Shown here: in pieces, positions 1 through 48,622 of the stretch
How the letters are laid out: each line of letters opens with the position of its first letter
Position numbering within the stretch: position 1 is the first letter of the stretch
Assembly (NCBI GenBank): GCA_001821935.1
Contig: MHOU01000010.1
Location: 45,157-93,778, forward strand
DNA: 48,622 nt
Direction of reading: 5' to 3'
Source: Candidatus Staskawiczbacteria bacterium RIFCSPHIGHO2_02_FULL_43_16
Lineage (GTDB): Bacteria > Patescibacteriota > Minisyncoccia > Minisyncoccales > Staskawiczbacteraceae
The notes under the pieces: generated by a model
Told to the model about the DNA's origin: nothing
The model's input: the letters and a program-made list of their open reading frames with translations, nothing else
The model's database searches: none
Position numbers and translations under genes: made by a program

Positions 1-1
1 C

Positions 2-697
2 GGCATTACTTCAACCGAACGGCGTGCGGTGATTGAAGCCGCGCTTTCCGCCGGGGCGCGAAGCGCTTTTGTGGCCAAAGAACCCATTTTAGCGGCCATT
101 GGCGCGGGGATCCCTATTAATTCTTCCAGTGGCCACATGATTATTGATATTGGCGGGGGCACTTCCGAGGTGGCAGTGATTTCGTTGGGGGGGATTGTGG
201 CGGCCCATTCAGTGCGTGTGGCTGGTGATAAAATTGATGCGGCTATAACCGAATATATCAAAAAGAAATATAATTTGGCCATTGGCACCCAGAGCGCGGA
301 AGAAATAAAAATAAAAGTGGGTACGGCCTTGCCCCAAAAAGAATTGAAGTTTATGGAAATCCAGGGGAGGGACTTGATTTTGGGTTTGCCCCGCAACATT
401 AAAATTTCCAACAATGAAGTGTGTGAAGCCATCTCCGATACGCTTTCCGAAATTATCCAGGCGGCAAAAATGGTGTTGAGCGAAACTCCGCCGGAACTTT
501 CCGCTGACATTATGAACAAGGGAATTATTATGGCTGGCGGGGGGGCCTTGCTTCCAAAAATTAATGAATTGGTGGCGCAAAGCACCGGCGTGCCGTGTTT
601 TATTGCCGAAGAGCCGTTATTTTGCGTGATTAAGGGAACGGGCACGGTGCTGGAACATTTGGAGGAATATAAGAAGGTGGTGATGAGTAAAAAGTAA
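2..697 (+). CDS. mreB: Rod-shape protein MreB/Mbl family, C-terminal fragment (5' end lies outside the window)
   Basis: The frame is open from the window edge. The translation IIDIGGGTSEVAVISLGGIV...GGGALLP is actin-fold MreB and parallels the full-length copy at 4723..5793. Confidence 0.8.
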   Translation, partial: GITSTERRAVIEAALSAGARSAFVAKEPILAAIGAGIPINSSSGHMIIDIGGGTSEVAVISLGGIVAAHSVRVAGDKIDAAITEYIKKKYNLAIGTQSAEEIKIKVGTALPQKELKFMEIQGRDLILGLPRNIKISNNEVCEAISDTLSEIIQAAKMVLSETPPELSADIMNKGIIMAGGGALLPKINELVAQSTGVPCFIAEEPLFCVIKGTGTVLEHLEEYKKVVMSKK

Positions 698-756
698 TTC
701 GTCCAAATTTACACGATCGTACAAAATTGGACGAATTTGTTTGAACAAAAAAATAG

Positions 757-790
757 AGCCCGCGAACAAGTTGTCGCAGGCTTTTTAAGG
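757..790 (+). terminator. Putative intrinsic terminator after the mreB fragment
   Basis: AGCCCGCGA-caagttg-TCGCAGGCT hairpin with one mismatch, followed by TTTTT. Confidence 0.45.
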
Positions 791-822
791 GTGATGGCTG
801 AAACATTCAATCAATGTATGTA

Positions 823-1008
823 TCATACATTCGATTTTGGCCCTCTTTCCTTTTTTCTTCTTTTTCGCCCGCTTCTTTCGCTGCCCAAAGGACAAGCGTT
901 ATGAAGAATAGTGGCCACCCTAGCCCCAAAACAAAGCATAAAAGTCCATCCATTTTCTCCTCCATCTTTGGTTTCTGATGATGTAAGGGCCTCGAGGCTC
1001 ATACTCAT
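823..1008 (-). CDS. Small hypothetical protein (61 aa), doubtful
   Basis: ORF only, with no SD sequence. Its upstream region carries TTGACA-N17-TAATAT that overlaps the ATG, so it could be leaderless. Confidence 0.2.
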   Translation of the reverse strand: MSMSLEALTSSETKDGGENGWTFMLCFGARVATILHNACPLGSERSGRKRRKKERGPKSNV

Positions 1009-1024
1009 ATTAGCATTTTAATTA

Positions 1025-1041
1025 TACTTTGTCAACCCTTT
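1025..1041. promoter_or_regulatory. Shared 17-mer TTGTCAACCCTTTTATT (identical copy at 6432..6448) in a divergent promoter region
   Basis: Exact 17/17 copy. Its reverse complement supplies a TTGACA -35 box for the minus-strand gene. On the + strand an extended -10 (TGtTAGAAT) lies ~10 nt upstream of holB. Confidence 0.35.
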
Positions 1042-1073
1042 TATTGCCAACGCAACTTTGTTAGAATGACGTC

Positions 1074-1787
1074 ATGAAACAGTGGGATTTTTTAAAGGGA
1101 AAATTTGAAGCGGGGCAGTTGGGCCATGCCTATATTTTTTCTGGACAAGATGTTGAAAGTTTAAAAAAGTTTGCCAATAATTTCGCTACATTTATCAACT
1201 GCAAATTTCCCGATGTATTTATAGTAAAATCTGAAAATAGTAAAAGTTCGTTAAAAGATGGCGAAGATAAGCAGGAAATTGATGTGGCGCTAATCCGCGA
1301 AACCCAGCATTTTTTAAGCTATAAATCGTATTACGGCGGATATAAAACGGTTATCATAGAAAACGCGGAGCGCATGAATCTGGAAGCCCAGAATTGTTTT
1401 TTAAAAAACTTAGAGGAACCAAAAGGAGATACGTTGATTATATTATTGTCTTCAAAGCCAGAAATGCTGCTGTCCACCATTTTTTCGCGTTGCCAACAGA
1501 TTAAATTCTTTAGCCCTGTAGTGAGAACTGCTTTACTACCGGGGTCGGACCAAGAGTTATTACAAGTAATTGAAGGTGATTTGGCACAAAAGTTTAAGTA
1601 TGCCAAAAATGCAAACCTGGAAGGCGGAGGTTTTGAAAATATCCTTTATGCACTGCAAAACTATGGGAGAAAAGATATTGGTAAATATTGGAAAGTGTTG
1701 AAATTAGCATTGGATTTGGAGCGCCAGGTAATGACTTACAATCTGAATAAAAAGTTAGCATTAGAAATAATATTATTAGAATTGTAG
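1074..1787 (+). CDS. holB: DNA polymerase III delta-prime subunit (AAA+ clamp-loader subunit)
   Basis: GHAYIFSG near the N-terminus and the NCFLKNLEEP motif (equivalent to the KxLEEPP box). Confidence 0.65.
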   Translation: MKQWDFLKGKFEAGQLGHAYIFSGQDVESLKKFANNFATFINCKFPDVFIVKSENSKSSLKDGEDKQEIDVALIRETQHFLSYKSYYGGYKTVIIENAERMNLEAQNCFLKNLEEPKGDTLIILLSSKPEMLLSTIFSRCQQIKFFSPVVRTALLPGSDQELLQVIEGDLAQKFKYAKNANLEGGGFENILYALQNYGRKDIGKYWKVLKLALDLERQVMTYNLNKKLALEIILLEL

Positions 1788-1790
1788 ATC

Positions 1791-2345
1791 ATGTTATATA
1801 AAGAATTCATAGAAAAAGTAAAACCTGAATTTGAAAAAGCCCTGGCGTTTTTGAGCGGGGAATTGGCAAAAATACGCACTTCGCATGCTTCGCCCGCTTT
1901 GGTTGAAGATGTGCAGGTTGATTACCTGGGCCAAAAGTATGCCCTAAAACAACTGGCGGCCATTTCCACCCCCCAAACTAATCAGATTGTCATCCAGCCC
2001 TGGGACGGTTCTTACATCCAGTCCATTGAGCAGGCCGTTTTAAAGTCGGGGCTTGGCATGTCCGCGGCGGTTGATGGCAGTTTAATTAGGTTGAATTTAC
2101 CCACATTAACCCAGGAATACCGCGACACCTTAATTAAACTGCTCAATGAAAAAGCGGAACAGGCCCGCCAGACCCTGCGCCACTGGCGTGAAGATGCGTG
2201 GAATAAAATTCAGGCGGCCCAAAAAGCCAAAGCCCTTACCGAAGACGATAAGTTTAAAGCAAAGGAAGATTTGCAAAAAATGATTGATGAATATAGCAAA
2301 AAAATAAAAGAATTAATTGAGCGTAAAGAAAAAGAAGTCGCCTAA
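1791..2345 (+). CDS. frr: Ribosome recycling factor
   Basis: 184 aa. VQVDYLGQKYALKQLAAISTPQTNQIVIQPWDGS is typical RRF. Confidence 0.9.
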   Translation: MLYKEFIEKVKPEFEKALAFLSGELAKIRTSHASPALVEDVQVDYLGQKYALKQLAAISTPQTNQIVIQPWDGSYIQSIEQAVLKSGLGMSAAVDGSLIRLNLPTLTQEYRDTLIKLLNEKAEQARQTLRHWREDAWNKIQAAQKAKALTEDDKFKAKEDLQKMIDEYSKKIKELIERKEKEVA

Positions 2346-2346
2346 T

Positions 2347-3435
2347 ATGATTGTAACGTTATTAATAGCATTTCTAAGCTTGATTGCCTTAATGATCATC
2401 CATGAATTTGGGCATTTTATCATTGCCAAAAAATTCGGGGTGAAAGTGGAGGAATTCGGCATCGGTTATCCGCCTCGCTTGTTTGGTAAGCAATTCGGTG
2501 AAACGATTTATTCAGTTAATTTAATTCCGCTGGGGGCGTTTGTACGTATTTATGGAGAAGAAGGGGGCGTGGATGATTACAGAAGTTTCGTGGGCCTTGC
2601 CATTTGGAAACGGATTTTAATTGTCTTGGGTGGCGTGCTGGCCTTTTGGATTGCCAGCGCCATTATTTTTTCTTTTGTTTTTTTTATCGGCGCCAGTGTG
2701 CCGGTGGGGGACCAGGATGTGGTTGGAGTAACCAGCACCCAGGTGTTGGTCATGGCGGTGCAGGCGGATTCCCCAGCTCAAAAAGCGGGTTTGAAACCCA
2801 AAGATGAAATAGTGGGTTTCAACAAAATTGCTGATTTCCAGGCCTTCATAGAAGCCAACAAGGGCGCGGCGGCCAGTTTGACGTTTAAGCGCGATGGCAA
2901 AGAAATGACCGTTAGTTTGACTCCACGTGTAACTTATCCGGAAGGCCAGGGCCCGACCGGCGTGGCTCTGGAACGGGTTGCCAATGTGATTGAAAAAGCT
3001 CCGTGGTATTTGGCGCCAGTAAAGGGGATTATGTTTACCGGTGAAATAACCTGGGCGGCATTAGCAGGTGTTTACGGTTTTTTTACCAGCATCTTTTCAG
3101 GCCAAGGAGTTCCGCCTGAAGCGCAATTGGCCGGCCCGGTGGGCATTACCATTTTTTTATCAAAGGCGGCTGATTACGGCGTTGGTTTCTTTTTGTATTT
3201 TATCGGATCACTTTCTGTTTTGCTGGCTATTTTTAATTTGTTTCCCATTCCGGCGCTGGACGGCGGCAAATTATTATTTTTGATCATTGAAAAAATCCAA
3301 AAAAAACCCGTGCCGGTAAATTGGGAACAGGGGCTGACTATTTTGTGTTTTGTATTGCTAATAACCATGTCAATATTCATCACCGTCAAATTTGATATCC
3401 CACGGGTGGTGGAATTGTGGCGCGCGGGCTTGTAA
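2347..3435 (+). CDS. rseP: Site-2 zinc metalloprotease RseP (M50 family, with PDZ domain)
   Basis: HEFGH zinc motif, a multi-pass membrane profile, and a central PDZ-like segment. The ATG at 2347 is preferred over the TTG at 2317, which overlaps frr. Confidence 0.8.
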   Translation: MIVTLLIAFLSLIALMIIHEFGHFIIAKKFGVKVEEFGIGYPPRLFGKQFGETIYSVNLIPLGAFVRIYGEEGGVDDYRSFVGLAIWKRILIVLGGVLAFWIASAIIFSFVFFIGASVPVGDQDVVGVTSTQVLVMAVQADSPAQKAGLKPKDEIVGFNKIADFQAFIEANKGAAASLTFKRDGKEMTVSLTPRVTYPEGQGPTGVALERVANVIEKAPWYLAPVKGIMFTGEITWAALAGVYGFFTSIFSGQGVPPEAQLAGPVGITIFLSKAADYGVGFFLYFIGSLSVLLAIFNLFPIPALDGGKLLFLIIEKIQKKPVPVNWEQGLTILCFVLLITMSIFITVKFDIPRVVELWRAGL

Positions 3436-3481
3436 ATTGTAAATTGTAAATTGTATATTGTATATTGTAATTTGTAATTTT
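3431..3481. repeat. Tandem heptamer array: (TTGTAAA)x3 (TTGTATA)x2 (TTGTAAT)x2
   Basis: Read directly from the rseP-proS intergenic sequence. It may contain overlapping -35/-10-like hexamers for proS. Confidence 0.8.
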
Positions 3482-3488
3482 CAAAGCT

Positions 3489-4742
3489 ATGTTGCAATCC
3501 AAACTTTTCTACAAAACAACTAAAAATAAAACTGCGGGGACTGAATCGGTTTCCCATGACCTTTTGGTGCGCGCCGGATATGTAGACCAGCTCATGGCGG
3601 GGGTGTACAGTTTCTTACCCCTGGGTTTTATGGTGCTAAAAAACATTGAAGCAATTATTAGAAAAAATATGGAAGAGATTGGCGGGCAAGAAATGTTAAT
3701 GCCAGTATTGCACCCAAAAGAAATTTGGCAAAAAACCGGCCGATGGGACGCTTTGAATGATATTTTATTTAAAATCAAAGGTAATGCTGATAAGGAGTAT
3801 GTGTTGGCTTCTACACATGAAGAATCTATGGTTCCATCCGCAAAAAAGATTATTTTTTCTTATCGCGATTTGCCTTTTTATCCATTTCATATCCAGCTAA
3901 AGTTTAGAGATGAATTACGGGTGAAATCAGGAATTTTGCGAACCAAAGAATTTATCATGAAGGATTTATATTCTTTTCATGTGAATCAAGCCGATTTGGA
4001 TAAGTATTATGAAGTTGCTGCAAAAGCTTATGAAAAAATATTCAAAGAAGCAGGGGTTGGAAAAATAACATACAGAACATTGGCAAGTGGTGGTAGTTTT
4101 TCCAAGTATTCAGACGAATTCCAAATGGTAACGGATATTGGCGAAGACTTAATTTATATTTGTAAAAAATGCGGTATTGCCATTAATAAAGAAATCAAGG
4201 CGGAAAATCCCGTTTGTCCAAAATGCCAGGGTGGCGAATTTGAAGAAAAGAAAGCGGTTGAAGTGGGAAATATTTTTAAACTTGGAACAAAATTCTCAAC
4301 ACCGTTTGACTTGAAGTTCACCGATAAAGATGGCCATGACAAACCTGTTTTGATGGGGTGTTATGGTATTGGCCTTGGCAGGTTGATGGGAGCCATTGTG
4401 GAAGCCAGTCATGACGACAAGGGAATTATTTGGCCTGCGGCTGTGGCGCCGTTTGCAGTTCATTTGATTCATTTGGGAGCTGACAAAAAAACCAAAACAT
4501 CAGCTCAAAAACTTTACAAGAGTTTACAGGAAAATAATATTAAAGTATTATGGGACGATAGGGAAAACAAGACCGCGGGGGAAAAATTCGGCGAAAGCGA
4601 TTTACTGGGAATTCCTTATAGGATTGTCATTTCAGAAAGAACTCTGGCCACAAATTCTGTGGAGATAAAAGAGCGCGGGAAGGAAAAGGCAAAATTGGTA
4701 AAGCTTAAAGATACCATAAAAAATGTTCGGCAACATCAGTAA
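3489..4742 (+). CDS. proS: Prolyl-tRNA synthetase, short form without the editing insertion
   Basis: N-terminal LLVRAGYV motif and class II aaRS core. 417 aa. Confidence 0.85.
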   Translation: MLQSKLFYKTTKNKTAGTESVSHDLLVRAGYVDQLMAGVYSFLPLGFMVLKNIEAIIRKNMEEIGGQEMLMPVLHPKEIWQKTGRWDALNDILFKIKGNADKEYVLASTHEESMVPSAKKIIFSYRDLPFYPFHIQLKFRDELRVKSGILRTKEFIMKDLYSFHVNQADLDKYYEVAAKAYEKIFKEAGVGKITYRTLASGGSFSKYSDEFQMVTDIGEDLIYICKKCGIAINKEIKAENPVCPKCQGGEFEEKKAVEVGNIFKLGTKFSTPFDLKFTDKDGHDKPVLMGCYGIGLGRLMGAIVEASHDDKGIIWPAAVAPFAVHLIHLGADKKTKTSAQKLYKSLQENNIKVLWDDRENKTAGEKFGESDLLGIPYRIVISERTLATNSVEIKERGKEKAKLVKLKDTIKNVRQHQ

Positions 4743-5793
4743 ATTATTTTCATTTTTGTCTTTAGACATGGCCATTGACTTAGGTACGGCCAACTCTTTG
4801 GTGTACGTTAAAGACCGGGGCATTATTATCAACGAACCTTCGGTTGTTGCGGTAAATAATAAAACCGGGCAGATTTTGGCTATCGGGGAAGAAGCCAAAA
4901 AAATGGTGGGCAGAACCCCTTCTTATATAACCGCCACCCGGCCTTTGGTAAATGGGGTGATTTCAGATTTTGAAGTAACCGAGCAAATGCTTAAATATTT
5001 TATTGAAAAGGCGGTGGCTGGTTCTAAAAAATGGTGGGGGTTTGGCTATTCGCCAAGGGTTATTATTGGCATTCCCTGCGGCGTAACCGAAGTGGAAAGA
5101 AAGGCCGTAAGAGACGCGGCCAAAAACGCTGGTGCCAGGACGGTTTTTTTGATTGAGGAGCCTTTGGCTTCTGCCATTGGCGCGAAGTTGCCCATCCAAG
5201 AACCGGGTGGAAATTTTATTGTTGATATTGGCGGGGGAACTACCGAAGTGGCTGTGATTTCTTTAGGGGGGATTGTGGCATTTCGGAGCTTGCGTGTTGC
5301 CGGTGATAAATTAAATGATGATATTATTCAGTTTGCCCAAAAAGAATATAAGCTGTTGATTGGTGAGCGTACGGCGGAATTCATTAAAATAAACATTGGC
5401 AGTGCCATGGCCATGAAAGAAAAAAAGGAAATGCCCATGCGCGGGCGGAATTTAGTGACGGGGCTTCCCGAAGAAGTGGTGATTTTTAACGATGACATTC
5501 AGCGGGCCTTGGAACGTTCAGTCAAACAAATTGTAGCAGCCATTAAAACGACCATTGAAGAAACCCCACCGGAACTTTTGAGCGATGTGATGACCAACGG
5601 TATTTTTTTGGCTGGCGGCGGAAGTTTACTGCGCGGCCTTGATGCATTGATTGCTCGGGAGACAAAGATGCCATGCAGGATCATTGATGATCCGTTGACT
5701 TCTGTGGTACGTGGCTGTGGCATTGCCTTGGAAAATATTGAAACTTTAGAAACGTTGGTGCAAAAGGATGAAGAATGGGGGGCACCGGTGTAG
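4723..5793 (+). CDS. mreB: Rod-shape determining protein MreB, full length
   Basis: MFGNISKLFSFLSLDMAIDLGTANSLVYV matches the MreB N-terminus. DIGGGTTEVAVISLGG is the actin phosphate-2 loop. Confidence 0.9.
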   Translation: MFGNISKLFSFLSLDMAIDLGTANSLVYVKDRGIIINEPSVVAVNNKTGQILAIGEEAKKMVGRTPSYITATRPLVNGVISDFEVTEQMLKYFIEKAVAGSKKWWGFGYSPRVIIGIPCGVTEVERKAVRDAAKNAGARTVFLIEEPLASAIGAKLPIQEPGGNFIVDIGGGTTEVAVISLGGIVAFRSLRVAGDKLNDDIIQFAQKEYKLLIGERTAEFIKINIGSAMAMKEKKEMPMRGRNLVTGLPEEVVIFNDDIQRALERSVKQIVAAIKTTIEETPPELLSDVMTNGIFLAGGGSLLRGLDALIARETKMPCRIIDDPLTSVVRGCGIALENIETLETLVQKDEEWGAPV

Positions 5794-5985
5794 GTGATTG
5801 GTTTTGCTGCGCTCGCCAGCTTTCTTTCGTTCAGCTCGCCATCGATTTTCATGATAAGGGATTATATATCATGAAAATCGTGCCTATTGCTCGGCGCGAC
5901 AACGCGCGCCTGCGCAAATGCTTCACTCAAGAAACTGGCTCGCTTCACAAAACCAATTTCTGTCTTAATTTTTTTGTAAAAAAAT

Positions 5986-6023
5986 AGCCCACGATTGCAT
6001 CAATGCTTTCGTGGGCTTTTGAT
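5986..6023. terminator. Bidirectional intrinsic terminator
   Basis: AGCCCACGA-ttgcatcaatgctt-TCGTGGGCT hairpin with AAAAAAA on one side and TTTT on the other. Confidence 0.6.
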
Positions 6024-6052
6024 TGAGCACTTGTTTTGGATATCTCCCCTCC

Positions 6053-6358
6053 TTATTCATCTTTACTTAAGGTGGGAAGAACCATTATCTCAAGGTCAAC
6101 TAGGTTCTTTATTTCACGATCTTCGGTGATCTGAATTTGGGAGTTGTTTCCGAATTTCTCAAGTTTCCCTGTGGGCATTGTGTCGCTGTGCCACTCTTTG
6201 CGCTGGAAACTTGGAAGTGCTCCCAGATCCTTGGCGAATTCTTCAGCTTGCGTCGCGCTGAATCCAATGATTCTGAACGCTTGCTCAGGATTTTGAGCCT
6301 CCATGGATCCAAGAGGGTAAACATTTCCAAAGTAGACGACGGCAAGGTTGTAACGCAT
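6053..6358 (-). CDS. Hypothetical protein (101 aa from the internal ATG; the ORF track extends to 6406)
   Basis: GGGAG lies 7 nt upstream of the ATG at 6358. The TTGACA-N18-TACTAT promoter sits too close to the 6406 ATG for that start. No recognisable domain. Confidence 0.4.
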   Translation of the reverse strand: MRYNLAVVYFGNVYPLGSMEAQNPEQAFRIIGFSATQAEEFAKDLGALPSFQRKEWHSDTMPTGKLEKFGNNSQIQITEDREIKNLVDLEIMVLPTLSKDE

Positions 6359-6477
6359 TGGCATACTCCCAGAAGCAGGGGTTATTGGTAGGAAAGGACG
6401 CCTCATAGATAGTATTTCACTATTTTATTAATTTGTCAACCCTTTTATTACCCCTATTGTTTTGATACAATTTAGCC

Positions 6478-6768
6478 ATGATAAGTAAAGAAGAGGTGCA
6501 ACATATTGCAAAATTAGCGAGATTGGAATTGACTGAACAGGAAACCGAAAAAATGCAGAAAGACATGTCTGCGATTTTGGATTATTTTGATGTACTGAAA
6601 AAAGCACCCAAAATAAAATCTAGTCCCGTGGTTCGGACTACAGGACTAAAAGAAAACGCGACCAGGAAAGATTTGGTGGTGGAAAGGCCGGCCAGTTTGG
6701 CCAACAATTTGGTTGGCGCCGCACCGGACAGAAAAGATGATTATATTAAGGTGAAATCAATTTTGTAA
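6478..6768 (+). CDS. gatC: Glu/Asp-tRNA amidotransferase subunit C
   Basis: 96 aa. EEVQHIAKLARLELTEQETEKM is the GatC signature. It contains the in-frame 28-nt repeat at 6621..6648. Confidence 0.85.
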   Translation: MISKEEVQHIAKLARLELTEQETEKMQKDMSAILDYFDVLKKAPKIKSSPVVRTTGLKENATRKDLVVERPASLANNLVGAAPDRKDDYIKVKSIL

Positions 6769-6859
6769 TTTTAAATTTTTAATTTTGTAAATAATTCGTC
6801 AATTTTTAAACATTTAAGCATTATTTTAAAATTAGAAATTAAAAATTAGAAATTCTCAG

Positions 6860-8278
6860 ATGAATCTGTTAGACCTGACAATCATAGAACTACATGAGGG
6901 TTTTAAAAAAAAGCAATTTACTTCAACCGAGGTAACCAAGGCTTATTTGGAGCAAATTAAAAAAACCGATGGCCAAATTGGCGCCTATTTAACCGTGACC
7001 GAAGAATTGGCTCTGGCGCAGGCCGAAGCGGCTGATAAAATCATTGCCACTAAGAAAGAGTTTCCCATGCTTTGTGGTATTCCATTTTCTGTAAAAGATT
7101 TGATTATGGTGGAGGGTCAAATATGTACTGCTGGTTCTAAGATATTGGAAAAGTATGTGGCGCCCTATGACGCTACGGTTATTAAAAAGTTGAATGCGCA
7201 AGGGGCGGTAGTTTTAGGAAAAGTAAACTTAGATGAGTTTGCTATGGGTAGTTCTACGGAAAATTCCGCCTATAAAGTTACTAAAAATCCGCACGATATA
7301 ACCAGAGTTGCTGGTGGAACTTCAGGAGGCTCTGCGGCGTCGGTTGCGGCTAAACAGGCCGTGTTCTCACTAGGAACTGATACAGGGGGCTCTATAAGAC
7401 AGCCAGCTTCGTTTTGTGGGGTGGTGGGTCTAAGAACTACTTATGGCAGTGTTTCGCGCTATGGAGTGGTTGCTGATGCTTCTTCGCTTGATCAAGTGGG
7501 GCCCATTGCAAAAACCGTTGAAGACGCAAAAATTATTTTTGAAGCCATTTCTGGGAAAGATGCCATGGACGCCACATCGGTTGATTATAAATTTAAAGAT
7601 ATTAATGTTGAATTAAAGGGGTTGAAAATTGGGGTGCCAAAAGAGTATTTCGCCAAGGGTATTGATCCCAAAGTGGAAAAAATAATCCGCGAAGCAATTA
7701 AAAAAGCTCAAGACGCCGGCGCTAAAATTTTCCAAATAAGTTTGCCAAGTTCTAAATATGCGTTGGCGGCTTATTATATTATCCAAACTTCGGAAGCCTC
7801 AGCTAATTTGGCGCGCTATGATGGCATAAAATATGGACTATCAAGTCCGGCCGAAAAATTATTGGATGTATATATAAAAAGCCGGGGAGCGGGCTTTGGG
7901 GCGGAAGTAAAACGCAGGATTATGACGGGAACTTACAGCTTGTCCAGCGGATATTACGACGCCTATTATAAAAAGGCCCAAGAAGTGCGCCAATTGATTA
8001 CCCAAGATTTTGAAAACGCATTTAAAAAAGTAGACGTGATTTTCGCACCAGTTTCACCCTTCCCCGCATTTAAAATAGGCGAAAACACCGACAATCCTTT
8101 GGCCATGTATTTGGCGGATATTTATACCGTTTCAGTTAATTTGGCGTATTTGCCAGGCCTTTCGTTGCCCACGGGGAAGGTGGGCAAGTTGCCAGTCGGT
8201 TTGCAGATTATTGGCAACCACTTTGAAGAAAACAAAATTCTTTCTGTGGCTTCACAGATGGAAAGTATGTTAAGATAA
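6860..8278 (+). CDS. gatA: Glu/Asp-tRNA amidotransferase subunit A (amidase signature family)
   Basis: GGSSGGSAA amidase signature and 472 aa length. Confidence 0.9.
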   Translation: MNLLDLTIIELHEGFKKKQFTSTEVTKAYLEQIKKTDGQIGAYLTVTEELALAQAEAADKIIATKKEFPMLCGIPFSVKDLIMVEGQICTAGSKILEKYVAPYDATVIKKLNAQGAVVLGKVNLDEFAMGSSTENSAYKVTKNPHDITRVAGGTSGGSAASVAAKQAVFSLGTDTGGSIRQPASFCGVVGLRTTYGSVSRYGVVADASSLDQVGPIAKTVEDAKIIFEAISGKDAMDATSVDYKFKDINVELKGLKIGVPKEYFAKGIDPKVEKIIREAIKKAQDAGAKIFQISLPSSKYALAAYYIIQTSEASANLARYDGIKYGLSSPAEKLLDVYIKSRGAGFGAEVKRRIMTGTYSLSSGYYDAYYKKAQEVRQLITQDFENAFKKVDVIFAPVSPFPAFKIGENTDNPLAMYLADIYTVSVNLAYLPGLSLPTGKVGKLPVGLQIIGNHFEENKILSVASQMESMLR

Positions 8279-8282
8279 AAAC

Positions 8283-8828
8283 ATGACTACCTGGGAACAA
8301 ATTTACGAAGTATTCGGAGTAGCGGATTTTATTTATTTTATCACTTCTCCGGCCATTCAAGACCAGCTTTTTGGCGTGAAATTGGTTTTCATTTTTTTTG
8401 CGGTATTCTTTTTTTGCGCCGTGATTTATTTTTATTTAAACAGCAGTTATCTGCATTACCAATTTTTACAAGACACAACCGAATTTTTATCTTGGGAAGC
8501 CTATGGGCTGGTGGAAATCAACCGGCGTTTTAAAAAAATAACCAAACGACTGGCGCAAGGAACCGAAAACGATTATAAATTGGCCATTATTGAGGCCGAT
8601 GAATTTTTGTACCAGACCATGGAAAATAACGGCTATGAAGGTAAAACCTTTGAAGAATTGGCCAACGCGGCCGGGAAAAAGCTTCTGCCGGAATTTGAAG
8701 ATATTTTAGATGCCCATGCGGTGCGCAATGCCATTGTCTATGATTCCGGGTATATATTAGATATTCCAAAAGCCAAAAAAATCATGGCCGATTACGAAAA
8801 CGCCATAAAGAATATTTCTATATCGTAA
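8283..8828 (+). CDS. Hypothetical membrane protein
   Basis: Two predicted TM helices near the N-terminus. No motif recognised. Confidence 0.5.
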   Translation: MTTWEQIYEVFGVADFIYFITSPAIQDQLFGVKLVFIFFAVFFFCAVIYFYLNSSYLHYQFLQDTTEFLSWEAYGLVEINRRFKKITKRLAQGTENDYKLAIIEADEFLYQTMENNGYEGKTFEELANAAGKKLLPEFEDILDAHAVRNAIVYDSGYILDIPKAKKIMADYENAIKNISIS

Positions 8829-8851
8829 CCTGGGCCTGGTAAAAAATTGAA

Positions 8852-8953
8852 TTACTGGAATAGCCCCGTTCCCACAGTGCCAAGCACCATGGTCAAAGAT
8901 ACGATGACTATCACGACAACCCAGATTATTCGTACTATTTGCTTTTTCTTCAT
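8852..8953 (-). CDS. Small hydrophobic peptide (33 aa: MKKKQIVRIIWVVVIVIVSLTMVLGTVGTGLFQ)
   Basis: Hand-translated. Below the ORF-track cutoff, with no clear SD. Confidence 0.25.
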   Translation of the reverse strand: MKKKQIVRIIWVVVIVIVSLTMVLGTVGTGLFQ

Positions 8954-8982
8954 GGTATTAAGATAATATTATTGAATCTGGA

Positions 8983-9110
8983 AGGGGGTCGGGGAAACAC
9001 TCGGTTTCCCCGTGTAGGAAATTATTCAAAACCGAGGGTTTTGAAAGAGCGAGCCGGTAGCCCCGCAAAGCGGAGGCGCCCGCCGTAAGGCGGGAAGAGG
9101 CGAGCGACTA
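8983..9110 (+). ncRNA. Candidate structured RNA element, GC-rich with several GNRA/GAAA-capped hairpins
   Basis: CGGGGAAA-cactcgg-TTTCCCCG; CCCCGC-AAA-GCGGAGG; CCCGCC-GTAA-GGCGGG. GC content is far above the flanks. It shares its 5' GGGGGTCGGGGAAA with the element at 35469. Confidence 0.25.
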
Positions 9111-9129
9111 ACTCTCTATTACCTGTATT

Positions 9130-9534
9130 ATGCCAGATTTTGATAAAAAAAGAAATAAAAATCTGTATCGGCATTTTTTGATTAAGTTGGGCGCGGTGAT
9201 CATTGCCGTATTGGTTTTACTGGTTGTTGTGGCAGACGTGAAGGTGTACCAGCGCAGGCGGGAATTGAGTATGCAGGTGGAAAGCTTGCAAAAAAAAATA
9301 GAAGAATTAAAAAATAAAAATGGCGGCTTGAAAGAAGGGCTGGCAAAAGCTGATGACGACGCTTACATAGAAAAAATAGCGCGGGAAGAACTGGATTTGC
9401 AAAAGCCCGGGGAAAAAGTGATTTCGTTTGTGGTGGGGGATCAGCTGGTGCAAGATGACGCCATGCAAAAAAACGGTTTTACAACATGGATGGCCAGCAC
9501 GTGGAATTCGTTTGTGGATTTGTTTAAAAAATAA
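9130..9534 (+). CDS. ftsB: Septum formation initiator family protein (FtsB/DivIC-like)
   Basis: Single N-terminal TM segment, then a coiled coil, then the IAREELDLQKPGEKVI motif. Confidence 0.6.
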   Translation: MPDFDKKRNKNLYRHFLIKLGAVIIAVLVLLVVVADVKVYQRRRELSMQVESLQKKIEELKNKNGGLKEGLAKADDDAYIEKIAREELDLQKPGEKVISFVVGDQLVQDDAMQKNGFTTWMASTWNSFVDLFKK

Positions 9535-9557
9535 AGTTCATTTACAAGGGGTAAGCC

Positions 9558-10064
9558 ATGCAAGAAGAAAAAACACTTACGGAAGCTACATTGTGTTATT
9601 TGGTGACTGATTCCCATATTTCCCTTGGCATCAAAAAGAAAAAAATCGGTAAGGGTAAATACAATGGTTACGGCGGTGGCTTTGAGAGAAACGAAGATGC
9701 CCAGCAGTGCGTGGTCCGTGAGTGTGACGAAGAAGTTGGGGTTCAAGTGTTTCCCAGCTCGCTCCAAAAAGTGGCTTTGGTATATTTCAACAATACCAAA
9801 AGCGATGGCAATACGTTTACCTGCAAGGTGCATGTGTACTTCGCTACCCGATGGCAGGGAACACCCAGGGAAACGGAAGAAATTGCTAACCCGCATTGGT
9901 TTCCTAGGGCAGGGTTGCCGTTTGCGCGCATGATGCCGGCGGACCGGTTCTGGCTGCCACCCGTCCTGGAAGGCAAGAAAGTGATAGCCCGGGCATGCTA
10001 TGGGCCATTCCAAAGAGAGTTACTGAAACTGGTGGAAGTAGAAATGGTTGATGAACTTGCGTGA
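9558..10064 (+). CDS. Nudix hydrolase, MTH1/NUDT1-like (8-oxo-dGTPase type)
   Basis: Nudix box GGGFERNEDAQQCVVRECDEEVG. C-terminal MMPADRFWLPPVLEGKK resembles MTH1 MWPDDSYWFPLLLQKKK (from memory). Confidence 0.7.
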   Translation: MQEEKTLTEATLCYLVTDSHISLGIKKKKIGKGKYNGYGGGFERNEDAQQCVVRECDEEVGVQVFPSSLQKVALVYFNNTKSDGNTFTCKVHVYFATRWQGTPRETEEIANPHWFPRAGLPFARMMPADRFWLPPVLEGKKVIARACYGPFQRELLKLVEVEMVDELA

Positions 10065-10138
10065 GGCTTCTCGTTACCGGGAAGCCTTTTTTATGTGTTG
10101 ATTTTTGTATTTTTGAGTGATAAACTTGGCATAATAAC

Positions 10139-10212
10139 GCCGCTTTAGTTAAGTGGTAGAACAACGCTTTCGTAAAGCGTAGACACAAGTTCGATTCTTG
10201 TAAGCGGCTCCA
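10139..10212 (+). tRNA. tRNA-Thr (anticodon CGU), 3' CCA encoded
   Basis: Acceptor stem GCCGCTT/AAGCGGC, anticodon loop TTCGTAA, T-arm GTTCGATTC. Confidence 0.85.
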
Positions 10213-10217
10213 AAGAT

Positions 10218-11402
10218 ATGTTCAGCGCAAAAGAAAAAATCCAAAGATTATTGGATAAAGCGGGTGTCACCATTAACGGCCCCCATGATTTTGACATCCA
10301 GGTGCATAACGAAAAACTCTATGGGCGGGTGTTGCTAGGCGGATCGCTGGCGCTGGGCGAATCTTACATAGACGGCTGGTGGGATGCCAAAAACCTTGAC
10401 CAGTTCTTCCATAATATTTTATCGGCCGGGCTTTCCGAGGAATTCAAATTAACCTGGCCTACGTTACTTACGTTTTTAAAAACCTATCTTTTTAATCTGG
10501 AAACCCCTTCGCGCTCTTTTGAAGTGGGTCAAAAACACTATGACATTGGCAATGATGTGTATGAAGCCATGCTGGACAAGCGCTTGGTGTACACCTGCGG
10601 TTACTGGGCCCCTTCGACAGATTCGACAGGCTCACTGCAAGCAAGCTCAGGGCAGGCAGAGAGAAATTTAGATGAAGCCCAAGAAGCAAAACTGGATTTG
10701 GTGTGCCGGAAAATCGGCCTGAAAAAAAGTGACAGGGTTTTGGACATTGGCTGTGGTTGGGGGAGTTTTTTGAAATTCGCCTCAGAAACATATGGCGCCA
10801 AGGGCACCGGAGTGACCGTTTCAAAAAACCAAGTGGCACTGGCCAAAGAAGTTTGCCAGGGCCTGCCCATAGAAATTTTGCTGCAAGACTACCGTGATGT
10901 AAAAGGCAGCTTTGACCACATTGTTTCCCTTGGTATGTTTGAGCACGTTGGGGTGAAAAATTACCGCACCTACATGCAAAAAGCCCATGACTTGTTAAAA
11001 GATGGCGGGTTGTTTTTGTTGCACACCATTGGCGTAAGCCAACCCCTGGAATTTGTGGACCCGTGGGTTGAAAAATATATTTTTCCCAACAGTATTTTGC
11101 CCGCCCCGGTAGAGGTGTCAAAAGCTATGGAAGGGCTTTTTACCATTGAAGACTGGCACAATTTCGGCGCAGATTACGATAAAACTTTGATGGCTTGGTT
11201 TGAGAATTTTGATGCTGCCTGGCCGCAACTTAGCGCTAAATATTCTGACCCTTCAATTCCACTCAGGGCAAGCAAATTTTATCGCATGTGGAAATATTAT
11301 CTGCTCAGTTTTGCCGGCTCTTTCCGCGCCCGCAATCTTCAGCTTTGGCAGATTGTGTTGAGTAAAAGGGGAGTGCCCGGCGGGTATAAATCGGTACGCT
11401 GA
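10218..11402 (+). CDS. cfa: Cyclopropane-fatty-acyl-phospholipid synthase
   Basis: VLDIGCGWG SAM-binding motif and CFA-synthase-wide similarity. It carries a ~16-aa in-frame insert (PSTDSTGSLQASSGQAE) made of the CCTTCGACAGGCTCAGGGCAGGC repeat. Confidence 0.85.
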   Translation: MFSAKEKIQRLLDKAGVTINGPHDFDIQVHNEKLYGRVLLGGSLALGESYIDGWWDAKNLDQFFHNILSAGLSEEFKLTWPTLLTFLKTYLFNLETPSRSFEVGQKHYDIGNDVYEAMLDKRLVYTCGYWAPSTDSTGSLQASSGQAERNLDEAQEAKLDLVCRKIGLKKSDRVLDIGCGWGSFLKFASETYGAKGTGVTVSKNQVALAKEVCQGLPIEILLQDYRDVKGSFDHIVSLGMFEHVGVKNYRTYMQKAHDLLKDGGLFLLHTIGVSQPLEFVDPWVEKYIFPNSILPAPVEVSKAMEGLFTIEDWHNFGADYDKTLMAWFENFDAAWPQLSAKYSDPSIPLRASKFYRMWKYYLLSFAGSFRARNLQLWQIVLSKRGVPGGYKSVR

Positions 11403-11483
11403 ATTACTTTACAAAAGTTCAAAGTATGATAATATGCGTTTAGCACACTAAACCATCAAGTAACTCTTTTCTTGGGTGTAGCC

Positions 11484-11882
11484 ATGACAAAAGGACAAGT
11501 ATTCGAAAGAGTAAAAGCGAACTTGCTAGAAGCTCTTCAGTGTACATGTGAAGAGGACGAGATTGTTCCTAAGGCGACCCTGCAAGGAGACTTGGGCGCC
11601 GAGTCTATCGACTTTCTGGACATTATTTTTCGTCTGGAGCGTGAGTTTGGCTTCAAAATCCCTCGCAACGAATTGTTTCCCGAATCCATTTTACAGGGAG
11701 ACCCGGATTTCGTAAGCCGGGGGAAAGTCACTGCAAAGGGATTAGGGGATCTTCGCCAGAGAATGCCTTTTGCCGACTTGTCCGAGTTTGAGAAAAACCC
11801 GGAACTGGCCAAGATTAGCAGTCTCTTTACGGTACAGATGATGGTGGACTACATTTGCCACAAGCTCGGCATTAAACAGTAG
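11484..11882 (+). CDS. Acyl-carrier-protein-like phosphopantetheine-binding protein with a ~35-aa insertion
   Basis: GDLGAESIDFLDIIFRLEREFG is equivalent to the ACP DLGADSLD...EEEFG motif. The ATG at 11484 is preferred over the TTG at 11472. Confidence 0.5.
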   Translation: MTKGQVFERVKANLLEALQCTCEEDEIVPKATLQGDLGAESIDFLDIIFRLEREFGFKIPRNELFPESILQGDPDFVSRGKVTAKGLGDLRQRMPFADLSEFEKNPELAKISSLFTVQMMVDYICHKLGIKQ

Positions 11883-11921
11883 GATACTTGAATCACACAC
11901 CCACCCAGAAAGGACACAATC

Positions 11922-12287
11922 ATGAGATTTCTTATGTTGCTGGTGCCTCGTGATGCCATGGGGAATCCCAATGGCGAGCCGATAGGTGTCGCCACCATTG
12001 GTGGCTCATCATTCAGCCGTGTTTTGGAAAAGTGCGGCGCTACGCAAAACGGCGAAAAATTATTTTTCCGTGGGAGAATGGTTGATTTTCGGAAGGAGGA
12101 TCCTGAAATTCGCCAACTGATTGATGGCTGGCAAGTGCCAAAGGCCAAGAGTGTTGACCACATTCTTCGGCTGATTGAAGCAATTGAAACAGATGACCCT
12201 GGTCCCGAAGGAATATGCATGCACCGGGACTTGCCGAGAAATCGGCTGACCCAGTACTTCCAGGGATTGGAGCAAGAACGGGGATAG
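11922..12287 (+). CDS. Hypothetical protein (121 aa)
   Basis: AGGA SD 8 nt upstream of the ATG. No domain recognised. Confidence 0.4.
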   Translation: MRFLMLLVPRDAMGNPNGEPIGVATIGGSSFSRVLEKCGATQNGEKLFFRGRMVDFRKEDPEIRQLIDGWQVPKAKSVDHILRLIEAIETDDPGPEGICMHRDLPRNRLTQYFQGLEQERG

Positions 12288-12390
12288 TATTCCCCGATCA
12301 ATCCTTGTCTTCCGCCAGTCTTACGATTGGCGGTTTTTATTTTATGAAAAATATGGTAAAATTCATTTATAAAATTAAATCCACCAACTT

Positions 12391-13507
12391 ATGGCAGGAC
12401 AGCAAGAACATATAGACAAGCTGGGTGAACAGGTCCAATATTTGGTGGACCGGCTTTGATGTTGATGTAAAAGAGAAAGAATTAAAGGCATTAGAACTGC
12501 AAACGCAGGCGGTAGATTTTTGGAATGATCACCAGGTAGCTGCCACGATAAGCCAGAAAATTGCAGAGTTAAAGGAGGAATTGGAGGTGGCCGAATCTTT
12601 GAAGAAAGAATTTGCGGATTTAAAAGAATTGAATGAACTGGGGCAGGTTGATGAAGCTGCGGTTGAAAAGTTACAGGTAAAAGTGGCCAGGGAAGAAAGC
12701 AAGGCATTTTTATCGGGGAAGTATGATAAAAATAACGCCATTTTAGAAATTTTCAGCGGAGCCGGCGGGGTGGACGCGCAAGATTGGGCCACCATGTTGC
12801 TTAGGATGTACCAGCGTTATTGTGTGATTAAAGGCTGGAAGGCGGAAATTCTGCACCAAAGTTTTGGTGAAGGTGGCGGGCCGGACGGGCGCATTGGCAC
12901 CAAAAATGTGACGCTGGCAATTCAAGGCAAGTTTGCCTATGGCATGCTAAAAAAAGAAGCGGGAGTACACCGCCTGGTGCGCCAATCACCGTTTTCTTCC
13001 CAGAAACTGCGCCATACTTCGTTTGCCTTGGTGGAAGTGATGCCGGAAATTGCTCAAAGTGCGGAACTTGAAATAAAACCGGAAGACTTGCGGGTGGACA
13101 CGTTTCGGGCTTCAGGGCCTGGCGGGCAGTATGTCAATAAAACCGAATCGGCCATTCGCTTGACCCATATTCCCACGGGCATTGCCGTGGCTTCCCAGAG
13201 CGAACGTTCCCAGGGCCGTAACCGCGAAAACGCCATGAAAATTTTATATGCCAAACTGCACGCGGCCCAGCAGCAAGAGCATAAAAAAGAACTAAAAGAA
13301 ATTAAGGCCGCCCAGAATACTGGGCGAGCCTCGCCAGCGGGCGGGGAGAATAGTGCTTCATGGGGAAACCAGATCCGCAGCTACGTGTTACATCCGTACA
13401 AAATGGTAAAAGATTTGCGCACCCAGTATGAAACCAGCCAAGCCGAAGATGTGCTGGAAGGAAACTTAGAAGAATTCATCCAAGCAGAAGTAAAATACCA
13501 TGATTAG
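12391..13507 (+). CDS. prfB: Peptide chain release factor 2 with programmed +1 frameshift: join(12391..12456,12458..13507)
   Basis: ORF0 is MAGQQEHIDKLGEQVQYLVDRL, ending at CTT TGA T. The +1 frame continues DVDVKEKELK... through SPF and GGQ (SGPGGQYVNKTESAIRLTHIPTG). A GGTGGA SD-like sequence lies upstream of the shift site. Confidence 0.85.
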
Positions 13508-14180
13508 ATTTGAAAAGGTTACCAAAATTTACTTGCCCGAATCCGCCGTTTTGCAAGATGTTTCTTTTGAAGTAAAAAAGGGCGAGTTTGTTTCCATTGT
13601 GGGAAAATCGGGGGCGGGCAAATCCACCTTGATTAAAATGATTTTGGGGTTGGAAGAGCCCACCTACGGCGATGTCTTTTTTAACGGGGAAAACATTCAT
13701 AAAGTCAGCCACAATGAATTGCAGAATATCCGGCGTAAAATCGGCGCGGTTTATCAGGATTACAAGTTGCTGCCCGCCAAAACCGTGTATGAGAACGTAG
13801 CCTATATCATGGAAATTGAAGGCAGGGTAAACGAAGATATTGCTTTGCAGGTTCCCAGGGTACTGGCGGCCATCGGGCTGAAAGAGAAAATGGATAACTT
13901 TCCCGAAGAACTTTCCGGCGGCGAACAGCAGCGCCTGGCCATTGCCCGGGCGTTAGCGGGGCAGCCGGAGGTGATTATTGCGGATGAGCCGACCGGGAAT
14001 TTGGATCCGTATAATTCCCATGAAGTGCTGGCGCTGTTGGAAAAAATAAACCGGTCGGGGAAAACCGTTATCTTGGCCACGCACGATAGGGAAATTGTCA
14101 ACAAATTAGCGCGAAGGGTGATTACCATAGAAGACGGGAGGGTGGTGAGGGACGAAGAAAAAGGAAGATTCATTATTTAG
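13500..14180 (+). CDS. ftsE: Cell division ATP-binding protein FtsE
   Basis: Walker A GKSGAGKST, ABC signature LSGGEQQRLAIARAL, 226 aa, adjacent to ftsX. Confidence 0.9.
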   Translation: MIRFEKVTKIYLPESAVLQDVSFEVKKGEFVSIVGKSGAGKSTLIKMILGLEEPTYGDVFFNGENIHKVSHNELQNIRRKIGAVYQDYKLLPAKTVYENVAYIMEIEGRVNEDIALQVPRVLAAIGLKEKMDNFPEELSGGEQQRLAIARALAGQPEVIIADEPTGNLDPYNSHEVLALLEKINRSGKTVILATHDREIVNKLARRVITIEDGRVVRDEEKGRFII

Positions 14181-14262
14181 GGTCTAGGGGATAGGGTCTA
14201 GGGTCTAGTAAAAACGTAACACGGCGTTACGGCTAAACCCTAACCCCTAGACCCTAAGCCCT
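14178..14262. repeat. Heptamer-array palindrome: (TAGGGTC)-like x4 ... (CTAAACC/CTAACCC/CTAGACC/CTAAGCC)
   Basis: The two arms are roughly reverse-complementary around a loop (aaaaacgtaacacggcgttacgg). Read directly from sequence. Likely a terminator for ftsE or a REP-like element. Confidence 0.6.
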
Positions 14263-14269
14263 CAAAAAA

Positions 14270-15181
14270 ATGGCACATTTTTCAAGGGTATTGGGTTTCG
14301 CTTTTGCGCATTTTTACCGTAACAAAGGCACTTCCGTGGCCGCGATTTTTATTTTAACCATCACCACCCTGCTTATCACCGGGCTGTTTTTTGTGCGCGG
14401 CGCCAGTAATTACGTTATCGCTCAGGTGCAAAACAAAATTGACATTACCGCCTATTTTAAAGCGGACGCGGCCGAAGATGATATTTTGCAGGTGCGCCAG
14501 GAATTGCTGCAAGATGGCGAAGTTGTCAGGGCGGTTGAATATGTTTCCCAAGACCAGGCTTTGGCCGATTTTAACGCAAAGCACCAAGATGATCCCACCT
14601 TTGAACGCGCACTTCAGGAAGTGGGGCAGAATCCCTTTTTGCCTTCACTGAATATTATTACCAATGGGGCGGCGGCTGAATATGAGAATGTTGCCAATGT
14701 GCTGACCCAGGATAAATATGCCGTGCTAATAGAAGAGGTTGATTTTTCTGAAAAAAGGGATACTATTGAAAAGGTCTTTGCCATCACGGGTAGCATCACG
14801 CGGTTTGGGCTGGTGGCCGGGGTATTGCTTTTGCTGATTGCCATTTTAGTGGTTTTTAACACCATCAAACTGATTGTGGAAACTTCCGGGCAGGAAATCA
14901 GCACCATGCGTATTGTGGGGGCTTCAAACTGGTTTATTCGCGCGCCATTTGTTATTCAAGGGGTTATTTTTGGGGCCATTTCGTTTGCCATTTGTTTTGT
15001 GGCAACCGCTTTGATAGCTTATCTTTTAGCTTCGGGGATTTCTGTTATCATGCCTGGATTTAATTTGTTCACATTTTTCCTTTCTAATATTTTGATTATC
15101 ATGGTCATTCAACTGGCCGCCGGCGCGGGCCTGGCAAGTTTGTTAAGTTTTATGGTGGTGAGGAAGTATTTAAAAGTATAA
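14270..15181 (+). CDS. ftsX: Cell division permease-like protein FtsX
   Basis: N-terminal TM helix, extracytoplasmic domain, three C-terminal TM helices, and position after ftsE. Confidence 0.85.
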   Translation: MAHFSRVLGFAFAHFYRNKGTSVAAIFILTITTLLITGLFFVRGASNYVIAQVQNKIDITAYFKADAAEDDILQVRQELLQDGEVVRAVEYVSQDQALADFNAKHQDDPTFERALQEVGQNPFLPSLNIITNGAAAEYENVANVLTQDKYAVLIEEVDFSEKRDTIEKVFAITGSITRFGLVAGVLLLLIAILVVFNTIKLIVETSGQEISTMRIVGASNWFIRAPFVIQGVIFGAISFAICFVATALIAYLLASGISVIMPGFNLFTFFLSNILIIMVIQLAAGAGLASLLSFMVVRKYLKV

Positions 15182-15278
15182 ACCCTAAATACTAAATCCT
15201 AAACTCTAAATAAATTCAAAATCACAAAATTTAAAATCTAAAACACGTTTAGGATTTAGAGTTTAGTGTTTATGGTTT
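15181..15278. repeat. Heptamer-array palindrome: CCTAAAT/ACTAAAT/CCTAAAC/TCTAAAT ... TTTAGGA/TTTAGAG/TTTAGTG/TTTATGG
   Basis: Same family as 46604..46712 (shared CTAAACTCTAAATAAAT and TTTAGGATTTAGAGTTTAGTGTTTA). Arms are mirror heptamer arrays. Confidence 0.6.
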
Positions 15279-15283
15279 AACAT

Positions 15284-15354
15284 TGCGGGATCGTCTAATG
15301 GTAGGACAACAGATTCTGGATCTGTTTATCTAGGTTCGAATCCTAGTCCCGCAG
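15284..15354 (+). tRNA. tRNA-Gln (anticodon CUG) with U1:A72
   Basis: Acceptor stem TGCGGGA/TCCCGCA, D-loop AATGGTA, anticodon loop TTCTGGA, T-arm CTAGG-TTCGAAT-CCTAG. No encoded CCA. Confidence 0.85.
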
Positions 15355-15487
15355 CAGTCTTATGCTAAGTCAGGTGACTAGGACGCATAGAGAACTTTTC
15401 CTTTGATGGCATACCGGTTGAGTTACCGCATTCAGAACAAAAATTCGCCCCAAAGGCGCTTTTTTGTTGCGTGATAAAAATTAAACA

Positions 15488-15515
15488 TTGACATTCTCTA
15501 AAAATCAGTTAGTAT
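15488..15515 (+). promoter_or_regulatory. Sigma70-type promoter TTGACA-N16-TAGTAT upstream of the vault-protein gene
   Basis: Consensus -35 and near-consensus -10, about 75 nt upstream of the ATG. AGGAGA SD 8 nt before the ATG at 15590. Confidence 0.5.
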
Positions 15516-15589
15516 TTCTGGTATGCCATACATAATGTGTGTAGGCAGTCCTTTGACCTATCCCAACTCTTTTACAGGAGAATTAGTTT

Positions 15590-23559: not shown

Positions 23560-23834
23560 CTAGGGCGCCAGTTCATATTATAACTTATGGTAGCGAGTAA
23601 ATTCGGGCAAGATTCAAGGCGCAACGAGGAAACGTATCCTCTGCGATACGTTGACGAAGTTGCAACGATGAAGCTTGCCCGAATTCACTCGCCCAAAGGG
23701 AAACCAAAAAATGGCTGATTTCTTCGTTTTTCCTCGTCGGCGATACACTGCGGTATCGCCTCCTCGGAAGAAACCTTGAAATCATCTCATTTTTTGGCTT
23801 CTACCATAAGTCCTAATATGAACTGGCACCCTAG
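23560..23834. mobile_element. MITE-like structured element, copy 2 (~275 bp; 34-bp TIRs CTAGGGCGCCAGTTCATATTATAACTTATGGTAG)
   Basis: TIRs match with 3-4 mismatches. The core aligns to copy 1 (GGCAAGATTCAAGGCGC, GCAACGATGAAGCTTGCC, CATTTTTTG(A)GCTTCTA). The internal stem shows compensatory changes. Confidence 0.55.
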
Positions 23835-23877
23835 AGCGCGAAAGTTAAATTTTGGCGCTTATCCTAATCTCAATCCC

Positions 23878-24624
23878 ATGGCCAAAGTGAAAGTCTTGGT
23901 GCAAGGGTACACGAATGCGGATTCAAAAGAAGTAATAGGACATGAAAAAACTTGTCCTACTATTACATTAGTGGTGGACAAGGGTATTGTCATGGTGGTG
24001 GATCCGGGGGCCTTGGATAATCAAAAAATCCTGGTTGACGCCCTGGCGCGCGAAGGCTATTTGGTTGACGATGTGAATATAGTTTGCATTACCCATTCCC
24101 ACGCGCACCATTACATGAATGTGGGGATGTTTCAAAAAGCCAAAGTGTTGGAGTATTTTGGCCTTTGGACCGGAGGAATGGTTCAAGACTGGCAGGAAAA
24201 TTTCAGTGATGATATCCAGATTTTAAAAACCCCGGGGCATGATTATAGCGGGATTTCGCTTTTTGTAAAAACCCATGAAGGGGTGGTGGCCATTTGTGGA
24301 GATGTGTTTTGGAATGAAGACGGCCCCGAGTTTGATATGTATGCCTCTGACCAGAAGGTATTAAAGCACAGCCGCCAGCTGGTCACACAGATGTCTCATT
24401 GGATTATTCCCGGACACGGGGGCATGTATAAAACGAAGCAGTTGTCTTCAATCCCACCAAGCGGGGCGGCCAAATCGGAAGCGTCAGTAGCGGGAAGCTG
24501 CAAAAAGTGCCACCGGCTGTTTAAAAAAATAACCGATAAATGCATTTGCCAGGATTGGTTATGTTATCACTGCTGCGAATGCGAAGCCGACTGCAAGGTG
24601 TGCAATTGCAAGGTAAGAAGGTAG
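23878..24624 (+). CDS. MBL-fold metallo-hydrolase with a C-terminal cysteine-rich tail
   Basis: ITHSHAHHY metal-binding motif. The last 45 aa carry 12 Cys (CKKCHRLFKKITDKCICQDWLCYHCCECEADCKVCNCKV). The upstream part of the tracked ORF lies inside MITE copy 2, so the ATG at 23878 is preferred. Confidence 0.6.
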   Translation: MAKVKVLVQGYTNADSKEVIGHEKTCPTITLVVDKGIVMVVDPGALDNQKILVDALAREGYLVDDVNIVCITHSHAHHYMNVGMFQKAKVLEYFGLWTGGMVQDWQENFSDDIQILKTPGHDYSGISLFVKTHEGVVAICGDVFWNEDGPEFDMYASDQKVLKHSRQLVTQMSHWIIPGHGGMYKTKQLSSIPPSGAAKSEASVAGSCKKCHRLFKKITDKCICQDWLCYHCCECEADCKVCNCKVRR

Positions 24625-24630
24625 TTTATT

Positions 24631-24712
24631 GGGGTCTAGCGTCTAGGGTATAGGGTATAGTAAAACGGCGTACGTCGTGACTAGCCCCTAGCCCCTATCC
24701 CCTAAACCCTCA
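24631..24712. repeat. Heptamer-array palindrome: GGGTCTA/GCGTCTA/GGGTATA/GGGTATA ... CTAGCCC/CTAGCCC/CTATCCC/CTAAACC
   Basis: Same architecture as 14178..14262. Lies between the MBL gene and the DUF167 gene. Confidence 0.6.
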
Positions 24713-24715
24713 AGA

Positions 24716-24937
24716 ATGAAGATCATTATCAAAGCCAAGCCGGGTTCAAGAGAAGACAAGATAGAAAAAGTAGATGAAGCTAATTACATTGTTTATGTGA
24801 CGGCTCCGCCCATTGACGGCAAGGCCAACGCGGCTATTATTAAGTTACTGGCGGCGCATTTTGACGTGAGCCAATCGTTGATAGAAATCATTTCCGGCCA
24901 CATGGCGCGGGTGAAAGTAGTAGAAATAAATAACTAA
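24716..24937 (+). CDS. DUF167/YggU family protein
   Basis: 73 aa. KPGSREDKI...VTAPPIDGKANAAIIKLLA...ISGHMARVKVVEI matches the UPF0235 pattern. Confidence 0.6.
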   Translation: MKIIIKAKPGSREDKIEKVDEANYIVYVTAPPIDGKANAAIIKLLAAHFDVSQSLIEIISGHMARVKVVEINN

Positions 24938-25008
24938 GGGAGGAAGGGTGTAGTAAAATCAGGGTTAACAGCCTTGATTTTTTTTGCGCTCAGAGTACAA
25001 TACTGGTA

Positions 25009-26427
25009 ATGAAATCTAAAAAAGTGAAGAAAAGTAAGAAGGTTAGGAAAACGCCAAAGTTGCGAAAGAAAGTTTTGATTAAGAAAAAAATAACCAAGGT
25101 TAAGGAATTTTCTTCACAAGAGTTTTTTAAGGCGAAAATCCGGGTGATTGGTATTGGCGGTGGGGGCGGATCTATTGTTTCTGAAATCGGCCGGTCTTTG
25201 GGCAAAGCATCGTTTGTTATTGCTGATACGGATGTGCGGGCTTTTAAAAAGAGGGGCGGCATTAAACAATTTTTGTTCGGGCAGGAAATGACCCACGGCC
25301 TAGGAACTGGCTTGAATATTGACTTGGCAAAAGCGGCTGCCGAAAGTGAAAAAGAAAAAATCACCAAATTATTTGAAGGCCAAGACATTGTTATTTTTAT
25401 CGCCTGCTTGGGCGGGGGGCTGGGATCGGGCGCCAGCCAGGTGTTTGCTAAAATTGCCAAAGATTTTGGCGGAATTTCTTTTGGTATTTTCACCCTGCCG
25501 TTTAAGTTTGAAGGAAAAAACAAATTAGCCATCGCCCAAAAGGCGCTGCGCGAATTGCGGGCATCTTTGAATGTGTCCATCACCATTCCCAATGAGCGGA
25601 TTTTTAAGGTTATTGAAGCCAATACCGCCATCACCGATGCCTTTTCCATGGTCAATAAAAGTTTGATAGAAAGCCTGGAAAGCCTCATAGATTTGATTTA
25701 CAGCCCAGGTGTTATTAATATTGATTTTGCGGATTTGAAGGCCATTTTGCAAGGCACGGGAAACCTGGCATTTTTAAATACGGTTGAGGCTTCGGGTAAA
25801 GACCGGGCCGAAAAAATCGTGGAGGCGGTGCTCAGCAATCCCCTGTACCAAAACAATAATTTCACTGTCCAAAAAGTGTTGTTTAACATTGCCAGTTCCG
25901 GGAATGTAAGCATGTTTGAGGTGGATAAAATAAGCCGGGCCATCGGGGCGCATCACGAAGGTGCCAAAACCATTTTCGGCATTTCCAAAGAAGCAAGCTT
26001 GAAGCAGAAGATAAAGACAACGTTGCTGATGACGGGGCCAAGCGCCGGAGCGCCGGCGCCGCAGAAACCCGCGGAAATTAACGCAAAACCACGCAGGAAA
26101 CAAACTAAGAAAAAAACAAAAAAAGTAGCGGCTAAGGTTGTCAAGAAAGCGCTCAAAAAGTTAAAGAAGAAAAAAATCATACCCAAAAAACAAGAAAAGA
26201 CGCGGGCAGTTGAAGGACAGATGGTGCCGGTATTTGCCCCCTCACTGGTGCCGGAAAGCGCCGCCAAGCTGGTGGCCATTGAAGAATTAGAAAAAAAGGC
26301 CATTCGCCGCAACGCCTTGGAAATTAAGGAAGCCGAGGCTCTGGAAGAACAAAAAAAATCCCAGCAGGAAAAAGAGTGGGAAATACCGGCCTTTTTACGC
26401 AAAATCAAAATTAATAAAGTTAAGTAA
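25009..26427 (+). CDS. ftsZ: Cell division GTPase FtsZ, divergent, with polybasic N- and C-terminal extensions
   Basis: GIGGGGGS nucleotide-binding loop. GGGLGSG replaces the GGGTGTG signature. T7 loop NIDFADL. ~40-aa KK-rich N-terminal extension and ~120-aa K-rich C-terminal extension. Confidence 0.8.
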   Translation: MKSKKVKKSKKVRKTPKLRKKVLIKKKITKVKEFSSQEFFKAKIRVIGIGGGGGSIVSEIGRSLGKASFVIADTDVRAFKKRGGIKQFLFGQEMTHGLGTGLNIDLAKAAAESEKEKITKLFEGQDIVIFIACLGGGLGSGASQVFAKIAKDFGGISFGIFTLPFKFEGKNKLAIAQKALRELRASLNVSITIPNERIFKVIEANTAITDAFSMVNKSLIESLESLIDLIYSPGVINIDFADLKAILQGTGNLAFLNTVEASGKDRAEKIVEAVLSNPLYQNNNFTVQKVLFNIASSGNVSMFEVDKISRAIGAHHEGAKTIFGISKEASLKQKIKTTLLMTGPSAGAPAPQKPAEINAKPRRKQTKKKTKKVAAKVVKKALKKLKKKKIIPKKQEKTRAVEGQMVPVFAPSLVPESAAKLVAIEELEKKAIRRNALEIKEAEALEEQKKSQQEKEWEIPAFLRKIKINKVK

Positions 26428-27311
26428 TGGATACTCAAGAAATCAAAAAAGTCATCATTCCTATCGCGGGCCTGGGGACCCGGTTTTTACCCCTGTCTTT
26501 GGCTATTTCCAAAGAGTTTTTCCCGTTGGTGGACAGGCCTATTATCCAGTACGTTATTGAAGAGGCTAAAAAATCCGGCATCACGGAAATCATTTTTGTG
26601 GTCAGCCCCAAGCAAAAAATGATTCTAAATTACTTGAAAAAAGACCCGGAATTGGAAAAATTATTGGTAAAACGGAAAAAAGACCAGCAATTAAAAGAAT
26701 TGAAAGAATTTGAAGCGGTCCTTGATGGTATTTCCTTTTCTTTTGTTAGCCAGAAAACTCCGCTGGGCGATGGGCACTCCATTTTGCAGGCCGTAAAATT
26801 GGCCGCCGGCCAGCCGGTTGCCGTTTCCTTTGGCGATGACGTGGTTGATGCCGCTGAACCGGCACTGCTTCAATTAATGAACATTTTTAAAACCACCAAT
26901 GCGCCGGTGATTGCATTAAAATCACTGCCTAAAGACAGCATTCCGGCCTATGGCAATGTGGCGGTGGAAAAAATTGCCAGCAATTTGTATAAAATTAAAA
27001 AGATTACTGAAAAGCCGCGGCCAGACCAGATCCAGTCAAACTTGGTGGTGGTGGGCAAATATATTTTAACTCCGGAAGTATTTGAATATCTAAAAAAGAC
27101 CCGGCCCTCCCAAAAAGGAGAAATCATTTTGGGCGAAGCATTTTCAAAAATGCTGGACGACGGCTTGCCCATTTATGGTTGTGAAATAAAAGGGGAGTGG
27201 TTGGAATGTGGCGACAAGCTAAAATGGTTAAAGTCATTTATTTACATGGCGTTGAAGGACGAGCGGTTTGGCAAAGAGTTGAAAGAATACTTGAAAAACA
27301 TGAAATTTTAG
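26427..27311 (+). CDS. galU: UTP--glucose-1-phosphate uridylyltransferase
   Basis: VIIPIAGLGTRFLPLSLAISKEFFPLVDRPIIQY N-terminal nucleotidyltransferase motif. Confidence 0.85.
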   Translation: MDTQEIKKVIIPIAGLGTRFLPLSLAISKEFFPLVDRPIIQYVIEEAKKSGITEIIFVVSPKQKMILNYLKKDPELEKLLVKRKKDQQLKELKEFEAVLDGISFSFVSQKTPLGDGHSILQAVKLAAGQPVAVSFGDDVVDAAEPALLQLMNIFKTTNAPVIALKSLPKDSIPAYGNVAVEKIASNLYKIKKITEKPRPDQIQSNLVVVGKYILTPEVFEYLKKTRPSQKGEIILGEAFSKMLDDGLPIYGCEIKGEWLECGDKLKWLKSFIYMALKDERFGKELKEYLKNMKF

Positions 27312-27321
27312 GGTGGGGGGC

Positions 27322-27350
27322 TTGACAGGGTTTCATGGGGGTGCTATGAT
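27322..27350 (+). promoter_or_regulatory. Promoter TTGACA-N17-TATGAT heading a ~320-nt ORF-less region
   Basis: Consensus spacing. See the candidate ncRNA at 27352..27676. Confidence 0.45.
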
Positions 27351-27351
27351 A

Positions 27352-27676
27352 TGAACATAAGCACATTTTAGGGTTATTGCCTCGGAACACGTACTTGTAT
27401 CTTATCAAAAGGCGTGATAGGGTCTGAGTACGTGTTTCGAGGACTGATTTGATTTGTTGGTATTTGTTGATTTGGTTTGTTGATATTTGGTAAGGATTGG
27501 TGGGCTCCAGACATCATCGCCGCGACCGCTTCTACGAGAACCGCCGCCGCACCGTCTCGCACCCGCCGATTCCATATGGGACATAGTGTTTTGCATCACA
27601 TGAAGTATGCAACGCGCTCTTGCGCAAACTTGTCCCAAGGGGTAGATTGCTTAACCGCATCTGCCCCATTTTTATT
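27352..27676 (+). ncRNA. Candidate structured ncRNA, unknown class, bounded by a promoter and a terminator
   Basis: 16-bp stem CCTCGGAACACGTACT/AGTACGTGTTTCGAGG. (TTTGTTGAT/TTTGG) tandem repeats. A GC-rich tract. Terminal GGGGTAGA-N-TCTGCCCC hairpin followed by ATTTTTATT. Only short mutually overlapping ORFs. Confidence 0.3.
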
Positions 27677-27840
27677 GCACAAAAACTTTTCATTTTTTTG
27701 GTATTAGTGTAAAATGGATAAGATAGATAATATATGCAAAGCATATAATCAATCGTGCGGTCGGCATCCAAAACTGTTTGCATAAAAATTAAAATCCGTT
27801 TTAATTTTTATGCTTCCAGTCTCGCCTGCCTCCCTTACTC

Positions 27841-28851
27841 ATGATTATGAAAACTGCGTTTTTTGAAGTGAAAGAGTGGGAAAAGGAATATTTACAAAAT
27901 CATTTCAGCCCGGCTGAGGCGGTTTTTTTTGCCGAAAAACTTTCGGTTGAAAATGCGGCTTTGGCCAAAGATTGCCGGATTGTTTCCGTGTTTGTGGATT
28001 CCGCCGTTGATGCCCATGTGTTGGCGGCGCTGGCGGATCTGAAAATGGTGGCGGTGCGGGCCACCGGTTATGACAATGTTGACGTGGCTTATTGTAAAGA
28101 AAAGGGGATTACGGTTTGTAATGTGCCGTTTTACGGCGAAAACACGGTAGCGGAACACACCTTTGGTTTGATTTTGGCCCTTTCGCGCAAAATGTACCAA
28201 TCGGTTGATAAGGTGAAAGAAGAGGGTTTTGCGGTTGCCATTGACGAATTCCGCGGGTTTGACCTGAAAGGAAAAGTCTTGGGCGTGGTGGGCATGGGCC
28301 ACATTGGCCAGCACGTGGCGCGCATGGCGCAGGGTTTTGAAATGAAGGTGGTGGCCTTTGATGCCCATGAAGATAAAAAATTGGCCAAAAAATTGGGGTT
28401 TGTTTATGTGAGCCTGGAAGAATTATTAAAGTCTGCGGACATTATCACTTTGCATGTACCCTATAATGAACACACACGCCACTTAATCAATTCGCAAAAT
28501 ATCCACATTATTAAAAAGGGGGCGTATATCATCAACACCGCCCGCGGGGGCATTATTGAAACCGCGGCGTTGGTTGAGGCGTTGGCGGAAGGAATTATTG
28601 TCGGCGCGGGGCTGGATGTGTTGGAAGAAGAAGCGTTTATCAAAGAAGAAGCCCACTTACTTTCAAAAAATTATTCCCAAAAGAGCGATATGAAAACCAT
28701 GCTCCAAAACCACATTTTAATGGACCGCAAAAATGTAATTATTACCCCGCACAATGCTTTTAATTCAACGGAAGCCCTGGAAAGGATACTTGAGACTACC
28801 GTGGAGAATGTTAAATCATTCATAGAAGGAAAATCTGTTAATGTGGTATGA
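27841..28851 (+). CDS. D-isomer-specific 2-hydroxyacid dehydrogenase (D-lactate dehydrogenase-like)
   Basis: GVVGMGHIGQHVARMA NAD-binding GxGxxG motif and catalytic-domain layout. Confidence 0.8.
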   Translation: MIMKTAFFEVKEWEKEYLQNHFSPAEAVFFAEKLSVENAALAKDCRIVSVFVDSAVDAHVLAALADLKMVAVRATGYDNVDVAYCKEKGITVCNVPFYGENTVAEHTFGLILALSRKMYQSVDKVKEEGFAVAIDEFRGFDLKGKVLGVVGMGHIGQHVARMAQGFEMKVVAFDAHEDKKLAKKLGFVYVSLEELLKSADIITLHVPYNEHTRHLINSQNIHIIKKGAYIINTARGGIIETAALVEALAEGIIVGAGLDVLEEEAFIKEEAHLLSKNYSQKSDMKTMLQNHILMDRKNVIITPHNAFNSTEALERILETTVENVKSFIEGKSVNVV

Positions 28852-28972
28852 GAATGTAAAATGCAAATATCAAAATGGAAAATGACAGTTCAAAATTCAA
28901 AATGATTCGGTTGTAAAGTTTTACATTTTACATTGTCACTTTCCATTTTGATTTTTAAACTTTAAATTATTT

Positions 28973-29911
28973 ATGTACGATCTCATCATCATTGGCGCGG
29001 GGCCGGCCGGAGTGGCAGCCGGGATTTATGCAGTGCGTCAGCAGCTAAGCATTTTGGTTATTTCAAAAGATATTGGCGGACAAGTGGCAAAAAAAGCCGT
29101 GGATATTGAAAATTATCCGGGATTTGAAAAAATTTCCGGGCCGGATTTGGTTGAACTATATAAAAAGCAGATTAAAGCCAACGAGTTGGAGGTTATTACA
29201 AATGAAGAGGTAGTCAGTGTTGAAGTAAAAGGTGAAAGAGAAAAGGTGAAAGGAAACTTTTTGGTAAAAACAAAATCAGGGAAAATGTATGAATCAATAG
29301 CGGTTATCAATACTTCCGGGGCGGAATCAAAATTAATTAATGTGCCGGGCGAGGAGGAATTTTCCGGAAAGGGCGTAAGTTATTGTTCATTGTGCGACGG
29401 GCCGGTATTTAAAAATAAAATTGTGGCCGTGGTGGGCGGGGGTAATAACGGTTTTGAGTCGGCGTTATTTTTATCAAACTATGTGCCTAAAATTTATATT
29501 TTAGAGTATAACGATAAAGTAAACGCCGATGCTGAAAACCAAGAATTAGTTGCTAAAAATCCGAATATTGAAATTATTACTAATGCACAAGTGGCCAGAA
29601 TTGAAGGGAAAGTGTTTGTAAATGCCATTGTTTATAAAGATAGAGTTTCGGGTGAGGAAAAAAAACTGAATGTGGCAGGCGTGTTTGTAGAAATTGGTTA
29701 CAGCCCGGCTACTTCATTTTTGAACGGTTTGGTTGAGCTGAACGAAAAACAGGAAGTGATATTTAATCCGGAAACGTTAGAAACAAAAACCCCCGGCCTT
29801 TTTTCAGCAGGGGATTGCAACGTCAGCCGGTACAAACAAATTGTCATGGCCTCCGGCGAAGGCGCCAAAGCGGCACTTTCGGCTTACAACTATATCAAGA
29901 AAAATAAATAA
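28973..29911 (+). CDS. trxB: Thioredoxin-disulfide reductase
   Basis: FAD motif IIGAGPAG. Redox-active CSLCDG. NADPH site GGGNNG. Confidence 0.8.
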   Translation: MYDLIIIGAGPAGVAAGIYAVRQQLSILVISKDIGGQVAKKAVDIENYPGFEKISGPDLVELYKKQIKANELEVITNEEVVSVEVKGEREKVKGNFLVKTKSGKMYESIAVINTSGAESKLINVPGEEEFSGKGVSYCSLCDGPVFKNKIVAVVGGGNNGFESALFLSNYVPKIYILEYNDKVNADAENQELVAKNPNIEIITNAQVARIEGKVFVNAIVYKDRVSGEEKKLNVAGVFVEIGYSPATSFLNGLVELNEKQEVIFNPETLETKTPGLFSAGDCNVSRYKQIVMASGEGAKAALSAYNYIKKNK

Positions 29912-30055
29912 GGGAGCCGTAGCGAACACTTATACCCGACCTTGAATGCCGAAGACAATAAATAAAAGGGTATAAAAAATCCCCGAGTCGTGATATACGC
30001 TCGGGGGCTTGAGAGTGGTTATTGCCACTCACTTCTTGGGATAAAGCCATTGTTC

Positions 30056-30205
30056 CTACCTTCTTTTTCTCATACATTCTGTGCATAGGTAATGATTCTC
30101 TGAAGCATCTCTGGAGCAGGCTACGCATTTTCTGGGCGAAAGGAAGTAGGATAGAACTACCCAAACAGCCAATATAATCCACACCATCAAGCATGTCCAT
30201 TCCAT
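30056..30205 (-). CDS. Small membrane-anchored zinc-ribbon protein (49 aa: MEWTCLMVWIILAVWVVLSYFLSPRKCVACSRDASENHYLCTECMRKRR)
   Basis: Hand-translated. AGAGGA SD 7 nt upstream of the ATG. One TM helix, then a CxxC-N12-CxxC motif. It overlaps the longer tracked ORF 29895..30200, which is out of frame with this SD. Confidence 0.4.
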   Translation of the reverse strand: MEWTCLMVWIILAVWVVLSYFLSPRKCVACSRDASENHYLCTECMRKRR

Positions 30206-30344
30206 GATATTTCCTCTTGGTAAGGGTTCAAAACATCTTCGGTACTTGTAGTAGATATTACTATTAATTAGTAAAATGTCAATAGTTGAGTGAATCTGTC
30301 AAGTTTGGTACACTTCATATATTAAAAATGAATATTGAGGAAAA

Positions 30345-31571
30345 ATGTCAAAGATAACAGAAATTATTGCGAAAGAAATTAAAGATTCGCGCGGGAAACC
30401 GACCGTAGAGGTGCATTTAACTACCAAAGATGGGACATTTGTGGCTAGTTGCCCTTCAGGGGCTTCAACGGGAATTCATGAGGCTTTGGAATTGCGCGAT
30501 GATGATGGGCGGGGAGTTAGCAAGGCTATTGCCAATGTCAATGAAATTATTGCGCCAAAGTTAATTGGCAAAGACCCCAGCAACCAGAAAGAATTAGATG
30601 AATTGATGTTGGCGCTTGACGGCACGCCTAATAAATCAAAGTTAGGAGCCAATGCAATACTTCCTGTATCGATGGCTGTTTGTAGATCCGGCGCCGCAGC
30701 GAAGAAAATATCGCTCTATCAGCATTTGGCTGATATTGCGGGATTTAAGATTCAAGATTTAGGATTTAAGATGCCTTTGCCAAGCTTTAACATTTTAAAC
30801 GGCGGGGCGCATGCTAAAAATGAATTGGAATTGCAAGAGTTTATGGTGGTGCCCATGAAAAAAACCTTTCAGGAAAATTTGGTGCTGGGAAGCGAAGTGT
30901 TTAATAAATTAACAGAACTGTTAAAACAAACTCCTGCTGGCGTGCCGGAAATGGGTGACGAAGGGGGATATGCTCCGCAAATTGCCACGGCTGAACAGGC
31001 GTTGATGCTGATTAAAAGCGCTATTGGTGACCACAAAGATGTAAAAATTGCACTGGACTGCGCCGCTTCGGAATTTTACCGTGATGGAAAATATGAAGTG
31101 GAAGAAGGAAAAGCCTTGAGCCGCAATGAAATGATTGATTTTTACAAAGATATTGTAGTGCGCTATCCGATTGTTTCTATTGAAGATGCCTTTGCCGAAG
31201 AAGATTGGAATGGATTCCAGGAAATCCGCAAAGCGTTGCCCGAAACCATTATTATTGGTGACGATTTGACGACAACCAATGTGATAAAAATTAAGGAAGC
31301 GGAAAGCAAAAAAGCCTGCAATGGCATTATTATCAAGGTCAACCAAATTGGCACGGTTTCTGAAACCATTGACGCGGTAAAACTGGCGCAAAGCTATGGT
31401 TGGAAAATTATGGTCAGCCACAGAAGCGGAGAAACCATGGACAGCTTTATTGCAGACTTGGCGGTTGGCGTTGGCGCAGACTTTATCAAATCAGGGGCAT
31501 ACACCAAAGACGTGCGCATTGTAAAATATGATAGGCTTTTGGCGATTGAACAGGAGTTAAATAAGAAATAA
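30345..31571 (+). CDS. eno: Enolase
   Basis: 408 aa. Canonical enolase N-terminus and SHRSGETED-type motif (SHRSGETMDS). Confidence 0.95.
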   Translation: MSKITEIIAKEIKDSRGKPTVEVHLTTKDGTFVASCPSGASTGIHEALELRDDDGRGVSKAIANVNEIIAPKLIGKDPSNQKELDELMLALDGTPNKSKLGANAILPVSMAVCRSGAAAKKISLYQHLADIAGFKIQDLGFKMPLPSFNILNGGAHAKNELELQEFMVVPMKKTFQENLVLGSEVFNKLTELLKQTPAGVPEMGDEGGYAPQIATAEQALMLIKSAIGDHKDVKIALDCAASEFYRDGKYEVEEGKALSRNEMIDFYKDIVVRYPIVSIEDAFAEEDWNGFQEIRKALPETIIIGDDLTTTNVIKIKEAESKKACNGIIIKVNQIGTVSETIDAVKLAQSYGWKIMVSHRSGETMDSFIADLAVGVGADFIKSGAYTKDVRIVKYDRLLAIEQELNKK

Positions 31572-31617
31572 AAAACGACCCCGGGTTTTGGAGTCGCCAT
31601 GCAGTAGTCGGGGGGTA

Positions 31618-31854
31618 TTATGGTTTAAGACTGACTTTTACGAACTTTTTTGCGGGATCGTAATCAAGAAGAGTAATTTTCGCAAGGAAAACCAACTCTT
31701 CAATCTCTTTTCCGCCAAGTGCCCAGTACACTTCATATATGCCCGCAAGCAGATTATCGGATGTGCCGACCGGAAGTGTTCCGATGCCAACGATTTCGAT
31801 GGTGGTATCATGTGGGCAAGGGATTTCCATTAGATTGATTTTATTCAAATCCAT
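31618..31854 (-). CDS. Hypothetical small protein (78 aa from the internal ATG; the tracked ORF starts at a GTG at 31896)
   Basis: AGGA-containing SD ~10 nt upstream of the ATG at 31854. No domain recognised. Confidence 0.35.
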   Translation of the reverse strand: MDLNKINLMEIPCPHDTTIEIVGIGTLPVGTSDNLLAGIYEVYWALGGKEIEELVFLAKITLLDYDPAKKFVKVSLKP

Positions 31855-31973
31855 AGTAGTTTTTCCTTTCAATGAGCGAATGATGGGTAATTTCACTAAC
31901 CATTATATTATATTAAAATTTAATTTTGTCAAATAACCCCAGTCCTGTAGTCCGAACCACAGGACTAAAATAA

Positions 31974-32327
31974 ATGACAGTCTTTCACCTAAATAAACTG
32001 CCAAAAGAAAAACGCATCCAGATGATTGGCGAGTTTTACGATATGGTGGATTCGCTAAAAGACAGAAATGAAGTGCGGTTATTTTTTAAGAGTCTTTTGA
32101 GTGCCGATGAAATAGCTAGTCTTATGAGACGGATAGAAATTGCCATGTTGTTGTCTTCTGGCCAGAAATACGAGGATATTATCAAAACCATGAAAGTGGG
32201 GCGTGATAAAATTTCCAGTGTGCATAAGGCGCTTCTGCAAGATGACAGCGGTTATGCTATAATCGTGGAAAGATTAATTGAAAATCGGAAGAAGTGGGTG
32301 GAAAAAGTGAAAAAGGATAAAAAATAA
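31974..32327 (+). CDS. yerC: TrpR-like YerC/YecD family DNA-binding protein
   Basis: SADEIASLMRRIEIAMLL...ISSVHKALLQDDSGY pattern of the Trp-repressor-related family. Flanked by inverted copies of the 28-nt hairpin repeat. Confidence 0.65.
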   Translation: MTVFHLNKLPKEKRIQMIGEFYDMVDSLKDRNEVRLFFKSLLSADEIASLMRRIEIAMLLSSGQKYEDIIKTMKVGRDKISSVHKALLQDDSGYAIIVERLIENRKKWVEKVKKDKK

Positions 32328-32393
32328 ATGCCAAAGTAACCGTAGTCCCGTGGTTCGGACTACAGGACTAGAATATCATAGTAGAAACTAAGT

Positions 32394-33017
32394 ATGAATT
32401 TAAAAGAAACGTATAATAAAATTTCGGAGGCTTGGCACAAAGATCACTCAAGTGATAATTGGTGGCAAGGTGGCACCGATACATTTGTCTCACTTTTAAA
32501 ACAAGGTGATAGTGTTTTAGATGTTGGCTGTGGCGGTGGTACAAAAAGTAAATATCTTATTGGAAAAGGGTTGAAGGTATTGGGTGTAGATTTTTCAGAA
32601 AATCTTGTTGAAATTGCAAAAAGGGAAGTTCCGCAGGGAAAATTTTTAGTAATGGATGTAGGTAATATTGATACGTTGCCAGAAAGTTTTGACGGGATTT
32701 TTATGCAGGCGGTATTACTGCATATCCCCAAGAAAGAAGCCGAAGGCATTATAAAAAAAGTCGTTCATAAATTACATGTTGGCGGATATTTATACATTGC
32801 CGTTAAAGAGAAGATTGAGGGCGGGGTTGATGAAGAAACAAAAACTGATAATGATTATGGCTATGAGTATGAACGATTTTTCAGCTATTTTACTCTGGAC
32901 GAATTTAAAGAGTATTTTAAAAATACGGGCTTAGAGATGGTGTATGAAAATGTTGAACTGCCAAGCCGGACCGCTCGGAAAAGCAATTGGATGCAGGTGA
33001 TTGGTAAAAAGAAATAA
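32394..33017 (+). CDS. Class I SAM-dependent methyltransferase
   Basis: VLDVGCGGGTKS motif I and downstream motifs. Confidence 0.75.
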   Translation: MNLKETYNKISEAWHKDHSSDNWWQGGTDTFVSLLKQGDSVLDVGCGGGTKSKYLIGKGLKVLGVDFSENLVEIAKREVPQGKFLVMDVGNIDTLPESFDGIFMQAVLLHIPKKEAEGIIKKVVHKLHVGGYLYIAVKEKIEGGVDEETKTDNDYGYEYERFFSYFTLDEFKEYFKNTGLEMVYENVELPSRTARKSNWMQVIGKKK

Positions 33018-33037
33018 AAATTAAATAGAATACTTAT

Positions 33038-33727
33038 ATGGCAAAACTATTTTTATTGAGGCATTTGAAATCACAGTGGAACAAGGATGATCGCTTTGCG
33101 GGGTGGGTGGATAACCCTCTTTCGGATGAAGGTCGGGCGCAAGCGGCGGGAATTGCCGACCAGTTGCGAGGCCAGCAAATTGACGTGGCGTATTGCAATG
33201 CTTTAATTCGTTGCACGGAAACCGTTTTGCGTGTGTATGAAAAAATAGATGGAAAATATCCGTTGTTTTTGCATATTGATGGCGGGAACATGCAAGAATG
33301 GGGAAACTATACTGGCAATGGAATGGGCGAGGTGCCGTTTTACGTGAGCGAAAAATTAAATGAGCGCTATTATGGTAGTGTGCAAGGGTTGAACAAAGCC
33401 CAGTGTAAAAAAGAATACGGTGAGGATGTAGTGCAGCAGTGGCGCAGGGCTTACAAAGTGGCGCCGCCGGAAGGGGAGTCAGGTGAAGACACGTTTAATC
33501 GTGTGTTGCCATTTTACCAACAATACATTGAAAAAGATTTAAAGGCCGGGAAAAATGTGTTGGTGGTGGCCAGCCATAACAGTTTGCGGGCCATTGCCAA
33601 ACATATTGAAAACATTTCTGATGATGACGTGGCGAATTTAGAACTCCCATTTGGGGCGCTGGTGGAATACGAATTTGACCCTTCGACAGGCTCAGGGCAG
33701 GCGGGAAAATTTACTAAGTTGCAATAA
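33038..33727 (+). CDS. gpmA: 2,3-bisphosphoglycerate-dependent phosphoglycerate mutase (histidine phosphatase family)
   Basis: LLRHLKSQWN catalytic His motif. The C-terminal tail carries the in-frame PSTGSGQA repeat. Confidence 0.8.
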   Translation: MAKLFLLRHLKSQWNKDDRFAGWVDNPLSDEGRAQAAGIADQLRGQQIDVAYCNALIRCTETVLRVYEKIDGKYPLFLHIDGGNMQEWGNYTGNGMGEVPFYVSEKLNERYYGSVQGLNKAQCKKEYGEDVVQQWRRAYKVAPPEGESGEDTFNRVLPFYQQYIEKDLKAGKNVLVVASHNSLRAIAKHIENISDDDVANLELPFGALVEYEFDPSTGSGQAGKFTKLQ

Positions 33728-33774
33728 AAACTTCCACGGATTATAATAAGTAAAATTAATTTAATATTTTAAAA

Positions 33775-34212
33775 ATGGAAAATGAAAATCCTATCATAAA
33801 CCCCGTCATTAATCCGGCCAATGAAATTGCGCCCGTTTCCTCGCCCGACAAGCCGCCTGCCGAGCCATCTGCCAAACAAAAATTCAGGTTTAATAAAAAC
33901 CATCTATTTTTAGGGGTAGCGGTGTTGGCAATTATCATTACCGGAGCGGTCCTTGCCGGAAAAACCGGTTTTTTAAACTTCGTGCCGGCAGTAAACCCCT
34001 TTGGAATGTCCCAAGAAGCGGTGGCCAAAAAAGCCATTGATTATATTAATAAAAATCTTATCGCCCAGGGCAGCAGCGCCGCTTCGCTGGGAGCGGTTTC
34101 AGAGGACCATGGGGTGATAAAAATGGAAGTGAAGCTGGGAAAGGAAAGTTTTGTAAGCTATGTGACCAAAGACGGAAAATTATTTTTCGTGGAAGGTATT
34201 TCATTAGAATAA
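33775..34212 (+). CDS. Hypothetical membrane-anchored protein with a Pro-rich N-terminus
   Basis: PIINPVINPANEIAPVSSPDKPPAEP, then a TM helix, then a ~80-aa domain. Confidence 0.45.
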   Translation: MENENPIINPVINPANEIAPVSSPDKPPAEPSAKQKFRFNKNHLFLGVAVLAIIITGAVLAGKTGFLNFVPAVNPFGMSQEAVAKKAIDYINKNLIAQGSSAASLGAVSEDHGVIKMEVKLGKESFVSYVTKDGKLFFVEGISLE

Positions 34213-34216
34213 TAAT

Positions 34217-34447
34217 ATGATAACCATTTATTCCACGCCGACGTGCGTGTACTGCAAAAGTTTAAAAGAGTATTTTACGGAAAAAAACATTCAGTTCCGG
34301 GAAGTTGACGTCGCCGCCGATGAAAAAGAATTGGAAAAAATGGTAGCCATTTCCGGGCAGATGGGCGTGCCGGTGGTTGACTTGGACGGGGAAGTGGTGA
34401 TTGGTTTTGACCGGGCTCGCATTGATGAAATTTTAAAACTTACTTAA
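34217..34447 (+). CDS. Glutaredoxin-like protein (NrdH/Grx family)
   Basis: 76 aa. Redox motif TCVYC. Thioredoxin fold. Confidence 0.75.
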   Translation: MITIYSTPTCVYCKSLKEYFTEKNIQFREVDVAADEKELEKMVAISGQMGVPVVDLDGEVVIGFDRARIDEILKLT

Positions 34448-34448
34448 C

Positions 34449-35465
34449 ATGGCAAAAGTGGCAATCAATGGTTTTGGTCGCATTGGGCGGCAGGTGTTTA
34501 AGCGGATATTGCAAATGTATCCTGATTTGGACGTGGTGGCTATTAACGATTTAACAGACACCAAAACCCTGGCGCATTTATTACAATATGATTCCAATTA
34601 CGGCATGTTTGGCAAAGAAGTCATCCATAAAGAGCGCGCCATTTCCATTAACGGTAAAGAATATGCCGTGCTGGCCGAAAAGGATCCGGCCAAATTGCCC
34701 TGGAAAAAATTGGGCGTTGATATTGTGCTAGAATGCACTGGCTTTTTTACAGACAAAGAATCTGCCGGTCTGCACCTGGCTGCCGGCGCCAAAAAAGTGA
34801 TTATTTCCGCTCCCTGCAAATCAAAAGACGTACCCAGTTTTGTGTTGGGCGTAAACGCTGAAAAATATGACGGCAGTGTAGATGTGATGGACATGGGCAG
34901 CTGCACCACCAATTGCTTGGCTACGGTTGCCAAGGTTTTGCAAGATAATTTTGGAATTGAAAAGGGGTTTATGACCACCGTTCACAGCTACACCAATGAT
35001 CAGAGCATTTTGGATCTTCCTCACAAAGATTTACGGCGTGCCCGGGCAGCAGCGGTTAATATTATTCCCACCAGTACCGGGGCCGCCAAGGCGATTGGAA
35101 AGGTAATCCCTCAACTTGAAGGAAAATTAGACGGCATTGCCATCCGGGTGCCAACACCGGTGGTTTCAGTTTTAGACTTGATTGTCAATGTGGACAGAGC
35201 CACCACCAAAGAAGAGGTGAATGAAGCATTCCAGTTGGCCGCCGCCAAAGACACGTTTAAAGGAATTTTGGGGGTTGAGGAACAGCCGTTGGTTTCCAGT
35301 GATTTTAAGGGTGATTCGCGTTCGTCTATTGTTGACCTTCAAGAAACCATGGTAAGCGGTAATTTGGTCAAAGTCCTGGCTTGGTATGATAACGAGTGGG
35401 GATTTAGCTGTAGACTCGCCGAATTCACAGAATTCGTAGCGAGCCAGCTAAATATGCATTCGTAA
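34449..35465 (+). CDS. gap: Glyceraldehyde-3-phosphate dehydrogenase
   Basis: INGFGRIGR NAD-binding motif and SCTTNCLA catalytic Cys. Confidence 0.95.
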   Translation: MAKVAINGFGRIGRQVFKRILQMYPDLDVVAINDLTDTKTLAHLLQYDSNYGMFGKEVIHKERAISINGKEYAVLAEKDPAKLPWKKLGVDIVLECTGFFTDKESAGLHLAAGAKKVIISAPCKSKDVPSFVLGVNAEKYDGSVDVMDMGSCTTNCLATVAKVLQDNFGIEKGFMTTVHSYTNDQSILDLPHKDLRRARAAAVNIIPTSTGAAKAIGKVIPQLEGKLDGIAIRVPTPVVSVLDLIVNVDRATTKEEVNEAFQLAAAKDTFKGILGVEEQPLVSSDFKGDSRSSIVDLQETMVSGNLVKVLAWYDNEWGFSCRLAEFTEFVASQLNMHS

Positions 35466-35468
35466 AAA

Positions 35469-35660
35469 GGGGGTCGGGGAAATTGGTAAGGGAGCTTTTT
35501 ACGCGACACTTAGTTCTGCTCAGACAGAACCCCGTGAAGGAAAACAGTGCCGTCAATACGCACACGCGTGTGCGTATTGACGGACACGTTAGAAACCGTG
35601 GGTTTCTAAGGAGCGAACCCGAAGGGGGAGCGACAGAGTGGGCTTCTCTTGTCGATTGGC
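35469..35660 (+). ncRNA. Candidate GC-rich structured element; the overlapping 64-aa ORF is probably spurious
   Basis: Starts with GGGGGTCGGGGAAA, as does 8983. Perfect 34-bp palindrome CCGTCAATACGCACACGCGTGTGCGTATTGACGG. Hairpins GTTCTG-ctcaga-CAGAAC and TTAGAAACC-gtg-GGTTTCTAA. Confidence 0.25.
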
Positions 35661-35690
35661 GGAGTTTACGGATTTGATAGCAAAAAAGTT

Positions 35691-35763
35691 ATCCCGATCA
35701 ATTTAGCAAAGCTAAATTGATACGGGATCCCGTATCAAAATTTATACTAAATTTTTATCGGGA
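35691..35763. repeat. Palindromic mini-element, copy 2 (TIR ATCCCGAT...ATCGGGAT), without a nested tRNA
   Basis: Homologous to the arms around tRNA-Ile at 22684..22831, with the same internal palindromes. Confidence 0.6.
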
Positions 35764-35822
35764 TAGTTTTATACAAAAAAATGAACCCGGCCTTGATGGT
35801 CGGGTTCTTGGTTGAGGCGGGA

Positions 35823-36104
35823 TTATGGATGGCCGACAGAAAAAGACAACCATGCGCCAACCGCCAGGGAGTACTCCGCGGTACTATCTTGTCCGCTTTT
35901 GACGATGATACCTAGTTTTTCGAGTTTGTTAATGTACTCGCAAACCTTGGCTTCGTCCCACACCGCCAATGTAACGAGATCACGCATTGATAGGCTTATC
36001 TTGTTTTGTTTGGCGCGGAAGAGTTCCGCTTGGATGTAAAGCTTTTTTAAGCTATCGGGATCGTTGATGCCGATCTTGTTGGCGCTAACACAATCTTGCA
36101 GCAT
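35823..36104 (-). CDS. Hypothetical protein, possibly winged-helix-like
   Basis: 93 aa. An intrinsic terminator (GAACCCG-gccttgatggt-CGGGTTC followed by T7 on the minus strand) follows its stop. Confidence 0.4.
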   Translation of the reverse strand: MLQDCVSANKIGINDPDSLKKLYIQAELFRAKQNKISLSMRDLVTLAVWDEAKVCEYINKLEKLGIIVKSGQDSTAEYSLAVGAWLSFSVGHP

Positions 36105-36232
36105 AGCTTTTTTCTCCGGTGGTTGAATAGAATCAAAGGGCGACTAAGTTAGATTCTATACTGTTCATTGAATTTGTCAAACCTTGTTCTCTAAATTTCT
36201 AAAAGGTATAATGACTGAATAAGATAATAAAG

Positions 36233-38665
36233 ATGAAAAATGTTTTGTGGTTTAAAGAGCTAGGCATTAAAGATGTGCCGCAGGTGGGCGGGAAAAATGC
36301 CTCGCTTGGTGAAATGTATAATAATTTGCTAAGTAAGGGAGTTAATTTGGCAAACGGTTTTGCCACCACCTCCCAGGCTTATTTTATTTTTCTGGAAAAA
36401 AGCGGCTTGTCTTTGCAAATCCAGAACATTTTAAAAGATATTAATGTGCATGACCTGGCCGCACTGCAAGAAAAAGGCAAGAAAGTGCGCCAGCTTATTT
36501 TGAGTGTTAATTTGCAGCCCGCCCTTCAAGAAGAAATCATCGCGGCTTACCGCCAGCTGTCGGATATGTACGGGTCAAAAAATACCGATGTGGCAGTAAG
36601 GTCTTCGGCCACTGCCGAAGACCTGCCCGGAGCCAGTTTTGCCGGCCAACAGGAAACGTTTTTAAATGTTACCGGGGAACAAAATGTATTGGAGGCGGTG
36701 AAAAAATGCTTTGCATCTTTGTTCACTGACCGGGCCATTGCTTACCGCCAGGAAATGGGGTTTGGGCATACCAAAGTGGGCTTATCGGCTGGCATCCAAA
36801 AAATGGTGCGCTCCGACGTGGGCGCCAGCGGCGTGATGTTTTCCTGTGACACGGAAAGCGGTTTTGGCGACGTGGTGCTCATTAACGCCAGCTATGGTTT
36901 GGGTGAAAATGTGGTGTTGGGAAGAGTGGAGCCGGACCAATATTACGTGTTTGAGCCTACCCTAAAAACGGGGCACAAACCCATTATCCAAAAAAAAATC
37001 GGGTCAAAGCTTTTGACCATGGTTTACACCAAAGACCCAAAAAACCCGATTAAAAACACCAAAACCTTGCCAAAAAACCAGCAATCATTTGTGTTGGCAG
37101 ATGAAGAAATTTTGCAGCTGGCTAAGTGGTCAATGCTGGTGGAAGCCCACTACCAAAAACCCATGGACATGGAATGGGCCAAAGACGGTATTGACGGCAA
37201 ATTGTATATTGTCCAAGCTAGGCCCGAAACCGTACAAAGCAAACGGAACGTGAATGTGCTAGAAGATTACGTTTTGCAAACACCCAAAACCCAACACCTA
37301 ACACCCATTGCTAGGGGCATGAGTGTCGGGGGAAAAATCGGATCCGGCAAGGCCCATAAAATTTTAAGCCCGAAGGATATTAATAATTTCAAAAAAGGGG
37401 AAGTGCTGGTAACCGGCATGACAGACCCGGACTGGGTGCCGGCCATGAAACTGGCCAGCGCGATTATTACCGACCAGGGCGGTCGCACGGCTCACGCGGC
37501 CATTGTTTCCCGTGAATTGGGAATTCCCTGCATTGTGGGCGCGGGCAATGCCACTAAAACCGTAAAAACCGGCCAGGAAATTACCGTGGATTGTTCCGGC
37601 GGAGAAGAGGGCTTTGCTTACGAAGGCATTATTCCGTTTGAAATAAAAAAAGTAGATATTTCAAAATTAAAAAAGCCCAAAACTAAAATCGCCATGAACT
37701 TGGCAGACCCTTCCCAAGCCTTTAATTTAAGCTTTATTCCCAATGACGGCGTGGGCCTAGCGCGGGAAGAATTTATTATTGCCAACACCATCAAAATTCA
37801 CCCCAACGCCCTGATAGATTACAAAAAATTAAAGCCGGCGCTGCGTAAAAAAATTGACGCGCTGACGCTGGGGTATGAAAATAAGATTGATTTTTACGTT
37901 GATAAATTGGCCGAAGGGGTGGGGAAAATTGGCGCGGCATTTTACCCAAAACAGGTGATAGTGCGATTTTCTGATTTTAAAACCAACGAATACCGTCAGT
38001 TGGTAGGCGGCGAGCTTTACGAAATGCATGAAGAAAATCCCATGATGGGTTTTCGCGGAGCTTCCCGGTATTATCACGAAAGTTTCAAGCAGGCCTTTAT
38101 GTTGGAATGCCAGGCCATTAAAAAAGTGCGGGAGGAATTTGGCATTGATAACGTGCAAGTGATGATTCCCATGTGCCGGACTATTGAAGAGGGCCAGAAG
38201 GTGCTGGAAGTCATGAAGGAAGCCGGTTTGGTGAAAGGTGAGAACCCTTCGACAGGCTCAGGGCAAGTGGCCTTGAAAGTATATGTCATGTGCGAACTTC
38301 CGGCTAACGTGGTTTTAGCAGAACAGTTTTTGGAAATGTTTGACGGCTTTTCCATTGGGTCTAATGATTTAACCCAGTTTACCCTGGGCCTGGACCGCGA
38401 TAATTCGGAAATGTCCGGCGTTGCCAACGAAAAAAATGATGCGGTGAAAGAATTAATTAAAGAGGCGGTGCGGGTTTGTAAAAAAATGGGGAAATATTCG
38501 GGCATTTGCGGAGACGCGCCTTCCACATTCCTTGAATTTACCAAATTTTTGGTAGACCAGGGCATTGAATCAATTTCTTTGTCATCAGACGCCATTATTA
38601 AAACTACGATGGCGGTACTTGAGTATGAAAAGGAAAAATCCGCAAATACAATTAATAGGACGTAG
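36233..38665 (+). CDS. ppsA: Phosphoenolpyruvate synthase (pyruvate, water dikinase)
   Basis: 810 aa. N-terminal ATP-grasp, central phospho-His domain, C-terminal PEP-utilising domain. In-frame PSTGSGQVA insert relative to E. coli ...GENG-LKIIMMCE.... Confidence 0.9.
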   Translation: MKNVLWFKELGIKDVPQVGGKNASLGEMYNNLLSKGVNLANGFATTSQAYFIFLEKSGLSLQIQNILKDINVHDLAALQEKGKKVRQLILSVNLQPALQEEIIAAYRQLSDMYGSKNTDVAVRSSATAEDLPGASFAGQQETFLNVTGEQNVLEAVKKCFASLFTDRAIAYRQEMGFGHTKVGLSAGIQKMVRSDVGASGVMFSCDTESGFGDVVLINASYGLGENVVLGRVEPDQYYVFEPTLKTGHKPIIQKKIGSKLLTMVYTKDPKNPIKNTKTLPKNQQSFVLADEEILQLAKWSMLVEAHYQKPMDMEWAKDGIDGKLYIVQARPETVQSKRNVNVLEDYVLQTPKTQHLTPIARGMSVGGKIGSGKAHKILSPKDINNFKKGEVLVTGMTDPDWVPAMKLASAIITDQGGRTAHAAIVSRELGIPCIVGAGNATKTVKTGQEITVDCSGGEEGFAYEGIIPFEIKKVDISKLKKPKTKIAMNLADPSQAFNLSFIPNDGVGLAREEFIIANTIKIHPNALIDYKKLKPALRKKIDALTLGYENKIDFYVDKLAEGVGKIGAAFYPKQVIVRFSDFKTNEYRQLVGGELYEMHEENPMMGFRGASRYYHESFKQAFMLECQAIKKVREEFGIDNVQVMIPMCRTIEEGQKVLEVMKEAGLVKGENPSTGSGQVALKVYVMCELPANVVLAEQFLEMFDGFSIGSNDLTQFTLGLDRDNSEMSGVANEKNDAVKELIKEAVRVCKKMGKYSGICGDAPSTFLEFTKFLVDQGIESISLSSDAIIKTTMAVLEYEKEKSANTINRT

Positions 38666-38723
38666 GATTGGTTAGTCACACATCATCTCCACACCCATGC
38701 ACCAACGCATGGGTGTAAGAAAT

Positions 38724-39155
38724 ATGCCAACATTCCACCTAAATAGTTTACCAAAAGAAAAGAGAATTCAAATGATTGGCGAGTTTTATGATACGGTTGA
38801 TTCACTGAAAGACAGGCAAGAGGTTCGCTCATTTTTCAAATCATTGCTAGCCGCCGATGAAATTGCTGCGCTCATGAGGAGGATTGAAGTGGCAATGCTT
38901 CTATCTGCTGAATATAGCTACGATAAAATCAAGAAAATGTTGGGGGTGGGGAATAATAAAATTTCTAGTGTGCATAAAGCGTTGCTTCAAGACGATAGTG
39001 GATATGCTATGATTGTTAAAAGATTGATTGAGGACAGGAAAAATAGGTTAATAAAAATAAAAAAAGAAGGGAAGGGTACAATAGACGAAAAAGAATTAGA
39101 AAGGGAGGCGCTACTATTTACTCCGTCGTCTGCGGCGGTCAGGAGAAAGAAATAG
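38724..39155 (+). CDS. TrpR-like YerC/YecD family protein, second paralogue
   Basis: About 70% identical over ~110 aa to the protein at 31974..32327, with a C-terminal extension. Confidence 0.65.
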   Translation: MPTFHLNSLPKEKRIQMIGEFYDTVDSLKDRQEVRSFFKSLLAADEIAALMRRIEVAMLLSAEYSYDKIKKMLGVGNNKISSVHKALLQDDSGYAMIVKRLIEDRKNRLIKIKKEGKGTIDEKELEREALLFTPSSAAVRRKK

Positions 39156-39209
39156 TAATTATGGCACACTTATGCATTGGTGCGTGGGTACACTCAATTA
39201 AATAAAAGC

Positions 39210-40193
39210 ATGGAAAATCAAGTAAATCCTACACCTAATCCTATAAATAATAATTTTCCAGAAAAAAGATATATCTCCACTGGAATGGGGATTTTAGTTA
39301 TTTTAGTTATGGCATTTTTACTTTTTGGTGGGGTATTTGCATATCAGTATTTCGTAGTAAGGCAAGTTTCATTAATTAATATTGAGCCATCAACTAATGC
39401 AAAAAATTCGAATACCTTTGTAATAGATTGGACAGAAGGCAGGGAATATAGCGAGCATGTAGTAAGTAAAGAAGCTAAGTTTACTATTCACAGACAGCCT
39501 ACTGAATATAGTTACGACAAAGAATTAGGTTGGCCAGTAATAAAAAATATTGCAGATCAACAAGTTTTAATTAAAATAAATAATATTCTTGATTTTGATA
39601 CGAATTTAAAGAAATATTATAGTAATACATTCAGTGAGTTCGATGCAACTGAAAATAATGGTATTACATCAATAGGTTTTGATGTAAATTATGATAAAAA
39701 TAACATTTTGAGTTTGATAATCCATATTGCTCATTATGGAGCTTACCCTGATGAAAATACTATAAATTATTTAATAAATCTTAAAAGCGGAGAAGTACTT
39801 AAATTCACTGATATTTTTCATCAGGAAAATGCTGAAGGCCTACTAAGCTTGTTAAATAAAAAGTTGCAGAATAATATTGACGAGAGAATAGATTTCGAAA
39901 AAAACGAAAACTCCAAGAGGATAGATCCTTTGGCTCAATTAAACGCATGTTCTGATGTGGAGATGATTCAGATTCTTCAAAGAGTAAAAGAGTATGCCAT
40001 AATAACCAATGGGGATTTAACTGATTTTACAAATTTCAAGATTACTGCAGATGGTGTGTATTTTGTGTTTGAATTTGGATTTAATCATGCAACTCATGCC
40101 TGTGAGCCTGAGGGTAATTTAATTCTGACTTATTCAGAATTAAAGCCCTATATCAGTTTAGATGGTTTATTAGCCAGTGAAATTAAAAATTAA
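39210..40193 (+). CDS. Hypothetical membrane-anchored protein, very AT-rich gene (possibly a DUF3298/DUF4163-like fold)
   Basis: N-terminal TM helix. Composition is markedly lower in GC than the neighbouring genes. ATG at 39210; the tracked ORF starts at a TTG at 39177. Confidence 0.45.
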   Translation: MENQVNPTPNPINNNFPEKRYISTGMGILVILVMAFLLFGGVFAYQYFVVRQVSLINIEPSTNAKNSNTFVIDWTEGREYSEHVVSKEAKFTIHRQPTEYSYDKELGWPVIKNIADQQVLIKINNILDFDTNLKKYYSNTFSEFDATENNGITSIGFDVNYDKNNILSLIIHIAHYGAYPDENTINYLINLKSGEVLKFTDIFHQENAEGLLSLLNKKLQNNIDERIDFEKNENSKRIDPLAQLNACSDVEMIQILQRVKEYAIITNGDLTDFTNFKITADGVYFVFEFGFNHATHACEPEGNLILTYSELKPYISLDGLLASEIKN

Positions 40194-40196
40194 ACT

Positions 40197-41162
40197 ATGT
40201 TTGACATAATCACTTTCGGGTCGGCTACTCAGGATTTAATTTTGAAGCCGAAAAATGTGACCACGTTGCATTATGAAAAGTCTCCTAGCCAGAAAGAGGT
40301 GTGTTTTCCGATCGGGTCGAAAGTTGATATAGAAAAGATGGATTTTTATTCTGGAGGGGGTGGAACCAACACTGCCGCCACGTTTGCCTTGCAAGGTTTT
40401 AAAACCGCTTTTTGCGGCATGGTGGGGCAAGATGTTTCCGGCCAGGAAATTATCAATGAGTTGAAGGCGTTAAAAATAAATACGGTTTTGGTTCAAAAAA
40501 CCGCTGAAAAACGGACCAACCATTCCGTGATTATTTTAAACACGGGAACCGACAGGACGATTTTGGCCTACCGTGGCGCTGCCGAGTTGATGAAAGACGT
40601 GCCTTTTAGAAAAATATCGGCCAAGTGGCTATATTTGGCACCGCTTTCAGGACTGTTGTGTGATAGTTTTGAACAGCTGGTAAATTTCGCCCATCAAAAT
40701 AACATAAAGGTTGCCGTCAATCCGGGCATGGCGCAATTATCACTGCCGAATTTTGCCCAGATCGCCAAAAAAATTGATGTGTTGATCATGAACCAGGAAG
40801 AAGCCAGTTTTTTGACCAAAGTGCCGGTTGAAAACGAAAAAGAGATATTTAAAAAACTGGATGAAATTTGTTCGGGTATTGTGGTGATGACTCGCGGCGG
40901 TGAAGGTGTGGTGGTTTCTGATGGCAAGCAACTGTTTGGCGCGGTTCCGCCAAAAGAAAGAAATATTGTTGACACCACGGGGGCGGGTGATGCGTTTGGG
41001 TCTGGTTTTGTAGGCGAGTTTATGCGCAGCGGTGATATTGAAAAGTCTATCCAATGTGGCATGGCTAATTCTGTCGGTTGCTTATCAGAAGTGGGAGCCA
41101 AACATGGATTATTGAAGAAGGGCCAGGAGTTTGAAAAAGTGGAGGTTATAAAAAATATATGA
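40197..41162 (+). CDS. PfkB-family carbohydrate kinase (ribokinase-like)
   Basis: DTTGAGDAFGSGFV signature near the C-terminus and a GG dipeptide in the N-terminal half. Confidence 0.8.
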   Translation: MFDIITFGSATQDLILKPKNVTTLHYEKSPSQKEVCFPIGSKVDIEKMDFYSGGGGTNTAATFALQGFKTAFCGMVGQDVSGQEIINELKALKINTVLVQKTAEKRTNHSVIILNTGTDRTILAYRGAAELMKDVPFRKISAKWLYLAPLSGLLCDSFEQLVNFAHQNNIKVAVNPGMAQLSLPNFAQIAKKIDVLIMNQEEASFLTKVPVENEKEIFKKLDEICSGIVVMTRGGEGVVVSDGKQLFGAVPPKERNIVDTTGAGDAFGSGFVGEFMRSGDIEKSIQCGMANSVGCLSEVGAKHGLLKKGQEFEKVEVIKNI

Positions 41163-42022
41163 AAACATTAAAATATTATTTTGCAAAAGCAAAAAAAGAA
41201 AAGTTTGCTATCGGGCAGTTTAATTTTTCGGATTGGTCGCAGGTGAAGGGGATTATAGCGGCGGCGGCGAATTTAAAATCGCCGATTATTTTGGGTACCT
41301 CCGAAGGTGAAAGCAAGTTTGTGGGCTCACAAGAGGCGGTGGCCATGGTGAAAATTTTGCGTAGAAAAACGGGGTTGCCTATTTTTTTGAATTTAGACCA
41401 CGCTAAATCTTTTGAATATATTAAAGAAGCTATTTTGGCGGGTTACGACATGGTACATTTTGACGGGTCAAAGTTGCCGTTGGAAGAAAATATAAAAATT
41501 AGTAAAAAAGTGGCGGCACTGGCCAAAAAGCATGGCGTGGTGGTGGAAGGGGAAGTGGGCCGGTTTGGCACCGATGCATCAAGGCTGTATAAAGAAAAAT
41601 TTGAAATAAAAGAAGAAGATTTGACCAGCTCGGCTGATGCCCAGCTTTATGTTAAAAAAACCGGGGTGGATGTGCTGGCAGTTTCGGTGGGAACGTTTCA
41701 TGGCATAGACAATTCCGGGGCTTCGCCCAATATCCGGCTGGAGCGGTTAAAAGAAATTGCCGAAAAGGTGGCCTTACCACTGGTGTTGCATGGAGGATCT
41801 GGCACGCCCGAAAAAGATGTTGCGCAAGCCATTGGCCTTGGCATTTGCAAGATTAATATTAATACCGATATTCGGCTAGCGTTTTCCGCCAGGCTGCGCA
41901 AAATGCTGGAAATAAATAAAGACGAAATTACTCCGTATAAATATTTGGCTGAACCGATTGAGGCGGTGCGGGCGGTGGTGGAAGAGAAAATCAAGCTGTT
42001 TGGTTCTGTTTCAAAAGCATAG
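41159..42022 (+). CDS. fba: Class II fructose-bisphosphate aldolase
   Basis: LDHAKSFEYIKEAILAGYDMVHFDGS and HGGSG motifs. Confidence 0.85.
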   Translation: MKTLKYYFAKAKKEKFAIGQFNFSDWSQVKGIIAAAANLKSPIILGTSEGESKFVGSQEAVAMVKILRRKTGLPIFLNLDHAKSFEYIKEAILAGYDMVHFDGSKLPLEENIKISKKVAALAKKHGVVVEGEVGRFGTDASRLYKEKFEIKEEDLTSSADAQLYVKKTGVDVLAVSVGTFHGIDNSGASPNIRLERLKEIAEKVALPLVLHGGSGTPEKDVAQAIGLGICKININTDIRLAFSARLRKMLEINKDEITPYKYLAEPIEAVRAVVEEKIKLFGSVSKA

Positions 42023-42143
42023 AAACTCTTTACAGGAGGGAATAAGTATAGTAATATCCTGAGTAATGGGGGCTGGTGCATCCAAAAGGTACGTGCTTTG
42101 TGGCACGGGTGAGGCACCAGCTTCCATCCTTTTTAAATATAAT

Positions 42144-42842
42144 ATGATTTCATTACAAGCAAAAACCAGGAAAGAATTTGGAAAGAAAACCGGATCCATG
42201 AAAGCCAATGGGTCTATTCCTGCCGTGGTGTATGGTCCCGGGGAAAAGAATTTTTCCATTGAAGTTTCAGAGAAAGATTTTAAAAAAGTGTTTGCCAAAG
42301 CCGGCGAAAGTTCTTTGGTTGAATTGCATATTGAAGGCGAGTCTGCCAAAAAACCCGTGTTAATCCACGAAATCCAAAAAGATCCGGTTTCAGATTTGAT
42401 CATCCATATTGATTTTTACCAGGCCGATTTGAAAGAGGAGGTGCAGGTGGCCGTGCCCCTTGTGTTTGAAGGGGTGGCTCCGGCTGAAAAAGAATTGGGC
42501 GGAACGTTGAATAAAAATATGTTGGAGCTGGAAGTAAAAGCTTTGCCTACTAATTTGCCCCAGGAAATTAAAGTTGACATTTCAGGGCTTAAAACCTTTG
42601 AAGACCATATTTTGGTGAAAGATCTGGCCATTCCTGCCAACGTTACGGTGATAAAAGCCGGTGACGAAATTGTGGCTGCGGTGCTGGCTCCGGTAAAAGT
42701 GGAGGAAGAGTTGGCCGCGGAAATTACTGAAAACGTGGAAGATGTGGAAAAGGTAGAGAAAGAAAAGAAGGAGGAAGTGGTAATTGAAGATCCCGATAAA
42801 GCAAAGGCTCCAAAAGAAGAAAAACCAAAAGCCGCCCAATAA
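42144..42842 (+). CDS. rplY: 50S ribosomal protein L25 (Ctc form) with an acidic/lysine-rich tail
   Basis: MISLQAKTRKEFGKKTGSMKANGSIPAVVYG is the L25 N-terminus. ATG at 42144 preferred. Confidence 0.85.
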   Translation: MISLQAKTRKEFGKKTGSMKANGSIPAVVYGPGEKNFSIEVSEKDFKKVFAKAGESSLVELHIEGESAKKPVLIHEIQKDPVSDLIIHIDFYQADLKEEVQVAVPLVFEGVAPAEKELGGTLNKNMLELEVKALPTNLPQEIKVDISGLKTFEDHILVKDLAIPANVTVIKAGDEIVAAVLAPVKVEEELAAEITENVEDVEKVEKEKKEEVVIEDPDKAKAPKEEKPKAAQ

Positions 42843-42925
42843 TATTGGGCGAGTCGCCGAAGGCGAACCTCGCTGATGGCGGGCCTCGCCCTATGGGGCG
42901 GGAAGAAAAAAAGTAATATTTTAAG

Positions 42926-42956
42926 CAAAAAGGCGCCCCGCGGGGCGCCTTTTTGC
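42926..42956. terminator. Strong bidirectional intrinsic terminator
   Basis: AAAAAGGCGCCCCGCGGGGCGCCTTTTT. Confidence 0.75.
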
Positions 42957-42997
42957 TGCCATTTGACAAGGTTTTTTAGAATAGTTACAATAAACCC

Positions 42998-44380
42998 ATG
43001 AAGTATAAAATACTGTTATTTTCGTTATTGGTTTTTTTAGTCCCAGCGTTTGTGGCCGCTGAAGATTTGGAAGCGCTTTGCGCTCAAATTTCAAGTTCAA
43101 CTGCCAGCTGTCAGAATTTAAGCAGCGCCGATTGTCGCGCTACCCTTGAAAAATGCGCGGCGTATTATGATGCCCAATCTGCCGAAATTGCCAAAGACCT
43201 TACCAAAACCGCCGCCCAAAAAAATACCCTGCAAAACGCGGTTTCCGGTTTGAAGAAAAAAATCACCAGCCTGGAAGGCCAGATCAATAAAGGAACCTTG
43301 ATGGTCAAAGGTTTGAACTTGCAAATAAATGATACCGCAGTTTCCATTAATAAAACCGAAGTGAAAATAGAAGATTCCCAGCAGCAGATTATAGGCATTT
43401 TGCGCGCCATTTACCGGGAAGATAAAAAACCTTCATTGGTAATTTTGTTGGAAGGGGATTTGTCTGATTTTTTCAGCAACGTGGCGCACCTGGAAAATTT
43501 AAACGCCAAAGTTTCAGACTTGCTGGAAAGCACCACTAATTTGAAAGAATACCTTCAAGGCCAAAAAACTAAAATGGACAGCGAAAAAACCCAGCTGCAA
43601 AAAACCATCCAGATACAAAATTTGCAAAAAAAGGAAAATGAACAAAATAAAAAACAGCAGGAAACCAACTTAAAGCTTACGGAGGCCCAATATCAAGCCC
43701 AGCAAAAAGAAAAAGCTACGGCTGACAAAAATGCTTCCGCCATCAAGGCCAGGATCTTTGAATTGGTGGGAGTTTCCAATGCGCCCACCTTCGGCCAGGC
43801 CGTTGAAATTGCCAAGTATGTTTCCGGTTTGACCGGTGTGAGGCCGGCACTGCTTTTGGCAGTGTTAACCCAGGAGTCCAGCCTGGGTAAAAATGTGGGG
43901 CAGTGTTATGTGACAGACCTTGCTACCGGAAGCGGCACCAATTTATCCGGGACGGCGGCGCGCCAACGGGTCATGAACCCAAAAAGCATCCCGACGTTTA
44001 TCACGTTAACGGAAAGTTTGGGCATGGATTACAAAAAAACACCGGTGTCTTGCTGGATTCCCATGTATTCGGGTGGCGTGCCGTATGGTTGGGGTGGAGC
44101 CATGGGGCCGGCTCAATTCATTGCTTCCACTTGGAGTTTATATAAAGAAAAAGTGGCTCAAATTATCGGAATGGTAGCCAACCCGTGGAATATTCGCAAT
44201 GCGTTTTTGGCTTCGGGGCTTTTGCTCAAAGATAACGGAGCGTTGACCAGCGAATCGGTTGCGGCGGCAAAATATTATTGCGGGGGAAATTATAGAAGGT
44301 CTGAATGCAAAACCTACGCCAATTCCGTATTAAGATACGCGGCGCAGTATGAGGCGGATATCAAAGCGATCGGGGGGTAG
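42998..44380 (+). CDS. Secreted coiled-coil protein with a C-terminal lytic-transglycosylase-like domain
   Basis: Signal peptide, ~230-aa coiled coil, then LTQESSLG...GAMGPAQFIASTW...KYYCGGNY, which resembles the SLT ES...GLMQ...AYNxG motifs. Confidence 0.45.
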   Translation: MKYKILLFSLLVFLVPAFVAAEDLEALCAQISSSTASCQNLSSADCRATLEKCAAYYDAQSAEIAKDLTKTAAQKNTLQNAVSGLKKKITSLEGQINKGTLMVKGLNLQINDTAVSINKTEVKIEDSQQQIIGILRAIYREDKKPSLVILLEGDLSDFFSNVAHLENLNAKVSDLLESTTNLKEYLQGQKTKMDSEKTQLQKTIQIQNLQKKENEQNKKQQETNLKLTEAQYQAQQKEKATADKNASAIKARIFELVGVSNAPTFGQAVEIAKYVSGLTGVRPALLLAVLTQESSLGKNVGQCYVTDLATGSGTNLSGTAARQRVMNPKSIPTFITLTESLGMDYKKTPVSCWIPMYSGGVPYGWGGAMGPAQFIASTWSLYKEKVAQIIGMVANPWNIRNAFLASGLLLKDNGALTSESVAAAKYYCGGNYRRSECKTYANSVLRYAAQYEADIKAIGG

Positions 44381-44421
44381 TTTGAGGGATAGTTGTCCTT
44401 TGTCATTTTAGGAGGATTTGC

Positions 44422-44589
44422 ATGAATGCAATGTATTGGATTGTCTCTTTTCCCTTACTTTTGGTCTCGGCTTTTTTGGGATTATTTTGGGATGTGAAAG
44501 CGCCCAAAAAGAAACTTCGGGTAGCCGGTGGCGGCCGAAATCGCACCAAGGTAAAAAAACCTTCACCTTGGTCCAAGGATGAGTTATAA
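44422..44589 (+). CDS. Small membrane protein (55 aa) with a perfect SD
   Basis: AGGAGG 7 nt upstream of the ATG. One TM helix, then a basic tail. Below the ORF-track cutoff. Confidence 0.45.
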   Translation: MNAMYWIVSFPLLLVSAFLGLFWDVKAPKKKLRVAGGGRNRTKVKKPSPWSKDEL

Positions 44590-44663
44590 AACAGTTCATT
44601 GAATCACCGGCCTGTCGGTGAAACGGTAGCTTCTGCAAGGAGTGAAAAGAAGCGCCGAGCCGC

Positions 44664-44699
44664 TCCCGGATTGCTGTGCAAGGCATCCGGGAGTTTTTA
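44664..44699 (+). terminator. Intrinsic terminator
   Basis: CTCCCGGAT-tgctgtgcaaggc-ATCCGGGAG followed by TTTTT. Confidence 0.6.
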
Positions 44700-44721
44700 A
44701 TTACTGCGAATTAGAATATGT

Positions 44722-44767
44722 TAAAAAAATGAGCCGTTTCGCTTTTGCGAAACGGCTCATTTTTTTA
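44722..44767. terminator. Bidirectional intrinsic terminator directly after the prfA stop
   Basis: AAAAAAATGAGCCGTTTCGC-tttt-GCGAAACGGCTCATTTTTTT. Confidence 0.7.
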
Positions 44768-45562
44768 CTAGACCCTAGACCCTTCTTTTTTCTGCTCTTC
44801 CTCGAATTTCTTAAAGGCTTTGAAAATGGGCTCCATTTTGCCCTCTACAATATCTTCCAAATTATGCCAGGATTTTTCTATCCTATGATCGGTAATTCTA
44901 TTTTGCGGGTAATTATAGGTTCGGGTTTTTTCAGAACGCTTGGCCCAGCCAATTTGCTCCCGGCGCGCTTGGGTTAATTTTGATGAATCGGCTTCTTGCT
45001 GGGCTTTCAAAAGGCGCGCGCCCAAAAGCCCCATGGCATTTTCTTTATTTTGCAGCTGGCTTCGTTCTGTTTGACTGGTCACCACAAGACCGCTGGGGAT
45101 ATGGGTGATTCTAATGGCAGATTCAGTTTTATTTACGTGTTGGCCGCCAGCGCCTGAAGAGCGGTAAGTGTCTATTTTAAGATCAGAAGGATTTATGGTA
45201 ATGTCCATTTTGGTGGGTTTTTCTAAAACGGCAATGGTTACCGTTGAAGTGTGTACACGCCCTTGTTTTTCGGTGGCTGGAATACGCTGAACCCGGTGCA
45301 CCCCGCTTTCATATTGCATGGCTTCAAATGCGCCCGAGCCGGAAAGTTCAAACACGATTTCTTTATAACCCCCCACATCTGAAGTGTTGGAATCGATGAC
45401 TTTATTGCCCCACCCTTGGCTAGTGGCATATTTTGAATACATCCGGTATAAATCACGCACAAAAAGCCCAGCTTCGTCTCCACCGGTCCCCGCGCGAATT
45501 TCAATAATCACGGATTGCTTTCCGCCCCCACCCGTTTGTTGTTGATATTCTTGATAATCCAT
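44768..45562 (-). CDS. prfA: Peptide chain release factor 1 lacking N-terminal domain 1
   Basis: PAT tripeptide (QRIPATEKQGR), GGQ (SSGAGGQHVNKTESAIRITHIPSG), and EIRAGTGGDEAGLF matching E. coli RF1 around residue 107. An in-frame stop lies 5 codons upstream of the ATG, and only 77 bp separate it from rpmE. Confidence 0.8.
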   Translation of the reverse strand: MDYQEYQQQTGGGGKQSVIIEIRAGTGGDEAGLFVRDLYRMYSKYATSQGWGNKVIDSNTSDVGGYKEIVFELSGSGAFEAMQYESGVHRVQRIPATEKQGRVHTSTVTIAVLEKPTKMDITINPSDLKIDTYRSSGAGGQHVNKTESAIRITHIPSGLVVTSQTERSQLQNKENAMGLLGARLLKAQQEADSSKLTQARREQIGWAKRSEKTRTYNYPQNRITDHRIEKSWHNLEDIVEGKMEPIFKAFKKFEEEQKKEGSRV

Positions 45563-45639
45563 GGATAAAATATATCATAAAGACTTGATTTTGGAAAGAA
45601 AGCTTGCTATTATTGTAAATATTTCATATAATACTAACC

Positions 45640-45909
45640 ATGAAAGCAGACATCCACCCAATTTATTTTCCAAAAGCAGGTGTTAAGTGCGCCTGCGGTA
45701 ATTCGTTTACGGTTGGATCAACCAAAGAATTTATTGAAACTGAAATTTGCGCCCAGTGCCACCCTTTTTATACTAAGAAGGAAAAGGTGATGGATACCTT
45801 GGGCAGGGTACAGAAATTCAAAGACCGGGCCGCCAAGAAAATTGATAAGCCAAAGAAAGTAAAAAAGGTTAGGGAAGAAAAAGATAATAAGGCGACACTA
45901 ATCAACTAA
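45640..45909 (+). CDS. rpmE: 50S ribosomal protein L31
   Basis: [10 protein letters not shown]...CACGN...CAQCHPFYT with a basic C-terminal tail. Confidence 0.9.
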
Positions 45910-46610
45910 TGACATCCGAATCTACTAATAACGTAAAACTTAACGCGGATGATATGGCCAAAGCCGGCCTGAATTTTGGTCATACCGTTTCCAAGCTTCA
46001 TCCTAAAATGAAGGCTTTTGTACAGGGCGTTAAAAGCAATGTCCACATGATTGATATGGAAAAGTCCGCCAAAGAATTTGATTTGGCTTTGAAATTTATT
46101 TCCCAATTAGTTGCCGAAGGAAAAACATTGCTGTTTGTGGGAACAAAAATACAGGCAAAAAATTTAACCAAAGTAGCGGCGGTGGAAAGCGGTATGCCAT
46201 ATGTTACCGAACGGTGGCTGGGTGGAGCCTTTACTAATTTTGAAACCATTTCAAAACGGGTGGCTCACTTGAAAGACTTGGAAAGCAAAAAAGCCAAAGG
46301 TGAATTTGAGAAATATACCAAATATGAACAGATGATGCTTAATGAAGAAATCGCTTCGCTGACCACGAAATTTGAAGGCATCAAAAATATGGCAAAGTTG
46401 CCGGAAGCCGTTTTAATTTTAGATTTAAAAAAAGACATTGCCGTAGCGCGTGAAGCAAAACGCAAGGGTATTAAAATTGTGGGCATTGTAGACACCAATA
46501 TTGACCCGGCTCTGGCCGATTACGCCATTTATGCCAATGATGACGCCGTTTCTTCTATTGGATACGTGCTGGAAAAAATCAAAGAAACTATATTAAGTGC
46601 GAAACCCTAA
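45909..46610 (+). CDS. rpsB: 30S ribosomal protein S2
   Basis: GHTVSKLHPKMKAFV...LFVGTK. Confidence 0.9.
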   Translation: MTSESTNNVKLNADDMAKAGLNFGHTVSKLHPKMKAFVQGVKSNVHMIDMEKSAKEFDLALKFISQLVAEGKTLLFVGTKIQAKNLTKVAAVESGMPYVTERWLGGAFTNFETISKRVAHLKDLESKKAKGEFEKYTKYEQMMLNEEIASLTTKFEGIKNMAKLPEAVLILDLKKDIAVAREAKRKGIKIVGIVDTNIDPALADYAIYANDDAVSSIGYVLEKIKETILSAKP

Positions 46611-46712
46611 ATCCGAAACCCTAAACTCTAAATAAATAAAAAATTCAAAATAAAAAACGTTTTGAGTTTAAATATTTGAGTTTATTTAGGATTTAGAGTT
46701 TAGTGTTTAGAA
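46604..46712. repeat. Heptamer-array palindrome of the 15181 family: AACCCTAAA/TCCGAAACCCTAAA/CTCTAAA ... TTTAGGATTTAGAGTTTAGTGTTTAG
   Basis: Shares the right arm and CTAAACTCTAAATAAAT with 15181..15278. Lies between rpsB and tsf. Confidence 0.6.
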
Positions 46713-46715
46713 TTT

Positions 46716-47165
46716 ATGATTAATATCGAAGATATTAAGAGATTGAGAGATGAAACCGGTGCCTCGCCGGTGAAAATTAAAAAGGCCATGGAAGAGTCTG
46801 GGGAAGATGTTCAAAAAGCCAAGGAATTGTTGAAAAGCTGGGGAGCGGTAAAAGCCGGTGAAAAAGGAGGGCGCGAAACCCATGACGGTGTGATTGATTT
46901 TTATATCCATCCTAATGCCAAGTCCGGCGTACTACTGGATATCCGTTGTGAAACTGATTTTGTGGCAAAAAACCCCGATTTTAAAAGCCTGGCTCACGAA
47001 ATTTGCCTGCACATTGCCGCCATGCAGCCTGAAAATGTTGAAGCCTTGCTGGCGCAATCCTGGGTAAAAGACGATGCCAAAACCATTAAAAGTTTGATTG
47101 AAGAAACAGTAGCTAAAATAGGGGAGAATATTACTGTGAAACAGTTTGCACGCTTTGCGATATAA
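46716..47165 (+). CDS. tsf: Elongation factor Ts, short form
   Basis: 149 aa. IKRLRDETGASPVKIKKAMEESGEDVQKAKELL N-terminal UBA-like domain. Confidence 0.85.
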   Translation: MINIEDIKRLRDETGASPVKIKKAMEESGEDVQKAKELLKSWGAVKAGEKGGRETHDGVIDFYIHPNAKSGVLLDIRCETDFVAKNPDFKSLAHEICLHIAAMQPENVEALLAQSWVKDDAKTIKSLIEETVAKIGENITVKQFARFAI

Positions 47166-47168
47166 TCT

Positions 47169-47480
47169 ATGCTTACACTCATCATATCCGGTATTTTTTT
47201 TATTTCAGTTTTGGGAGTTGCATTCATTTTGTTTAGAAAAATTCCGGTATTGGTGCAGCTACCCCAAAACGGTCATCATGGAATTAAAAAGCCGCAGCTG
47301 ATTGCCAACATTGAAAAAACACTGAAAGCCCACCATTTCCACTTTTTTGAAAAACAGATGCTGCTGCAAAAATTATTGAGTAAATCTCGGATTTTGATAT
47401 TGAAAGCGGAGCGGTGGATTGACGTGGCTTTACGCGGAATACGCAAAAAGGCACAAGAGTTGGATGAGAAGAAAAAGTAG
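47169..47480 (+). CDS. Hypothetical membrane protein
   Basis: N-terminal TM helix and a basic C-terminus. Confidence 0.4.
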   Translation: MLTLIISGIFFISVLGVAFILFRKIPVLVQLPQNGHHGIKKPQLIANIEKTLKAHHFHFFEKQMLLQKLLSKSRILILKAERWIDVALRGIRKKAQELDEKKK

Positions 47481-47494
47481 ATTACGCGGCCCAC

Positions 47495-47566
47495 GCCGAT
47501 GTAGCTCAACAGCAGAGCAACACTTTTGTAAAGTGAAGGTTGTGGGTGCAACTCCCTCCATCGGCT
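47495..47566 (+). tRNA. Atypical tRNA-like gene (anticodon UGU, Thr) lacking D-loop GG and the T-loop TTC
   Basis: Perfect 7-bp acceptor stem GCCGATG/CATCGGC, D stem GCTC/GAGC, anticodon loop TTTGTAA. But the D-loop is AACAGCA, the T-loop is TGCAACT, and the anticodon stem has one mismatch. Confidence 0.5.
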
Positions 47567-47673
47567 CAAAGGTATTGACAACGGATTTATTTAGACTAGA
47601 ATACAGTTATATATTATTAACAATTAAACTTGCAAAATAATATTTTATAAAACTTAGAAGTTTTTAAAAATAT

Positions 47674-47719
47674 CCGCAAAGGTTTACAAAATTTTGTATA
47701 TCTTTGCGGGTGTTTTTTT
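47674..47719 (+). terminator. Intrinsic terminator
   Basis: CCGCAAAG-gtttacaaaattttgtatat-CTTTGCGGG followed by TGTTTTTTT. Confidence 0.65.
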
Positions 47720-47744
47720 CAGAAAACGCAGCACGGAAAGAATT

Positions 47745-47773
47745 TTGACAATTATAGGCCCTCATTTTAGATA
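47745..47773 (+). promoter_or_regulatory. Putative rRNA operon promoter TTGACA-N17-TAGATA
   Basis: Lies ~390 nt upstream of the 16S 5' end. A long structured leader follows. Confidence 0.4.
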
Positions 47774-48157
47774 GCCATCTTGAAATGAGGGAGGTAAGTA
47801 GCAAGTGAAAACCAAGCACTCATTTTTGTACATTAAGCCAGGGGGTGGATTGCGTGTCGTTGGCACGAGCGGCGGCACCTTTTTCGGTTGCGCCTAGGGT
47901 CAGGGTAACGGGAAAAGAACCAGTAATAATCGTGACTGGACAGTTCACCTCTTGTAATTTTCAGGGAAAAAGGAATGGGCTGGCCAGCCTATTGGCGCTC
48001 CGGGTTCAGTTTCGTTAACTGACGACGAGGTCTTCCACGCGGCCCATTTCCTCTTTTTTCAATGTGTCCAAAAATGAGTGCTCGGTAAAGTAACTTGTTT
48101 AAAATTAGTTTTTGAAAGTTGTTTCGAATAAGCTTAATACGTGCTTAACGTATATAT

Positions 48158-48622
48158 TATTTGAGAGTTTGATCCTAGCTCAGGGTGAACGCTGGAAATG
48201 TGGATACCGGCATGCAAGTCAAGGGGCCCAGGGATGTAGACTCTGAACGCGAATCTAAATTGAGAAGCGAAAAAATGTGATAATTTCAATGTTTCTTGCG
48301 ACGAAATGTAGTGACTACTACATTGAGGAGTAAAAACGAAGAAATTAGCCATTTTTTCGCTTCCCTTCGGGCTTTCATATTTTGATTATCTTCTGCGTCT
48401 TCGGAGCTTAACGATGCCTACAGCATCGCTTCGCTCCTCAGTTCTTGAATATAATCAAAATATGGAAGCTCAATTGATTCTGTTCAGAGTCTACATCCTT
48501 AAGGCACCGGCGAACGGCTTAGTAACACGTGGATACATACCGCAAAGTGGAGCACAGCTCGTCGAAAGACGGGGTAATTCTCCATAATCCCGCAAGGGTA
48601 AACACGCAAGTGGCTTTGTGAA
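48158..48622 (+). rRNA. rrs: 16S rRNA, 5' portion (runs off the window end), with a ~230-nt insertion in helix 6 (48252..48480)
   Basis: GAGAGTTTGATCCTAGCTCAGGGTGAACGCTGG...CATGCAAGTC...GGCGAACGGCTTAGTAACACGTGG match conserved 16S 5' blocks. The extended helix GGGATGTAGACTCTGAACG/TGTTCAGAGTCTACATCC encloses the inserted sequence. Confidence 0.9.

What the first reader, a model, noticed from the sequence alone, without database searches (positions are those of the whole stretch)
6621..6648. A 28-nt hairpin repeat lies inside gatC in-frame and also flanks the yerC-like gene as an inverted pair
TAGTCCCGTGGTTCGGACTACAGGACTA (GTAGTCC...GGACTAC hairpin) is 28/28 identical at 6621 and 32343. In gatC it encodes SSPVVRTTGL. 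A third copy is inverted at 31941 with one mismatch, so the yerC-like gene is bracketed by an inverted pair. Perfect identity between a coding and an intergenic copy is hard to explain without a mobile REP-like unit or gene conversion. The GatC protein length is preserved, so the repeat may have overwritten native sequence.
Basis: seen in the sequence. Interest (0 to 1): 0.6.

Follow-up and report, generated by a model that had tools for sequence, protein, structure and literature searches.

The report
Regulator-linked palindrome copied into protein genes
The 28-base hairpin is a near-perfect palindrome that always sits just in front of a small TrpR/YerC-type DNA-binding regulator gene in Parcubacteria, most likely as its binding site, and copies of it have been planted in-frame inside housekeeping genes such as gatC and are kept palindromic and near-identical there.

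Summary
The 28-mer is exact at 6621 (inside gatC, read as SSPVVRTTGL) and at 32343, and inverted at 31940. None is expected by chance.

It is a 28-bp near-perfect palindrome, Y-AGTCCYGTGGTTCGGACTACRGGACT-R. About 40 independent copies turned up, all in Patescibacteria, in two settings:
- **Upstream of yerC.** It lies 8-10 nt before the start codon of a YerC/HisR-like (TrpR-family) gene, in either orientation.
- **Inside housekeeping genes.** It sits in-frame in variable loops of gatC, atpG, pth, rluA-like, trmD, enolase, tsaD-like, lysS-like and murF-like genes. Orthologues often carry it at the same site in opposite orientations.

Other yerC subfamilies, including the window's second copy at 38724, carry different palindromes of the same design. 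The first two residues of the recognition helix change with palindrome type. yerC lies in conserved glycolysis-gene synteny, so it is not a mobilised cassette.

In gatC the element is 26/26 identical between orthologues whose genes are only 69-78% identical. Variant copies change both arms together.

Best reading (confidence about 0.55): it is the regulator's cognate operator, copied into coding loops and kept uniform by copy-paste. Whether the in-gene copies act as binding sites is open. I found no prior description in the paper library.

The parts
6621..6648 (+). In-frame copy of the type-1 palindrome inside gatC, read as SSPVVRTTGL. It is the C6/A21 variant and is 28/28 identical to the copy at 32343.
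6478..6768 (+). gatC. The element lies in its hypervariable linker, residues about 48-58.
   Evidence: Pfam GatC match. Alignment A1.
31940..31967 (-). Type-1 palindrome (T6/A21, a perfect outer stem). It ends 6 nt before the yerC-1 ATG and begins 8 nt from the -35 box of a divergent promoter-like site.
31905..31932 (-). Promoter-like site TTGACA-16-TAATAT (10 of 12 matches) reading away from yerC-1, next to the palindrome. A weaker plus-strand site at 31892-31919 would put the palindrome in the yerC-1 leader.
   Evidence: This is a consensus match only.
31974..32327 (+). yerC-1, a YerC/HisR-like TrpR-family helix-turn-helix protein of 117 aa. It is truncated relative to the ~172-aa orthologues. 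Its recognition helix begins GRDKISSV.
32343..32370 (+). Second type-1 palindrome, starting 15 nt after the yerC-1 stop codon and ending 23 nt before the ATG of the next gene (a methyltransferase, 32394). It is inverted relative to the upstream copy.
   Evidence: It is present in all four independent assemblies of this species.
38690..38717 (+). Type-2 palindrome CACACCCATGC-ACCAAC-GCATGGGTGTA, ending 6 nt before the yerC-2 ATG.
   Evidence: It folds at -18.2 kcal/mol.
38724..39155 (+). yerC-2, the paralogous YerC-like gene. Its true start is taken as the ATG at 38724, from alignment with yerC-1. Its recognition helix begins GNNKISSV.
   Evidence: (D1).
39166..39191 (-). Degenerate inverted copy of the type-2 palindrome just after the yerC-2 stop codon. 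All its differences from the upstream copy are transitions.

Best explanation
**What it is.** The 28-mer is one member ('type 1') of a family of 26-28-bp near-perfect palindromes. They have 10-12-bp arms around a 4-6-bp centre. I interpret them as the cognate DNA-binding sites (operators) of YerC/HisR-like TrpR-family helix-turn-helix regulators in Parcubacteria/Staskawiczbacteria.

**Shown.**
- The type-1 palindrome lies 8-10 nt upstream of the start codon of a type-1 yerC gene in at least 12 independent contexts, in either orientation.
- Other yerC subfamilies carry different palindromes of the same design at the same place, and often a second, inverted copy after the stop codon.
- The first two residues of the recognition helix differ with palindrome type.
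- Extra copies sit in-frame in variable loops of housekeeping genes, and they remain palindromic and near-identical there.

**Inferred.**
- A YerC dimer, or two dimers offset by 8 bp on the AGTCC/GGACT pentamers, binds the palindrome. This represses its own gene and perhaps the divergent promoter.
- The second copy after the stop codon may allow DNA looping, or may control the next gene.
- The gatC copy arose when the operator was copied into the hypervariable GatC linker. It is tolerated because 5 of the 6 reading frames have no stop codon, and both orientations of one frame give the same peptide.
- Copies are kept uniform with the others by short-tract gene conversion or template switching within the palindrome.

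**Open.** Whether the in-gene copies are working binding sites (for example intragenic roadblocks) or tolerated passengers is not resolved.
For: **The association with yerC.**
- 12 or more non-duplicate contexts have the element 8-10 nt (one at 18 nt) before a yerC start codon. Orientation relative to the gene is 4 same and 8 opposite, which suggests a strand-symmetric, double-stranded-DNA role.
- The 26-nt core is invariant apart from positions 6 and 21, while the flanking DNA and the yerC coding sequence diverge to about 75% amino-acid identity.

**Each subfamily has its own palindrome.** Five variants were seen:
- type 1b (L068, upstream and downstream of the gene);
- type 2 (window 38690; L033);
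- type 3 (L066, upstream and downstream);
- type 4 (L067).
The recognition helix begins RD, NN/SN, ND or RN respectively for types 1, 2, 3 and 4.

**Palindromic symmetry is maintained.** Across 17 variants, 8 of 11 arm pairs change on both sides and 94.7% of cells remain paired. When the pairing is slid by 1-3 columns, only 24-46% of cells pair.

**Family membership and precedent.**
- The protein matches TIGR02531 YerC/YecD and the solved structures 3G1C, 3FRW and 3KOR.
- B. subtilis YerC is HisR, a TrpR-family repressor that binds 20-bp palindromes and is often autoregulated. TrpR half-sites are GNACT with 8-bp spacing (PMC9413887).
- The element contains AGTCC-N8-GGACT, and GGACT repeated 8 bp apart.

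**Coding copies are constrained at the DNA level.**
- The gatC copies in P0005, P0008 and P0010 are 26/26 identical although the genes are 69-78% identical. The chance expectation is about 1e-4 to 1e-3.
- Variant gatC peptides correspond to changes on both arms: SPIVRTIGL, SPMVKTIGL and SSVVRTTEL.
- A type-3 palindrome lies at one enolase site in three species, with compensated arms and one flipped centre.
- The Pth loop carries peptides derived from type 1, 1b, 3 and further types at one site.

**yerC is chromosomal.** It lies in conserved synteny.
Against: - No binding was measured. The link between protein and palindrome rests on position, conservation and covariation among only 4-5 types, which partly reflects shared ancestry.
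- The pentamers are arranged AGTNC-N8-GNACT. This is the opposite relative orientation to the E. coli trp operator, so the resemblance to TrpR sites is only a lead.
- The conserved asymmetry of the centre is not explained by simple symmetric dimer binding. It gives two G.T wobbles on one strand and two A.C mismatches on the other.
- An operator model does not explain how a 28-bp site gets copied into distant coding loops.
- Compensated arm changes could arise without selection, through template switching within a quasi-palindrome.
- Copies at yerC are mostly perfect at positions 6/21 (11 of 14), while coding copies mostly carry the C.A mismatch (13 of 17 imperfect). Fisher p is about 0.004, though the copies are not independent. 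Coding copies may therefore be weaker sites or a separate sub-lineage.
- Some gatC copies are partly decayed (P0004).
Confidence: 0.55

Rival explanations
1. It is a selfish miniature palindromic element, like a very short Rickettsia palindromic element or a REP. Under this view it spreads by an unknown trans-acting mechanism and survives only where it is harmless: in intergenic DNA and in-frame in surface loops. Its position in front of yerC would be just one favoured or ancestral landing site, and YerC would not bind it.
For: - In-frame copies occur in many unrelated housekeeping genes. They use only the hydrophilic open frames, and the stop-containing and hydrophobic frames are absent from real genes.
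- The distribution among close GatC relatives is patchy.
- The sister species represented by L068/L069 has the yerC-flanking pair but an empty gatC site.
- Copy-paste behaviour is evident from the orientation flips.
- Some gatC copies have decayed.
Against: - No transposase, target-site duplication or parent element was found. The Y...R flanks are part of the palindrome itself.
- Copy number is only about 1-4 exact copies per genome.
- The one constant location in every genome is 8-10 nt upstream of yerC.
- Different yerC subfamilies have different palindromes at that same location, and these vary together with the recognition helix.
- The same protein loops host different palindrome types in different lineages. 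That fits tracking of a cognate factor better than random insertion.
- There are no matches in viral contigs.
Confidence: 0.2
2. It acts as an RNA hairpin. In the yerC leader it would hide the AGGA/AGGAG Shine-Dalgarno-like bases in its 3' arm, or serve as an RNase target. Inside genes it would modulate mRNA stability or translation.
For: - Predicted RNA hairpins have energies of -12 to -18 kcal/mol, with z-scores of -2.7 to -5.7.
- The arms covary.
- The 3' arm carries AGGA (type 1) or AGGAG (type 3) about 9-10 nt before the ATG.
- The wobble positions are G.U on one strand.
Against: - Orientation relative to transcription is unbiased: 4 versus 8 at yerC, and about 7 versus 6 for coding copies. 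In half the cases the transcript therefore carries A.C mismatches rather than G.U pairs.
- In type 1b the palindrome is 19-21 nt from the ATG, and type 4 has no Shine-Dalgarno-like bases in its arm.
- No Rfam family matches.
- The covariation with the helix-turn-helix recognition helix is not explained by this model.
Confidence: 0.12
3. It is a core site for a site-specific recombinase, with an 11-6-11 layout like dif or lox. Under this view the inverted pair makes yerC an invertible or mobilisable cassette.
For: - The layout of 11-bp arms around an asymmetric 6-bp centre matches tyrosine-recombinase core sites in design.
- Inverted pairs flank yerC in the window, in L068 and in L066.
Against: - yerC has the same orientation and the same neighbours in all species examined.
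- All four assemblies of this species show the same orientation.
- Most type-1 genomes have a single copy at yerC.
- Recombination between the dispersed copies would delete or invert essential regions.
- No recombinase gene is adjacent.
Confidence: 0.04
4. The palindromes are parS-like chromosome-organisation or loading sites for the helix-turn-helix protein, not transcriptional operators.
For: - There are few copies per genome, many inside genes, and they are strongly conserved at the DNA level.
- One copy lies next to the gene for the presumed binding protein.
- This resembles parS/ParB, a comparison made from general knowledge.
Against: - Two or more paralogues with different sites coexist in one genome.
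- The protein is a small TrpR/HisR-type repressor fold.
- The sites were gained by insertion rather than being ancient conserved coding sequence.
Confidence: 0.05

Closest known systems
HisR (B. subtilis YerC) and TrpR operators (PMC9413887)
   Same: - The protein belongs to the same family (TIGR02531/PF01371; PDB 3G1C and 3KOR at E about 1e-8).
- The DNA site is palindromic with a roughly 6-bp centre and lies in front of the regulator's own gene, which implies autoregulation.
- It contains GNACT-type pentamers spaced 8 bp apart.
- The site consensus is lineage-specific and changes together with the protein.
   Different: - The sites are longer (26-28 bp against 20 bp) and have unrelated sequence.
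- The pentamers are in the opposite relative orientation.
- No his or trp genes are nearby, and these organisms are not expected to make amino acids.
- Paralogues have private sites.
- A second inverted site follows the gene.
- Copies are embedded in-frame in unrelated coding sequences, which is not reported for HisR or TrpR.
Rickettsia palindromic elements (RPE; reviewed in PMC10969869)
   Same: - They are palindromic repeats inserted in-frame into unrelated housekeeping genes of a small-genome bacterium.
- They add a short peptide at tolerated positions.
- No transposase is known.
   Different: - RPEs are about 100-150 bp and occur in tens of copies with no cognate DNA-binding gene.
- This element is 28 bp (9 aa), occurs in 1-4 copies, and is anchored at a regulator gene.
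- It is kept near-identical across species.
- It flips orientation in place.
REP/REPIN elements with RAYT genes
   Same: They are short imperfect palindromes. A single-copy gene is flanked by an inverted pair of its own repeat, and other copies are dispersed.
   Different: - The flanked gene here is a helix-turn-helix regulator and not an HUH/Y1 transposase.
- Copy number is far lower.
- Many copies are intragenic.
- Most genomes have only one copy at the gene.
[quoted passage not shown]
   Same: Both are coding DNA with dyad symmetry, so both strands can encode similar peptides. Here SPVVRTTGL is encoded in either orientation.
   Different: - PARCELs are tandem 25-residue repeats in surface proteins of unknown function.
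- Here single 9-residue units sit in enzymes, and the same unit is also non-coding.

Membership tests
Operator of a TrpR/HisR-family regulator | The adjacent protein belongs to the TrpR/YerC family and has a helix-turn-helix motif. | tested here: met
   Pfam PF01371 (E = 1.7e-12). NCBIfam TIGR02531 scores 50.4 bits against a cutoff of 42.2. PDB 3G1C, 3FRW and 3KOR match at E = 1e-8 to 1e-7.
Operator of a TrpR/HisR-family regulator | A palindromic site lies in the regulatory region of the regulator's own gene and is conserved across species. | tested here: met
   At least 12 contexts have it 8-10 nt before the ATG, with the core invariant while the flanks diverge.
Operator of a TrpR/HisR-family regulator | The site sequence changes together with the DNA-reading residues of the protein. 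| tested here: met
   Four to five palindrome types correspond to RD, NN/SN, ND or RN at the start of the recognition helix. The sample is small and partly confounded by phylogeny.
Operator of a TrpR/HisR-family regulator | The protein binds the site specifically, with a ligand-dependent effect on transcription. | not testable with these tools
   This needs EMSA, DAP-seq or reporter assays.
Operator of a TrpR/HisR-family regulator | Half-site arrangement as in TrpR (GNACT-N8-AGTNC) or the HisR consensus cacTTTA-N6-TAAAgtg. | tested here: not met
   The pentamers are present with 8-bp spacing, but as AGTCC-N8-GGACT, which is the opposite relative orientation. There is no similarity to the HisR consensus.
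REP/REPIN-RAYT system | The flanked gene encodes an HUH/Y1 (IS200/IS605-like) transposase. | tested here: not met
   The gene is a 117-aa TrpR-like helix-turn-helix protein.
REP/REPIN-RAYT system | Tens to hundreds of extragenic copies per genome. | tested here: not met
   There are 1-4 exact copies per representative genome, including a 738-kb contig with only one. About half of the copies are intragenic.
Rickettsia palindromic elements / MITEs | Length about 100-150 bp or more, with terminal inverted repeats, target-site duplication, and many copies. | tested here: not met
   The unit is 28 bp. The flanks are Y...R and complete the palindrome, so there is no duplication.
Rickettsia palindromic elements / MITEs | In-frame insertion in unrelated protein-coding genes at tolerated positions. 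| tested here: met
   Seen in gatC, atpG, pth, the rluA-like gene, trmD (two sites), enolase (two sites), and genes I read by eye as tsaD-, lysS- and murF-like, among others.
Tyrosine-recombinase core site / invertible cassette | Both orientations of the flanked segment are found, or a recombinase gene is adjacent. | tested here: not met
   The orientation and neighbours are the same in four assemblies of this species and in related species. No recombinase gene is nearby.
Known RNA family (Rfam) | A match to a curated covariance model. | tested here: not met
   No hit covers any copy, either at gathering thresholds or at E up to 5.

The most novel reading that the evidence does not exclude
In these tiny, gene-dense genomes, YerC-like TrpR-family regulators may control central genes through operators that lie in-frame inside the target genes' coding sequences. 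The targets would include glycolysis, ATP synthase, and tRNA- and translation-related genes such as gatCAB, pth, trmD and lysS.

Each paralogue would have its own palindrome type. The intragenic sites would co-evolve with the regulator, which would explain why the same protein loop carries type 1, 1b, 3 or other palindromes in different lineages. They would act as roadblocks or looping anchors.

The protein loops would then be shaped by a DNA-level regulatory code rather than by protein function.
Probability: 0.25. Interest if true: 0.85.

Novelty: new variant of a known kind. Interest (0 to 1): 0.68.

Why it matters
Regulation in Patescibacteria (the Candidate Phyla Radiation) is almost unknown, and these organisms cannot yet be manipulated genetically.

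This work provides a sequence-defined pairing between a family of small regulators and their private palindromes. It also provides a catalogue of extra sites, so the first regulon of this group becomes directly testable with purified protein and existing metatranscriptomes.

Independently of function, the element is a clear case of a DNA-level signal imposed on protein sequence. Nine residues in GatC, Pth, AtpG, enolase and other proteins are dictated by a palindrome. That palindrome is kept symmetric, flips in place, and is homogenised across loci.

This matters for three reasons:
- It affects how insertions in CPR proteins are interpreted.
- It can create artefacts in alignments and phylogenies.
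- It bears on how short palindromes spread without a transposase.

Tried and rejected
- **Chance or assembly artefact.** Rejected. No match occurred in 100 shuffles, and the same element appears in many independent assemblies.
- **Known RNA or tRNA fragment.** No Rfam or ARAGORN hit covers any copy.
- **Protein-level motif.** Rejected, because the same DNA is read in different frames in different genes, as SPVVRTTGL, QSRGSDYRT or QSCSPNHRT.
- **Phage origin.** No match in viral contigs.
- **A further in-frame palindrome in PPDK (36599-36624).** Rejected. It encodes the conserved VRSSATAEDLP motif that is shared with an orthologue.
- **Strand-specific hairpin function.** There is no orientation bias relative to transcription.
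- **Monophyly of element-bearing GatCs.** A neighbour-joining tree on 75 residues scatters them into about 6 groups, but the tree is too poorly resolved to separate repeated gain from repeated loss.
- **Whole-genome copy counts for the source species.** Not possible. The species is not among the representative genomes, and only one scan per collection is allowed.
- **DNA for Pth variants and for GatC P0003/P0007/P0011.** Their palindromic nature is inferred from the peptides.

Full report
**1.

The 28-mer TAGTCCCGTGGTTCGGACTACAGGACTA is exact at 6621-6648 and at 32343-32370. Its reverse complement lies at 31940-31967, with 2 mismatches over 28 nt, or 1 over 27 nt. In 100 dinucleotide-preserving shuffles none was found.

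The first copy is inside gatC (6478-6768, Pfam GatC) and is read as SSPVVRTTGL. The other two bracket a 117-aa ORF (31974-32327) that matches Pfam Trp_repressor and NCBIfam YerC/YecD.

**2. Anatomy.**

The unit is a 28-bp near-perfect palindrome, Y-AGTCCYGTGGTTCGGACTACRGGACT-R. In about 40 non-duplicate copies the flanking bases are always Y and R.

Numbering the 26-nt core from its first A, two pairs (9-18 and 12-15) are G.T wobbles on one strand and A.C mismatches on the other. This asymmetry of the centre is kept in almost all copies. Positions 6 and 21 vary, as T/A, C/A, T/G or C/G.

One frame reads SPVVRTTG(L) in both orientations, because all deviations from symmetry fall on third codon positions. 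Five of the six frames have no stop codon (and the sequence itself).

As RNA the unit folds at -12 to -17 kcal/mol.

**3. Where else it occurs.**

One scan of representative genomes and one of metagenomes found the core only in Patescibacteria, specifically Staskawiczbacteria and other Parcubacteria MAGs. Each representative genome had 1-4 exact copies. None was found in viral contigs. The copies fall into two classes.

- **Class A: upstream of yerC.** The element lies 8-10 nt (once 18 nt) upstream of the ATG of a yerC-like gene beginning MTTFHLN, in 12 or more different contexts. It has the same orientation as the gene in 4 cases and the opposite in 8.
- **Class B: in-frame inside housekeeping genes.** The names below come from reading conserved motifs in the translations; only the enolase was checked, by alignment with the window's Pfam-supported enolase.
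  - gatC (the window);
  - ATP synthase gamma (five loci, all at the same site);
  - pth (two loci, same site, opposite orientations);
  - an rluA-like gene (two loci, same site, opposite orientations);
  - trmD (two different sites);
  - enolase;
  - genes resembling tsaD, lysS and murF;
  - a large protein of unknown function.

Only the hydrophilic frames are used in real genes.

Net length gains are about +0-4 aa in GatC, +4 in enolase, +6 and +8 in TrmD, and about +6 in Pth.

**4. The gatC copy in detail.**

Among the 120 closest GatC homologues, 11-12 carry the element-derived peptide. All but one of these are among the 18 closest. The rest have unrelated sequence in a hypervariable linker of similar length.

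DNA was fetched for seven element-bearing orthologues. They all have the element at the same site:
- The window has the canonical centre.
- P0005, P0008 and P0010 have the reversed centre. They are 26/26 identical to each other, although the rest of the gene is 69-78% identical. The chance of this is about 1e-4 to 1e-3.
- P0018 is an intermediate.
- P0006 has both arms changed in a complementary way (AGTCCTATGG...CCATAGGACT).
- P0004 is partly decayed.

Variant peptides seen without DNA correspond to complementary changes on both arms: SPIVRTIGL and SSVVRTTEL. This is an inference from the codon-to-pair geometry.

A sister species has an empty gatC site (L069), although its yerC is flanked by an inverted pair of the variant palindrome (L068).

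So the coding copy is not free to drift. It is either selected at the DNA level or repeatedly overwritten from other copies. The orientation flips show that whole-unit or centre-only copy or flip events do occur.

**5. Link to the regulator.**

The window's second yerC-like gene has its true start at 38724. It has a different palindrome, CACACCCATGC-ACCAAC-GCATGGGTGTA, ending 6 nt before its ATG, and a degenerate inverted copy after its stop codon.

Other subfamilies show the same pattern:
- type 3, ACTCCTATGC-TCCGAC-GCGTAGGAGT, upstream and downstream of the L066 gene;
- type 4, in L067;
- type 1b, in L068.

The first two residues of the recognition helix are RD, NN/SN, ND and RN for types 1, 2, 3 and 4.

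Across 17 variants, 8 of 11 arm pairs show changes on both sides, with 94.7% of cells paired. In slid controls only 24-46% pair.

A type-3-like palindrome also sits in-frame at one enolase site in three species, with compensated arms and one flipped centre.

In an unbiased set of 120 Pth orthologues, the loop after RIGI is 10 residues long in 67. In about 20 it is 14-19 residues long and carries peptides derived from type 1 (both orientations), type 1b, type 3 or a further class.

**6. What the protein is.**

It matches TIGR02531 and the solved TrpR-like proteins 3G1C, 3FRW and 3KOR.

B. subtilis YerC has been identified as HisR. This is a TrpR-family repressor that binds 20-bp palindromes in the presence of histidine and is autoregulated in about half of genomes. 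TrpR half-sites are described as GNACT with 8-bp spacing (PMC9413887).

The element contains AGTCC-N8-GGACT, and GGACT repeated 8 bp apart. However, the relative orientation is opposite to that of the trp operator, so this is a lead and not a test.

A strong divergent promoter-like site abuts the upstream copy. A weaker plus-strand site would place the palindrome in the yerC leader.

**7. Not a mobile cassette.**

yerC-1 and yerC-2 lie in the same glycolysis-rich neighbourhood in all related contigs examined: trxB, eno, yerC, gpmA, grx, gap, ppdk, yerC2, pfkB, fba. Four assemblies of the same species have identical arrangement.

**8. Interpretation.**

The best-supported reading is that these palindromes are the private operators of YerC-like regulators. 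Type-1 copies, and type-3 copies as well, have been copied into coding loops, where they are tolerated and kept uniform.

The copying mechanism is unknown. Candidates are short-tract conversion between copies and template switching within the quasi-palindrome. The latter would also produce compensated arm changes without selection, which is an important caveat.

Copies at yerC are mostly perfect at positions 6/21 (11 of 14), whereas coding copies mostly carry the C.A mismatch (13 of 17 imperfect). Fisher p is about 0.004, and the copies are not independent. The window's gatC copy and its yerC-downstream copy both belong to that variant, in line with one being copied from the other.

The main rival is a selfish RPE-like element unrelated to YerC function. 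RNA-hairpin, recombination-site and parS-like readings are less likely, for the reasons given under each.

**9. Novelty.**

Searches of the paper library found no description of these elements, or of YerC-type regulons in Patescibacteria.

The closest known things are HisR/TrpR operators, Rickettsia palindromic elements (PMC10969869), REP/RAYT systems and PARCELs (PMC2996958). The element fails defining features of the last three (size, copy number, transposase). Its membership of the first is unproven without binding data.

Noticed in passing
window 14169-14269, 15168-15284, 24671-24720, 44762-44783, 46601-46721: A second family of intergenic inverted repeats, built from CCCTAA/TTAGGG-like units (for example TTAGGGTCTAGGGGATAGGGTCTAG paired with CTAAACCCTAACCCCTAGACCCTAA). 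It forms long hairpins between genes at five places and looks like a separate dispersed repeat or terminator family (D2, D4, I1, I2, I5, I9, I17, I24).
   Followed up: no
window 22956-23034, 23662-23740 and inverted at 48325-48372: A repeat of about 80 nt occurs twice near tRNA-Ile. A 48-nt inverted copy (88% complementary) lies inside the 5' part of the 16S rRNA gene. That gene scores only 87 bits over 466 nt, which may indicate an insertion or intron-like sequence in the rRNA.
   Followed up: no
window 35470-35700 (palindrome 35550-35583): An unusually GC-rich non-coding stretch after gap contains a perfect 34-nt palindrome, CCGTCAATACGCAC-ACGCGT-GTGCGTATTGACGG. No Rfam family reaches its threshold there. 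It may be an undescribed structured RNA or another binding site.
   Followed up: partly
window 31974-32327: YerC-1 of this species is 117 aa. It lacks the roughly 55-residue C-terminal tail with the conserved EALLFTPS motif that most orthologues (about 172 aa) have. The downstream palindrome sits at the position where the tail is missing. The sister species L068 is truncated in the same way and also has the downstream copy.
   Followed up: partly
L060 165-455 (gatC of P0012): An orthologue without the element has a GC-rich segment in the same linker, with CGCAGAC repeated three times (encoding IRADRHADSRRQ). The GatC linker therefore seems to accept different short repeat insertions.
   Followed up: no
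L004 2306-2331, L016 1479-1504, L066 12881-12906: A type-3-like palindrome lies in-frame at the same enolase loop in three species, read as HSYASESRS, RSYPPTRRS and HSCAPTHRS. The L016 enolase additionally carries a type-1 copy at a second loop. The window's enolase (30345-31571) has neither.
   Followed up: yes
Pth orthologues P0241-P0360 (loop after the RIGI motif): One surface loop of peptidyl-tRNA hydrolase is a hotspot. About 20 of 120 orthologues carry 14-19-residue loops with peptides that back-translate to different palindrome types. One class is Q[YF]RGLVHGT, which would fit AGTACCGTGG...ACACGGTACT.
   Followed up: partly
L058 1173-1198: A type-2/3-like palindrome, ACACCTACGC-ACCGAT-GCGTAGGTGT, lies in the intergenic region about 300 nt upstream of a gatC that itself carries a type-1b-like in-frame copy.
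   Followed up: no
window 29-697 and 4723-5793: There are two MreB-like paralogues about 5 kb apart, with 74-84% identical DNA stretches (D10, D19). In related contigs an MreB gene directly precedes gatC.
   Followed up: no

Follow-up and report, generated by a model that had tools for sequence, protein, structure and literature searches.

One very short DNA unit is inserted in frame at four places in three unrelated enzymes encoded in the window, the 48.6-kb stretch of DNA analyzed here, which comes from Candidatus Staskawiczbacteria, a candidate-phyla-radiation (CPR) bacterium. The unit is probably a widespread interspersed repeat of only 21–24 nt, inserted without duplication and then filtered by selection.

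In-frame copies in cfa, gpmA and ppsA

The window carries two short copies, one long composite and one degenerate copy of the unit, all four on the plus strand and within ORFs, with the frame kept and no stop codons (Table 1). No reverse-strand copy was found in the window. The preliminary description of this DNA had claimed that one unit is inserted, in frame, in three unrelated enzymes; all three copies were recovered where it had placed them, except that the cfa element ends at 10657 and not a few bases farther, at 10664, and its list lacked the fourth copy, the second one in cfa. Nor is the first cfa copy a unit "duplicated and expanded", as it had been read: it is instead a discrete 45–47-nt composite, also found in the ppsA of contig L242, and parses as a unit nested within a unit, directly after the outer TTCGAC.

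Table 1 Copies of the unit and their host genes in the window
Feature	Sequence (translation)	Length	Positions	Strand	Context
cfa, cyclopropane-fatty-acyl-phospholipid synthase, host gene		394 aa	10218-11402	+	~371 aa in most CPR orthologues
Long composite in cfa (insert A)	CCTTCGACAGATTCGACAGGCTCACTGCAAGCAAGCTCAGGGCAGGC (PSTDSTGSLQASSGQA)	47 nt	10611-10657	+	net +15 codons after ..CGYW
Degenerate fourth copy in cfa	CCTTCAATTCCACTCAGGGCAAGC (PSIPLRAS)	24 nt	11250-11273	+	inserted after TCTGAC
gpmA, histidine-phosphatase-family phosphoglycerate mutase, host gene			33038-33727	+
Short unit in gpmA	CCTTCGACAGGCTCAGGGCAG (PSTGSGQ)	21 nt	33680-33700	+	between ..TTTGAC and GCGGGA.., just before the GpmA C-terminal tail
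ppsA, phosphoenolpyruvate synthase, host gene			36233-38665	+
Short unit in ppsA	CCTTCGACAGGCTCAGGGCAAGTG (PSTGSGQV)	24 nt	38246-38269	+	inserted after GAGAAC

The gpmA and ppsA copies contain the core CCTTCGACAGGCTCAGGGCA(G), and these two copies and the first cfa copy are read as P-S-T-G-S-G-Q; the junction peptides of the inserts are ..EFDPSTGSGQAGK.. and ..GENPSTGSGQVALK... The 16-mer CGACAGGCTCAGGGCA matches the window three times at three mismatches or fewer, against 0.22 expected, a count reached by none of 100 shuffles. At up to seven edits, 10 matches are found against 4.4 expected, and only the four copies of Table 1 coincide with protein insertions. The fourth copy, seven edits away from the 24-nt consensus, is within chance level when taken alone; it coincides exactly with an eight-residue insert relative to both E. 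coli Cfa and the orthologue P0122. The density of copies is modest, four per 48.6 kb in the window and eight per 279 kb in related CPR loci. The window also holds a separate MITE-like family of ~270 nt.

The inserts are absent from E. coli Cfa, from Neisseria PpsA and from the closest CPR orthologues, which agrees with their earlier reading as insertions. The window Cfa has 15 additional residues at insert A relative to E. coli Cfa (6bqc), and the window PpsA eight relative to Neisseria PpsA (2ols). Empty PpsA sites are seen in P0001, P0002, P0003, P0005 and L126, where P0001 (88% identical) and P0003 (86%) read GEN-D/G-LKV. In the GpmA of L131 and L132, ..YEFD is followed immediately by AGKF.., and the corresponding DNA joins GAATTTGAT to GCTGGAAAA in L132 and GAATTTGAC to GGCGGC in L131. 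Comparison with these orthologous empty sites reveals no target-site duplication at gpmA or ppsA, and neither terminal inverted repeats nor target-site duplications occur at any of the four window sites; GAC or AAC is already there in the empty sites. A further PpsA, P0004, was considered as an "empty allele" of the same species (95% identical, no insert) and rejected: it is a chimera, with a C-terminal third from another lineage.

In AlphaFold2 models, the inserts of cfa and ppsA are located in predicted loops, in a manner compatible with the fold, which agrees with the earlier suggestion that such inserts are tolerated as loops. Insert A is the sole low-confidence segment of Cfa (residues 131–150), modeled as coil with pLDDT <50 at residues 141–144. 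The fourth copy corresponds to a predicted loop between helices 317–342 and 350–370 of the same protein. In PpsA, the insert belongs to a coil (residues 664–682, pLDDT <50 at 675–677) that would connect helix 651–663 to strand 683–687 of the PEP-utilizers_C barrel.

Distribution of the unit across bacteria

The exact 20-mer lies between unrelated flanks at at least 120 loci from well over ten phyla, where ~1 would be expected by chance in the 596 Gb searched; the unit is thus restricted neither to this genome nor to its lineage. Among cultured bacteria it occurs in 30 plasmid or chromid records, and closed replicons of Sphingobium, Moraxella, Comamonas and Variovorax carry it; its carriers also include assemblies whose contig names point to different assemblers. 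The unit is absent from 5,426 E. coli genomes. Phages were considered as carriers and set aside, as raw, un-normalized counts give no sign of enrichment: the exact 20-mer is in 28 viral contigs (IMG/VR), 50,697 phage records yield one weak match, and the long-form pattern has no match in viral contigs. Outside CPR, the majority of copies are not within long ORFs, and 18 of 29 copies in other low-GC genomes likewise lie outside them.

The unit alone is capable only of a 4-bp CCCT/AGGG pairing and, at 21–24 nt, has no subterminal hairpins. Among 146 copies, ~72% are solitary, 18% have a direct neighbor and 15 (10%) lie at most 150 nt from an inverted partner. The original account of the unit as non-palindromic holds for the solitary majority, whereas the family also comprises two-arm hairpins with the unit as one arm, which are intergenic in Moraxella, Variovorax and sphingomonads, including Sphingobium, and in one case lie in a CPR PpsA. 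The wider family is partly REP-like. A known RNA family was rejected as the identity of these sequences: apart from tRNAs and the 5′ part of a 16S rRNA gene, nothing in the window reaches the Rfam gathering score, and the hairpin versions retrieve only sub-threshold generic hairpins (miRNA precursors, AaHKsRNA41) at 22–35 bits, against cut-offs of 68–100. An origin from the 5′ end of 16S rRNA, or mimicry of it, was dropped because the 16S start in the window (AGAGTTTGATCCTAGCTCAGGGTGAACGC, 48157 onward) has only GCTCAGGG in common with the unit, an 8-mer match within chance for 48 kb, and because the unit is identical between phyla and not to any 16S. Literature searches by DNA words, all-frame peptides and topics found nothing relevant on the unit.

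Boundaries, target preference and proposed routes of copying

The aligned copies give the consensus C, then the core CCTTCGACAGGCTCAGGGCA, then RGC. The boundaries are sharp: 120 of 128 copies (94%) have C at position −1, and conservation ends by about +4. GAC precedes 23% of copies against 1.7% of background positions, a 13-fold enrichment, and GGC precedes 14%. This preference for sites 3′ of GAC or GGC is statistical, not absolute, and some of the GAC signal may belong to a longer unit and not to a target.

In the reading that we favor, new copies would enter the chromosome without duplicating the target site, most often directly 3′ of GAC or GGC. Sites of this kind are present in the unit itself, hence the tandem and nested copies. 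Copies land anywhere, and selection, we infer, then removes most of those inside genes. The survivors in a compact CPR genome would be sense copies with a length that is a multiple of three, usually in the PSTGSGQ(A) frame and in loops of tolerant proteins, where they would add a small flexible peptide. Once inserted, they appear to degenerate or lengthen where they are.

How the unit is copied can be proposed more tentatively. The preferred route, for which we would claim no great confidence, is template switching or single-strand annealing from another copy, associated with replication or repair and using microhomologies of 1–6 nt (..GAC or ..TTYGAC on the left, GC on the right). The variable insert lengths, the partial second-half inserts described below and the lack of a transposase-type domain in the window favor such microhomology-based copying, which would leave unexplained why the sequence of the unit is identical across phyla. 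The window has no gene for a transposase, HUH, reverse-transcriptase or integrase domain, and neither the window nor the sister contigs encode a Y1_Tnp or other transposase domain. A nearby mobilizing gene was sought and rejected, the window ORFs being housekeeping genes. The sole Y1_Tnp match seen is a truncated fragment of 61 aa in L211, with no unit nearby, and neither a donor or master copy nor a mobilizing enzyme was identified.

A second and less probable route is an enzyme of the HUH/IS200-RAYT kind that would act in trans on single-strand DNA. Taken as a full alternative, and with the same rather low probability, it would be a dedicated, widely distributed enzyme (an HUH/RAYT-like nuclease or another recombinase) that pastes the unit 3′ of a GRC motif, its recognition requirements accounting for the cross-phylum identity. 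The hallmark of IS200/IS605-type transposition is to insert 3′ of a short motif and leave no duplication, and the GAC enrichment, the nearly constant C at −1, the absence of a duplication, the sharp left boundary, the identity of the 20-mer in many phyla and the REP-like two-arm hairpins of proteobacteria and of a CPR PpsA all speak for such an enzyme. However, the unit fails the known substrate requirements of HUH Y1 transposases because it has no hairpin of its own. The predominance of solitary copies and the variation in insert length (21, 24 and 27 nt) also count against the enzyme, as do the lack of a Y1/HUH gene in the window, the distance of the L211 fragment from any unit and the absence of strand polarity of intergenic copies relative to neighboring genes.

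Probable recurrent insertion in Cfa and PpsA of CPR bacteria

Unit-like inserts are present in the Cfa loop after CGYW in ~42 of 120 CPR orthologues; for PpsA, 32 of 120 have one in the loop near residue 670, and about ten further PpsA sites also hold inserts. The inserts are distributed patchily on the tree. In Cfa, carriers and empty sites interleave in at least ten clusters, and the insertion point varies: after W, within the K codon, with KD kept or lost. The simple-form cfa carrier L210 is a single edit from the 24-nt consensus. Given the interleaved carriers, the shifted insertion points and the near-consensus L210 copy, the Cfa inserts fit a recurrent hotspot better than a conserved ancestral sequence.

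The same PpsA loop accommodates different members of the family. It is occupied by PSTGSGQV, by the long form, by PFDTAQGD or by a full two-arm hairpin version, the last being in frame in another Staskawiczbacteria MAG. The ppsA of L242 carries a near-identical long composite at the exact nucleotide where the window ppsA has the short form, and the cfa of L211 contains a three-level nested insert. Insert lengths are 21, 24, 27 and 45 nt, and partial, second-half-only inserts (SGQAL, SAGQA) are also found. In the sister-strain contig L208, the N-terminal domain of cfa is replaced, with the breakpoint within insert A, a single case that is suggestive of recombination at the unit.

It is rather unlikely that the inserts are old, vertically inherited loops, or alleles recombined between CPR lineages, going back to one or a few ancient events. 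In favor of this explanation, PSTGSGQ or PSTSSGQ occupies one Cfa position in relatives among the Kaiserbacteria, Uhrbacteria and Staskawiczbacteria; the preliminary description had named PSTGSGQ in related orthologues as the sign of conserved sequence, and for cfa this is formally what is found, yet the carriers interleave with empty sites and their insertion points differ. The long-form cfa inserts of the window, L209 and L212 have the non-consensus bases CTCACYRCAAGCAAG in common and diverge about like their flanks, with 72–77% DNA identity in the insert against 61–69% in the flanks, values that speak neither clearly for nor clearly against a single old insertion. Against inheritance as the general explanation, the closest orthologues of cfa, gpmA and ppsA have no insert, different family members occupy one PpsA loop, and other phyla carry the unit both within unrelated genes and between genes. 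Moreover, the copies in gpmA and ppsA agree with the cross-phylum consensus at all 20 core bases, although their host genes are only ~55–88% identical to orthologues. For cfa itself, a single old insertion that was later lost many times, or whose alleles were exchanged laterally, could also account for the pattern.

Orientation of the copies and authenticity of the inserts

Coding copies in low-GC loci comprise 13 in sense and 1 in antisense orientation, with the PSTGSGQ frame dominating, while intergenic copies are evenly split between the two orientations relative to the upstream gene (11 versus 11). The top strand of the unit lies on the G-rich strand of the 8-kb neighborhood in 87 cases versus 49 (p = 0.003); where the absolute skew exceeds 0.03, it does so in 53 of 69. 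This bias could be taken to mean that the unit is kept for a DNA or RNA function, as a polar signal for chromosome organization or recombination, of the KOPS or Chi type suggested by its GGGCAGG, or as an uptake-type sequence, and that it builds up through selection or biased uptake, with the coding copies in harmless frames. Uptake sequences are known for a reading-frame bias in genes, which that of the unit resembles, and the inverted pairs between genes recall terminator-like pairs of uptake sequences. We nevertheless regard a functional signal as improbable. The skew bias is confounded by the sense-oriented coding copies, and the argument for a polar signal vanishes once these are separated, as the intergenic counts show. 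The unit is far sparser than KOPS, Chi or uptake sequences, and the copies arose as whole-block insertions, not by point substitution. In addition, uptake specificity is lineage-specific, whereas the unit is common to many phyla and missing from the E. coli genomes searched. The unit thus differs from DUS and USS, which are very dense in a genome, specific to a lineage and formed by point substitution.

Finally, an artefact (adaptor or chimeric assembly, or chance likeness of low-complexity linkers) is hardly credible, even though most carriers are metagenome-assembled genomes and the unit is short, given the closed replicons of cultured bacteria, the frame kept in every window copy, the shuffling result and the excess of loci over expectation. 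An identical PpsA recurs on 17 contigs, five of which stem from as many different samples or assemblies: one is an NCBI MAG, three are from ENA and one is from JGI. Members of this PpsA cluster carry three NCBI MAG accessions, and all true members have the inserts. The inserts are therefore not an assembly artefact, the same insert-bearing proteins being found on contigs of several independent samples.

Comparison with known repeats

The proposed resemblance to the Rickettsia palindromic elements (RPEs), which Ogata et al. reportedly described in 2000 as "Selfish DNA in protein-coding genes of Rickettsia", is supported as far as behavior is concerned: both are short repeats in unrelated housekeeping ORFs of a reduced genome, keep the frame, encode a fold-compatible peptide, as the four inserts in cfa, gpmA and ppsA do, and have no known transposase. 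RPEs are ~100–150 bp long, palindromic and confined to Rickettsia, whereas the unit measures 21–24 nt (47 nt for the composite), is mostly solitary and non-palindromic, with an inverted partner in 15 of the 146 copies, and occurs in many phyla.

With REP/BIME/REPIN sequences the unit has in common the size class (20–40 nt), the many dispersed copies and the role of an intergenic hairpin arm in proteobacteria. REPs, however, are species- or genus-specific, extragenic and each palindromic, usually with a GTAG/CGTC tag and a cognate RAYT gene flanked by REPs; the unit alone is non-palindromic, is common to phyla, lies within ORFs in this genome and has no RAYT that we saw. The window copies are neither extragenic nor arranged in palindromic doublets. 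IS200/IS605 "peel-and-paste" elements likewise insert without target-site duplication, directly 3′ of a short preferred motif, a preference that for the unit is statistical, but need subterminal hairpins at both ends, which 24 nt cannot hold, and a Y1 transposase. MITEs that are at times in frame (Correia elements, Nezha) are also non-autonomous repeats co-translatable with host genes; they have terminal inverted repeats, target-site duplications and a length of 100–400 bp, none of which applies to the unit. Short-patch double illegitimate recombination and template switching produce ectopic patches of ~3–80 nt with junction microhomology only, no duplication and variable length, and host bases are sometimes replaced, as with the KD lost in Cfa. 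Such processes use arbitrary donors and alone would not yield one recurrent cross-phylum unit.

Implications

The unit is apparently an unusually small piece of selfish DNA. To our knowledge, it would be the smallest interspersed repeat with self-nesting and target preference, and we know of no means by which it spreads. A bolder possibility, which we put forward tentatively, is that of a ~24-nt mobile unit active across much of the bacterial domain, including CPR genomes of roughly 1 Mb, its sequence held constant by a wide, unrecognized machinery or by a property of replication, and steadily adding small peptides to the loops of core enzymes. Identical sequence in distant phyla, with no recognizable transposase, would point to an undiscovered trans-acting system or to replication-based selfishness.

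Odd peptides such as LRQAQG.., FDRLRAG.., STGSGQA.. and ..PELVEG clutter ORF predictions from metagenomes, and the unit would explain many of them. The hotspot loops, in Cfa after CGYW and in PpsA near residue 670, would act as natural traps that allow insertion events to be counted and dated. If the favored reading is right, protein loops of CPR bacteria, and probably of others too, have repeatedly been struck by one tiny DNA unit, which would be a concrete source of small lineage-specific insertions in otherwise conserved enzymes.

Copies of the unit in the window

As the preliminary description claimed, the unit is present in cfa, gpmA and ppsA: the 16-mer reported there has three matches with at most three mismatches in the window against 0.22 expected, a number reached by 0 of 100 shuffles. 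A fourth, degenerate copy in cfa (insert B) had been overlooked; with seven edits it is within chance by sequence alone, and it matches exactly in position a second 8-residue insertion in Cfa. The encoded residues are, as proposed, extra: Cfa has 15 more residues than the E. coli Cfa structure (6bqc) and PpsA 8 more than the Neisseria PpsA structure (2ols), while the homology of GpmA to a solved structure stops at YEFDP, directly ahead of the unit.

All three host proteins have Candidatus Staskawiczbacteria (CPR/Patescibacteria) as source name, under three NCBI MAG accessions. An artefact is excluded by the identical PpsA found on 17 contigs; the five listed derive from five different samples or assemblies, GCA_001820305.1 among them. 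The insertions are a real finding, and a wider one than first thought.

Repeats in the window
Feature	Positions	Strand or orientation	Remarks
Unit CCTTCGACAGGCTCAGGGCA in gpmA	33680-33700	+	host frame P-S-T-G-S-G-Q
Unit CCTTCGACAGGCTCAGGGCA in ppsA	38246-38269	+	host frame P-S-T-G-S-G-Q
Expanded unit in cfa (insert A)	10611-10657	+	host frame P-S-T-G-S-G-Q
Degenerate copy CCTTCAATTCCACTCAGGGCAAGC in cfa (insert B)	11250-11273	+	PSIPLRAS
~270-nt repeat family, three copies	22854-23125; 23560-23834; ~48250-48500	third copy reverse	73% mean column identity
Intergenic hairpins from inverted heptamer arrays	14170-14270; 15168-15284; 24671-24720; 46602-46721
Third short repeat, hairpin TAGTCCCGTGGTTCGGACTACAGGACT	6621-6647; 31941-31967; 32343-32369	both orientations	three intergenic spacers

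Empty sites and position in the host proteins

Alignment with orthologues confirmed the insertions and revealed relatives with empty gpmA, ppsA and cfa sites. The gpmA site is empty in two related loci, L132 (GAATTTGAT/GCTGGAAAA) and L131 (GAATTTGAC/GGCGGC), and filled in the window (GAATTTGAC-CCTTCGACAGGCTCAGGGCAG-GCGGGAAAA), a clean 21-nt insertion without target-site duplication. The closest ppsA orthologues (82-88% identical) encode GEN-G/D-LKV; in the window, GAGAAC is followed by 24 additional bases. Most CPR Cfa orthologues are about 371 residues long and read CGYW-KD-AKNLDEAQ; the window protein has 394 residues.

The placement in surface loops, also proposed earlier, is supported by AlphaFold2 models in so far as the inserts are predicted in loops or coils of Cfa and PpsA. 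In Cfa (mean pLDDT 92.7), insert A is the sole low-confidence segment (residues 131-150), modelled as coil with pLDDT below 50 at 141-144, and insert B is part of the loop that connects helices 317-342 and 350-370. In PpsA (mean pLDDT 83.3), the insert falls within coil 664-682 (pLDDT below 50 at 675-677), flanked by helix 651-663 and strand 683-687. The GpmA unit occupies the hinge ahead of a short C-terminal tail. Unrelated host genes, clean empty sites, lack of duplication and loop positions show that the unit is inserted DNA.

Repeated insertion in CPR PpsA and Cfa

The best 120 PpsA relatives are 789-860 residues long, with small inserts at about 10 sites. The inserted peptides correspond to the repeat family translated in sense (SADSGQV, LRQSSGQA, DSSGQAL(QDSSEQAI), HSVGSGQA, PSAPLRAG, SPFDVAQGH, PFDTAQGD) or, more rarely, antisense (PELVEG, GPALSGAE). 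In the loop where the window has its insert, 32 of 120 orthologues, the window not counted, carry different family members at slightly shifted codons. Directly after CGYW, about 42 of 120 Cfa orthologues have inserts, such as NPSTGSGQG, NPSTSSGQA, PSTSLRAG and long forms, as well as the short remnants SGNPP and NPPAGG. When the insert columns are left out of the alignment, a distance tree shows carriers and empty proteins interleaved in many clusters. The unit recurs at hotspot loops.

The PpsA P0080 of Staskawiczbacteria MAG GCA_016196125.1 (L241, 10001-12583) has four different in-frame hairpin inserts, so several other short palindromic families are also present in CPR ORFs. One is a full two-arm version of the family, CCTGAGCTTGTCGAAGG-AAGGAAA-CCCTTCGACGCGGCTCAGGG (LNHPELVEGRKPFDAAQGD), and another a perfect 14-bp palindrome, ACCCCGTTAGAAAT-AAA-ATTTCTAACGGGGT (IDPVRNKISNG). 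The FtsZ encoded on that contig is extended at its C-terminus by a long segment with LPRAYRQAGAGRQA. A ppsA relative in L132 (~10799-10819) carries the in-frame insert CCTGCCGGCAGGCAGGTAAAA (PAGRQVK), which includes a perfect 12-nt palindrome, CCTGCCGGCAGG; akin peptides (LPAGRQV, SLPAG, PAGRQA) are found at other PpsA sites in other lineages.

Distribution across bacteria

An exact 20-mer scan of one genome per species gave at least 120 loci. According to record titles, the matches listed include Chloroflexota, Acidobacteriota, Actinomycetota, Cyanobacteria, Planctomycetota, Verrucomicrobiota, Bacteroidota, Gemmatimonadota, Nitrospirales, Margulisiibacteriota, several CPR groups and Alpha-, Beta-, Gamma- and Deltaproteobacteria. 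The unit is thus not lineage-specific and is common to many phyla. Cultured bacteria with the unit in closed replicons include Sphingobium, Sphingomonas, Moraxella osloensis, Comamonas and Variovorax. It also occurs in 28 IMG/VR contigs; it is barely present in reference phages and absent from 5,426 E. coli genomes. No Rfam family matches it, and literature searches by sequence, encoded peptides and topic returned nothing on it.

Flanks of the 20-mer copies are unrelated on both sides, position -1 is C in 120 of 128 copies, and conservation fades past about +3/+4 (R, G, C, weak T). These sharp limits define a unit of about 24 nt, C-CCTTCGACAGGCTCAGGGCA-RGC. In Moraxella, Variovorax and sphingomonads it is found between genes as the right arm of a hairpin, such as GGTGAGCCTGTCGAAG-N16-CTTCGACAGGCTCAGGGCGAGC. 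This two-arm arrangement is a minority. Where the flanks are complete (146 copies), about 72% of copies are solitary; 18% have a direct neighbour, and for 10% an inverted partner lies within 150 nt.

Target preference and selection

The bases 5' of 153 exact copies are GAC in 23% (background 1.7%) and GGC in 14%. GAC or AAC pre-exists at the empty gpmA and ppsA sites, and the window insertions follow TTTGAC, TCTGAC and GAGAAC. We infer that the unit inserts 3' of GRC and that insertion is ongoing. Nested and tandem arrangements (for example in loci L100, L015 and L043) would follow, since the unit itself contains TTCGAC and CAGGC.

Copies in long ORFs are read as PSTGSGQ (40), LRQAQG (13), FDRLRA (7) or antisense (15). 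In loci of GC up to 55%, 13 coding copies are in sense and 1 in antisense orientation, but intergenic copies are evenly split, 11 each way with respect to the upstream gene; the sense and frame bias is therefore attributed to selection on the product, which probably filters copies landing in genes. The same sense-biased coding copies explain an apparent association with the G-rich strand (87 versus 49).

The long form

The cfa composite CCTTCGACAGATTCGACAGGCTCACTGCAAGCAAGCTCAGGGCAGGC also occurs in cfa of other CPR lineages (L209, L212), and in ppsA of L242 (GAAAAC/CCTTCGACAGATTCGGCAAACTCACTGCAGGCAGGCTCAGGGCAGGG) at the exact nucleotide of the window's short form. Its presence in two unrelated genes makes it a discrete variant. 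From its sequence, it can be parsed as one unit inserted in another, directly after the outer TTCGAC. In the cfa insert of L211 the inner unit is itself interrupted, at the corresponding position, by a near-canonical third unit (TCTTCGAC / GGATTCGGC / CCCTTCGACGAACTCAGGGCAAGC / AGGCTCACCGCAGGC / AGGTTCAGGGCAT in our parsing), so that the unit does occur nested.

On a sister-strain contig (L208, ERZ27254767 k141_1368704, 1140-1200), the cfa N-terminal domain is swapped for an unrelated transmembrane segment. The breakpoint falls within insert A (GCTTCCGC/GACAGATTCGACAGG), and the repeat may therefore be a rearrangement point.

Other features of the window

The window encodes housekeeping genes: holB, frr, an M50 peptidase, a class II aminoacyl-tRNA synthetase, mreB, an amidase, cfa, ftsEX, ftsZ, glycolysis and ribosomal protein genes and the start of a 16S rRNA gene. 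Two mreB-like paralogues about 5 kb apart have common stretches (129-201 and 482-543 versus 5207-5279 and 5560-5621) at 74-84% DNA identity. An 835-residue ORF (15590-18097; GC ~55% versus ~44% for the window) matches the Pfam major vault protein shoulder and Vault_3 repeat domains; such a protein in a CPR genome may be a horizontal acquisition.

Two copies of the ~270-nt repeat are bounded by 29-34-nt inverted repeats, and copy 1 is flanked by two occurrences of a tRNA 3' end (AGGTCCGATTCCTTCTGGACCCACCA), at 22790 and 23127. The third copy lies within the 16S rRNA gene, in its 5' domain. There the Rfam match spans 466 nt but only model positions 1-226, which implies that about 240 nt have been inserted. 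The heptamer of the intergenic hairpins resembles the plant telomere repeat (TTTAGGG/CCCTAAA; variants TTTAGGA, TTTAGAG, TCTAGGG); these hairpins stand directly downstream of genes and may be terminators.

Relation to known elements and mode of spread

The unit lacks the defining features of MITEs and uptake sequences, and also those of REP elements, with which its family overlaps anatomically. In behaviour it comes closest, among known cases, to the Rickettsia palindromic element (RPE). The earlier reading as an RPE-like, selfish, non-palindromic unit holds for this behaviour and for the solitary majority; it does not hold for the hairpin forms, nor does the unit have the features that define RPEs.

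A conserved enzyme acting in trans would account for the constant sequence of the unit across phyla better than any copying at microhomologies, which leaves that constancy unexplained. However, no candidate came to light, and the unit has none of the hairpins required by known HUH transposases; no transposase, HUH, reverse-transcriptase or integrase domain is encoded within the window. A truncated 61-residue IS200-like Y1 transposase fragment (Pfam Y1_Tnp, E = 2.7e-7) lies on the CPR contig L211 (5993-6178), with no unit copy near it. We favor replication- or repair-linked copying at microhomologies, which would fit units of varying length, partial units, junction bases that are common with the host and the lack of an enzyme gene. 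The question of how a 24-nt unit is spread and kept constant over much of the bacterial domain is potentially important.

Follow-up and report, generated by a model that had tools for sequence, protein, structure and literature searches.

Heptamer-array palindromes in the operon spacers of a Candidatus Staskawiczbacteria genome

Periodic palindromes behind co-directional genes

The window analysed here is a stretch of 48,622 nt from the genome of a Candidatus Staskawiczbacteria bacterium (Parcubacteria, candidate phyla radiation, CPR). It carries a bacterial gene cluster including tRNAs and a 16S rRNA, and Shine-Dalgarno-like motifs lie upstream of only 7 of its 45 genes. An initial annotation had drawn attention to four intergenic sites, at 14178, 15181, 24631 and 46604, as heptamer palindromes directly 3' of ftsE, ftsX, a metallo-beta-lactamase-fold (MBL) gene and rpsB. 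All four are real. Their arms consist of TAGGGNN/NNCCCTA or CTAAANN/NNTTTAG units at frequencies far above chance (TAGGGNNTAGGG occurs 8 times against 0.01 expected and CTAAANNCTAAA 9 times against 0.16), and both the folds and the gene identities (an ABC ATPase adjoining FtsX and hence FtsE, FtsX, Lactamase_B, and Ribosomal_S2 followed by EF-Ts) agree with long imperfect hairpins at these gene ends. The list of four was nevertheless incomplete, since it left out the two palindromes beginning at 6759 and 28853 and the one-armed array beginning at 3430 (Table 1). The heptamer elements take up about 1.4% of the window.

Table 1. Heptamer elements of the window, with their coordinates and flanking genes
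Element	Coordinates	Strand	Position and units
One-armed (TTGTAAA/TTGTATA)7 array	3430..3477	+	Begins with the last codon plus stop of an M50 peptidase gene; ends 11 nt 5' of an aaRS start
AT-rich heptamer palindrome	6759..6854	+	AATTTTN / AAAATTAG units; between gatC (stop 6768) and gatA (ATG 6860)
a1-type heptamer palindrome	14178..14262	+	Follows ftsE, whose stop TAG (14178-14180) forms the first unit; ftsX starts downstream (ATG 14270)
b-type heptamer palindrome	15179..15279	+	Follows ftsX, whose stop TAA (15179-15181) keeps the register of the array; tRNA-Gln downstream (15284)
a2-type heptamer palindrome	24631..24710	+	Between the metallo-beta-lactamase-fold gene (stop 24624) and a DUF167 gene (ATG 24716)
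Heptamer palindrome	28853..28968	+	AAAATGN / NCATTTT units; between a 2-hydroxyacid dehydrogenase gene (stop 28851) and a TrxR-like gene (ATG 28973)
b-type heptamer palindrome	46602..46716	+	Between rpsB, whose stop TAA (46608-46610) falls within the initial units, and tsf, whose ATG (46716) stands at the stem foot

Five unit types (TAGGGNN, CTAAANN, AATTTTN, AAAATGN and TTGTAAA) were found across these loci. The palindromic elements are about 80-115 bp long, and their arms are 77-92% complementary, as in the arm pairs at 14177/14233 (25 nt, 92%), 15168/15247 (37 nt, 81%) and 46603/46675 (47 nt, 77%) and in the 50-nt arms of the 28853 element (78%). In the element between ftsE and ftsX, the left arm (14178-14208) is a (TAGGGNN)4 array, with the units TAGGGTC, TAGGGGA, TAGGGTC and TAGGGTC and a final TAG, and is followed by a 24-nt loop (14209-14232) containing a GC mini-hairpin and by a right arm (14233-14262) of the form (CTARNCC)4, with the units CTAAACC, CTAACCC, CTAGACC and CTAAGCC and a final CT. 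The element downstream of ftsX has (CTAAANN)4 on the left and (NNTTTAG)4 on the right. In each of the six palindromes Tandem Repeats Finder reported period 7 for the left and the right arm alike, and an autocorrelation scan returned eight period-7 arrays against 0-3 for each other period from 4 to 12. A 21-nt, 7-periodic duplication also lies in frame within the enolase gene.

Spacers with a period-7 score of at least 0.67 number seven, all of them 53-121 nt long and between plus-strand genes. The array starts at the upstream stop codon or no more than 10 nt from it in every one, which bears out the placement at gene ends. Each of the five protein-protein junctions has its stop and start codons no farther than 7 nt from the hairpin foot, or inside it, and the 5' arm of 6 of the 7 elements carries coding-strand stops in all three frames. 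The units had also been likened to TTTAGGG-type telomere repeats. Repeats of that type are made by telomerase and cap linear replicons with long homogeneous arrays, and here the arrays are internal to a bacterial gene cluster, comprise 3-5 degenerate units that differ by locus, and are paired with their own complement. The likeness is superficial, and telomere repeats were rejected.

RNA fold z-scores ranged from -2.5 to -7 on both strands, and DNA fold z-scores at the four sites of the initial annotation were -6.0, -5.3, -0.9 and -4.8. Antisense RNA folds better than sense RNA in five of the six elements, so that on the mRNA G-U is not favoured among the mismatches and a sense-strand G-U bias was rejected. 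In an RNAalifold analysis of 11 aligned copies, the variable positions 6-7 of each heptamer were unpaired and compensatory changes were found in 0 of 19 base pairs, so structural selection beyond the conserved cores is without support. The window elements had no Rfam match at the gathering threshold; permissive matches, far below it, reflected generic hairpin likeness to eukaryotic miRNA families and were discarded.

Empty junctions in relatives and copies at unrelated loci

Six junctions were checked, and for each of them one relative or more has the site empty. The ftsE|ftsX spacer is empty, at 11-31 nt, in L011, L012, L225 and L226, and in L224, the closest relative, it is filled by the same unit as that of the 3430 array. 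The ftsX|tRNA-Gln spacer measures 3 nt in L012 and L224, the MBL|DUF167 spacer 6 nt in L012, and the empty rpsB|tsf spacer 5 nt in L229 and 11 nt in L230. The gatC and gatA genes overlap in L011, and the M50|aaRS spacer is 16-20 nt in relatives, with the array absent in L225 and in the P0008-encoding contig. Palindromes of a different kind, with a 9-nt period, occupy gatC|gatA in L225 and rpsB|tsf in L228, and the closest relative has other periodic palindromes at the same junctions as the window. Because relatives at 66-89% protein identity mostly have empty spacers of 3-31 nt or overlapping genes, the elements are lineage-specific insertions; the comparison shows that, in this Staskawiczbacteria lineage, they inserted where successive operon genes were separated by very few nucleotides or overlapped, between the stop of one and the start of the other. 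Ten near-identical population assemblies (99.8-100% identity) had no element differences, and hypervariability within the population was rejected.

The elements also behave as dispersed repeats. Those at 15181 and 46604 are 81% identical overall and, as had been stated, share long identical stretches (25 nt in the right arm and about 19 nt in the left). The 14178 element is 85% identical to copies at two unrelated loci, L192 and L211. These two share 97% identity and occupy separate places, with unrelated flanks, on one 194-kb contig, Ga0209542_10000121. This contig also holds a b-type copy, an element on L211 that has a 20-nt identity to one arm of the 46604 element. The 24631 element is 80-81% identical to copies in L194 and L200. 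Copies at unrelated loci on other groundwater contigs are 80-97% identical, the loop included, and eleven aligned copies had 71% column identity, the arm-loop junction included. The motif TAGGGTNTAGGGTNTAGTAAAA, which by our own estimate for its 20 specified bases is expected about once, matched 90 metagenome stretches, the window's own contig not being among them. A profile search found five copies within 5.5 kb of a Levyibacteriota contig (L079), inside the spc/alpha ribosomal-protein operon, where they lie between S5|L15, SecY|Adk, IF1|L36, S13|S11 and S11|S4.

Of 48 copies examined for gene context, 10 stayed unclear. Since the palindrome reads the same on both strands, a G-rich arm coming first was rejected as a marker of orientation, which was defined solely by loop asymmetry (TAGTAAAA...). 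The A-rich loop was on the coding strand in at least 12 of 12 copies with clear strand asymmetry and a defined context. In IMG/VR the a-type motif had no match, and a b-type 19-mer had seven, some of them palindromic, in unrelated GC-richer contigs; with the former absent and the latter uninformative, a phage vector is unsupported.

Comparison with described repeat classes

Among described systems, the nearest analogues are the inverted GGGAATC heptamer pairs of Xanthomonas and the STRRs (short tandemly repeated repetitive heptamers) of cyanobacteria. The cyanobacterial STRR heptamers, reportedly treated by Mazel and colleagues in 1990 and by Jackman and Mulligan in 1995, are taken here together with related intergenic regions termed 'structured but variable'. 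Most accounts present STRRs as long direct arrays. They resemble the present elements in being tandem heptamers within operon-internal spacers that vary between close strains, but the elements described here are compact palindromes of 85-115 bp abutting both stop and start codons. TAGGGNN arrays in many cyanobacteria were among the matches listed in a genome scan, and some of them are palindromic (L083, L089, L093 and L128). We found no description in the literature of STRRs in CPR bacteria.

In Xanthomonas campestris and X. axonopodis, GGGAATC arrays typically comprise about four degenerate heptamers, and about 75% form convergent inverted pairs able to fold into stem-loops (Rehm et al. 2015, PMC4692102). 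Intergenic positions, mostly with co-directional genes on either side, account for about 90% of the arrays, the mean distance from the upstream ORF being 28 nt, and array length and sequence differ between close species (PMC4692102). Inverted heptamer arrays just downstream of ORFs were therefore already known, and the heptamer periodicity is not as unusual as had been held. The two systems have in common degenerate heptamer arrays, inverted pairs, an intergenic position near the end of the upstream ORF and variation between species. They differ in unit sequence and in that no conserved loop, family structure or orientation bias is reported for Xanthomonas, where the downstream gene is about 160 nt away (PMC4692102), whereas here the element fills the entire stop-to-start spacer. 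Here, moreover, AT-rich units without G-quadruplex (G4) potential coexist with G-rich ones. The three features tested for heptameric intergenic simple repeats with inverted pairs, of the Xanthomonas GGGAATC and STRR type, were all found in the window, the inverted pairing in inverted repeats I1, I3, I5, I7, I15 and I18 as well as in the folds.

The Correia/NEMIS elements of Neisseria and other MITEs (ERIC, RUP and Nezha) are 100-150 bp long, have long terminal inverted repeats and are co-transcribed next to genes, and Correia/NEMIS hairpins are cleaved by RNase III. The window elements likewise are gene-adjacent palindromic insertions that form hairpins and are present or absent between relatives, and their length, complementary arms and stops in all frames agree with the MITE pattern of terminal inverted repeats, a size of 50-500 bp and no coding capacity. 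They differ in having neither a TA duplication, nor a target-site duplication of any fixed length, nor an identified parent IS, and Correia elements are without internal periodicity.

REP/REPIN elements, which are mobilised by RAYT transposases (Bertels and Rainey 2011, PMC3116915), are similar as short dispersed extragenic palindromes that form hairpins of about 100 nt, have no target-site duplication and occur within operons (PMC3116915). The arms here are heptamer arrays rather than two inverted copies of a self-palindromic REP. A REP unit, that is, an imperfect palindrome of 20-40 nt with a GTAG/GGAG head, was not found, as the arms have no self-complementarity beyond CTAG and the elements have no conserved GTAG/GGAG head outside the periodic TAG; nor does any protein of the window contain a RAYT (Y1 HUH transposase) domain. 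The TAACTGA heptamers of Beggiatoaceae and cyanobacteria are direct repeats upstream of genes, with one inverted case among 170 sets (MacGregor 2015, PMC4679880). Like the present elements they contain stop codons, are intergenic, often end a few nucleotides from a start codon and are patchy across phyla; unlike them, they are direct and oriented upstream of genes (PMC4679880).

Origin, function and meaning of the elements

We favour, at a probability of somewhat over one half (about 0.55), a dispersed, non-autonomous family of REP/MITE-like palindromes whose arms are short tandem arrays of TAG- or CTA-containing heptamers, and which have been inserted in operon spacers and are tolerated there. 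From their anatomy we infer that the elements are co-transcribed with the operon and that the transcript folds into a hairpin of 20-30 bp, with 5-bp TAGGG:CCCTA helices separated by 2x2 mismatches. What would make such insertions tolerable is that, once the hairpin has folded, the stop and the start codon remain neighbours, and that sense transcription is not terminated, given an A-rich loop and no U-tract in the orientation found. The stops in three frames of the 5' arm would ensure that translation still stops immediately when an element has inserted at the end of a gene or slightly within it. The folded foot would place the upstream stop and the downstream start a few nucleotides apart, mimicking the ancestral spacer of 5-15 nt, so that coupling of termination to reinitiation could persist in a genome largely without Shine-Dalgarno sites. 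Replication slippage of heptamer units and turnover may later have diversified the arms. Both the translational coupling and the tolerance of this orientation are read from the layout of the elements.

No Y1/HUH or DDE transposase occurs among the window's proteins, no excision intermediate was found, and inspection of 1.55 Mb of loci revealed no autonomous element sharing the elements' termini. No consistent target-site duplication accompanies the a1 copies (window 14178, L192 and L211), and their flanks and those of the a2 copy at 24631 lack a common direct repeat. The TAA...TAA pair at 15179/15276 does not recur at other copies, and a TA/TAA target-site duplication, which fits single copies and not the family, was rejected. 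As a counter-point to a single mobile family, the units and even the period (7 versus 9 nt) differ between close relatives at one junction. The uniformity of the elements in the ten population assemblies and the want of compensatory changes likewise count against the favoured reading.

An origin in place and without mobility, in which replication slippage at gene ends generates heptamer microsatellites, one arm being copied from the other by quasi-palindrome template switching, and each locus being an independent product of mutational bias, would agree with these differing units and periods at the same junction in relatives, with the differences in unit between loci, with the duplication in the enolase gene and with the general over-representation of heptameric repeats in bacterial intergenic DNA that is reported in work cited in PMC4692102. 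It is favoured most directly by arrays apparently seeded by the local gene end, the 3430 array beginning with the native Leu-stop TTGTAA of the M50 gene and the 6759 array with the conserved gatC end AATTTTG. We consider it unlikely all the same, as local slippage cannot account for loops and arm order that are 80-97% identical at non-orthologous loci, within and between genomes, or for an exact arm-loop motif of 20 specified bases in 90 metagenome stretches. It is still less likely that the repeat nature is secondary and the elements are adaptive intercistronic hairpins, selected as RNase III sites or exonuclease barriers that set the stability and stoichiometry of operon products, as for REP in malEFG or in selective RNA processing and stabilisation. 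The flanking cistrons do include several whose products are needed in set ratios (ftsE/ftsX, gatC/gatA and S13/S11/S4), the orientation is uniformly sense, stems of at least 20 bp suit RNase III, and independent elements occupy the same junctions in related lineages. However, most of these junctions have no spacer at all in relatives at 66-89% protein identity, so the hairpin is not required, there is no covariation, and antisense RNA mostly folds better, with mismatches not G-U-biased on the mRNA.

The proposal of the initial annotation that the elements are intrinsic terminators at gene 3' ends has become very improbable. Stable hairpins do stand immediately 3' of stop codons, and a terminator scan marked 14231-14215, where the a1 loop, taken in the antisense direction, has a GC mini-hairpin with TTTTTAC behind it. 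Yet neither a U-tract after a GC-rich stem nor a transcription-unit end was found at the elements: on the coding strand none is followed by a U-tract, the sequence continuing instead with CAAAAAAATG, CAAGAATG, TTTATG or a tRNA, and they lie inside operons, between co-directional and normally co-transcribed genes (ftsE-ftsX, gatC-gatA and rpsB-tsf) and five times within S5-L15-SecY-Adk-IF1-L36-S13-S11-S4 of L079. The same window uses canonical GC-hairpin-plus-U terminators elsewhere (10063, 12312, 18172 and 44722), and the elements are missing at orthologous sites in relatives. We give equally little credence to G-quadruplex regulatory elements, as proposed for the Xanthomonas GGGAATC repeats. 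The a-type 5' arms have four tracts of 3-4 G with loops of 3-4 nt, on both strands, and similar heptamers form G4 structures in vitro (PMC4692102), but G-tracts are missing from five of the seven window elements (b, c, d and e types), and in the a type a complementary C-rich arm only 20-30 nt away favours a duplex hairpin.

Beyond the dispersed family favoured above, we tentatively raise the possibility that in two CPR phyla or more (Parcubacteria and Microgenomates/Levyibacteriota) there are hairpins of a class not yet described, which home specifically to the stop|start junctions of operons, where they would repeatedly replace one another at the same junction and in one orientation. Their design, with three-frame stop walls, an A-rich loop and stop and start codons at the foot, might preserve or enforce coupling in Shine-Dalgarno-poor genomes, and they may spread without target duplication, for example by single-strand HUH-type or template-switch copying.

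Few known genomes are as compact as those of CPR bacteria, yet these repeats sit where insertions are expected to be harmful, in ftsEX, gatCA, rpsB-tsf and the ribosomal-protein operons. In annotation the elements should not be marked as terminators or operon boundaries, and the stop codons they bring account for altered C-termini, for example that of RpsB. If the family is mobile, it would mark recent genome dynamics, offer a means of typing strains in uncultured CPR lineages and serve as a natural experiment on the insertions that an operon can absorb. If the geometry of the hairpin foot preserves translational coupling, this would account for the build-up of palindromic repeats in particular between the cistrons of many bacteria.

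Anatomy and position of the heptamer palindromes

Both arms of the elements at 14178, 15179, 24631 and 46602 are period-7 arrays by Tandem Repeats Finder, and the arms are 77-92% complementary across 25-47 nt. A simple autocorrelation scan gave eight period-7 arrays in the window and 0-3 for each of the other periods between 4 and 12, and TAGGGNNTAGGG and CTAAANNCTAAA occur 8 and 9 times in the window versus 0.01 and 0.16 expected, respectively. These properties bear out the initial annotation, which read the four sites as palindromes of tandem heptamers, two of them (15181 and 46604) sharing long identical stretches; the latter are blocks of 25 and 19 nt in elements 81% identical overall. All four sites are real, but two further palindromes and a one-armed array had been missed (6759, 28853 and 3430; see table), and heptamer palindromes, confirmed as well above chance, are commoner in the window than that annotation said.

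Heptamer elements of the window and the same junctions in relatives (A/B, stop of gene A to start of gene B; L numbers, loci of relatives; MBL, metallo-beta-lactamase)
Element	Coordinates	Strand	Units	Architecture	Junction	Junction in relatives
14178 (a1 type)	14178-14262	+	left arm TAGGGTC TAGGGGA TAGGGTC TAGGGTC TAG; right arm CTAAACC CTAACCC CTAGACC CTAAGCC CT	heptamer palindrome	FtsE (ABC ATPase)/FtsX	empty: 11 nt (L011, L012), 14 nt (L226), ~13 nt by sequence and 31 nt by gene call (L225)
15179 (b type)	15179-15279	+		heptamer palindrome, plan as at 14178	FtsX/tRNA-Gln	empty: 3 nt (L012, L224)
24631 (a2 type)	24631-24710	+		heptamer palindrome, plan as at 14178	MBL-fold protein/DUF167 protein	empty: 6 nt (L012)
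46602 (b type)	46602-46716	+		heptamer palindrome, plan as at 14178	ribosomal protein S2 (rpsB)/EF-Ts (tsf)	empty: 5 nt (L229), 11 nt (L230)
6759	6759-6854		AATTTTN / AAAATTAG	same as 14178	GatC/GatA	genes overlap (L011)
28853	28853-28968		AAAATGN / NCATTTT, 50-nt arms	same as 14178	2-hydroxyacid dehydrogenase/TrxR-like	
3430	3430-3477		(TTGTAAA)7	one arm only	M50 peptidase/aaRS	empty: 16-20 nt

The arms of the 14178 element enclose a 24-nt loop with a small GC hairpin inside. As RNA, the elements fold much more stably than shuffles on both strands (z -2.5 to -7); as DNA, three of the four originally listed sites do so (z -6.0, -5.3 and -4.8), and 24631 is not distinguishable from its shuffles (z -0.9). 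G-quadruplex potential is limited to the two TAGGG-type elements.

A census of all window spacers gave seven with a strong period-7 signal, each of them 53-121 nt long and set between co-directional genes, and the flanking FtsE, FtsX, MBL-fold and S2 genes had been named correctly. At each junction the element takes up the whole spacer, the upstream stop codon being the first TAG/TAA of the array or lying within 10 nt of it, and the palindromes end 0-7 nt before the downstream start. The elements are confined to stop-start spacers and lack U-tracts. The window genes lie almost all on one strand.

The sites had also been regarded as probable terminators and likened to telomere repeats, and we reject both readings. 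No element has a U-tract 3' of it on the coding strand, the elements sit inside gene pairs co-transcribed in bacteria generally and, in a Levyibacteriota contig (L079), inside a ribosomal-protein operon, and ordinary GC-hairpin-plus-U terminators occur elsewhere in the window (10063-10088, 12312-12333, 18172-18202 and a bidirectional one at 44722-44767). Telomeric identity is contradicted by arrays that are internal, short, degenerate and paired with their own complement, with locus-specific units. The elements matched no Rfam family. A CTAGACC CTAGACC CT remnant at 44768-44783 (weak profile match, E = 7e-4) adjoins the bidirectional terminator and overlaps the stop of a minus-strand RF1/RF2-family gene (44768-45562, 264 aa), the shorter of two in the window (the other at 12425-13507, plus strand).

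Empty junctions in relatives and dispersed copies

Relatives were retrieved via FtsX (71% identity to the window in L011, 76% in L012) and S2 homologues (89% in L229, 84% in L230); homologues carry the name Candidatus Staskawiczbacteria, which places the window genome, from groundwater, in the Parcubacteria of the candidate phyla radiation (CPR). Set against these junctions, the window elements are insertions. The exact FtsX protein of the window is present on 23 contigs, including GCA_001820305.1 (MHPC01000002) and GCA_035291005.1, and the elements do not vary among ten population assemblies (99.8-100% identity). In the closest relative, from sample SRR22388241 (L224 and L228; FtsX 85%, S2 92%), the ftsE/ftsX spacer holds not the TAGGGTC element but a TTGTAAA/TTGTATA array, the unit of the 3430 array, and the rpsB/tsf spacer a different palindrome of 9-nt period with ACGTT-type units (L228:4903-4995). 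A 66% relative likewise has CTAATTNNN palindromes of 9-nt period at RRF/M50 and gatC/gatA (L225:1140-1300 and 5350-5480), thus the phenomenon is not strictly heptameric, and the differing arrays at shared stop-start junctions mean repeated independent colonisation or fast turnover.

The copies have a dispersed family structure. TAGGGTNTAGGGTNTAGTAAAA, with 20 specified bases at the arm-loop junction of 14178 and 24631, recurs in at least 90 metagenome stretches versus ~1 expected by our own estimate, and many matches are complete elements sitting between a stop and an ATG. Eleven aligned copies have 71% column identity and the consensus AGGGTCTAGCGTCTAGGGTATAGGGTCTAGTAAAA-loop-(G)ACTAAACCCTAGCCCCTAGACCCTAAACCCT; a profile built from them finds several copies per contig. 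The 14178 element is 85% identical, loop ACG(T/C)AACA(C/T)GGCGTTACGG included, to two metagenome copies (L192 and L211) that are 97% identical to each other and occupy separate sites on a single 194-kb contig, with unrelated flanks; this contig also carries a b-type copy with 20 nt in common with 46602. The 24631 element is 80-81% identical to two further metagenome copies (L194 and L200). Most telling is the Levyibacteriota contig, with five copies in 5.5 kb, at S5/L15, SecY/Adk, IF1/L36, S13/S11 and S11/S4.

The main rival explanation is that slippage and template switching at gene ends make the arrays in situ. These processes certainly contribute, as the 3430 array looks seeded by the M50 gene end (TTGTAA, Leu-stop), the 6759 array by the conserved end of gatC (AATTTTG), and unit and period vary between close relatives. 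However, identical loops at unrelated loci of different genomes are beyond local slippage alone, so that copies must be made somehow; we found no transposase among the window proteins, and no target duplication or excision allele. A mixed model, in which family copies would later evolve by unit slippage, fits best.

Bacterial intergenic DNA is enriched in heptameric SSRs (simple sequence repeats), and in Xanthomonas convergent inverted pairs make up 70-75 of ~185 GGGAATC arrays and lie a mean of 28 nt past the ORF (PMC4692102), like the window elements in being inverted heptamer arrays just past ORFs; TAACTGA heptamers abut start codons in Beggiatoaceae and cyanobacteria (PMC4679880). A scan that covered each prokaryotic species with one genome gave at least 120 stretches of (TAGGGNN)3TAG, which among the matches listed fall mostly in cyanobacteria, planctomycetes, acidobacteria and gemmatimonadetes, with some CPR, in agreement with this literature. 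Of 134 arrays among these matches, 28 lie no more than 200 nt from an inverted partner, with clear stop-hairpin cases in Brevundimonas, an Acidobacteriaceae MAG and several cyanobacteria. We class the elements as intergenic palindromic repeats from heptameric SSRs, of a known kind and with a REP/MITE-like lifestyle; such repeats are not described for CPR bacteria in the literature searched. CTAAANN/NNTTTAG palindromes also occur on predicted viral IMG/VR contigs of ~50% GC (L231-L237), two of which (L234 and L236) have one loop motif in common.

Other repeats and genes of the window

Coding sequence also holds 7-nt-periodic stretches, at 30742-30772 (enolase) and 37277-37307 (PPDK). In enolase, 21 nt are duplicated in frame (GFKIQDL GFKMPLP), with 65% similarity to a b-type arm, which suggests that heptamer arrays may also expand within genes when three units preserve the frame.

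A perfect 33-nt direct repeat, GCTAAATTGATACGGGATCCCGTATCAAAATTT, with an 18-nt palindrome inside, lies in long, highly structured spacers at 22704-22736 and 35711-35743 and is a possible operator or promoter element. Within 22816-23817, where folding energies of the spacers are -0.43 to -0.47 kcal/mol per nt, a ~80-nt repeat occurs twice (22956-23034 and 23662-23740, 81% identical), each copy holding one arm of a 20-24-bp inverted repeat, and the tRNA-Ile 3' end is duplicated at 23127-23162; a permissive Rfam search of this region gave the tRNA only. The hairpin repeat AGTCCCGTGGTTCGGACTACAGGACTA has three copies (6598-6651, 31917-31970 and 32320-32373), two of them flanking a TrpR-family gene (31974-32327; paralogue at 38697-39155). 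An 835-aa protein (15590-18097) has major-vault-protein-like domains (Pfam MVP_shoulder and a faint Vault_3) in a CPR bacterium.

Orientation and tolerance of the insertions

By crude calls of ORF context, the A-rich loop (TAGTAAAA...) lies on the coding strand in at least 12 of 12 copies with clear strand asymmetry and interpretable context; both orientations occur among near-symmetric subfamilies, which lie on other contigs that are probably not from CPR. Read antisense, the a1 loop is a GC mini-hairpin followed by TTTTTAC and is flagged by a terminator scan. Reversed insertions would put hairpin-plus-U signals into operon mRNA, and their purging would account for the bias.

In six of seven elements the 5' arm has stop codons in all three frames, so that translation should still stop at once after insertion at the end of a gene or just within it; putative examples are the ftsE stop, changed from TAA to TAG, and the altered C-terminus of S2, where close homologues align across only 95-97% of the window protein. 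The folded hairpin would set stop and start codons a few nt apart at its foot, and ribosomes that end translation in the 5' foot would open the lower stem, freeing the start codon downstream. Only 7 of 45 window genes have Shine-Dalgarno-like motifs upstream. We infer that termination-reinitiation coupling would survive an insertion of 85-115 nt. This would account for tolerance of the insertions and does not prove a function. Aligned copies show no covariation (pairing involves the conserved TAGGG:CCCTA cores, and 2x2 mismatches arise at the variable dinucleotides), and antisense folds better than sense in five of six elements; both speak against a selected RNA structure. The elements merit attention for their CPR setting, their exact stop-start placement, their bias in orientation and a turnover that recurs at shared junctions.

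Follow-up and report, generated by a model that had tools for sequence, protein, structure and literature searches.

Can a bacterium dispense with the N-terminal domain of release factor 1 (RF1) and still use UAG as a stop codon? This question is raised by the prfA gene of Candidatus Staskawiczbacteria, an ultra-small groundwater bacterium, in which the RF1 reading frame seems to begin only where domain 2 of other RF1s begins. We analyzed a 48.6-kb stretch of a contig of this organism, hereafter called the window, in which an earlier note had described prfA as an RF1 without domain 1. The lost part would correspond to the N-terminal α-helical domain 1, which is the GTPase-interacting or L11-stalk domain of the factor. 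The contacts of this domain are with the L11 stalk base and the GTPase-associated centre rather than with L7/L12 itself. For comparison we assembled 80 loci from GTDB species representatives and determined how far the AGxGGxE motif of RF1 lies from the in-frame stop or start that precedes it. All sequences compared originate from metagenome-assembled genomes.

Table 1. Features of the window considered in this study.
Feature	Coordinates	Strand	Basis
prfB (RF2), full length including domain 1, 371 aa with the programmed +1 frameshift	12391..13507	+	TIGR00020
prfB +1 frameshift site CTT TGA, preceded by SD-like GGTGGA	12454..12459	+	read from sequence
Intrinsic terminator hairpin, bidirectional, 13-bp G+C-rich core, flanking A/U runs	44730..44759	-	fold
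prfA, RF1 of 264 aa, domains 2, 3 and 4 only, without domain 1	44768..45562	-	ORF, profile and PDB matches
GGQ catalytic motif, residues 139-141	45140..45148	-	read from sequence
PAT tripeptide 'anticodon', residues 95-97, inside the QRIPATEKQGRVHTST decoding loop	45272..45280	-	read from sequence
prfA-rpmE divergent spacer, 77 bp	45563..45639	.	consensus scan
TG-extended -10 TATATT, ends 6 nt before prfA ATG	45574..45569	-	consensus scan
In-frame TGA, fifth codon upstream of prfA ATG, closes the frame	45575..45577	-	read from sequence
-35-like TTTCCA	45597..45592	-	consensus scan
TTGCTA-17-TATAAT, ends 7 nt before rpmE ATG	within spacer	+	consensus scan
rpmE (L31), divergent from prfA here	45640..45909	+	ORF list, locus comparison

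Domain architecture and conservation of the short RF1

The translation of prfA opens with MDYQEYQQQTGGGGKQSVIIEIRAGTGGDEAG and starts at the equivalent of E. coli RF1 residue ~94, and RF1 profiles match it only from position ~103 on. Both Pfam domains of the family are present (PCRF, PF03462, 8.9e-43; RF-1, PF00472, 2.3e-42), with the PCRF model matched only over positions 99–194 of 194 and the RF-1 (GGQ) model matched in full. The NCBIfam RF1 models NF001859 and TIGR00019 gave 377.7 bits over profile positions 103–345 of 347 and 368.8 bits from position 111 of 361, respectively. These scores fall just below the curated RF1 equivalog cutoffs of 400 and 423 because ~100 N-terminal profile positions are missing. 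Among the models of the wider family RF1 nonetheless matches best, the others giving 228 bits (RF2), 106 bits (PrfH) and 47 bits (ArfB). A sequence search of the PDB aligned residues 16–258 with residues 105–347 of T. thermophilus RF1 and 109–343 of E. coli RF1 at ~50% identity. The description of the protein as an RF1 without domain 1 was thus borne out by Pfam, NCBIfam and PDB matches that start at ~103–109, and because domain 1 is absent we regard it as an RF1 orthologue of variant architecture and not as a canonical family member.

The PAT and GGQ motifs, which the earlier note had likewise reported, are both intact. Across 40 aligned clade members P95 and T97 of the PxT motif are invariant, as are ~110 of the 264 positions overall, and GGQ shows no variation in clade alignment A1. 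The stretches RAGTGGDEA, QRIPxTEKQGRxHTST and GGQ and the switch-loop region are kept in the clade alignments. The tip of helix α5, the PxT loop and the GGQ and switch-loop regions are conserved whether the relatives are truncated or full length. When the window gene is compared pairwise with its counterparts in clade members, dN/dS comes to 0.04–0.085, at dS values near or past saturation. As these comparisons indicate, prfA is under strong purifying selection. In one relative, locus L028, GGR replaces GGQ, so that not all truncated copies are necessarily active.

The AF2 model of the short RF1 (pLDDT 79.6, pTM 0.75) has residues 1–13 disordered, with pLDDT below 50, and its predicted fold resembles free or compact RF1 as seen in 1rq0, 2b3t_B, 1zbt and 6orl_A (TM 0.79–0.81, rmsd 2.6–3.4 Å). 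Compared with canonical RF1 of T. thermophilus (4V63), E. coli (2B3T) and T. maritima (1RQ0), the short protein is ~50% identical over domains 2–4 and shares the PxT loop, the helix α5 tip, the GGQ domain, the switch-loop region and the compact fold. It differs in that the helical domain 1 of the canonical factor is missing as a whole, a loss of ~95–105 residues.

Distribution of truncated RF1 among relatives

The earlier note had left it to a comparison with relatives to show whether the truncation is lineage-wide, and we find it throughout the Staskawiczbacteria clade. All of the best 120 database cluster representatives (120/120) are 240–307 aa long; they span 71–100% identity and stem from many independent samples. 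A protein identical to that of the window is found on 7 contigs and in several databases, recorded as peptide chain release factor 1 of Staskawiczbacteria; the NCBI label of some relatives is 'PCRF domain-containing protein' only. In the window and in loci L001–L012, all of them Staskawiczbacteria-like, 13–49 residues precede the AGxGGxE motif. Ten further Parcubacteria loci have 9–20 residues before the motif (two labelled Nealsonbacteria, one the complete genome CP179888.1). Full-length RF1 is encoded at 13 other Patescibacteria loci (55–65% identity), with ~73–126 residues before the motif and mostly at least 89, and all non-CPR loci with a locatable motif fall in the same range of ~73–126 residues, most having at least 89. 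An exhaustive search returned 50%-identity representatives that are mostly ~355 aa long and match from residue ~105–115. A CPR-wide trait is ruled out by these ~355-aa matches and by the 13 full-length Patescibacteria loci. The truncation is thus confined to particular clades of Parcubacteria and is not shared by CPR at large.

Relatives with a full-length RF1 at the same locus, which the earlier note had named as evidence that would speak against its reading, were found only among more distant Patescibacteria (57–65% identity). As these carry full-length RF1 at the same rpmE–prfA locus, the truncation is derived and is not an assembly error.

Two further candidates were rejected. Short representatives from other phyla (P0141, P0151, P0155, P0168 and others) were considered as natural truncations; they start at the ...PKDPNDEKN linker, several carry junk C-termini, and they were judged to be end-cut or frameshifted gene calls. 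Compensation by the switch loop was considered as well, where GWAKR is enriched in truncated forms, yet L021 and L023, which are full length, have it too, and GxAKR is found generally among Patescibacteria.

Orthology of the short gene and origin of the deletion

At the 13 Patescibacteria loci with full-length RF1 the gene order is rpsB(-) / rpmE(+) → prfA(+) / p460(-), and in most Patescibacteria loci 7–73 nt separate the end of rpmE from full-length prfA. The same rpsB/rpmE/prfA/p460 order is found at the ten truncated loci outside Staskawiczbacteria, where the short prfA directly follows rpmE. In Staskawiczbacteria, the window among them, the orientation of rpmE is reversed throughout the clade, so that it is co-directional with rpsB–tsf and divergent from prfA. 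The window prfA lies between rpmE and the p460 gene, which encodes a 460-aa coiled-coil protein, as does full-length prfA at the 13 Patescibacteria loci. Since this rpmE–prfA–p460 position is common to the short and the full-length forms, the short gene is the positional orthologue of ordinary prfA, and it occupies the same chromosomal position as the canonical RF1 gene of related Patescibacteria.

The N-termini of truncated forms retain different remnants. P0122 retains MADIETIKKEYK and L077 retains MPDIKTIK, both of which match the start of full-length Patescibacteria RF1, M.DL..IK.EY, and only 2–3 N-terminal residues are left in L015, L031 and L032. The remnants have the look of internal deletions that kept the frame but differed in their endpoints. 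We built neighbor-joining (NJ) bootstrap trees from the flanking markers S2, p460 and L31 (712 columns) and from the RF1 core. In neither tree did the truncated forms appear as a single clade (0/100 bootstraps), and the trees need 5–7 state changes. The Staskawiczbacteria clade (window and L001–L012) has 100% support, and truncated L019 is sister to full-length L023 in 98/100 replicates. A single ancestral loss is contradicted by these bootstraps, and together with the differing deletion endpoints the trees, which are distance trees from few markers, make several independent losses of RF1 domain 1 likely. The recurrence of the loss in other lineages goes beyond what the earlier note had described, as does the full-length RF2 encoded in the same window.

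RF2 retains domain 1 and TAG remains in use

A tblastn search found prfB, and prfA and prfB are the only RF-family genes in the 48.6-kb window. The first frame of prfB is a 22-codon ORF that starts at 12391 and ends at CTT TGA. The joined-frame RF2 scores 416.2 bits with TIGR00020 (cutoff 370) over positions 2–352 of 353, and it carries the SPF motif. RF2 homologues in the clade are 291–374 aa long. For the RF1/RF2 pairs P0023/P0283, P0056/P0292 and P0022/P0332, the two partners have the same recorded length of the longest contig (403,851, 661,750 and 174,430 bp, respectively). As RF2 keeps domain 1 in the window and in relatives, the loss is specific to RF1, and given that RF2 keeps its autoregulatory frameshift as well, domain 1 is dispensable specifically for RF1. 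Domain-1 deletion experiments in E. coli show an asymmetry between RF1 and RF2 similar to that of the window, with its short RF1 and full RF2.

TAG is readable by RF1 only. It is the stop of 13 of the 46 window ORFs (28%), prfA and prfB among them, and of 30.5% of 164 ORFs across clade loci, compared with 14% in relatives with full-length RF1. Avoidance of UAG in the clade is contradicted by this usage, which is no lower than in the full-length relatives. With TAG used as a stop to this extent in the window and in the clade, RF1 is needed.

Expression signals

The 77-bp distance to the divergent rpmE gene given in the earlier note proved correct, and no Shine-Dalgarno sequence was found on either side of this spacer. 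Ten other Staskawiczbacteria loci carry an extended -10 element (TGnTAnAnT-like) 6–11 nt 5' of the prfA ATG, also without a Shine-Dalgarno sequence. The conservation of this box just 5' of the ATG at 11 loci fixes the start codon. The consensus matches suggest a putative promoter that would give rise to a leaderless prfA mRNA. On the downstream side the terminator begins 8 nt past the prfA TAG stop, and the fold of 44715–44772(-) has an energy of -31.9 kcal/mol (z = -12), with 0/200 shuffles as good. We propose that prfA is monocistronic, with a probably leaderless mRNA made from the extended -10 promoter 6 nt 5' of the ATG and ended by the strong hairpin.

Proposed function of the short RF1

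We consider it quite probable that the short protein is the orthologous, working RF1 of this organism, from which an ancestral deletion removed domain 1 and left domains 2/4, the superdomain that recognizes the stop codon, and domain 3, the peptidyl hydrolase with GGQ. Its intact motifs, the presence of a full-length RF2 and the termination of 28% of the window ORFs by TAG make it very probably a working RF1. The short RF1 would enter the A site and read UAA and UAG with its PxT loop and the tip of helix α5. It would then shift from a compact to an extended form and bring GGQ into the peptidyl-transferase centre, in the manner of canonical RF1. The short protein would make no contact with the L11 stalk base and would not be recyclable by RF3, and hence would have to leave the ribosome spontaneously. 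This account of a working RF1 in a small genome assumes that RF3 is absent from the lineage. We infer the activity, the independence of RF3 and L11 and the leaderless expression of the short RF1 from its sequence and context.

A precedent comes from engineered E. coli RF1. As related in PMC1586002, E. coli RF1 without its N-terminal domain carries out codon-specific release in vitro and works in vivo, and by the same account it neither stimulates RF3 nor gets recycled by RF3 (Mora et al. 2003). The domains 2–4 architecture of this construct, as it is described there, is that of the short RF1, and by analogy the short RF1 should keep codon-specific release and should be unable to engage RF3. 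The two differ in that the engineered factor is a laboratory construct in an RF3-bearing host, whereas the short RF1 is natural, clade-wide, selected and recurrent and is known here from sequence. A reviewer comment by W. Tate states that RF1 is inactive on ribosomes without L11 (PMC1586002). If this L11 dependence of RF1 runs via domain 1, the short RF1 might be impaired; the E. coli truncation result argues otherwise.

RF3 is missing in 72 of 191 surveyed genomes, most small genomes included (PMC1780047; see also PMC4342817), and weaker binding of class-I release factors has been proposed as a compensation that could offset its absence (PMC1780047; Margus et al. 2007). One may ask whether the loss of domain 1 was adaptive and convergent and not a neutral erosion, with ultra-small, presumably RF3-less Parcubacteria shedding domain 1 so that RF1 lets go of the ribosome after hydrolysis and recycles without a GTPase. 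We regard this as doubtful. If it were true, the fact that RF2 strictly keeps both domain 1 and the frameshift site would point to an essential, RF3-independent role of RF2 domain 1.

The N-terminal peptide

In part of the clade the short RF1 begins with D[FY]SKFT[AP]EDWKNY followed by a Gly/Ser-rich linker. One could suppose that this peptide is a novel motif for binding the ribosome or a partner and has assumed some of the role of domain 1, as the 13-residue motif is strongly kept in L006–L012 and in many database members while the linker that follows varies freely. The conserved peptide of this part of the clade, DFSKFTAEDWKNY, could be a new minimal tether in place of domain 1. The motif is shrunk to MDYQEYQ in the window and L001, though, and it is absent from L002–L005 and from every truncated form outside Staskawiczbacteria. 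Being reduced or missing in so many truncated forms, it is not required. It is also predicted to be disordered (pLDDT below 50) and may be a mere remnant of the original M.DL..IK.EY N-terminus. We therefore judge a functional replacement of domain 1 by this peptide to be improbable.

Comparison with PrfH and ArfB

Among natural bacterial homologues of class-I RFs, only PrfH had been described as having a codon-recognition domain but no domain 1 (PMC1586002, PMC6514570). As the known natural homologues of this architecture are accessory factors (PMC1586002, PMC6514570), the short protein might be a specialised paralogue, that is, a rescue or quality-control factor of the PrfH/ArfB kind, with a canonical RF1 encoded elsewhere. 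The decoding motifs of PrfH are altered, and its gene is always located directly downstream of an rtcB-like gene; in contrast, the short RF1 retains PxT and all RF1 decoding residues, and its neighbours are the divergent rpmE upstream and the terminator and then the p460 gene downstream, with no rtcB-like gene adjacent. The PrfH model TIGR03072 gives 105.9 bits, below its cutoff of 166.65, so that the comparison is 378 bits for RF1 versus 106 for PrfH (cutoff 167). The identification as PrfH is thus ruled out by the sub-cutoff score, the RF1 motifs, the absence of an rtcB neighbour and the orthologous prfA position. The lack of domain 1 is common to PrfH and the short RF1 but arose independently in the latter. 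ArfB (YaeJ) and mitochondrial ICT1 have the GGQ domain in common with the short RF1, the ArfB match amounting to 46.6 bits over 34 residues (120–153). Unlike the short RF1, which has the whole C-terminal half of PCRF and complete domains 2 and 4, ArfB is without codon-recognition domains, and its basic C-terminal tail has no counterpart in the short RF1. Further evidence against a paralogue comes from the ancestral prfA position of the gene, from rpmE to p460, from the RF1-core tree, in which the short RF1 joins the full-length Patescibacteria RF1s and does not stand apart as a separate paralogue, and from the window, where prfA and prfB are the two RF-family genes. Taken together, these data make an accessory role very unlikely.

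The search for a separate domain 1

The earlier note had argued that the locus has no room for domain 1. We agree: the in-frame stop that it placed five codons upstream is a TGA at the position given in Table 1, and beyond it the 77-bp spacer leads directly into rpmE. A sense reading of UGA was considered and rejected, as read-through of this TGA yields only antisense rpmE without RF similarity; TGA terminates 5 of the 46 window ORFs and also serves as the prfB frameshift stop.

Domain 1 might instead be made as a separate polypeptide that joins the short RF1 on the ribosome. A tblastn search of the window with E. coli RF1 residues 1–105 as an approximate query gave nothing (best E=1.7). We also made a domain-1 HMM from 16 full-length relatives, with which positive-control loci score 1e-29 to 1e-38. 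It found no match in the six-frame translation of the 48.6-kb window (best E=2.3) and none at 22 truncated loci, each taken together with at most 10 kb of flanking sequence per side as the contig allowed (best E=0.77). The upstream segment in another frame that the earlier note had named as possible counter-evidence was accordingly found neither by tblastn nor by the HMM. When a profile of 13 Patescibacteria domain-1 sequences was run against the database, a search too insensitive to speak for absence, it gave only 6 matches: four are ordinary RF1 genes cut off at the ends of short contigs, one is unclassified and one is L081. None of these six low-sensitivity matches is attributable to Staskawiczbacteria.

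On L081, an unrelated contig, a TAA in frame interrupts RF1 precisely between domains 1 and 2, so that a 111-aa domain-1 ORF is directly followed by the rest of RF1. The split resembles two compensating indels and is probably an error or a pseudogene. L081 alone shows that such a split can arise; given the blank domain-1 HMM in the window and the 22 truncated loci, we find a split RF1 hardly credible. An artefact or pseudogene, be it an assembly frameshift, a chimeric join at rpmE, a wrong start or a decaying prfA, might be suspected from the metagenome assembly and the broken RF1 of the unrelated L081, but it is effectively refuted by the identical protein on 7 contigs and in several databases, the uniformly short best 120 cluster representatives, the absence of domain-1-like sequence in any frame, a dN/dS of 0.04–0.08 and the promoter box kept directly 5' of the ATG at 11 loci.

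Implications

In our classification the short RF1 is a known factor in a new architectural variant. A literature search confined to papers readable without subscription yielded no account of a housekeeping RF1 that lacks domain 1, be it in CPR or in other organisms; the related work that it did turn up concerns PrfH. The variant has consequences for annotation: pipelines under-call short RF1 genes, and screens for genome completeness or codon reassignment that use the RF1 equivalog cutoff could wrongly call RF1 absent in short-RF1 lineages.

For the biology of the group, the finding means that the housekeeping RF1 of a whole clade is without domain 1, apparently through one of several independent deletions in Parcubacteria, and that the RF2 of the same genomes keeps it. 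The short RF1 parallels in nature what the truncation experiments did in E. coli, and as a compact RF1 it lends itself to structural and kinetic studies. It can also serve in comparative work on the roles of domain 1 beyond RF3 recycling, on the difference between RF1 and RF2 in their need for this domain, and on termination in bacteria that lack RF3.

Sequence variation among RF1 forms

Within one subclade of the short RF1s (loci L006-L012 of the Staskawiczbacteria-like comparison set; database homologues P0013, P0019, P0022 and P0027, among others) the N-terminus carries the conserved motif D[FY]SKFT[AP]EDWKNY, followed by a variable linker rich in Gly, Ser and Glu. This motif may be what is left of the original N-terminus, or it may be a short linear motif that arose anew. 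The start of the window RF1, MDYQEYQ, looks like a reduced version of it.

A second difference lies in the switch-loop region (residues 203-212 of the window RF1), which we compared across all Patescibacteria loci of the set. These RF1s read QIG[WQKG]AKR[SA]EK, as opposed to QIGSGDRSEK in other bacteria. Among the truncated forms, 17 of 23 have Trp in the switch loop, compared with only 2 of 13 full-length forms, an enrichment that could reflect phylogeny or compensation. The truncated RF1 encoded at locus L028 (JASEJS010000039.1, ORF 2824..3579) has GPGGRYRDHRE where GPGGQYVNKRE is expected, changing GGQ to GGR; the copy may be inactive, or the change may stem from an error in sequencing.

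A split RF1 and the rpmE inversion

At locus L081 (JGI 3300025736, Ga0207997_1026511, 1305..2306) an in-frame TAA splits RF1 exactly at the boundary of domains 1 and 2 (GPKSI, stop, LKIRAGAGG), and gene callers return a 111-aa domain-1 ORF and a second ORF downstream. This split form is known from a single contig, in which the local sequence has the appearance of two compensating 1-nt indels.

In the Staskawiczbacteria clade rpmE, the L31 gene, is inverted and runs in the same direction as rpsB-tsf (window 45640..46610, compared with loci L013-L044), whereas in all other Patescibacteria loci compared it lies directly 5' of prfA. The breakpoint of the inversion is the place where domain 1 of RF1 would have stood.

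RF2 and other genes in the window

Once its two frames are joined, the RF2 gene encodes a full-length protein of 371 aa that includes domain 1; ftsE and ftsX lie directly 3' of it. The 835-aa protein has no NCBIfam match, and its vault domains are unusual in a bacterium. The 103-aa ORF has no family match. At the window end, the extent of the 16S rRNA gene relative to its model implies an insertion of ~240 nt.

Coordinates and properties of additional features in the window
Feature	Position	Strand	Remarks
prfB (RF2)	12391..13507	+	programmed +1 frameshift joins two frames
prfB frameshift site CTT TGA	12454..12459	+	classical +1 type; preceded by SD-like GGTGGA
835-aa vault-domain protein	15590..18097	+	Major Vault Protein shoulder PF11978, 1e-18; Vault_3 repeat PF17795, 1e-6
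55-aa ORF between the 460-aa coiled-coil gene and the shared bidirectional terminator	44422..44589	+	hydrophobic N-terminus, basic C-terminus
EF-Ts (tsf)	46716..47165	+	only 149 aa; matches positions 4-144 of 293-position tsf model
103-aa ORF after EF-Ts gene	47169..47480	+	hydrophobic N-terminus
tRNA-Thr	47495..47567		upstream of 16S rRNA gene
16S rRNA gene, 5' end	48157..48622	+	466 nt cover only model positions 1-226

Expression signals

The prfA upstream regions compared were those of the window (divergent spacer 45563..45639) and of loci L001-L012, the Staskawiczbacteria-like loci with truncated RF1. For both prfA and rpmE in the window spacer, the -10 box ends 6-7 nt 5' of the ATG. A Shine-Dalgarno sequence was found at none of the 14 window gene starts inspected. 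Most genes of this organism may be expressed from leaderless mRNAs or independently of an SD sequence.

What the first reader, a model, noticed from the sequence alone, without database searches (positions are those of the whole stretch)
48252..48480. ~230-nt structured insertion in 16S rRNA helix 6 (V1)
Conserved 16S blocks flank an extended helix (GGGATGTAGACTCTGAACG pairs with TGTTCAGAGTCTACATCC). The helix encloses an AT-rich segment with its own perfect stems: GAAGCGAAAAAATG/CATTTTTTCGCTTC and GATGC-ctaca-GCATC. It has no ORF and is too small for a group I or II intron, so an RNase III-excised intervening sequence or an expansion segment is more likely.
Basis: partly seen in the sequence, partly recalled or inferred. 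Interest (0 to 1): 0.5.

Follow-up and report, generated by a model that had tools for sequence, protein, structure and literature searches.

The report
Palindromic repeat element inside 16S helix 6
The extra 274 bases in helix 6 of this candidate-phyla-radiation bacterium's 16S rRNA gene are one copy of a widespread, previously unnamed family of non-coding hairpin repeats, which ties the puzzling gene-less insertions in these bacteria's rRNA genes to dispersed repeat elements.

Summary
It spans 274 nt (48229-48502) and replaces the GCAA tetraloop of a minimal helix 6. All roughly 14 sampled relatives (Candidatus Staskawiczbacteria) keep that tetraloop. The insert folds into a ~25-bp closing stem plus two ~100-nt arms (z = -14).

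The main new result is that the insert is not unique. Two more copies lie in the same window, at 22854-23127 and 23560-23834. A single motif scan recovered about 95 further copies in metagenome contigs. The family is about 275 nt long and non-coding, with no Rfam match. Its pairing is strongly conserved: 53 of 68 pairs show compensatory changes. Both strands fold equally well.

Copies sit in short intergenic spacers in either orientation. They also recur in the apical loops of rRNA hairpins: 16S h6, 16S h17, and a 23S hairpin where the copy is antisense. Relatives lack all three window copies at the orthologous sites. I found no clean target-site duplication and no linked transposase.

Best reading: a palindromic repeat resembling a MITE or a Rickettsia palindromic element landed in h6, where it has the anatomy of an intervening sequence. 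I think RNase III most likely excises it, but this is untested. Retention as an expansion on the spur is the main rival.

The parts
48157..48622 (+). 5' part of the 16S rRNA gene, cut off by the window end. The full gene on the identical contig L004 is about 4.7 kb and carries five insertions.
   Evidence: Rfam RF00177, 87.3 bits, model positions 1-226; L004 map
48226..48228 (+). 5' strand (GCC) of the native minimal helix-6 stem. It pairs with GGC at 48503-48505.
   Evidence: Relatives read GGGGCC-GCAA-GGCACC; MFE fold
48229..48502 (+). Copy C1 of the repeat family: a 274-nt insert that replaces the GCAA tetraloop of helix 6.
   Evidence: Absent from all Staskawiczbacteria 16S genes fetched; nhmmer E = 2.4e-72 against the family profile
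48230..48255 (+). 5' strand of closing stem P1 (the terminal inverted repeat), with C48250 bulged.
   Evidence: P1 pairing covaries across the family
48476..48500 (+). 3' strand of closing stem P1. About 25 bp in all, coaxial with helix 6.
48264..48363 (+). Arm A. The lower stem GAAGCGAAAAAATG/CATTTTTTCGCTTC is the most conserved part of the family.
48364..48372 (+). Junction motif CCTTCGGGC between the two arms. It is conserved, but it was part of the search pattern.
48369..48469 (+). Arm B, an imperfect ~47-bp hairpin capped by GATGC-ctaca-GCATC.
48503..48505 (+). 3' strand (GGC) of the native helix-6 stem.
22854..23127 (-). Copy C2 (274 nt). It lies inside a diverged duplicate of the 3' two-thirds of tRNA-Ile, just downstream of the intact tRNA-Ile gene.
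   Evidence: blastn and nhmmer E = 1.8e-79; fold z = -14.6; absent at the same site in relatives L148 and L149
23560..23834 (-). Copy C3 (275 nt), intergenic, upstream of an MBL-fold hydrolase gene.
   Evidence: nhmmer E = 4.9e-80; fold z = -17.4; absent at the same site in L148 and L149
22741..22815 (+). Intact tRNA-Ile(GAT). This is context for C2, not part of the element.

Best explanation
The insert is one copy of a dispersed, non-coding, almost fully self-complementary repeat element of about 275 nt. The element has a closing stem, two long arms and a short conserved junction. It resembles a MITE (miniature inverted-repeat transposable element) or a Rickettsia palindromic element. This family is common in Staskawiczbacteria-like CPR (candidate phyla radiation) genomes. 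Shown: one copy entered the GNRA tetraloop of an already minimal helix 6 of the 16S rRNA gene in this lineage only. Shown: the family mostly occupies intergenic spacers in either orientation, and it has entered apical loops of rRNA hairpins at least three separate times (16S h6, 16S h17, 23S). Inferred: such copies survive in rRNA because the element's own inverted-repeat ends make a long helix that stacks on the host helix and points into solvent, so the ribosome core is undisturbed. Inferred, not shown: in the precursor rRNA the ~25-bp perfect duplex is a substrate for RNase III. RNase III would cut the element out without religation, as for classical intervening sequences. This would leave a 16S made of a ~75-90-nt 5' piece and the main body, held together by base pairing. 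The way the element moves is unknown.
For: The insertion is lineage-specific. About 14 Staskawiczbacteria 16S genes have 32-36 nt between ATGCAAGT and ACGGCTTAGT, against 302 nt here. The closest relatives read GGGGCC-GCAA-GGCACC. It belongs to a repeat family. C2 and C3 lie in the same window. There are 96 hits in 93 of 117 metagenome loci, 71 of them full length and about 59 distinct. The structure is conserved: 93.5% of cells are paired against 79.0 +/- 0.3 in shuffles, 509 cells show compensatory changes against 140 +/- 10, and slid controls give at most 128. The symmetry is at DNA level: sense and antisense fold energies are equal (p = 0.45). There is no conserved ORF, no Rfam match, and no recurrent neighbouring gene. 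Copies occur in both orientations relative to neighbours. Other rRNA copies exist: 16S h17 in L090/L102/L131, and a 272-nt antisense copy in a 23S hairpin loop in L064. There are also copies abutting the 23S 5' end (L082) and just upstream of it (L066). Presence or absence varies at all three window sites. For the RNase III step: the anatomy equals that of known intervening sequences, in which a tetraloop is replaced by a stem-loop with a ~28-bp terminal stem cut by RNase III (PMC4990558). CPR rRNA insertions are reported as removed from transcripts (PMC11270868; PMC9698310). Full-length RNase III genes lie on two element-bearing contigs. RNase III cuts Correia repeat transcripts at their inverted repeats (PMC10969869).
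Against: I examined no RNA data, so excision, its enzyme and the cut sites are inference. No RNase III gene was seen in this window, and the rest of the source genome was not available. Helix 6 is solvent-exposed, so retention is equally compatible with a working ribosome. No clean target-site duplication appeared at the four filled/empty comparisons with sequence, C1, C3, L090 and L064; C2 sits in a duplicated tRNA segment and could not be scored. No autonomous partner or transposase was found, so the label 'MITE' is only partly earned. The compensatory changes could come partly from hairpin-templated correction in palindromic DNA rather than from selection. The family was sampled through one 18-base motif, which biases what looks invariant and probably which lineages were reached.
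Confidence: 0.7

Rival explanations
1. Retained expansion segment. The same repeat copy is transcribed and stays in the mature 16S rRNA as a ~270-nt three-helix extension of the spur (helix 6), with no processing.
For: The insertion is exactly at the apex of a peripheral helix and stacks coaxially on it. From my own knowledge, helix 6 points into solvent and tolerates engineered hairpin tags in E. coli. The copy is intact, well paired and fixed in all strain variants.
Against: CPR rRNA insertions are reported to be absent from transcripts. CPR ribosomes are otherwise trimmed at the surface; relatives have reduced h6 to 3-4 bp plus a tetraloop. A perfect duplex of 20 bp or more is unlikely to escape RNase III where that enzyme is present.
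Confidence: 0.3
2. Functional structured RNA or DNA element. The family is kept because it does something for the host, for example as a terminator, an RNA-stability element or a protein-binding site. Alternatively it moves by a new hairpin-loop-directed mechanism. On this view the rRNA copies are not mere passengers.
For: Sequence and pairing are strongly conserved across many contigs. The junction and lower arm A are conserved. Some copies sit in loops of pre-existing hairpins (flank complementarity is weakly enriched, 2/200 shuffles). RNA genes are over-represented among contexts: about 6 of roughly 60 distinct copies lie in or next to rRNA or tRNA genes. There is no target-site duplication and no transposase nearby.
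Against: Copies occur in both orientations with no strand asymmetry. Copies are absent from orthologous sites in close relatives, so no site needs one. Much of the apparent invariance was imposed by the search pattern. There is no Rfam ribozyme or riboswitch match.
Confidence: 0.12
3. Self-splicing or protein-spliced intron. This would be a degenerate group I or II intron or an archaeal-type bulge-helix-bulge intron, removed with exon ligation.
For: The same 16S gene carries an Rfam group I intron and two LAGLIDADG-encoding insertions. CPR rRNA genes are rich in introns.
Against: There is no group I or II match even at E<=10. The site is a variable hairpin apex rather than a conserved core sequence. 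By reading the fold, I saw no bulge-helix-bulge motif in the closing stem. The same element lies in intergenic DNA and in the antisense orientation inside a 23S gene. An intron with oriented catalytic structure would not behave that way.
Confidence: 0.03

Closest known systems
RNase III-excised intervening sequences of bacterial rRNA (23S helices 9, 25, 45 in Salmonella, Leptospira, Coxiella and others; 16S examples such as Clostridium paradoxum)
   Same: In both, a small apical tetraloop of a peripheral rRNA helix is replaced by a long stem-loop. Both are bordered by complementary ends (28-bp stem in Coxiella, ~25 bp here). Both are sporadic, being present in one lineage and absent in close relatives. 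Both occur in a reduced-genome organism with a single rRNA gene (for the known cases; here).
   Different: Excision is not shown here. The site is 16S helix 6, not a classical 23S site. The insert has no ORF, whereas many 23S intervening sequences encode an S23p-type protein. Here the element demonstrably has many non-ribosomal copies in the same and other genomes. For classical intervening sequences a transposon origin is only a hypothesis (Burgin 1990, as quoted).
CPR rRNA 'insertion sequences' (Brown et al. 2015; Tsurumaki et al. 2024, PMC11270868), the class that is neither intron nor ORF-bearing
   Same: It is a CPR 16S gene with several insertions. This one has no ORF and no intron match, and it lies in the short size range that the authors leave uncharacterised and suspect to be RNase III-type intervening sequences.
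   Different: As far as I could read, that work does not link this class to a dispersed repeat family. Here the insert is shown to belong to one. The insertion-site maps of that paper are figures and could not be read.
Rickettsia palindromic elements (RPE)
   Same: Both are non-coding palindromic repeats with terminal inverted repeats in reduced genomes. Both are found in intergenic DNA and inside genes, including structured RNA genes (tmRNA and RNase P RNA). For both, target-site duplication is unclear and no transposase is known (PMC2229807).
   Different: RPEs are 105-146 bp simple stem-loops, often inserted in frame in protein genes. This family is about 275 nt with a branched fold. I saw no copies inside protein-coding genes. 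Its RNA-gene targets are rRNA hairpin loops and a tRNA.
Correia / NEMIS elements of Neisseria and other bacterial MITEs (ERIC, RUP)
   Same: Both are small, non-coding, dispersed and bounded by terminal inverted repeats that form long hairpins in transcripts. Correia hairpins are cut by RNase III at the inverted repeats.
   Different: Those elements have TA target-site duplications and are 100-160 bp. Here I saw no consistent duplication. The element is larger and branched, and its outer stem varies through compensatory changes around a loose consensus (AGGGG...CCCCT).

Membership tests
rRNA intervening sequence (RNase III type) | Lies in an rRNA gene and replaces the apical loop of a peripheral, variable helix | tested here: met
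   GCAA tetraloop of helix 6 in relatives against the 274-nt insert here
rRNA intervening sequence (RNase III type) | Complementary termini forming a long (about 20 bp or more) stem | tested here: met
   20 + 5 bp closing stem with one bulge
rRNA intervening sequence (RNase III type) | Sporadic distribution among close relatives | tested here: met
   Absent from about 14 Staskawiczbacteria 16S genes, including ones 92-97% identical in the exons
rRNA intervening sequence (RNase III type) | Excised from the precursor by RNase III without religation, giving fragmented rRNA | not testable with these tools
   No RNA data. RNase III genes were found only on two other element-bearing contigs, not in this window.
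CPR rRNA insertion, uncharacterised ORF-less class (Tsurumaki 2024) | Insertion of 100 bp or more in a CPR rRNA gene with no group I/II intron match and no annotated ORF | tested here: met
   class definition. I did not run the short ORFs (72 aa or less) against Pfam.
MITE (miniature inverted-repeat transposable element) | Small, non-coding, with multiple dispersed copies | tested here: met
   Three copies in 48.6 kb and about 95 in metagenome loci; no conserved ORF
MITE (miniature inverted-repeat transposable element) | Terminal inverted repeats shared by family members | tested here: met
   Consensus tAGGGGTGCGGGATTCGAAC...GTTCGAATCCCGCACCCCTa, with many compensatory variants
MITE (miniature inverted-repeat transposable element) | Target-site duplication flanking each copy | tested here: not met
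   No shared direct repeat at the filled/empty pairs compared by sequence: C1, C3, L090 h17 and L064 23S. C2 lies in a duplicated tRNA segment and could not be scored. Loop bases are replaced rather than duplicated. The junctions may have been reshaped since insertion, so this is weak.
MITE (miniature inverted-repeat transposable element) | A related autonomous element or transposase with the same ends | tested here: inconclusive
   No recurrent gene within 3 kb of about 58 copies. Whole genomes were not searched.
Group I / group II intron | Match to the catalytic-core covariance models | tested here: not met
   No RF00028 or RF00029 hit at E<=10 on 48150-48622. The same model does find the intron at L004 6657-7098.
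REPIN/RAYT-type repeats | Hairpin repeats that co-occur with a single-copy HUH (RAYT) transposase gene in the same genome | not tested
   This needs complete genomes. The scan of genome contigs had already been used.

The most novel reading that the evidence does not exclude
The family may be a new kind of mobile element or structured nucleic acid that is directed to the apical loops of hairpins. These would include rRNA, tRNA and terminator hairpins. It would move by a mechanism that makes no target-site duplication and needs no linked transposase, for example a single-copy HUH or bridge-RNA-type recombinase acting on folded single strands. If so, it could be a general source of the ORF-less insertions in CPR rRNA genes and, by extension, of bacterial rRNA intervening sequences.
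Probability: 0.15. Interest if true: 0.8.

Novelty: new variant of a known kind. Interest (0 to 1): 0.52.

Why it matters
CPR bacteria have unusually many insertions in their rRNA genes. Introns and homing-endonuclease genes explain the large ones. The short, gene-less ones have been left 'uncharacterised'. Separately, the origin of classical rRNA intervening sequences has been open since 1990, with 'remnant of a transposition event' as one hypothesis.

Here a gene-less rRNA insertion is shown to be a full-length member of a dispersed repeat family. The same family has entered rRNA hairpin loops at least three separate times, in both orientations. That gives concrete, testable evidence that repeats seed rRNA insertions with intervening-sequence anatomy. 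It also supplies a search profile for annotating such insertions, which otherwise break 16S detection, primers and phylogenies. Finally, it adds a new, structurally conserved repeat family to genomes usually described as streamlined.

Tried and rejected
- **Group I/II intron or any Rfam family.** Nothing turned up at gathering or at E<=10 on C1, C2 or C3.
- **Coding potential.** The one frame that looks similar across copies has stops at varying places and no shared start, so the element is not coding.
- **RNA-level selection on one strand.** Sense and antisense fold energies are equal, and G-U counts are similar (281 against 337). I rejected this as support for an oriented functional RNA.
- **Linked transposase or endonuclease.** Clustering of neighbour ORFs gave only housekeeping synteny, such as FtsZ and the MBL-fold hydrolase.
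- **Fourth copy at 36061-36161.** The nhmmer hit was weak (E = 0.22) and the region shows no structure (z = +0.34). Rejected.
- **Strain variants for covariation inside C1.** L007 and L009 differ only outside the insert, near contig ends.
- **Viral origin.** There were no hits in viral contigs.
- **RNase III gene in the window.** None found.
- **Target-site duplication.** None was consistent across the four filled/empty pairs that could be compared by sequence.
- **Brown et al. 2015.** The paper is not held in the library, so its transcript evidence is cited second-hand.
- **Tsurumaki site maps.** These are figures and cannot be read.
- **Literature on MITEs in Patescibacteria or in rRNA.** I found nothing relevant.

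Full report
**1. The observation**

Rfam's bacterial SSU model aligns window 48157-48622 on the plus strand. It leaves 258 nt unaligned exactly at the loop of helix 6. The region 48225-48505 folds to -128.6 kcal/mol against -62.8 +/- 4.7 for shuffles (z = -14). The fold has four parts:
- the native 3-bp helix-6 stem, GCC/GGC;
- a 20 + 5 bp closing stem, 48230-48255 with 48476-48500;
- arm A, 48264-48363;
- arm B, 48369-48469.

Only short, unconvincing ORFs cross the region.

The window is contig MHPC01000002.1 of GCA_001820305.1, a Rifle aquifer genome. The identical 16S 5' end plus insert recurs in at least seven independent assemblies, so it is not an assembly artefact. On the longer identical contig L004 the whole 16S gene spans about 4.7 kb. 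It carries four further insertions: two with LAGLIDADG ORFs, one ORF-less, and one Rfam group I intron.

**2. The empty site**

A scan of species-representative genomes with a lineage-specific 16S motif returned about 14 Candidatus Staskawiczbacteria 16S genes. In all of them helix 6 is a minimal hairpin. The closest relatives (L025, L029; exons 92-97% identical) read GGGGCC-GCAA-GGCACC. The window reads GGGGCC-[274 nt]-GGCACC.

The insert is therefore 48229-48502. It replaces a GNRA tetraloop and is a recent, lineage-specific gain. L025's 16S gene has none of the five insertions.

**3. The insert is not unique**

A relaxed blastn of the insert against the window found two more copies, both in the opposite orientation:
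- C2, 22854-23127;
- C3, 23560-23834.

The three copies have the same length (274-275 nt) and the same fold (z = -14.6 and -17.4). Their interiors are 68-76% identical, while their closing stems differ in sequence but stay paired.

A profile built from the three finds no further copy in the window or in the relatives' rRNA loci. The profile confirms 96 copies in 93 of those loci. Of these, 71 are full length and about 59 are distinct, mostly 270-285 nt long. They come from Rifle, Hainich and other groundwater, peat and lake samples. The same motif found nothing in viral contigs.

C1's nearest relatives are copies in other organisms' contigs: L086 at 78% identity and L069/L036 at 77%. They differ from C1 by 12-13 compensatory pair changes.

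**4. Nature of the family**

- *Structure.* On 53 aligned copies, RNAalifold predicts 68 pairs, 53 of them with compensatory double changes. With controls, 93.5% of cells are paired against 79.0 +/- 0.3 in shuffles. There are 509 double-change cells against 140 +/- 10, and slid controls give at most 128.
- *Strand symmetry.* Sense and antisense strands fold equally well (-130.0 against -130.7 kcal/mol, p = 0.45). G-U counts are similar. The pairing is therefore a property of the DNA palindrome, not of one transcript.
- *Coding.* There is no conserved reading frame.
- *Known RNA families.* No Rfam family matches, even at lenient thresholds.
- *Linked genes.* No gene recurs next to the copies.
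- *Genomic position.* Copies fill short spacers between housekeeping genes in either orientation: 16 co-directional, 9 anti-directional, 7 between convergent genes and 4 between divergent genes.

Caveats apply. The columns that look invariant include the search pattern itself. In palindromic DNA, paired changes can also arise by hairpin-templated correction rather than by selection.

**5. Gain and loss, and a preference for RNA-gene hairpins**

Relatives carrying the neighbouring MBL-fold gene (85% and 76% protein identity; L148, L149) have this layout: tRNA-Ile, then a small Cys-rich ORF, then a terminator-like hairpin, then the MBL gene. They have neither C2 nor C3. In the genome of L025 the whole 1.7-kb segment is reduced to a 122-nt spacer. 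So all three window copies are absent from orthologous sites in relatives.

Other family copies lie in or beside rRNA genes:
- in the apical part of 16S helix 17 of a related organism that has no helix-6 insert (L090 = L102 = L131);
- as a 272-nt insert in the loop of a small 23S hairpin (Rfam LSU model 225-234), antisense to the rRNA (L064);
- abutting the 23S 5' end (L082) and just upstream of it (L066);
- next to tRNA genes (L144, L141, L041).

Some copies sit in the loop of pre-existing hairpins. Flank complementarity is weakly enriched (2 of 200 shuffles). None of the four filled/empty comparisons that could be read by sequence shows a clean target-site duplication. Instead a few loop bases are replaced. 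How the element moves is therefore unknown.

**6. How it most likely works in the rRNA**

Shown: the element's inverted-repeat ends extend helix 6 coaxially by about 25 bp.

From established knowledge: helix 6 (the spur) is peripheral. Classical intervening sequences have exactly this anatomy and are removed by RNase III, leaving fragmented but functional rRNA.

From the literature: CPR rRNA insertions are reported to be missing from transcripts. RNase III cuts Correia repeat hairpins at their inverted repeats.

Shown here: full-length RNase III genes occur on two contigs that carry family copies.

I therefore favour excision by RNase III without religation, at roughly 0.55. Retention as an expansion segment comes next at roughly 0.3. 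A spliced intron is close to excluded, because the same element occurs in intergenic DNA and antisense inside a 23S gene. None of these outcomes could be tested without RNA data.

**7. Comparison with what is known**

The insert works like an intervening sequence and meets its structural criteria, but the defining excision is untested. It fits the ORF-less 'uncharacterised' class of CPR rRNA insertions.

As a repeat, it is closest to Rickettsia palindromic elements. Those also occur in reduced genomes, have unclear target duplications, and have entered structured RNA genes (tmRNA and RNase P RNA). This family is twice as long, branched, and targets rRNA hairpin loops. It fails the target-site-duplication criterion of a standard MITE.

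I found no description of this family or of MITE-derived rRNA insertions in the searchable literature. That library is incomplete.

**8. Verdict**

The finding itself, a structured gene-less insertion in a CPR 16S gene, is a known phenomenon. The added value is that the insertion is a full-length member of a widespread, structurally conserved, undescribed repeat family that has entered rRNA hairpin loops repeatedly. This gives direct support to the old idea that intervening sequences derive from mobile repeats, and the idea can now be tested. Interest is moderate.

Noticed in passing
window 22659-23154: There is a nested tRNA-Ile(GAT) rearrangement. A 5' half-tRNA remnant lies at 22659-22692. 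An 11-bp inverted repeat (GTCCCGATAAA / TTTATCGGGAC) brackets small hairpins plus the intact tRNA-Ile (22741-22815), whose own flanks are complementary. A diverged copy of the tRNA's 3' two-thirds follows, interrupted by C2 at the junction of variable loop and T-stem. The tRNA 3' end is repeated at about 23128-23154. It looks like an old tRNA gene split by a unit that carries a fresh tRNA copy.
   Followed up: partly
L004 2463-7165 (identical to the window where they overlap): The complete 16S gene is about 4.7 kb with five insertions: the helix-6 repeat, an ~870-nt insert with a LAGLIDADG_2 ORF, an 808-nt ORF-less insert, an 877-nt insert with a second LAGLIDADG_2 ORF, and an Rfam group I intron near the 3' end (6657-7098). 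The gene is followed by greA, not by a 23S gene.
   Followed up: partly
family consensus (alignment A2, columns 283-302): The 3' strand of the closing stem in most copies reads GGTTCGAATCCCGCACCCCTA. This resembles a tRNA T-loop plus acceptor 3' strand, and the 5' strand is its complement. In L144 the adjacent real tRNA ends with a similar sequence. I do not know whether this reflects a tRNA origin or chance.
   Followed up: no
window 22182-23877 compared with the locus of P0010: The 1.7-kb segment between the Peptidase_S11 and MBL-fold genes holds tRNA-Ile, C2, a 111-aa Cys-rich ORF and C3. In the closest sequenced relative (contig of 661,750 bp) it is a 122-nt spacer. In L148 and L149 the small ORF starts at, or 5 nt after, the tRNA's CCA end.
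   Followed up: partly
L064 ~1538-1700 (23S, Rfam LSU model 162-170): A second ORF-less insertion of 154 nt lies in the loop of another 23S 5'-domain hairpin. It did not match the family profile and may be another kind of intervening sequence.
   Followed up: no
L097 714-997: A family copy sits inside a terminator-like hairpin (AAAAAAGCCC ... GGGGCTTTTTT) upstream of an MBL-fold homologue (63% identity). The gene arrangement matches that around C3, but the distance from the gene differs.
   Followed up: partly
L090 6210-6966: The related 16S gene has a ~756-nt insertion at a site that is empty in the window organism's gene (L004 3026/3028). This shows rapid turnover of 16S insertions between related Staskawiczbacteria.
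   Followed up: no
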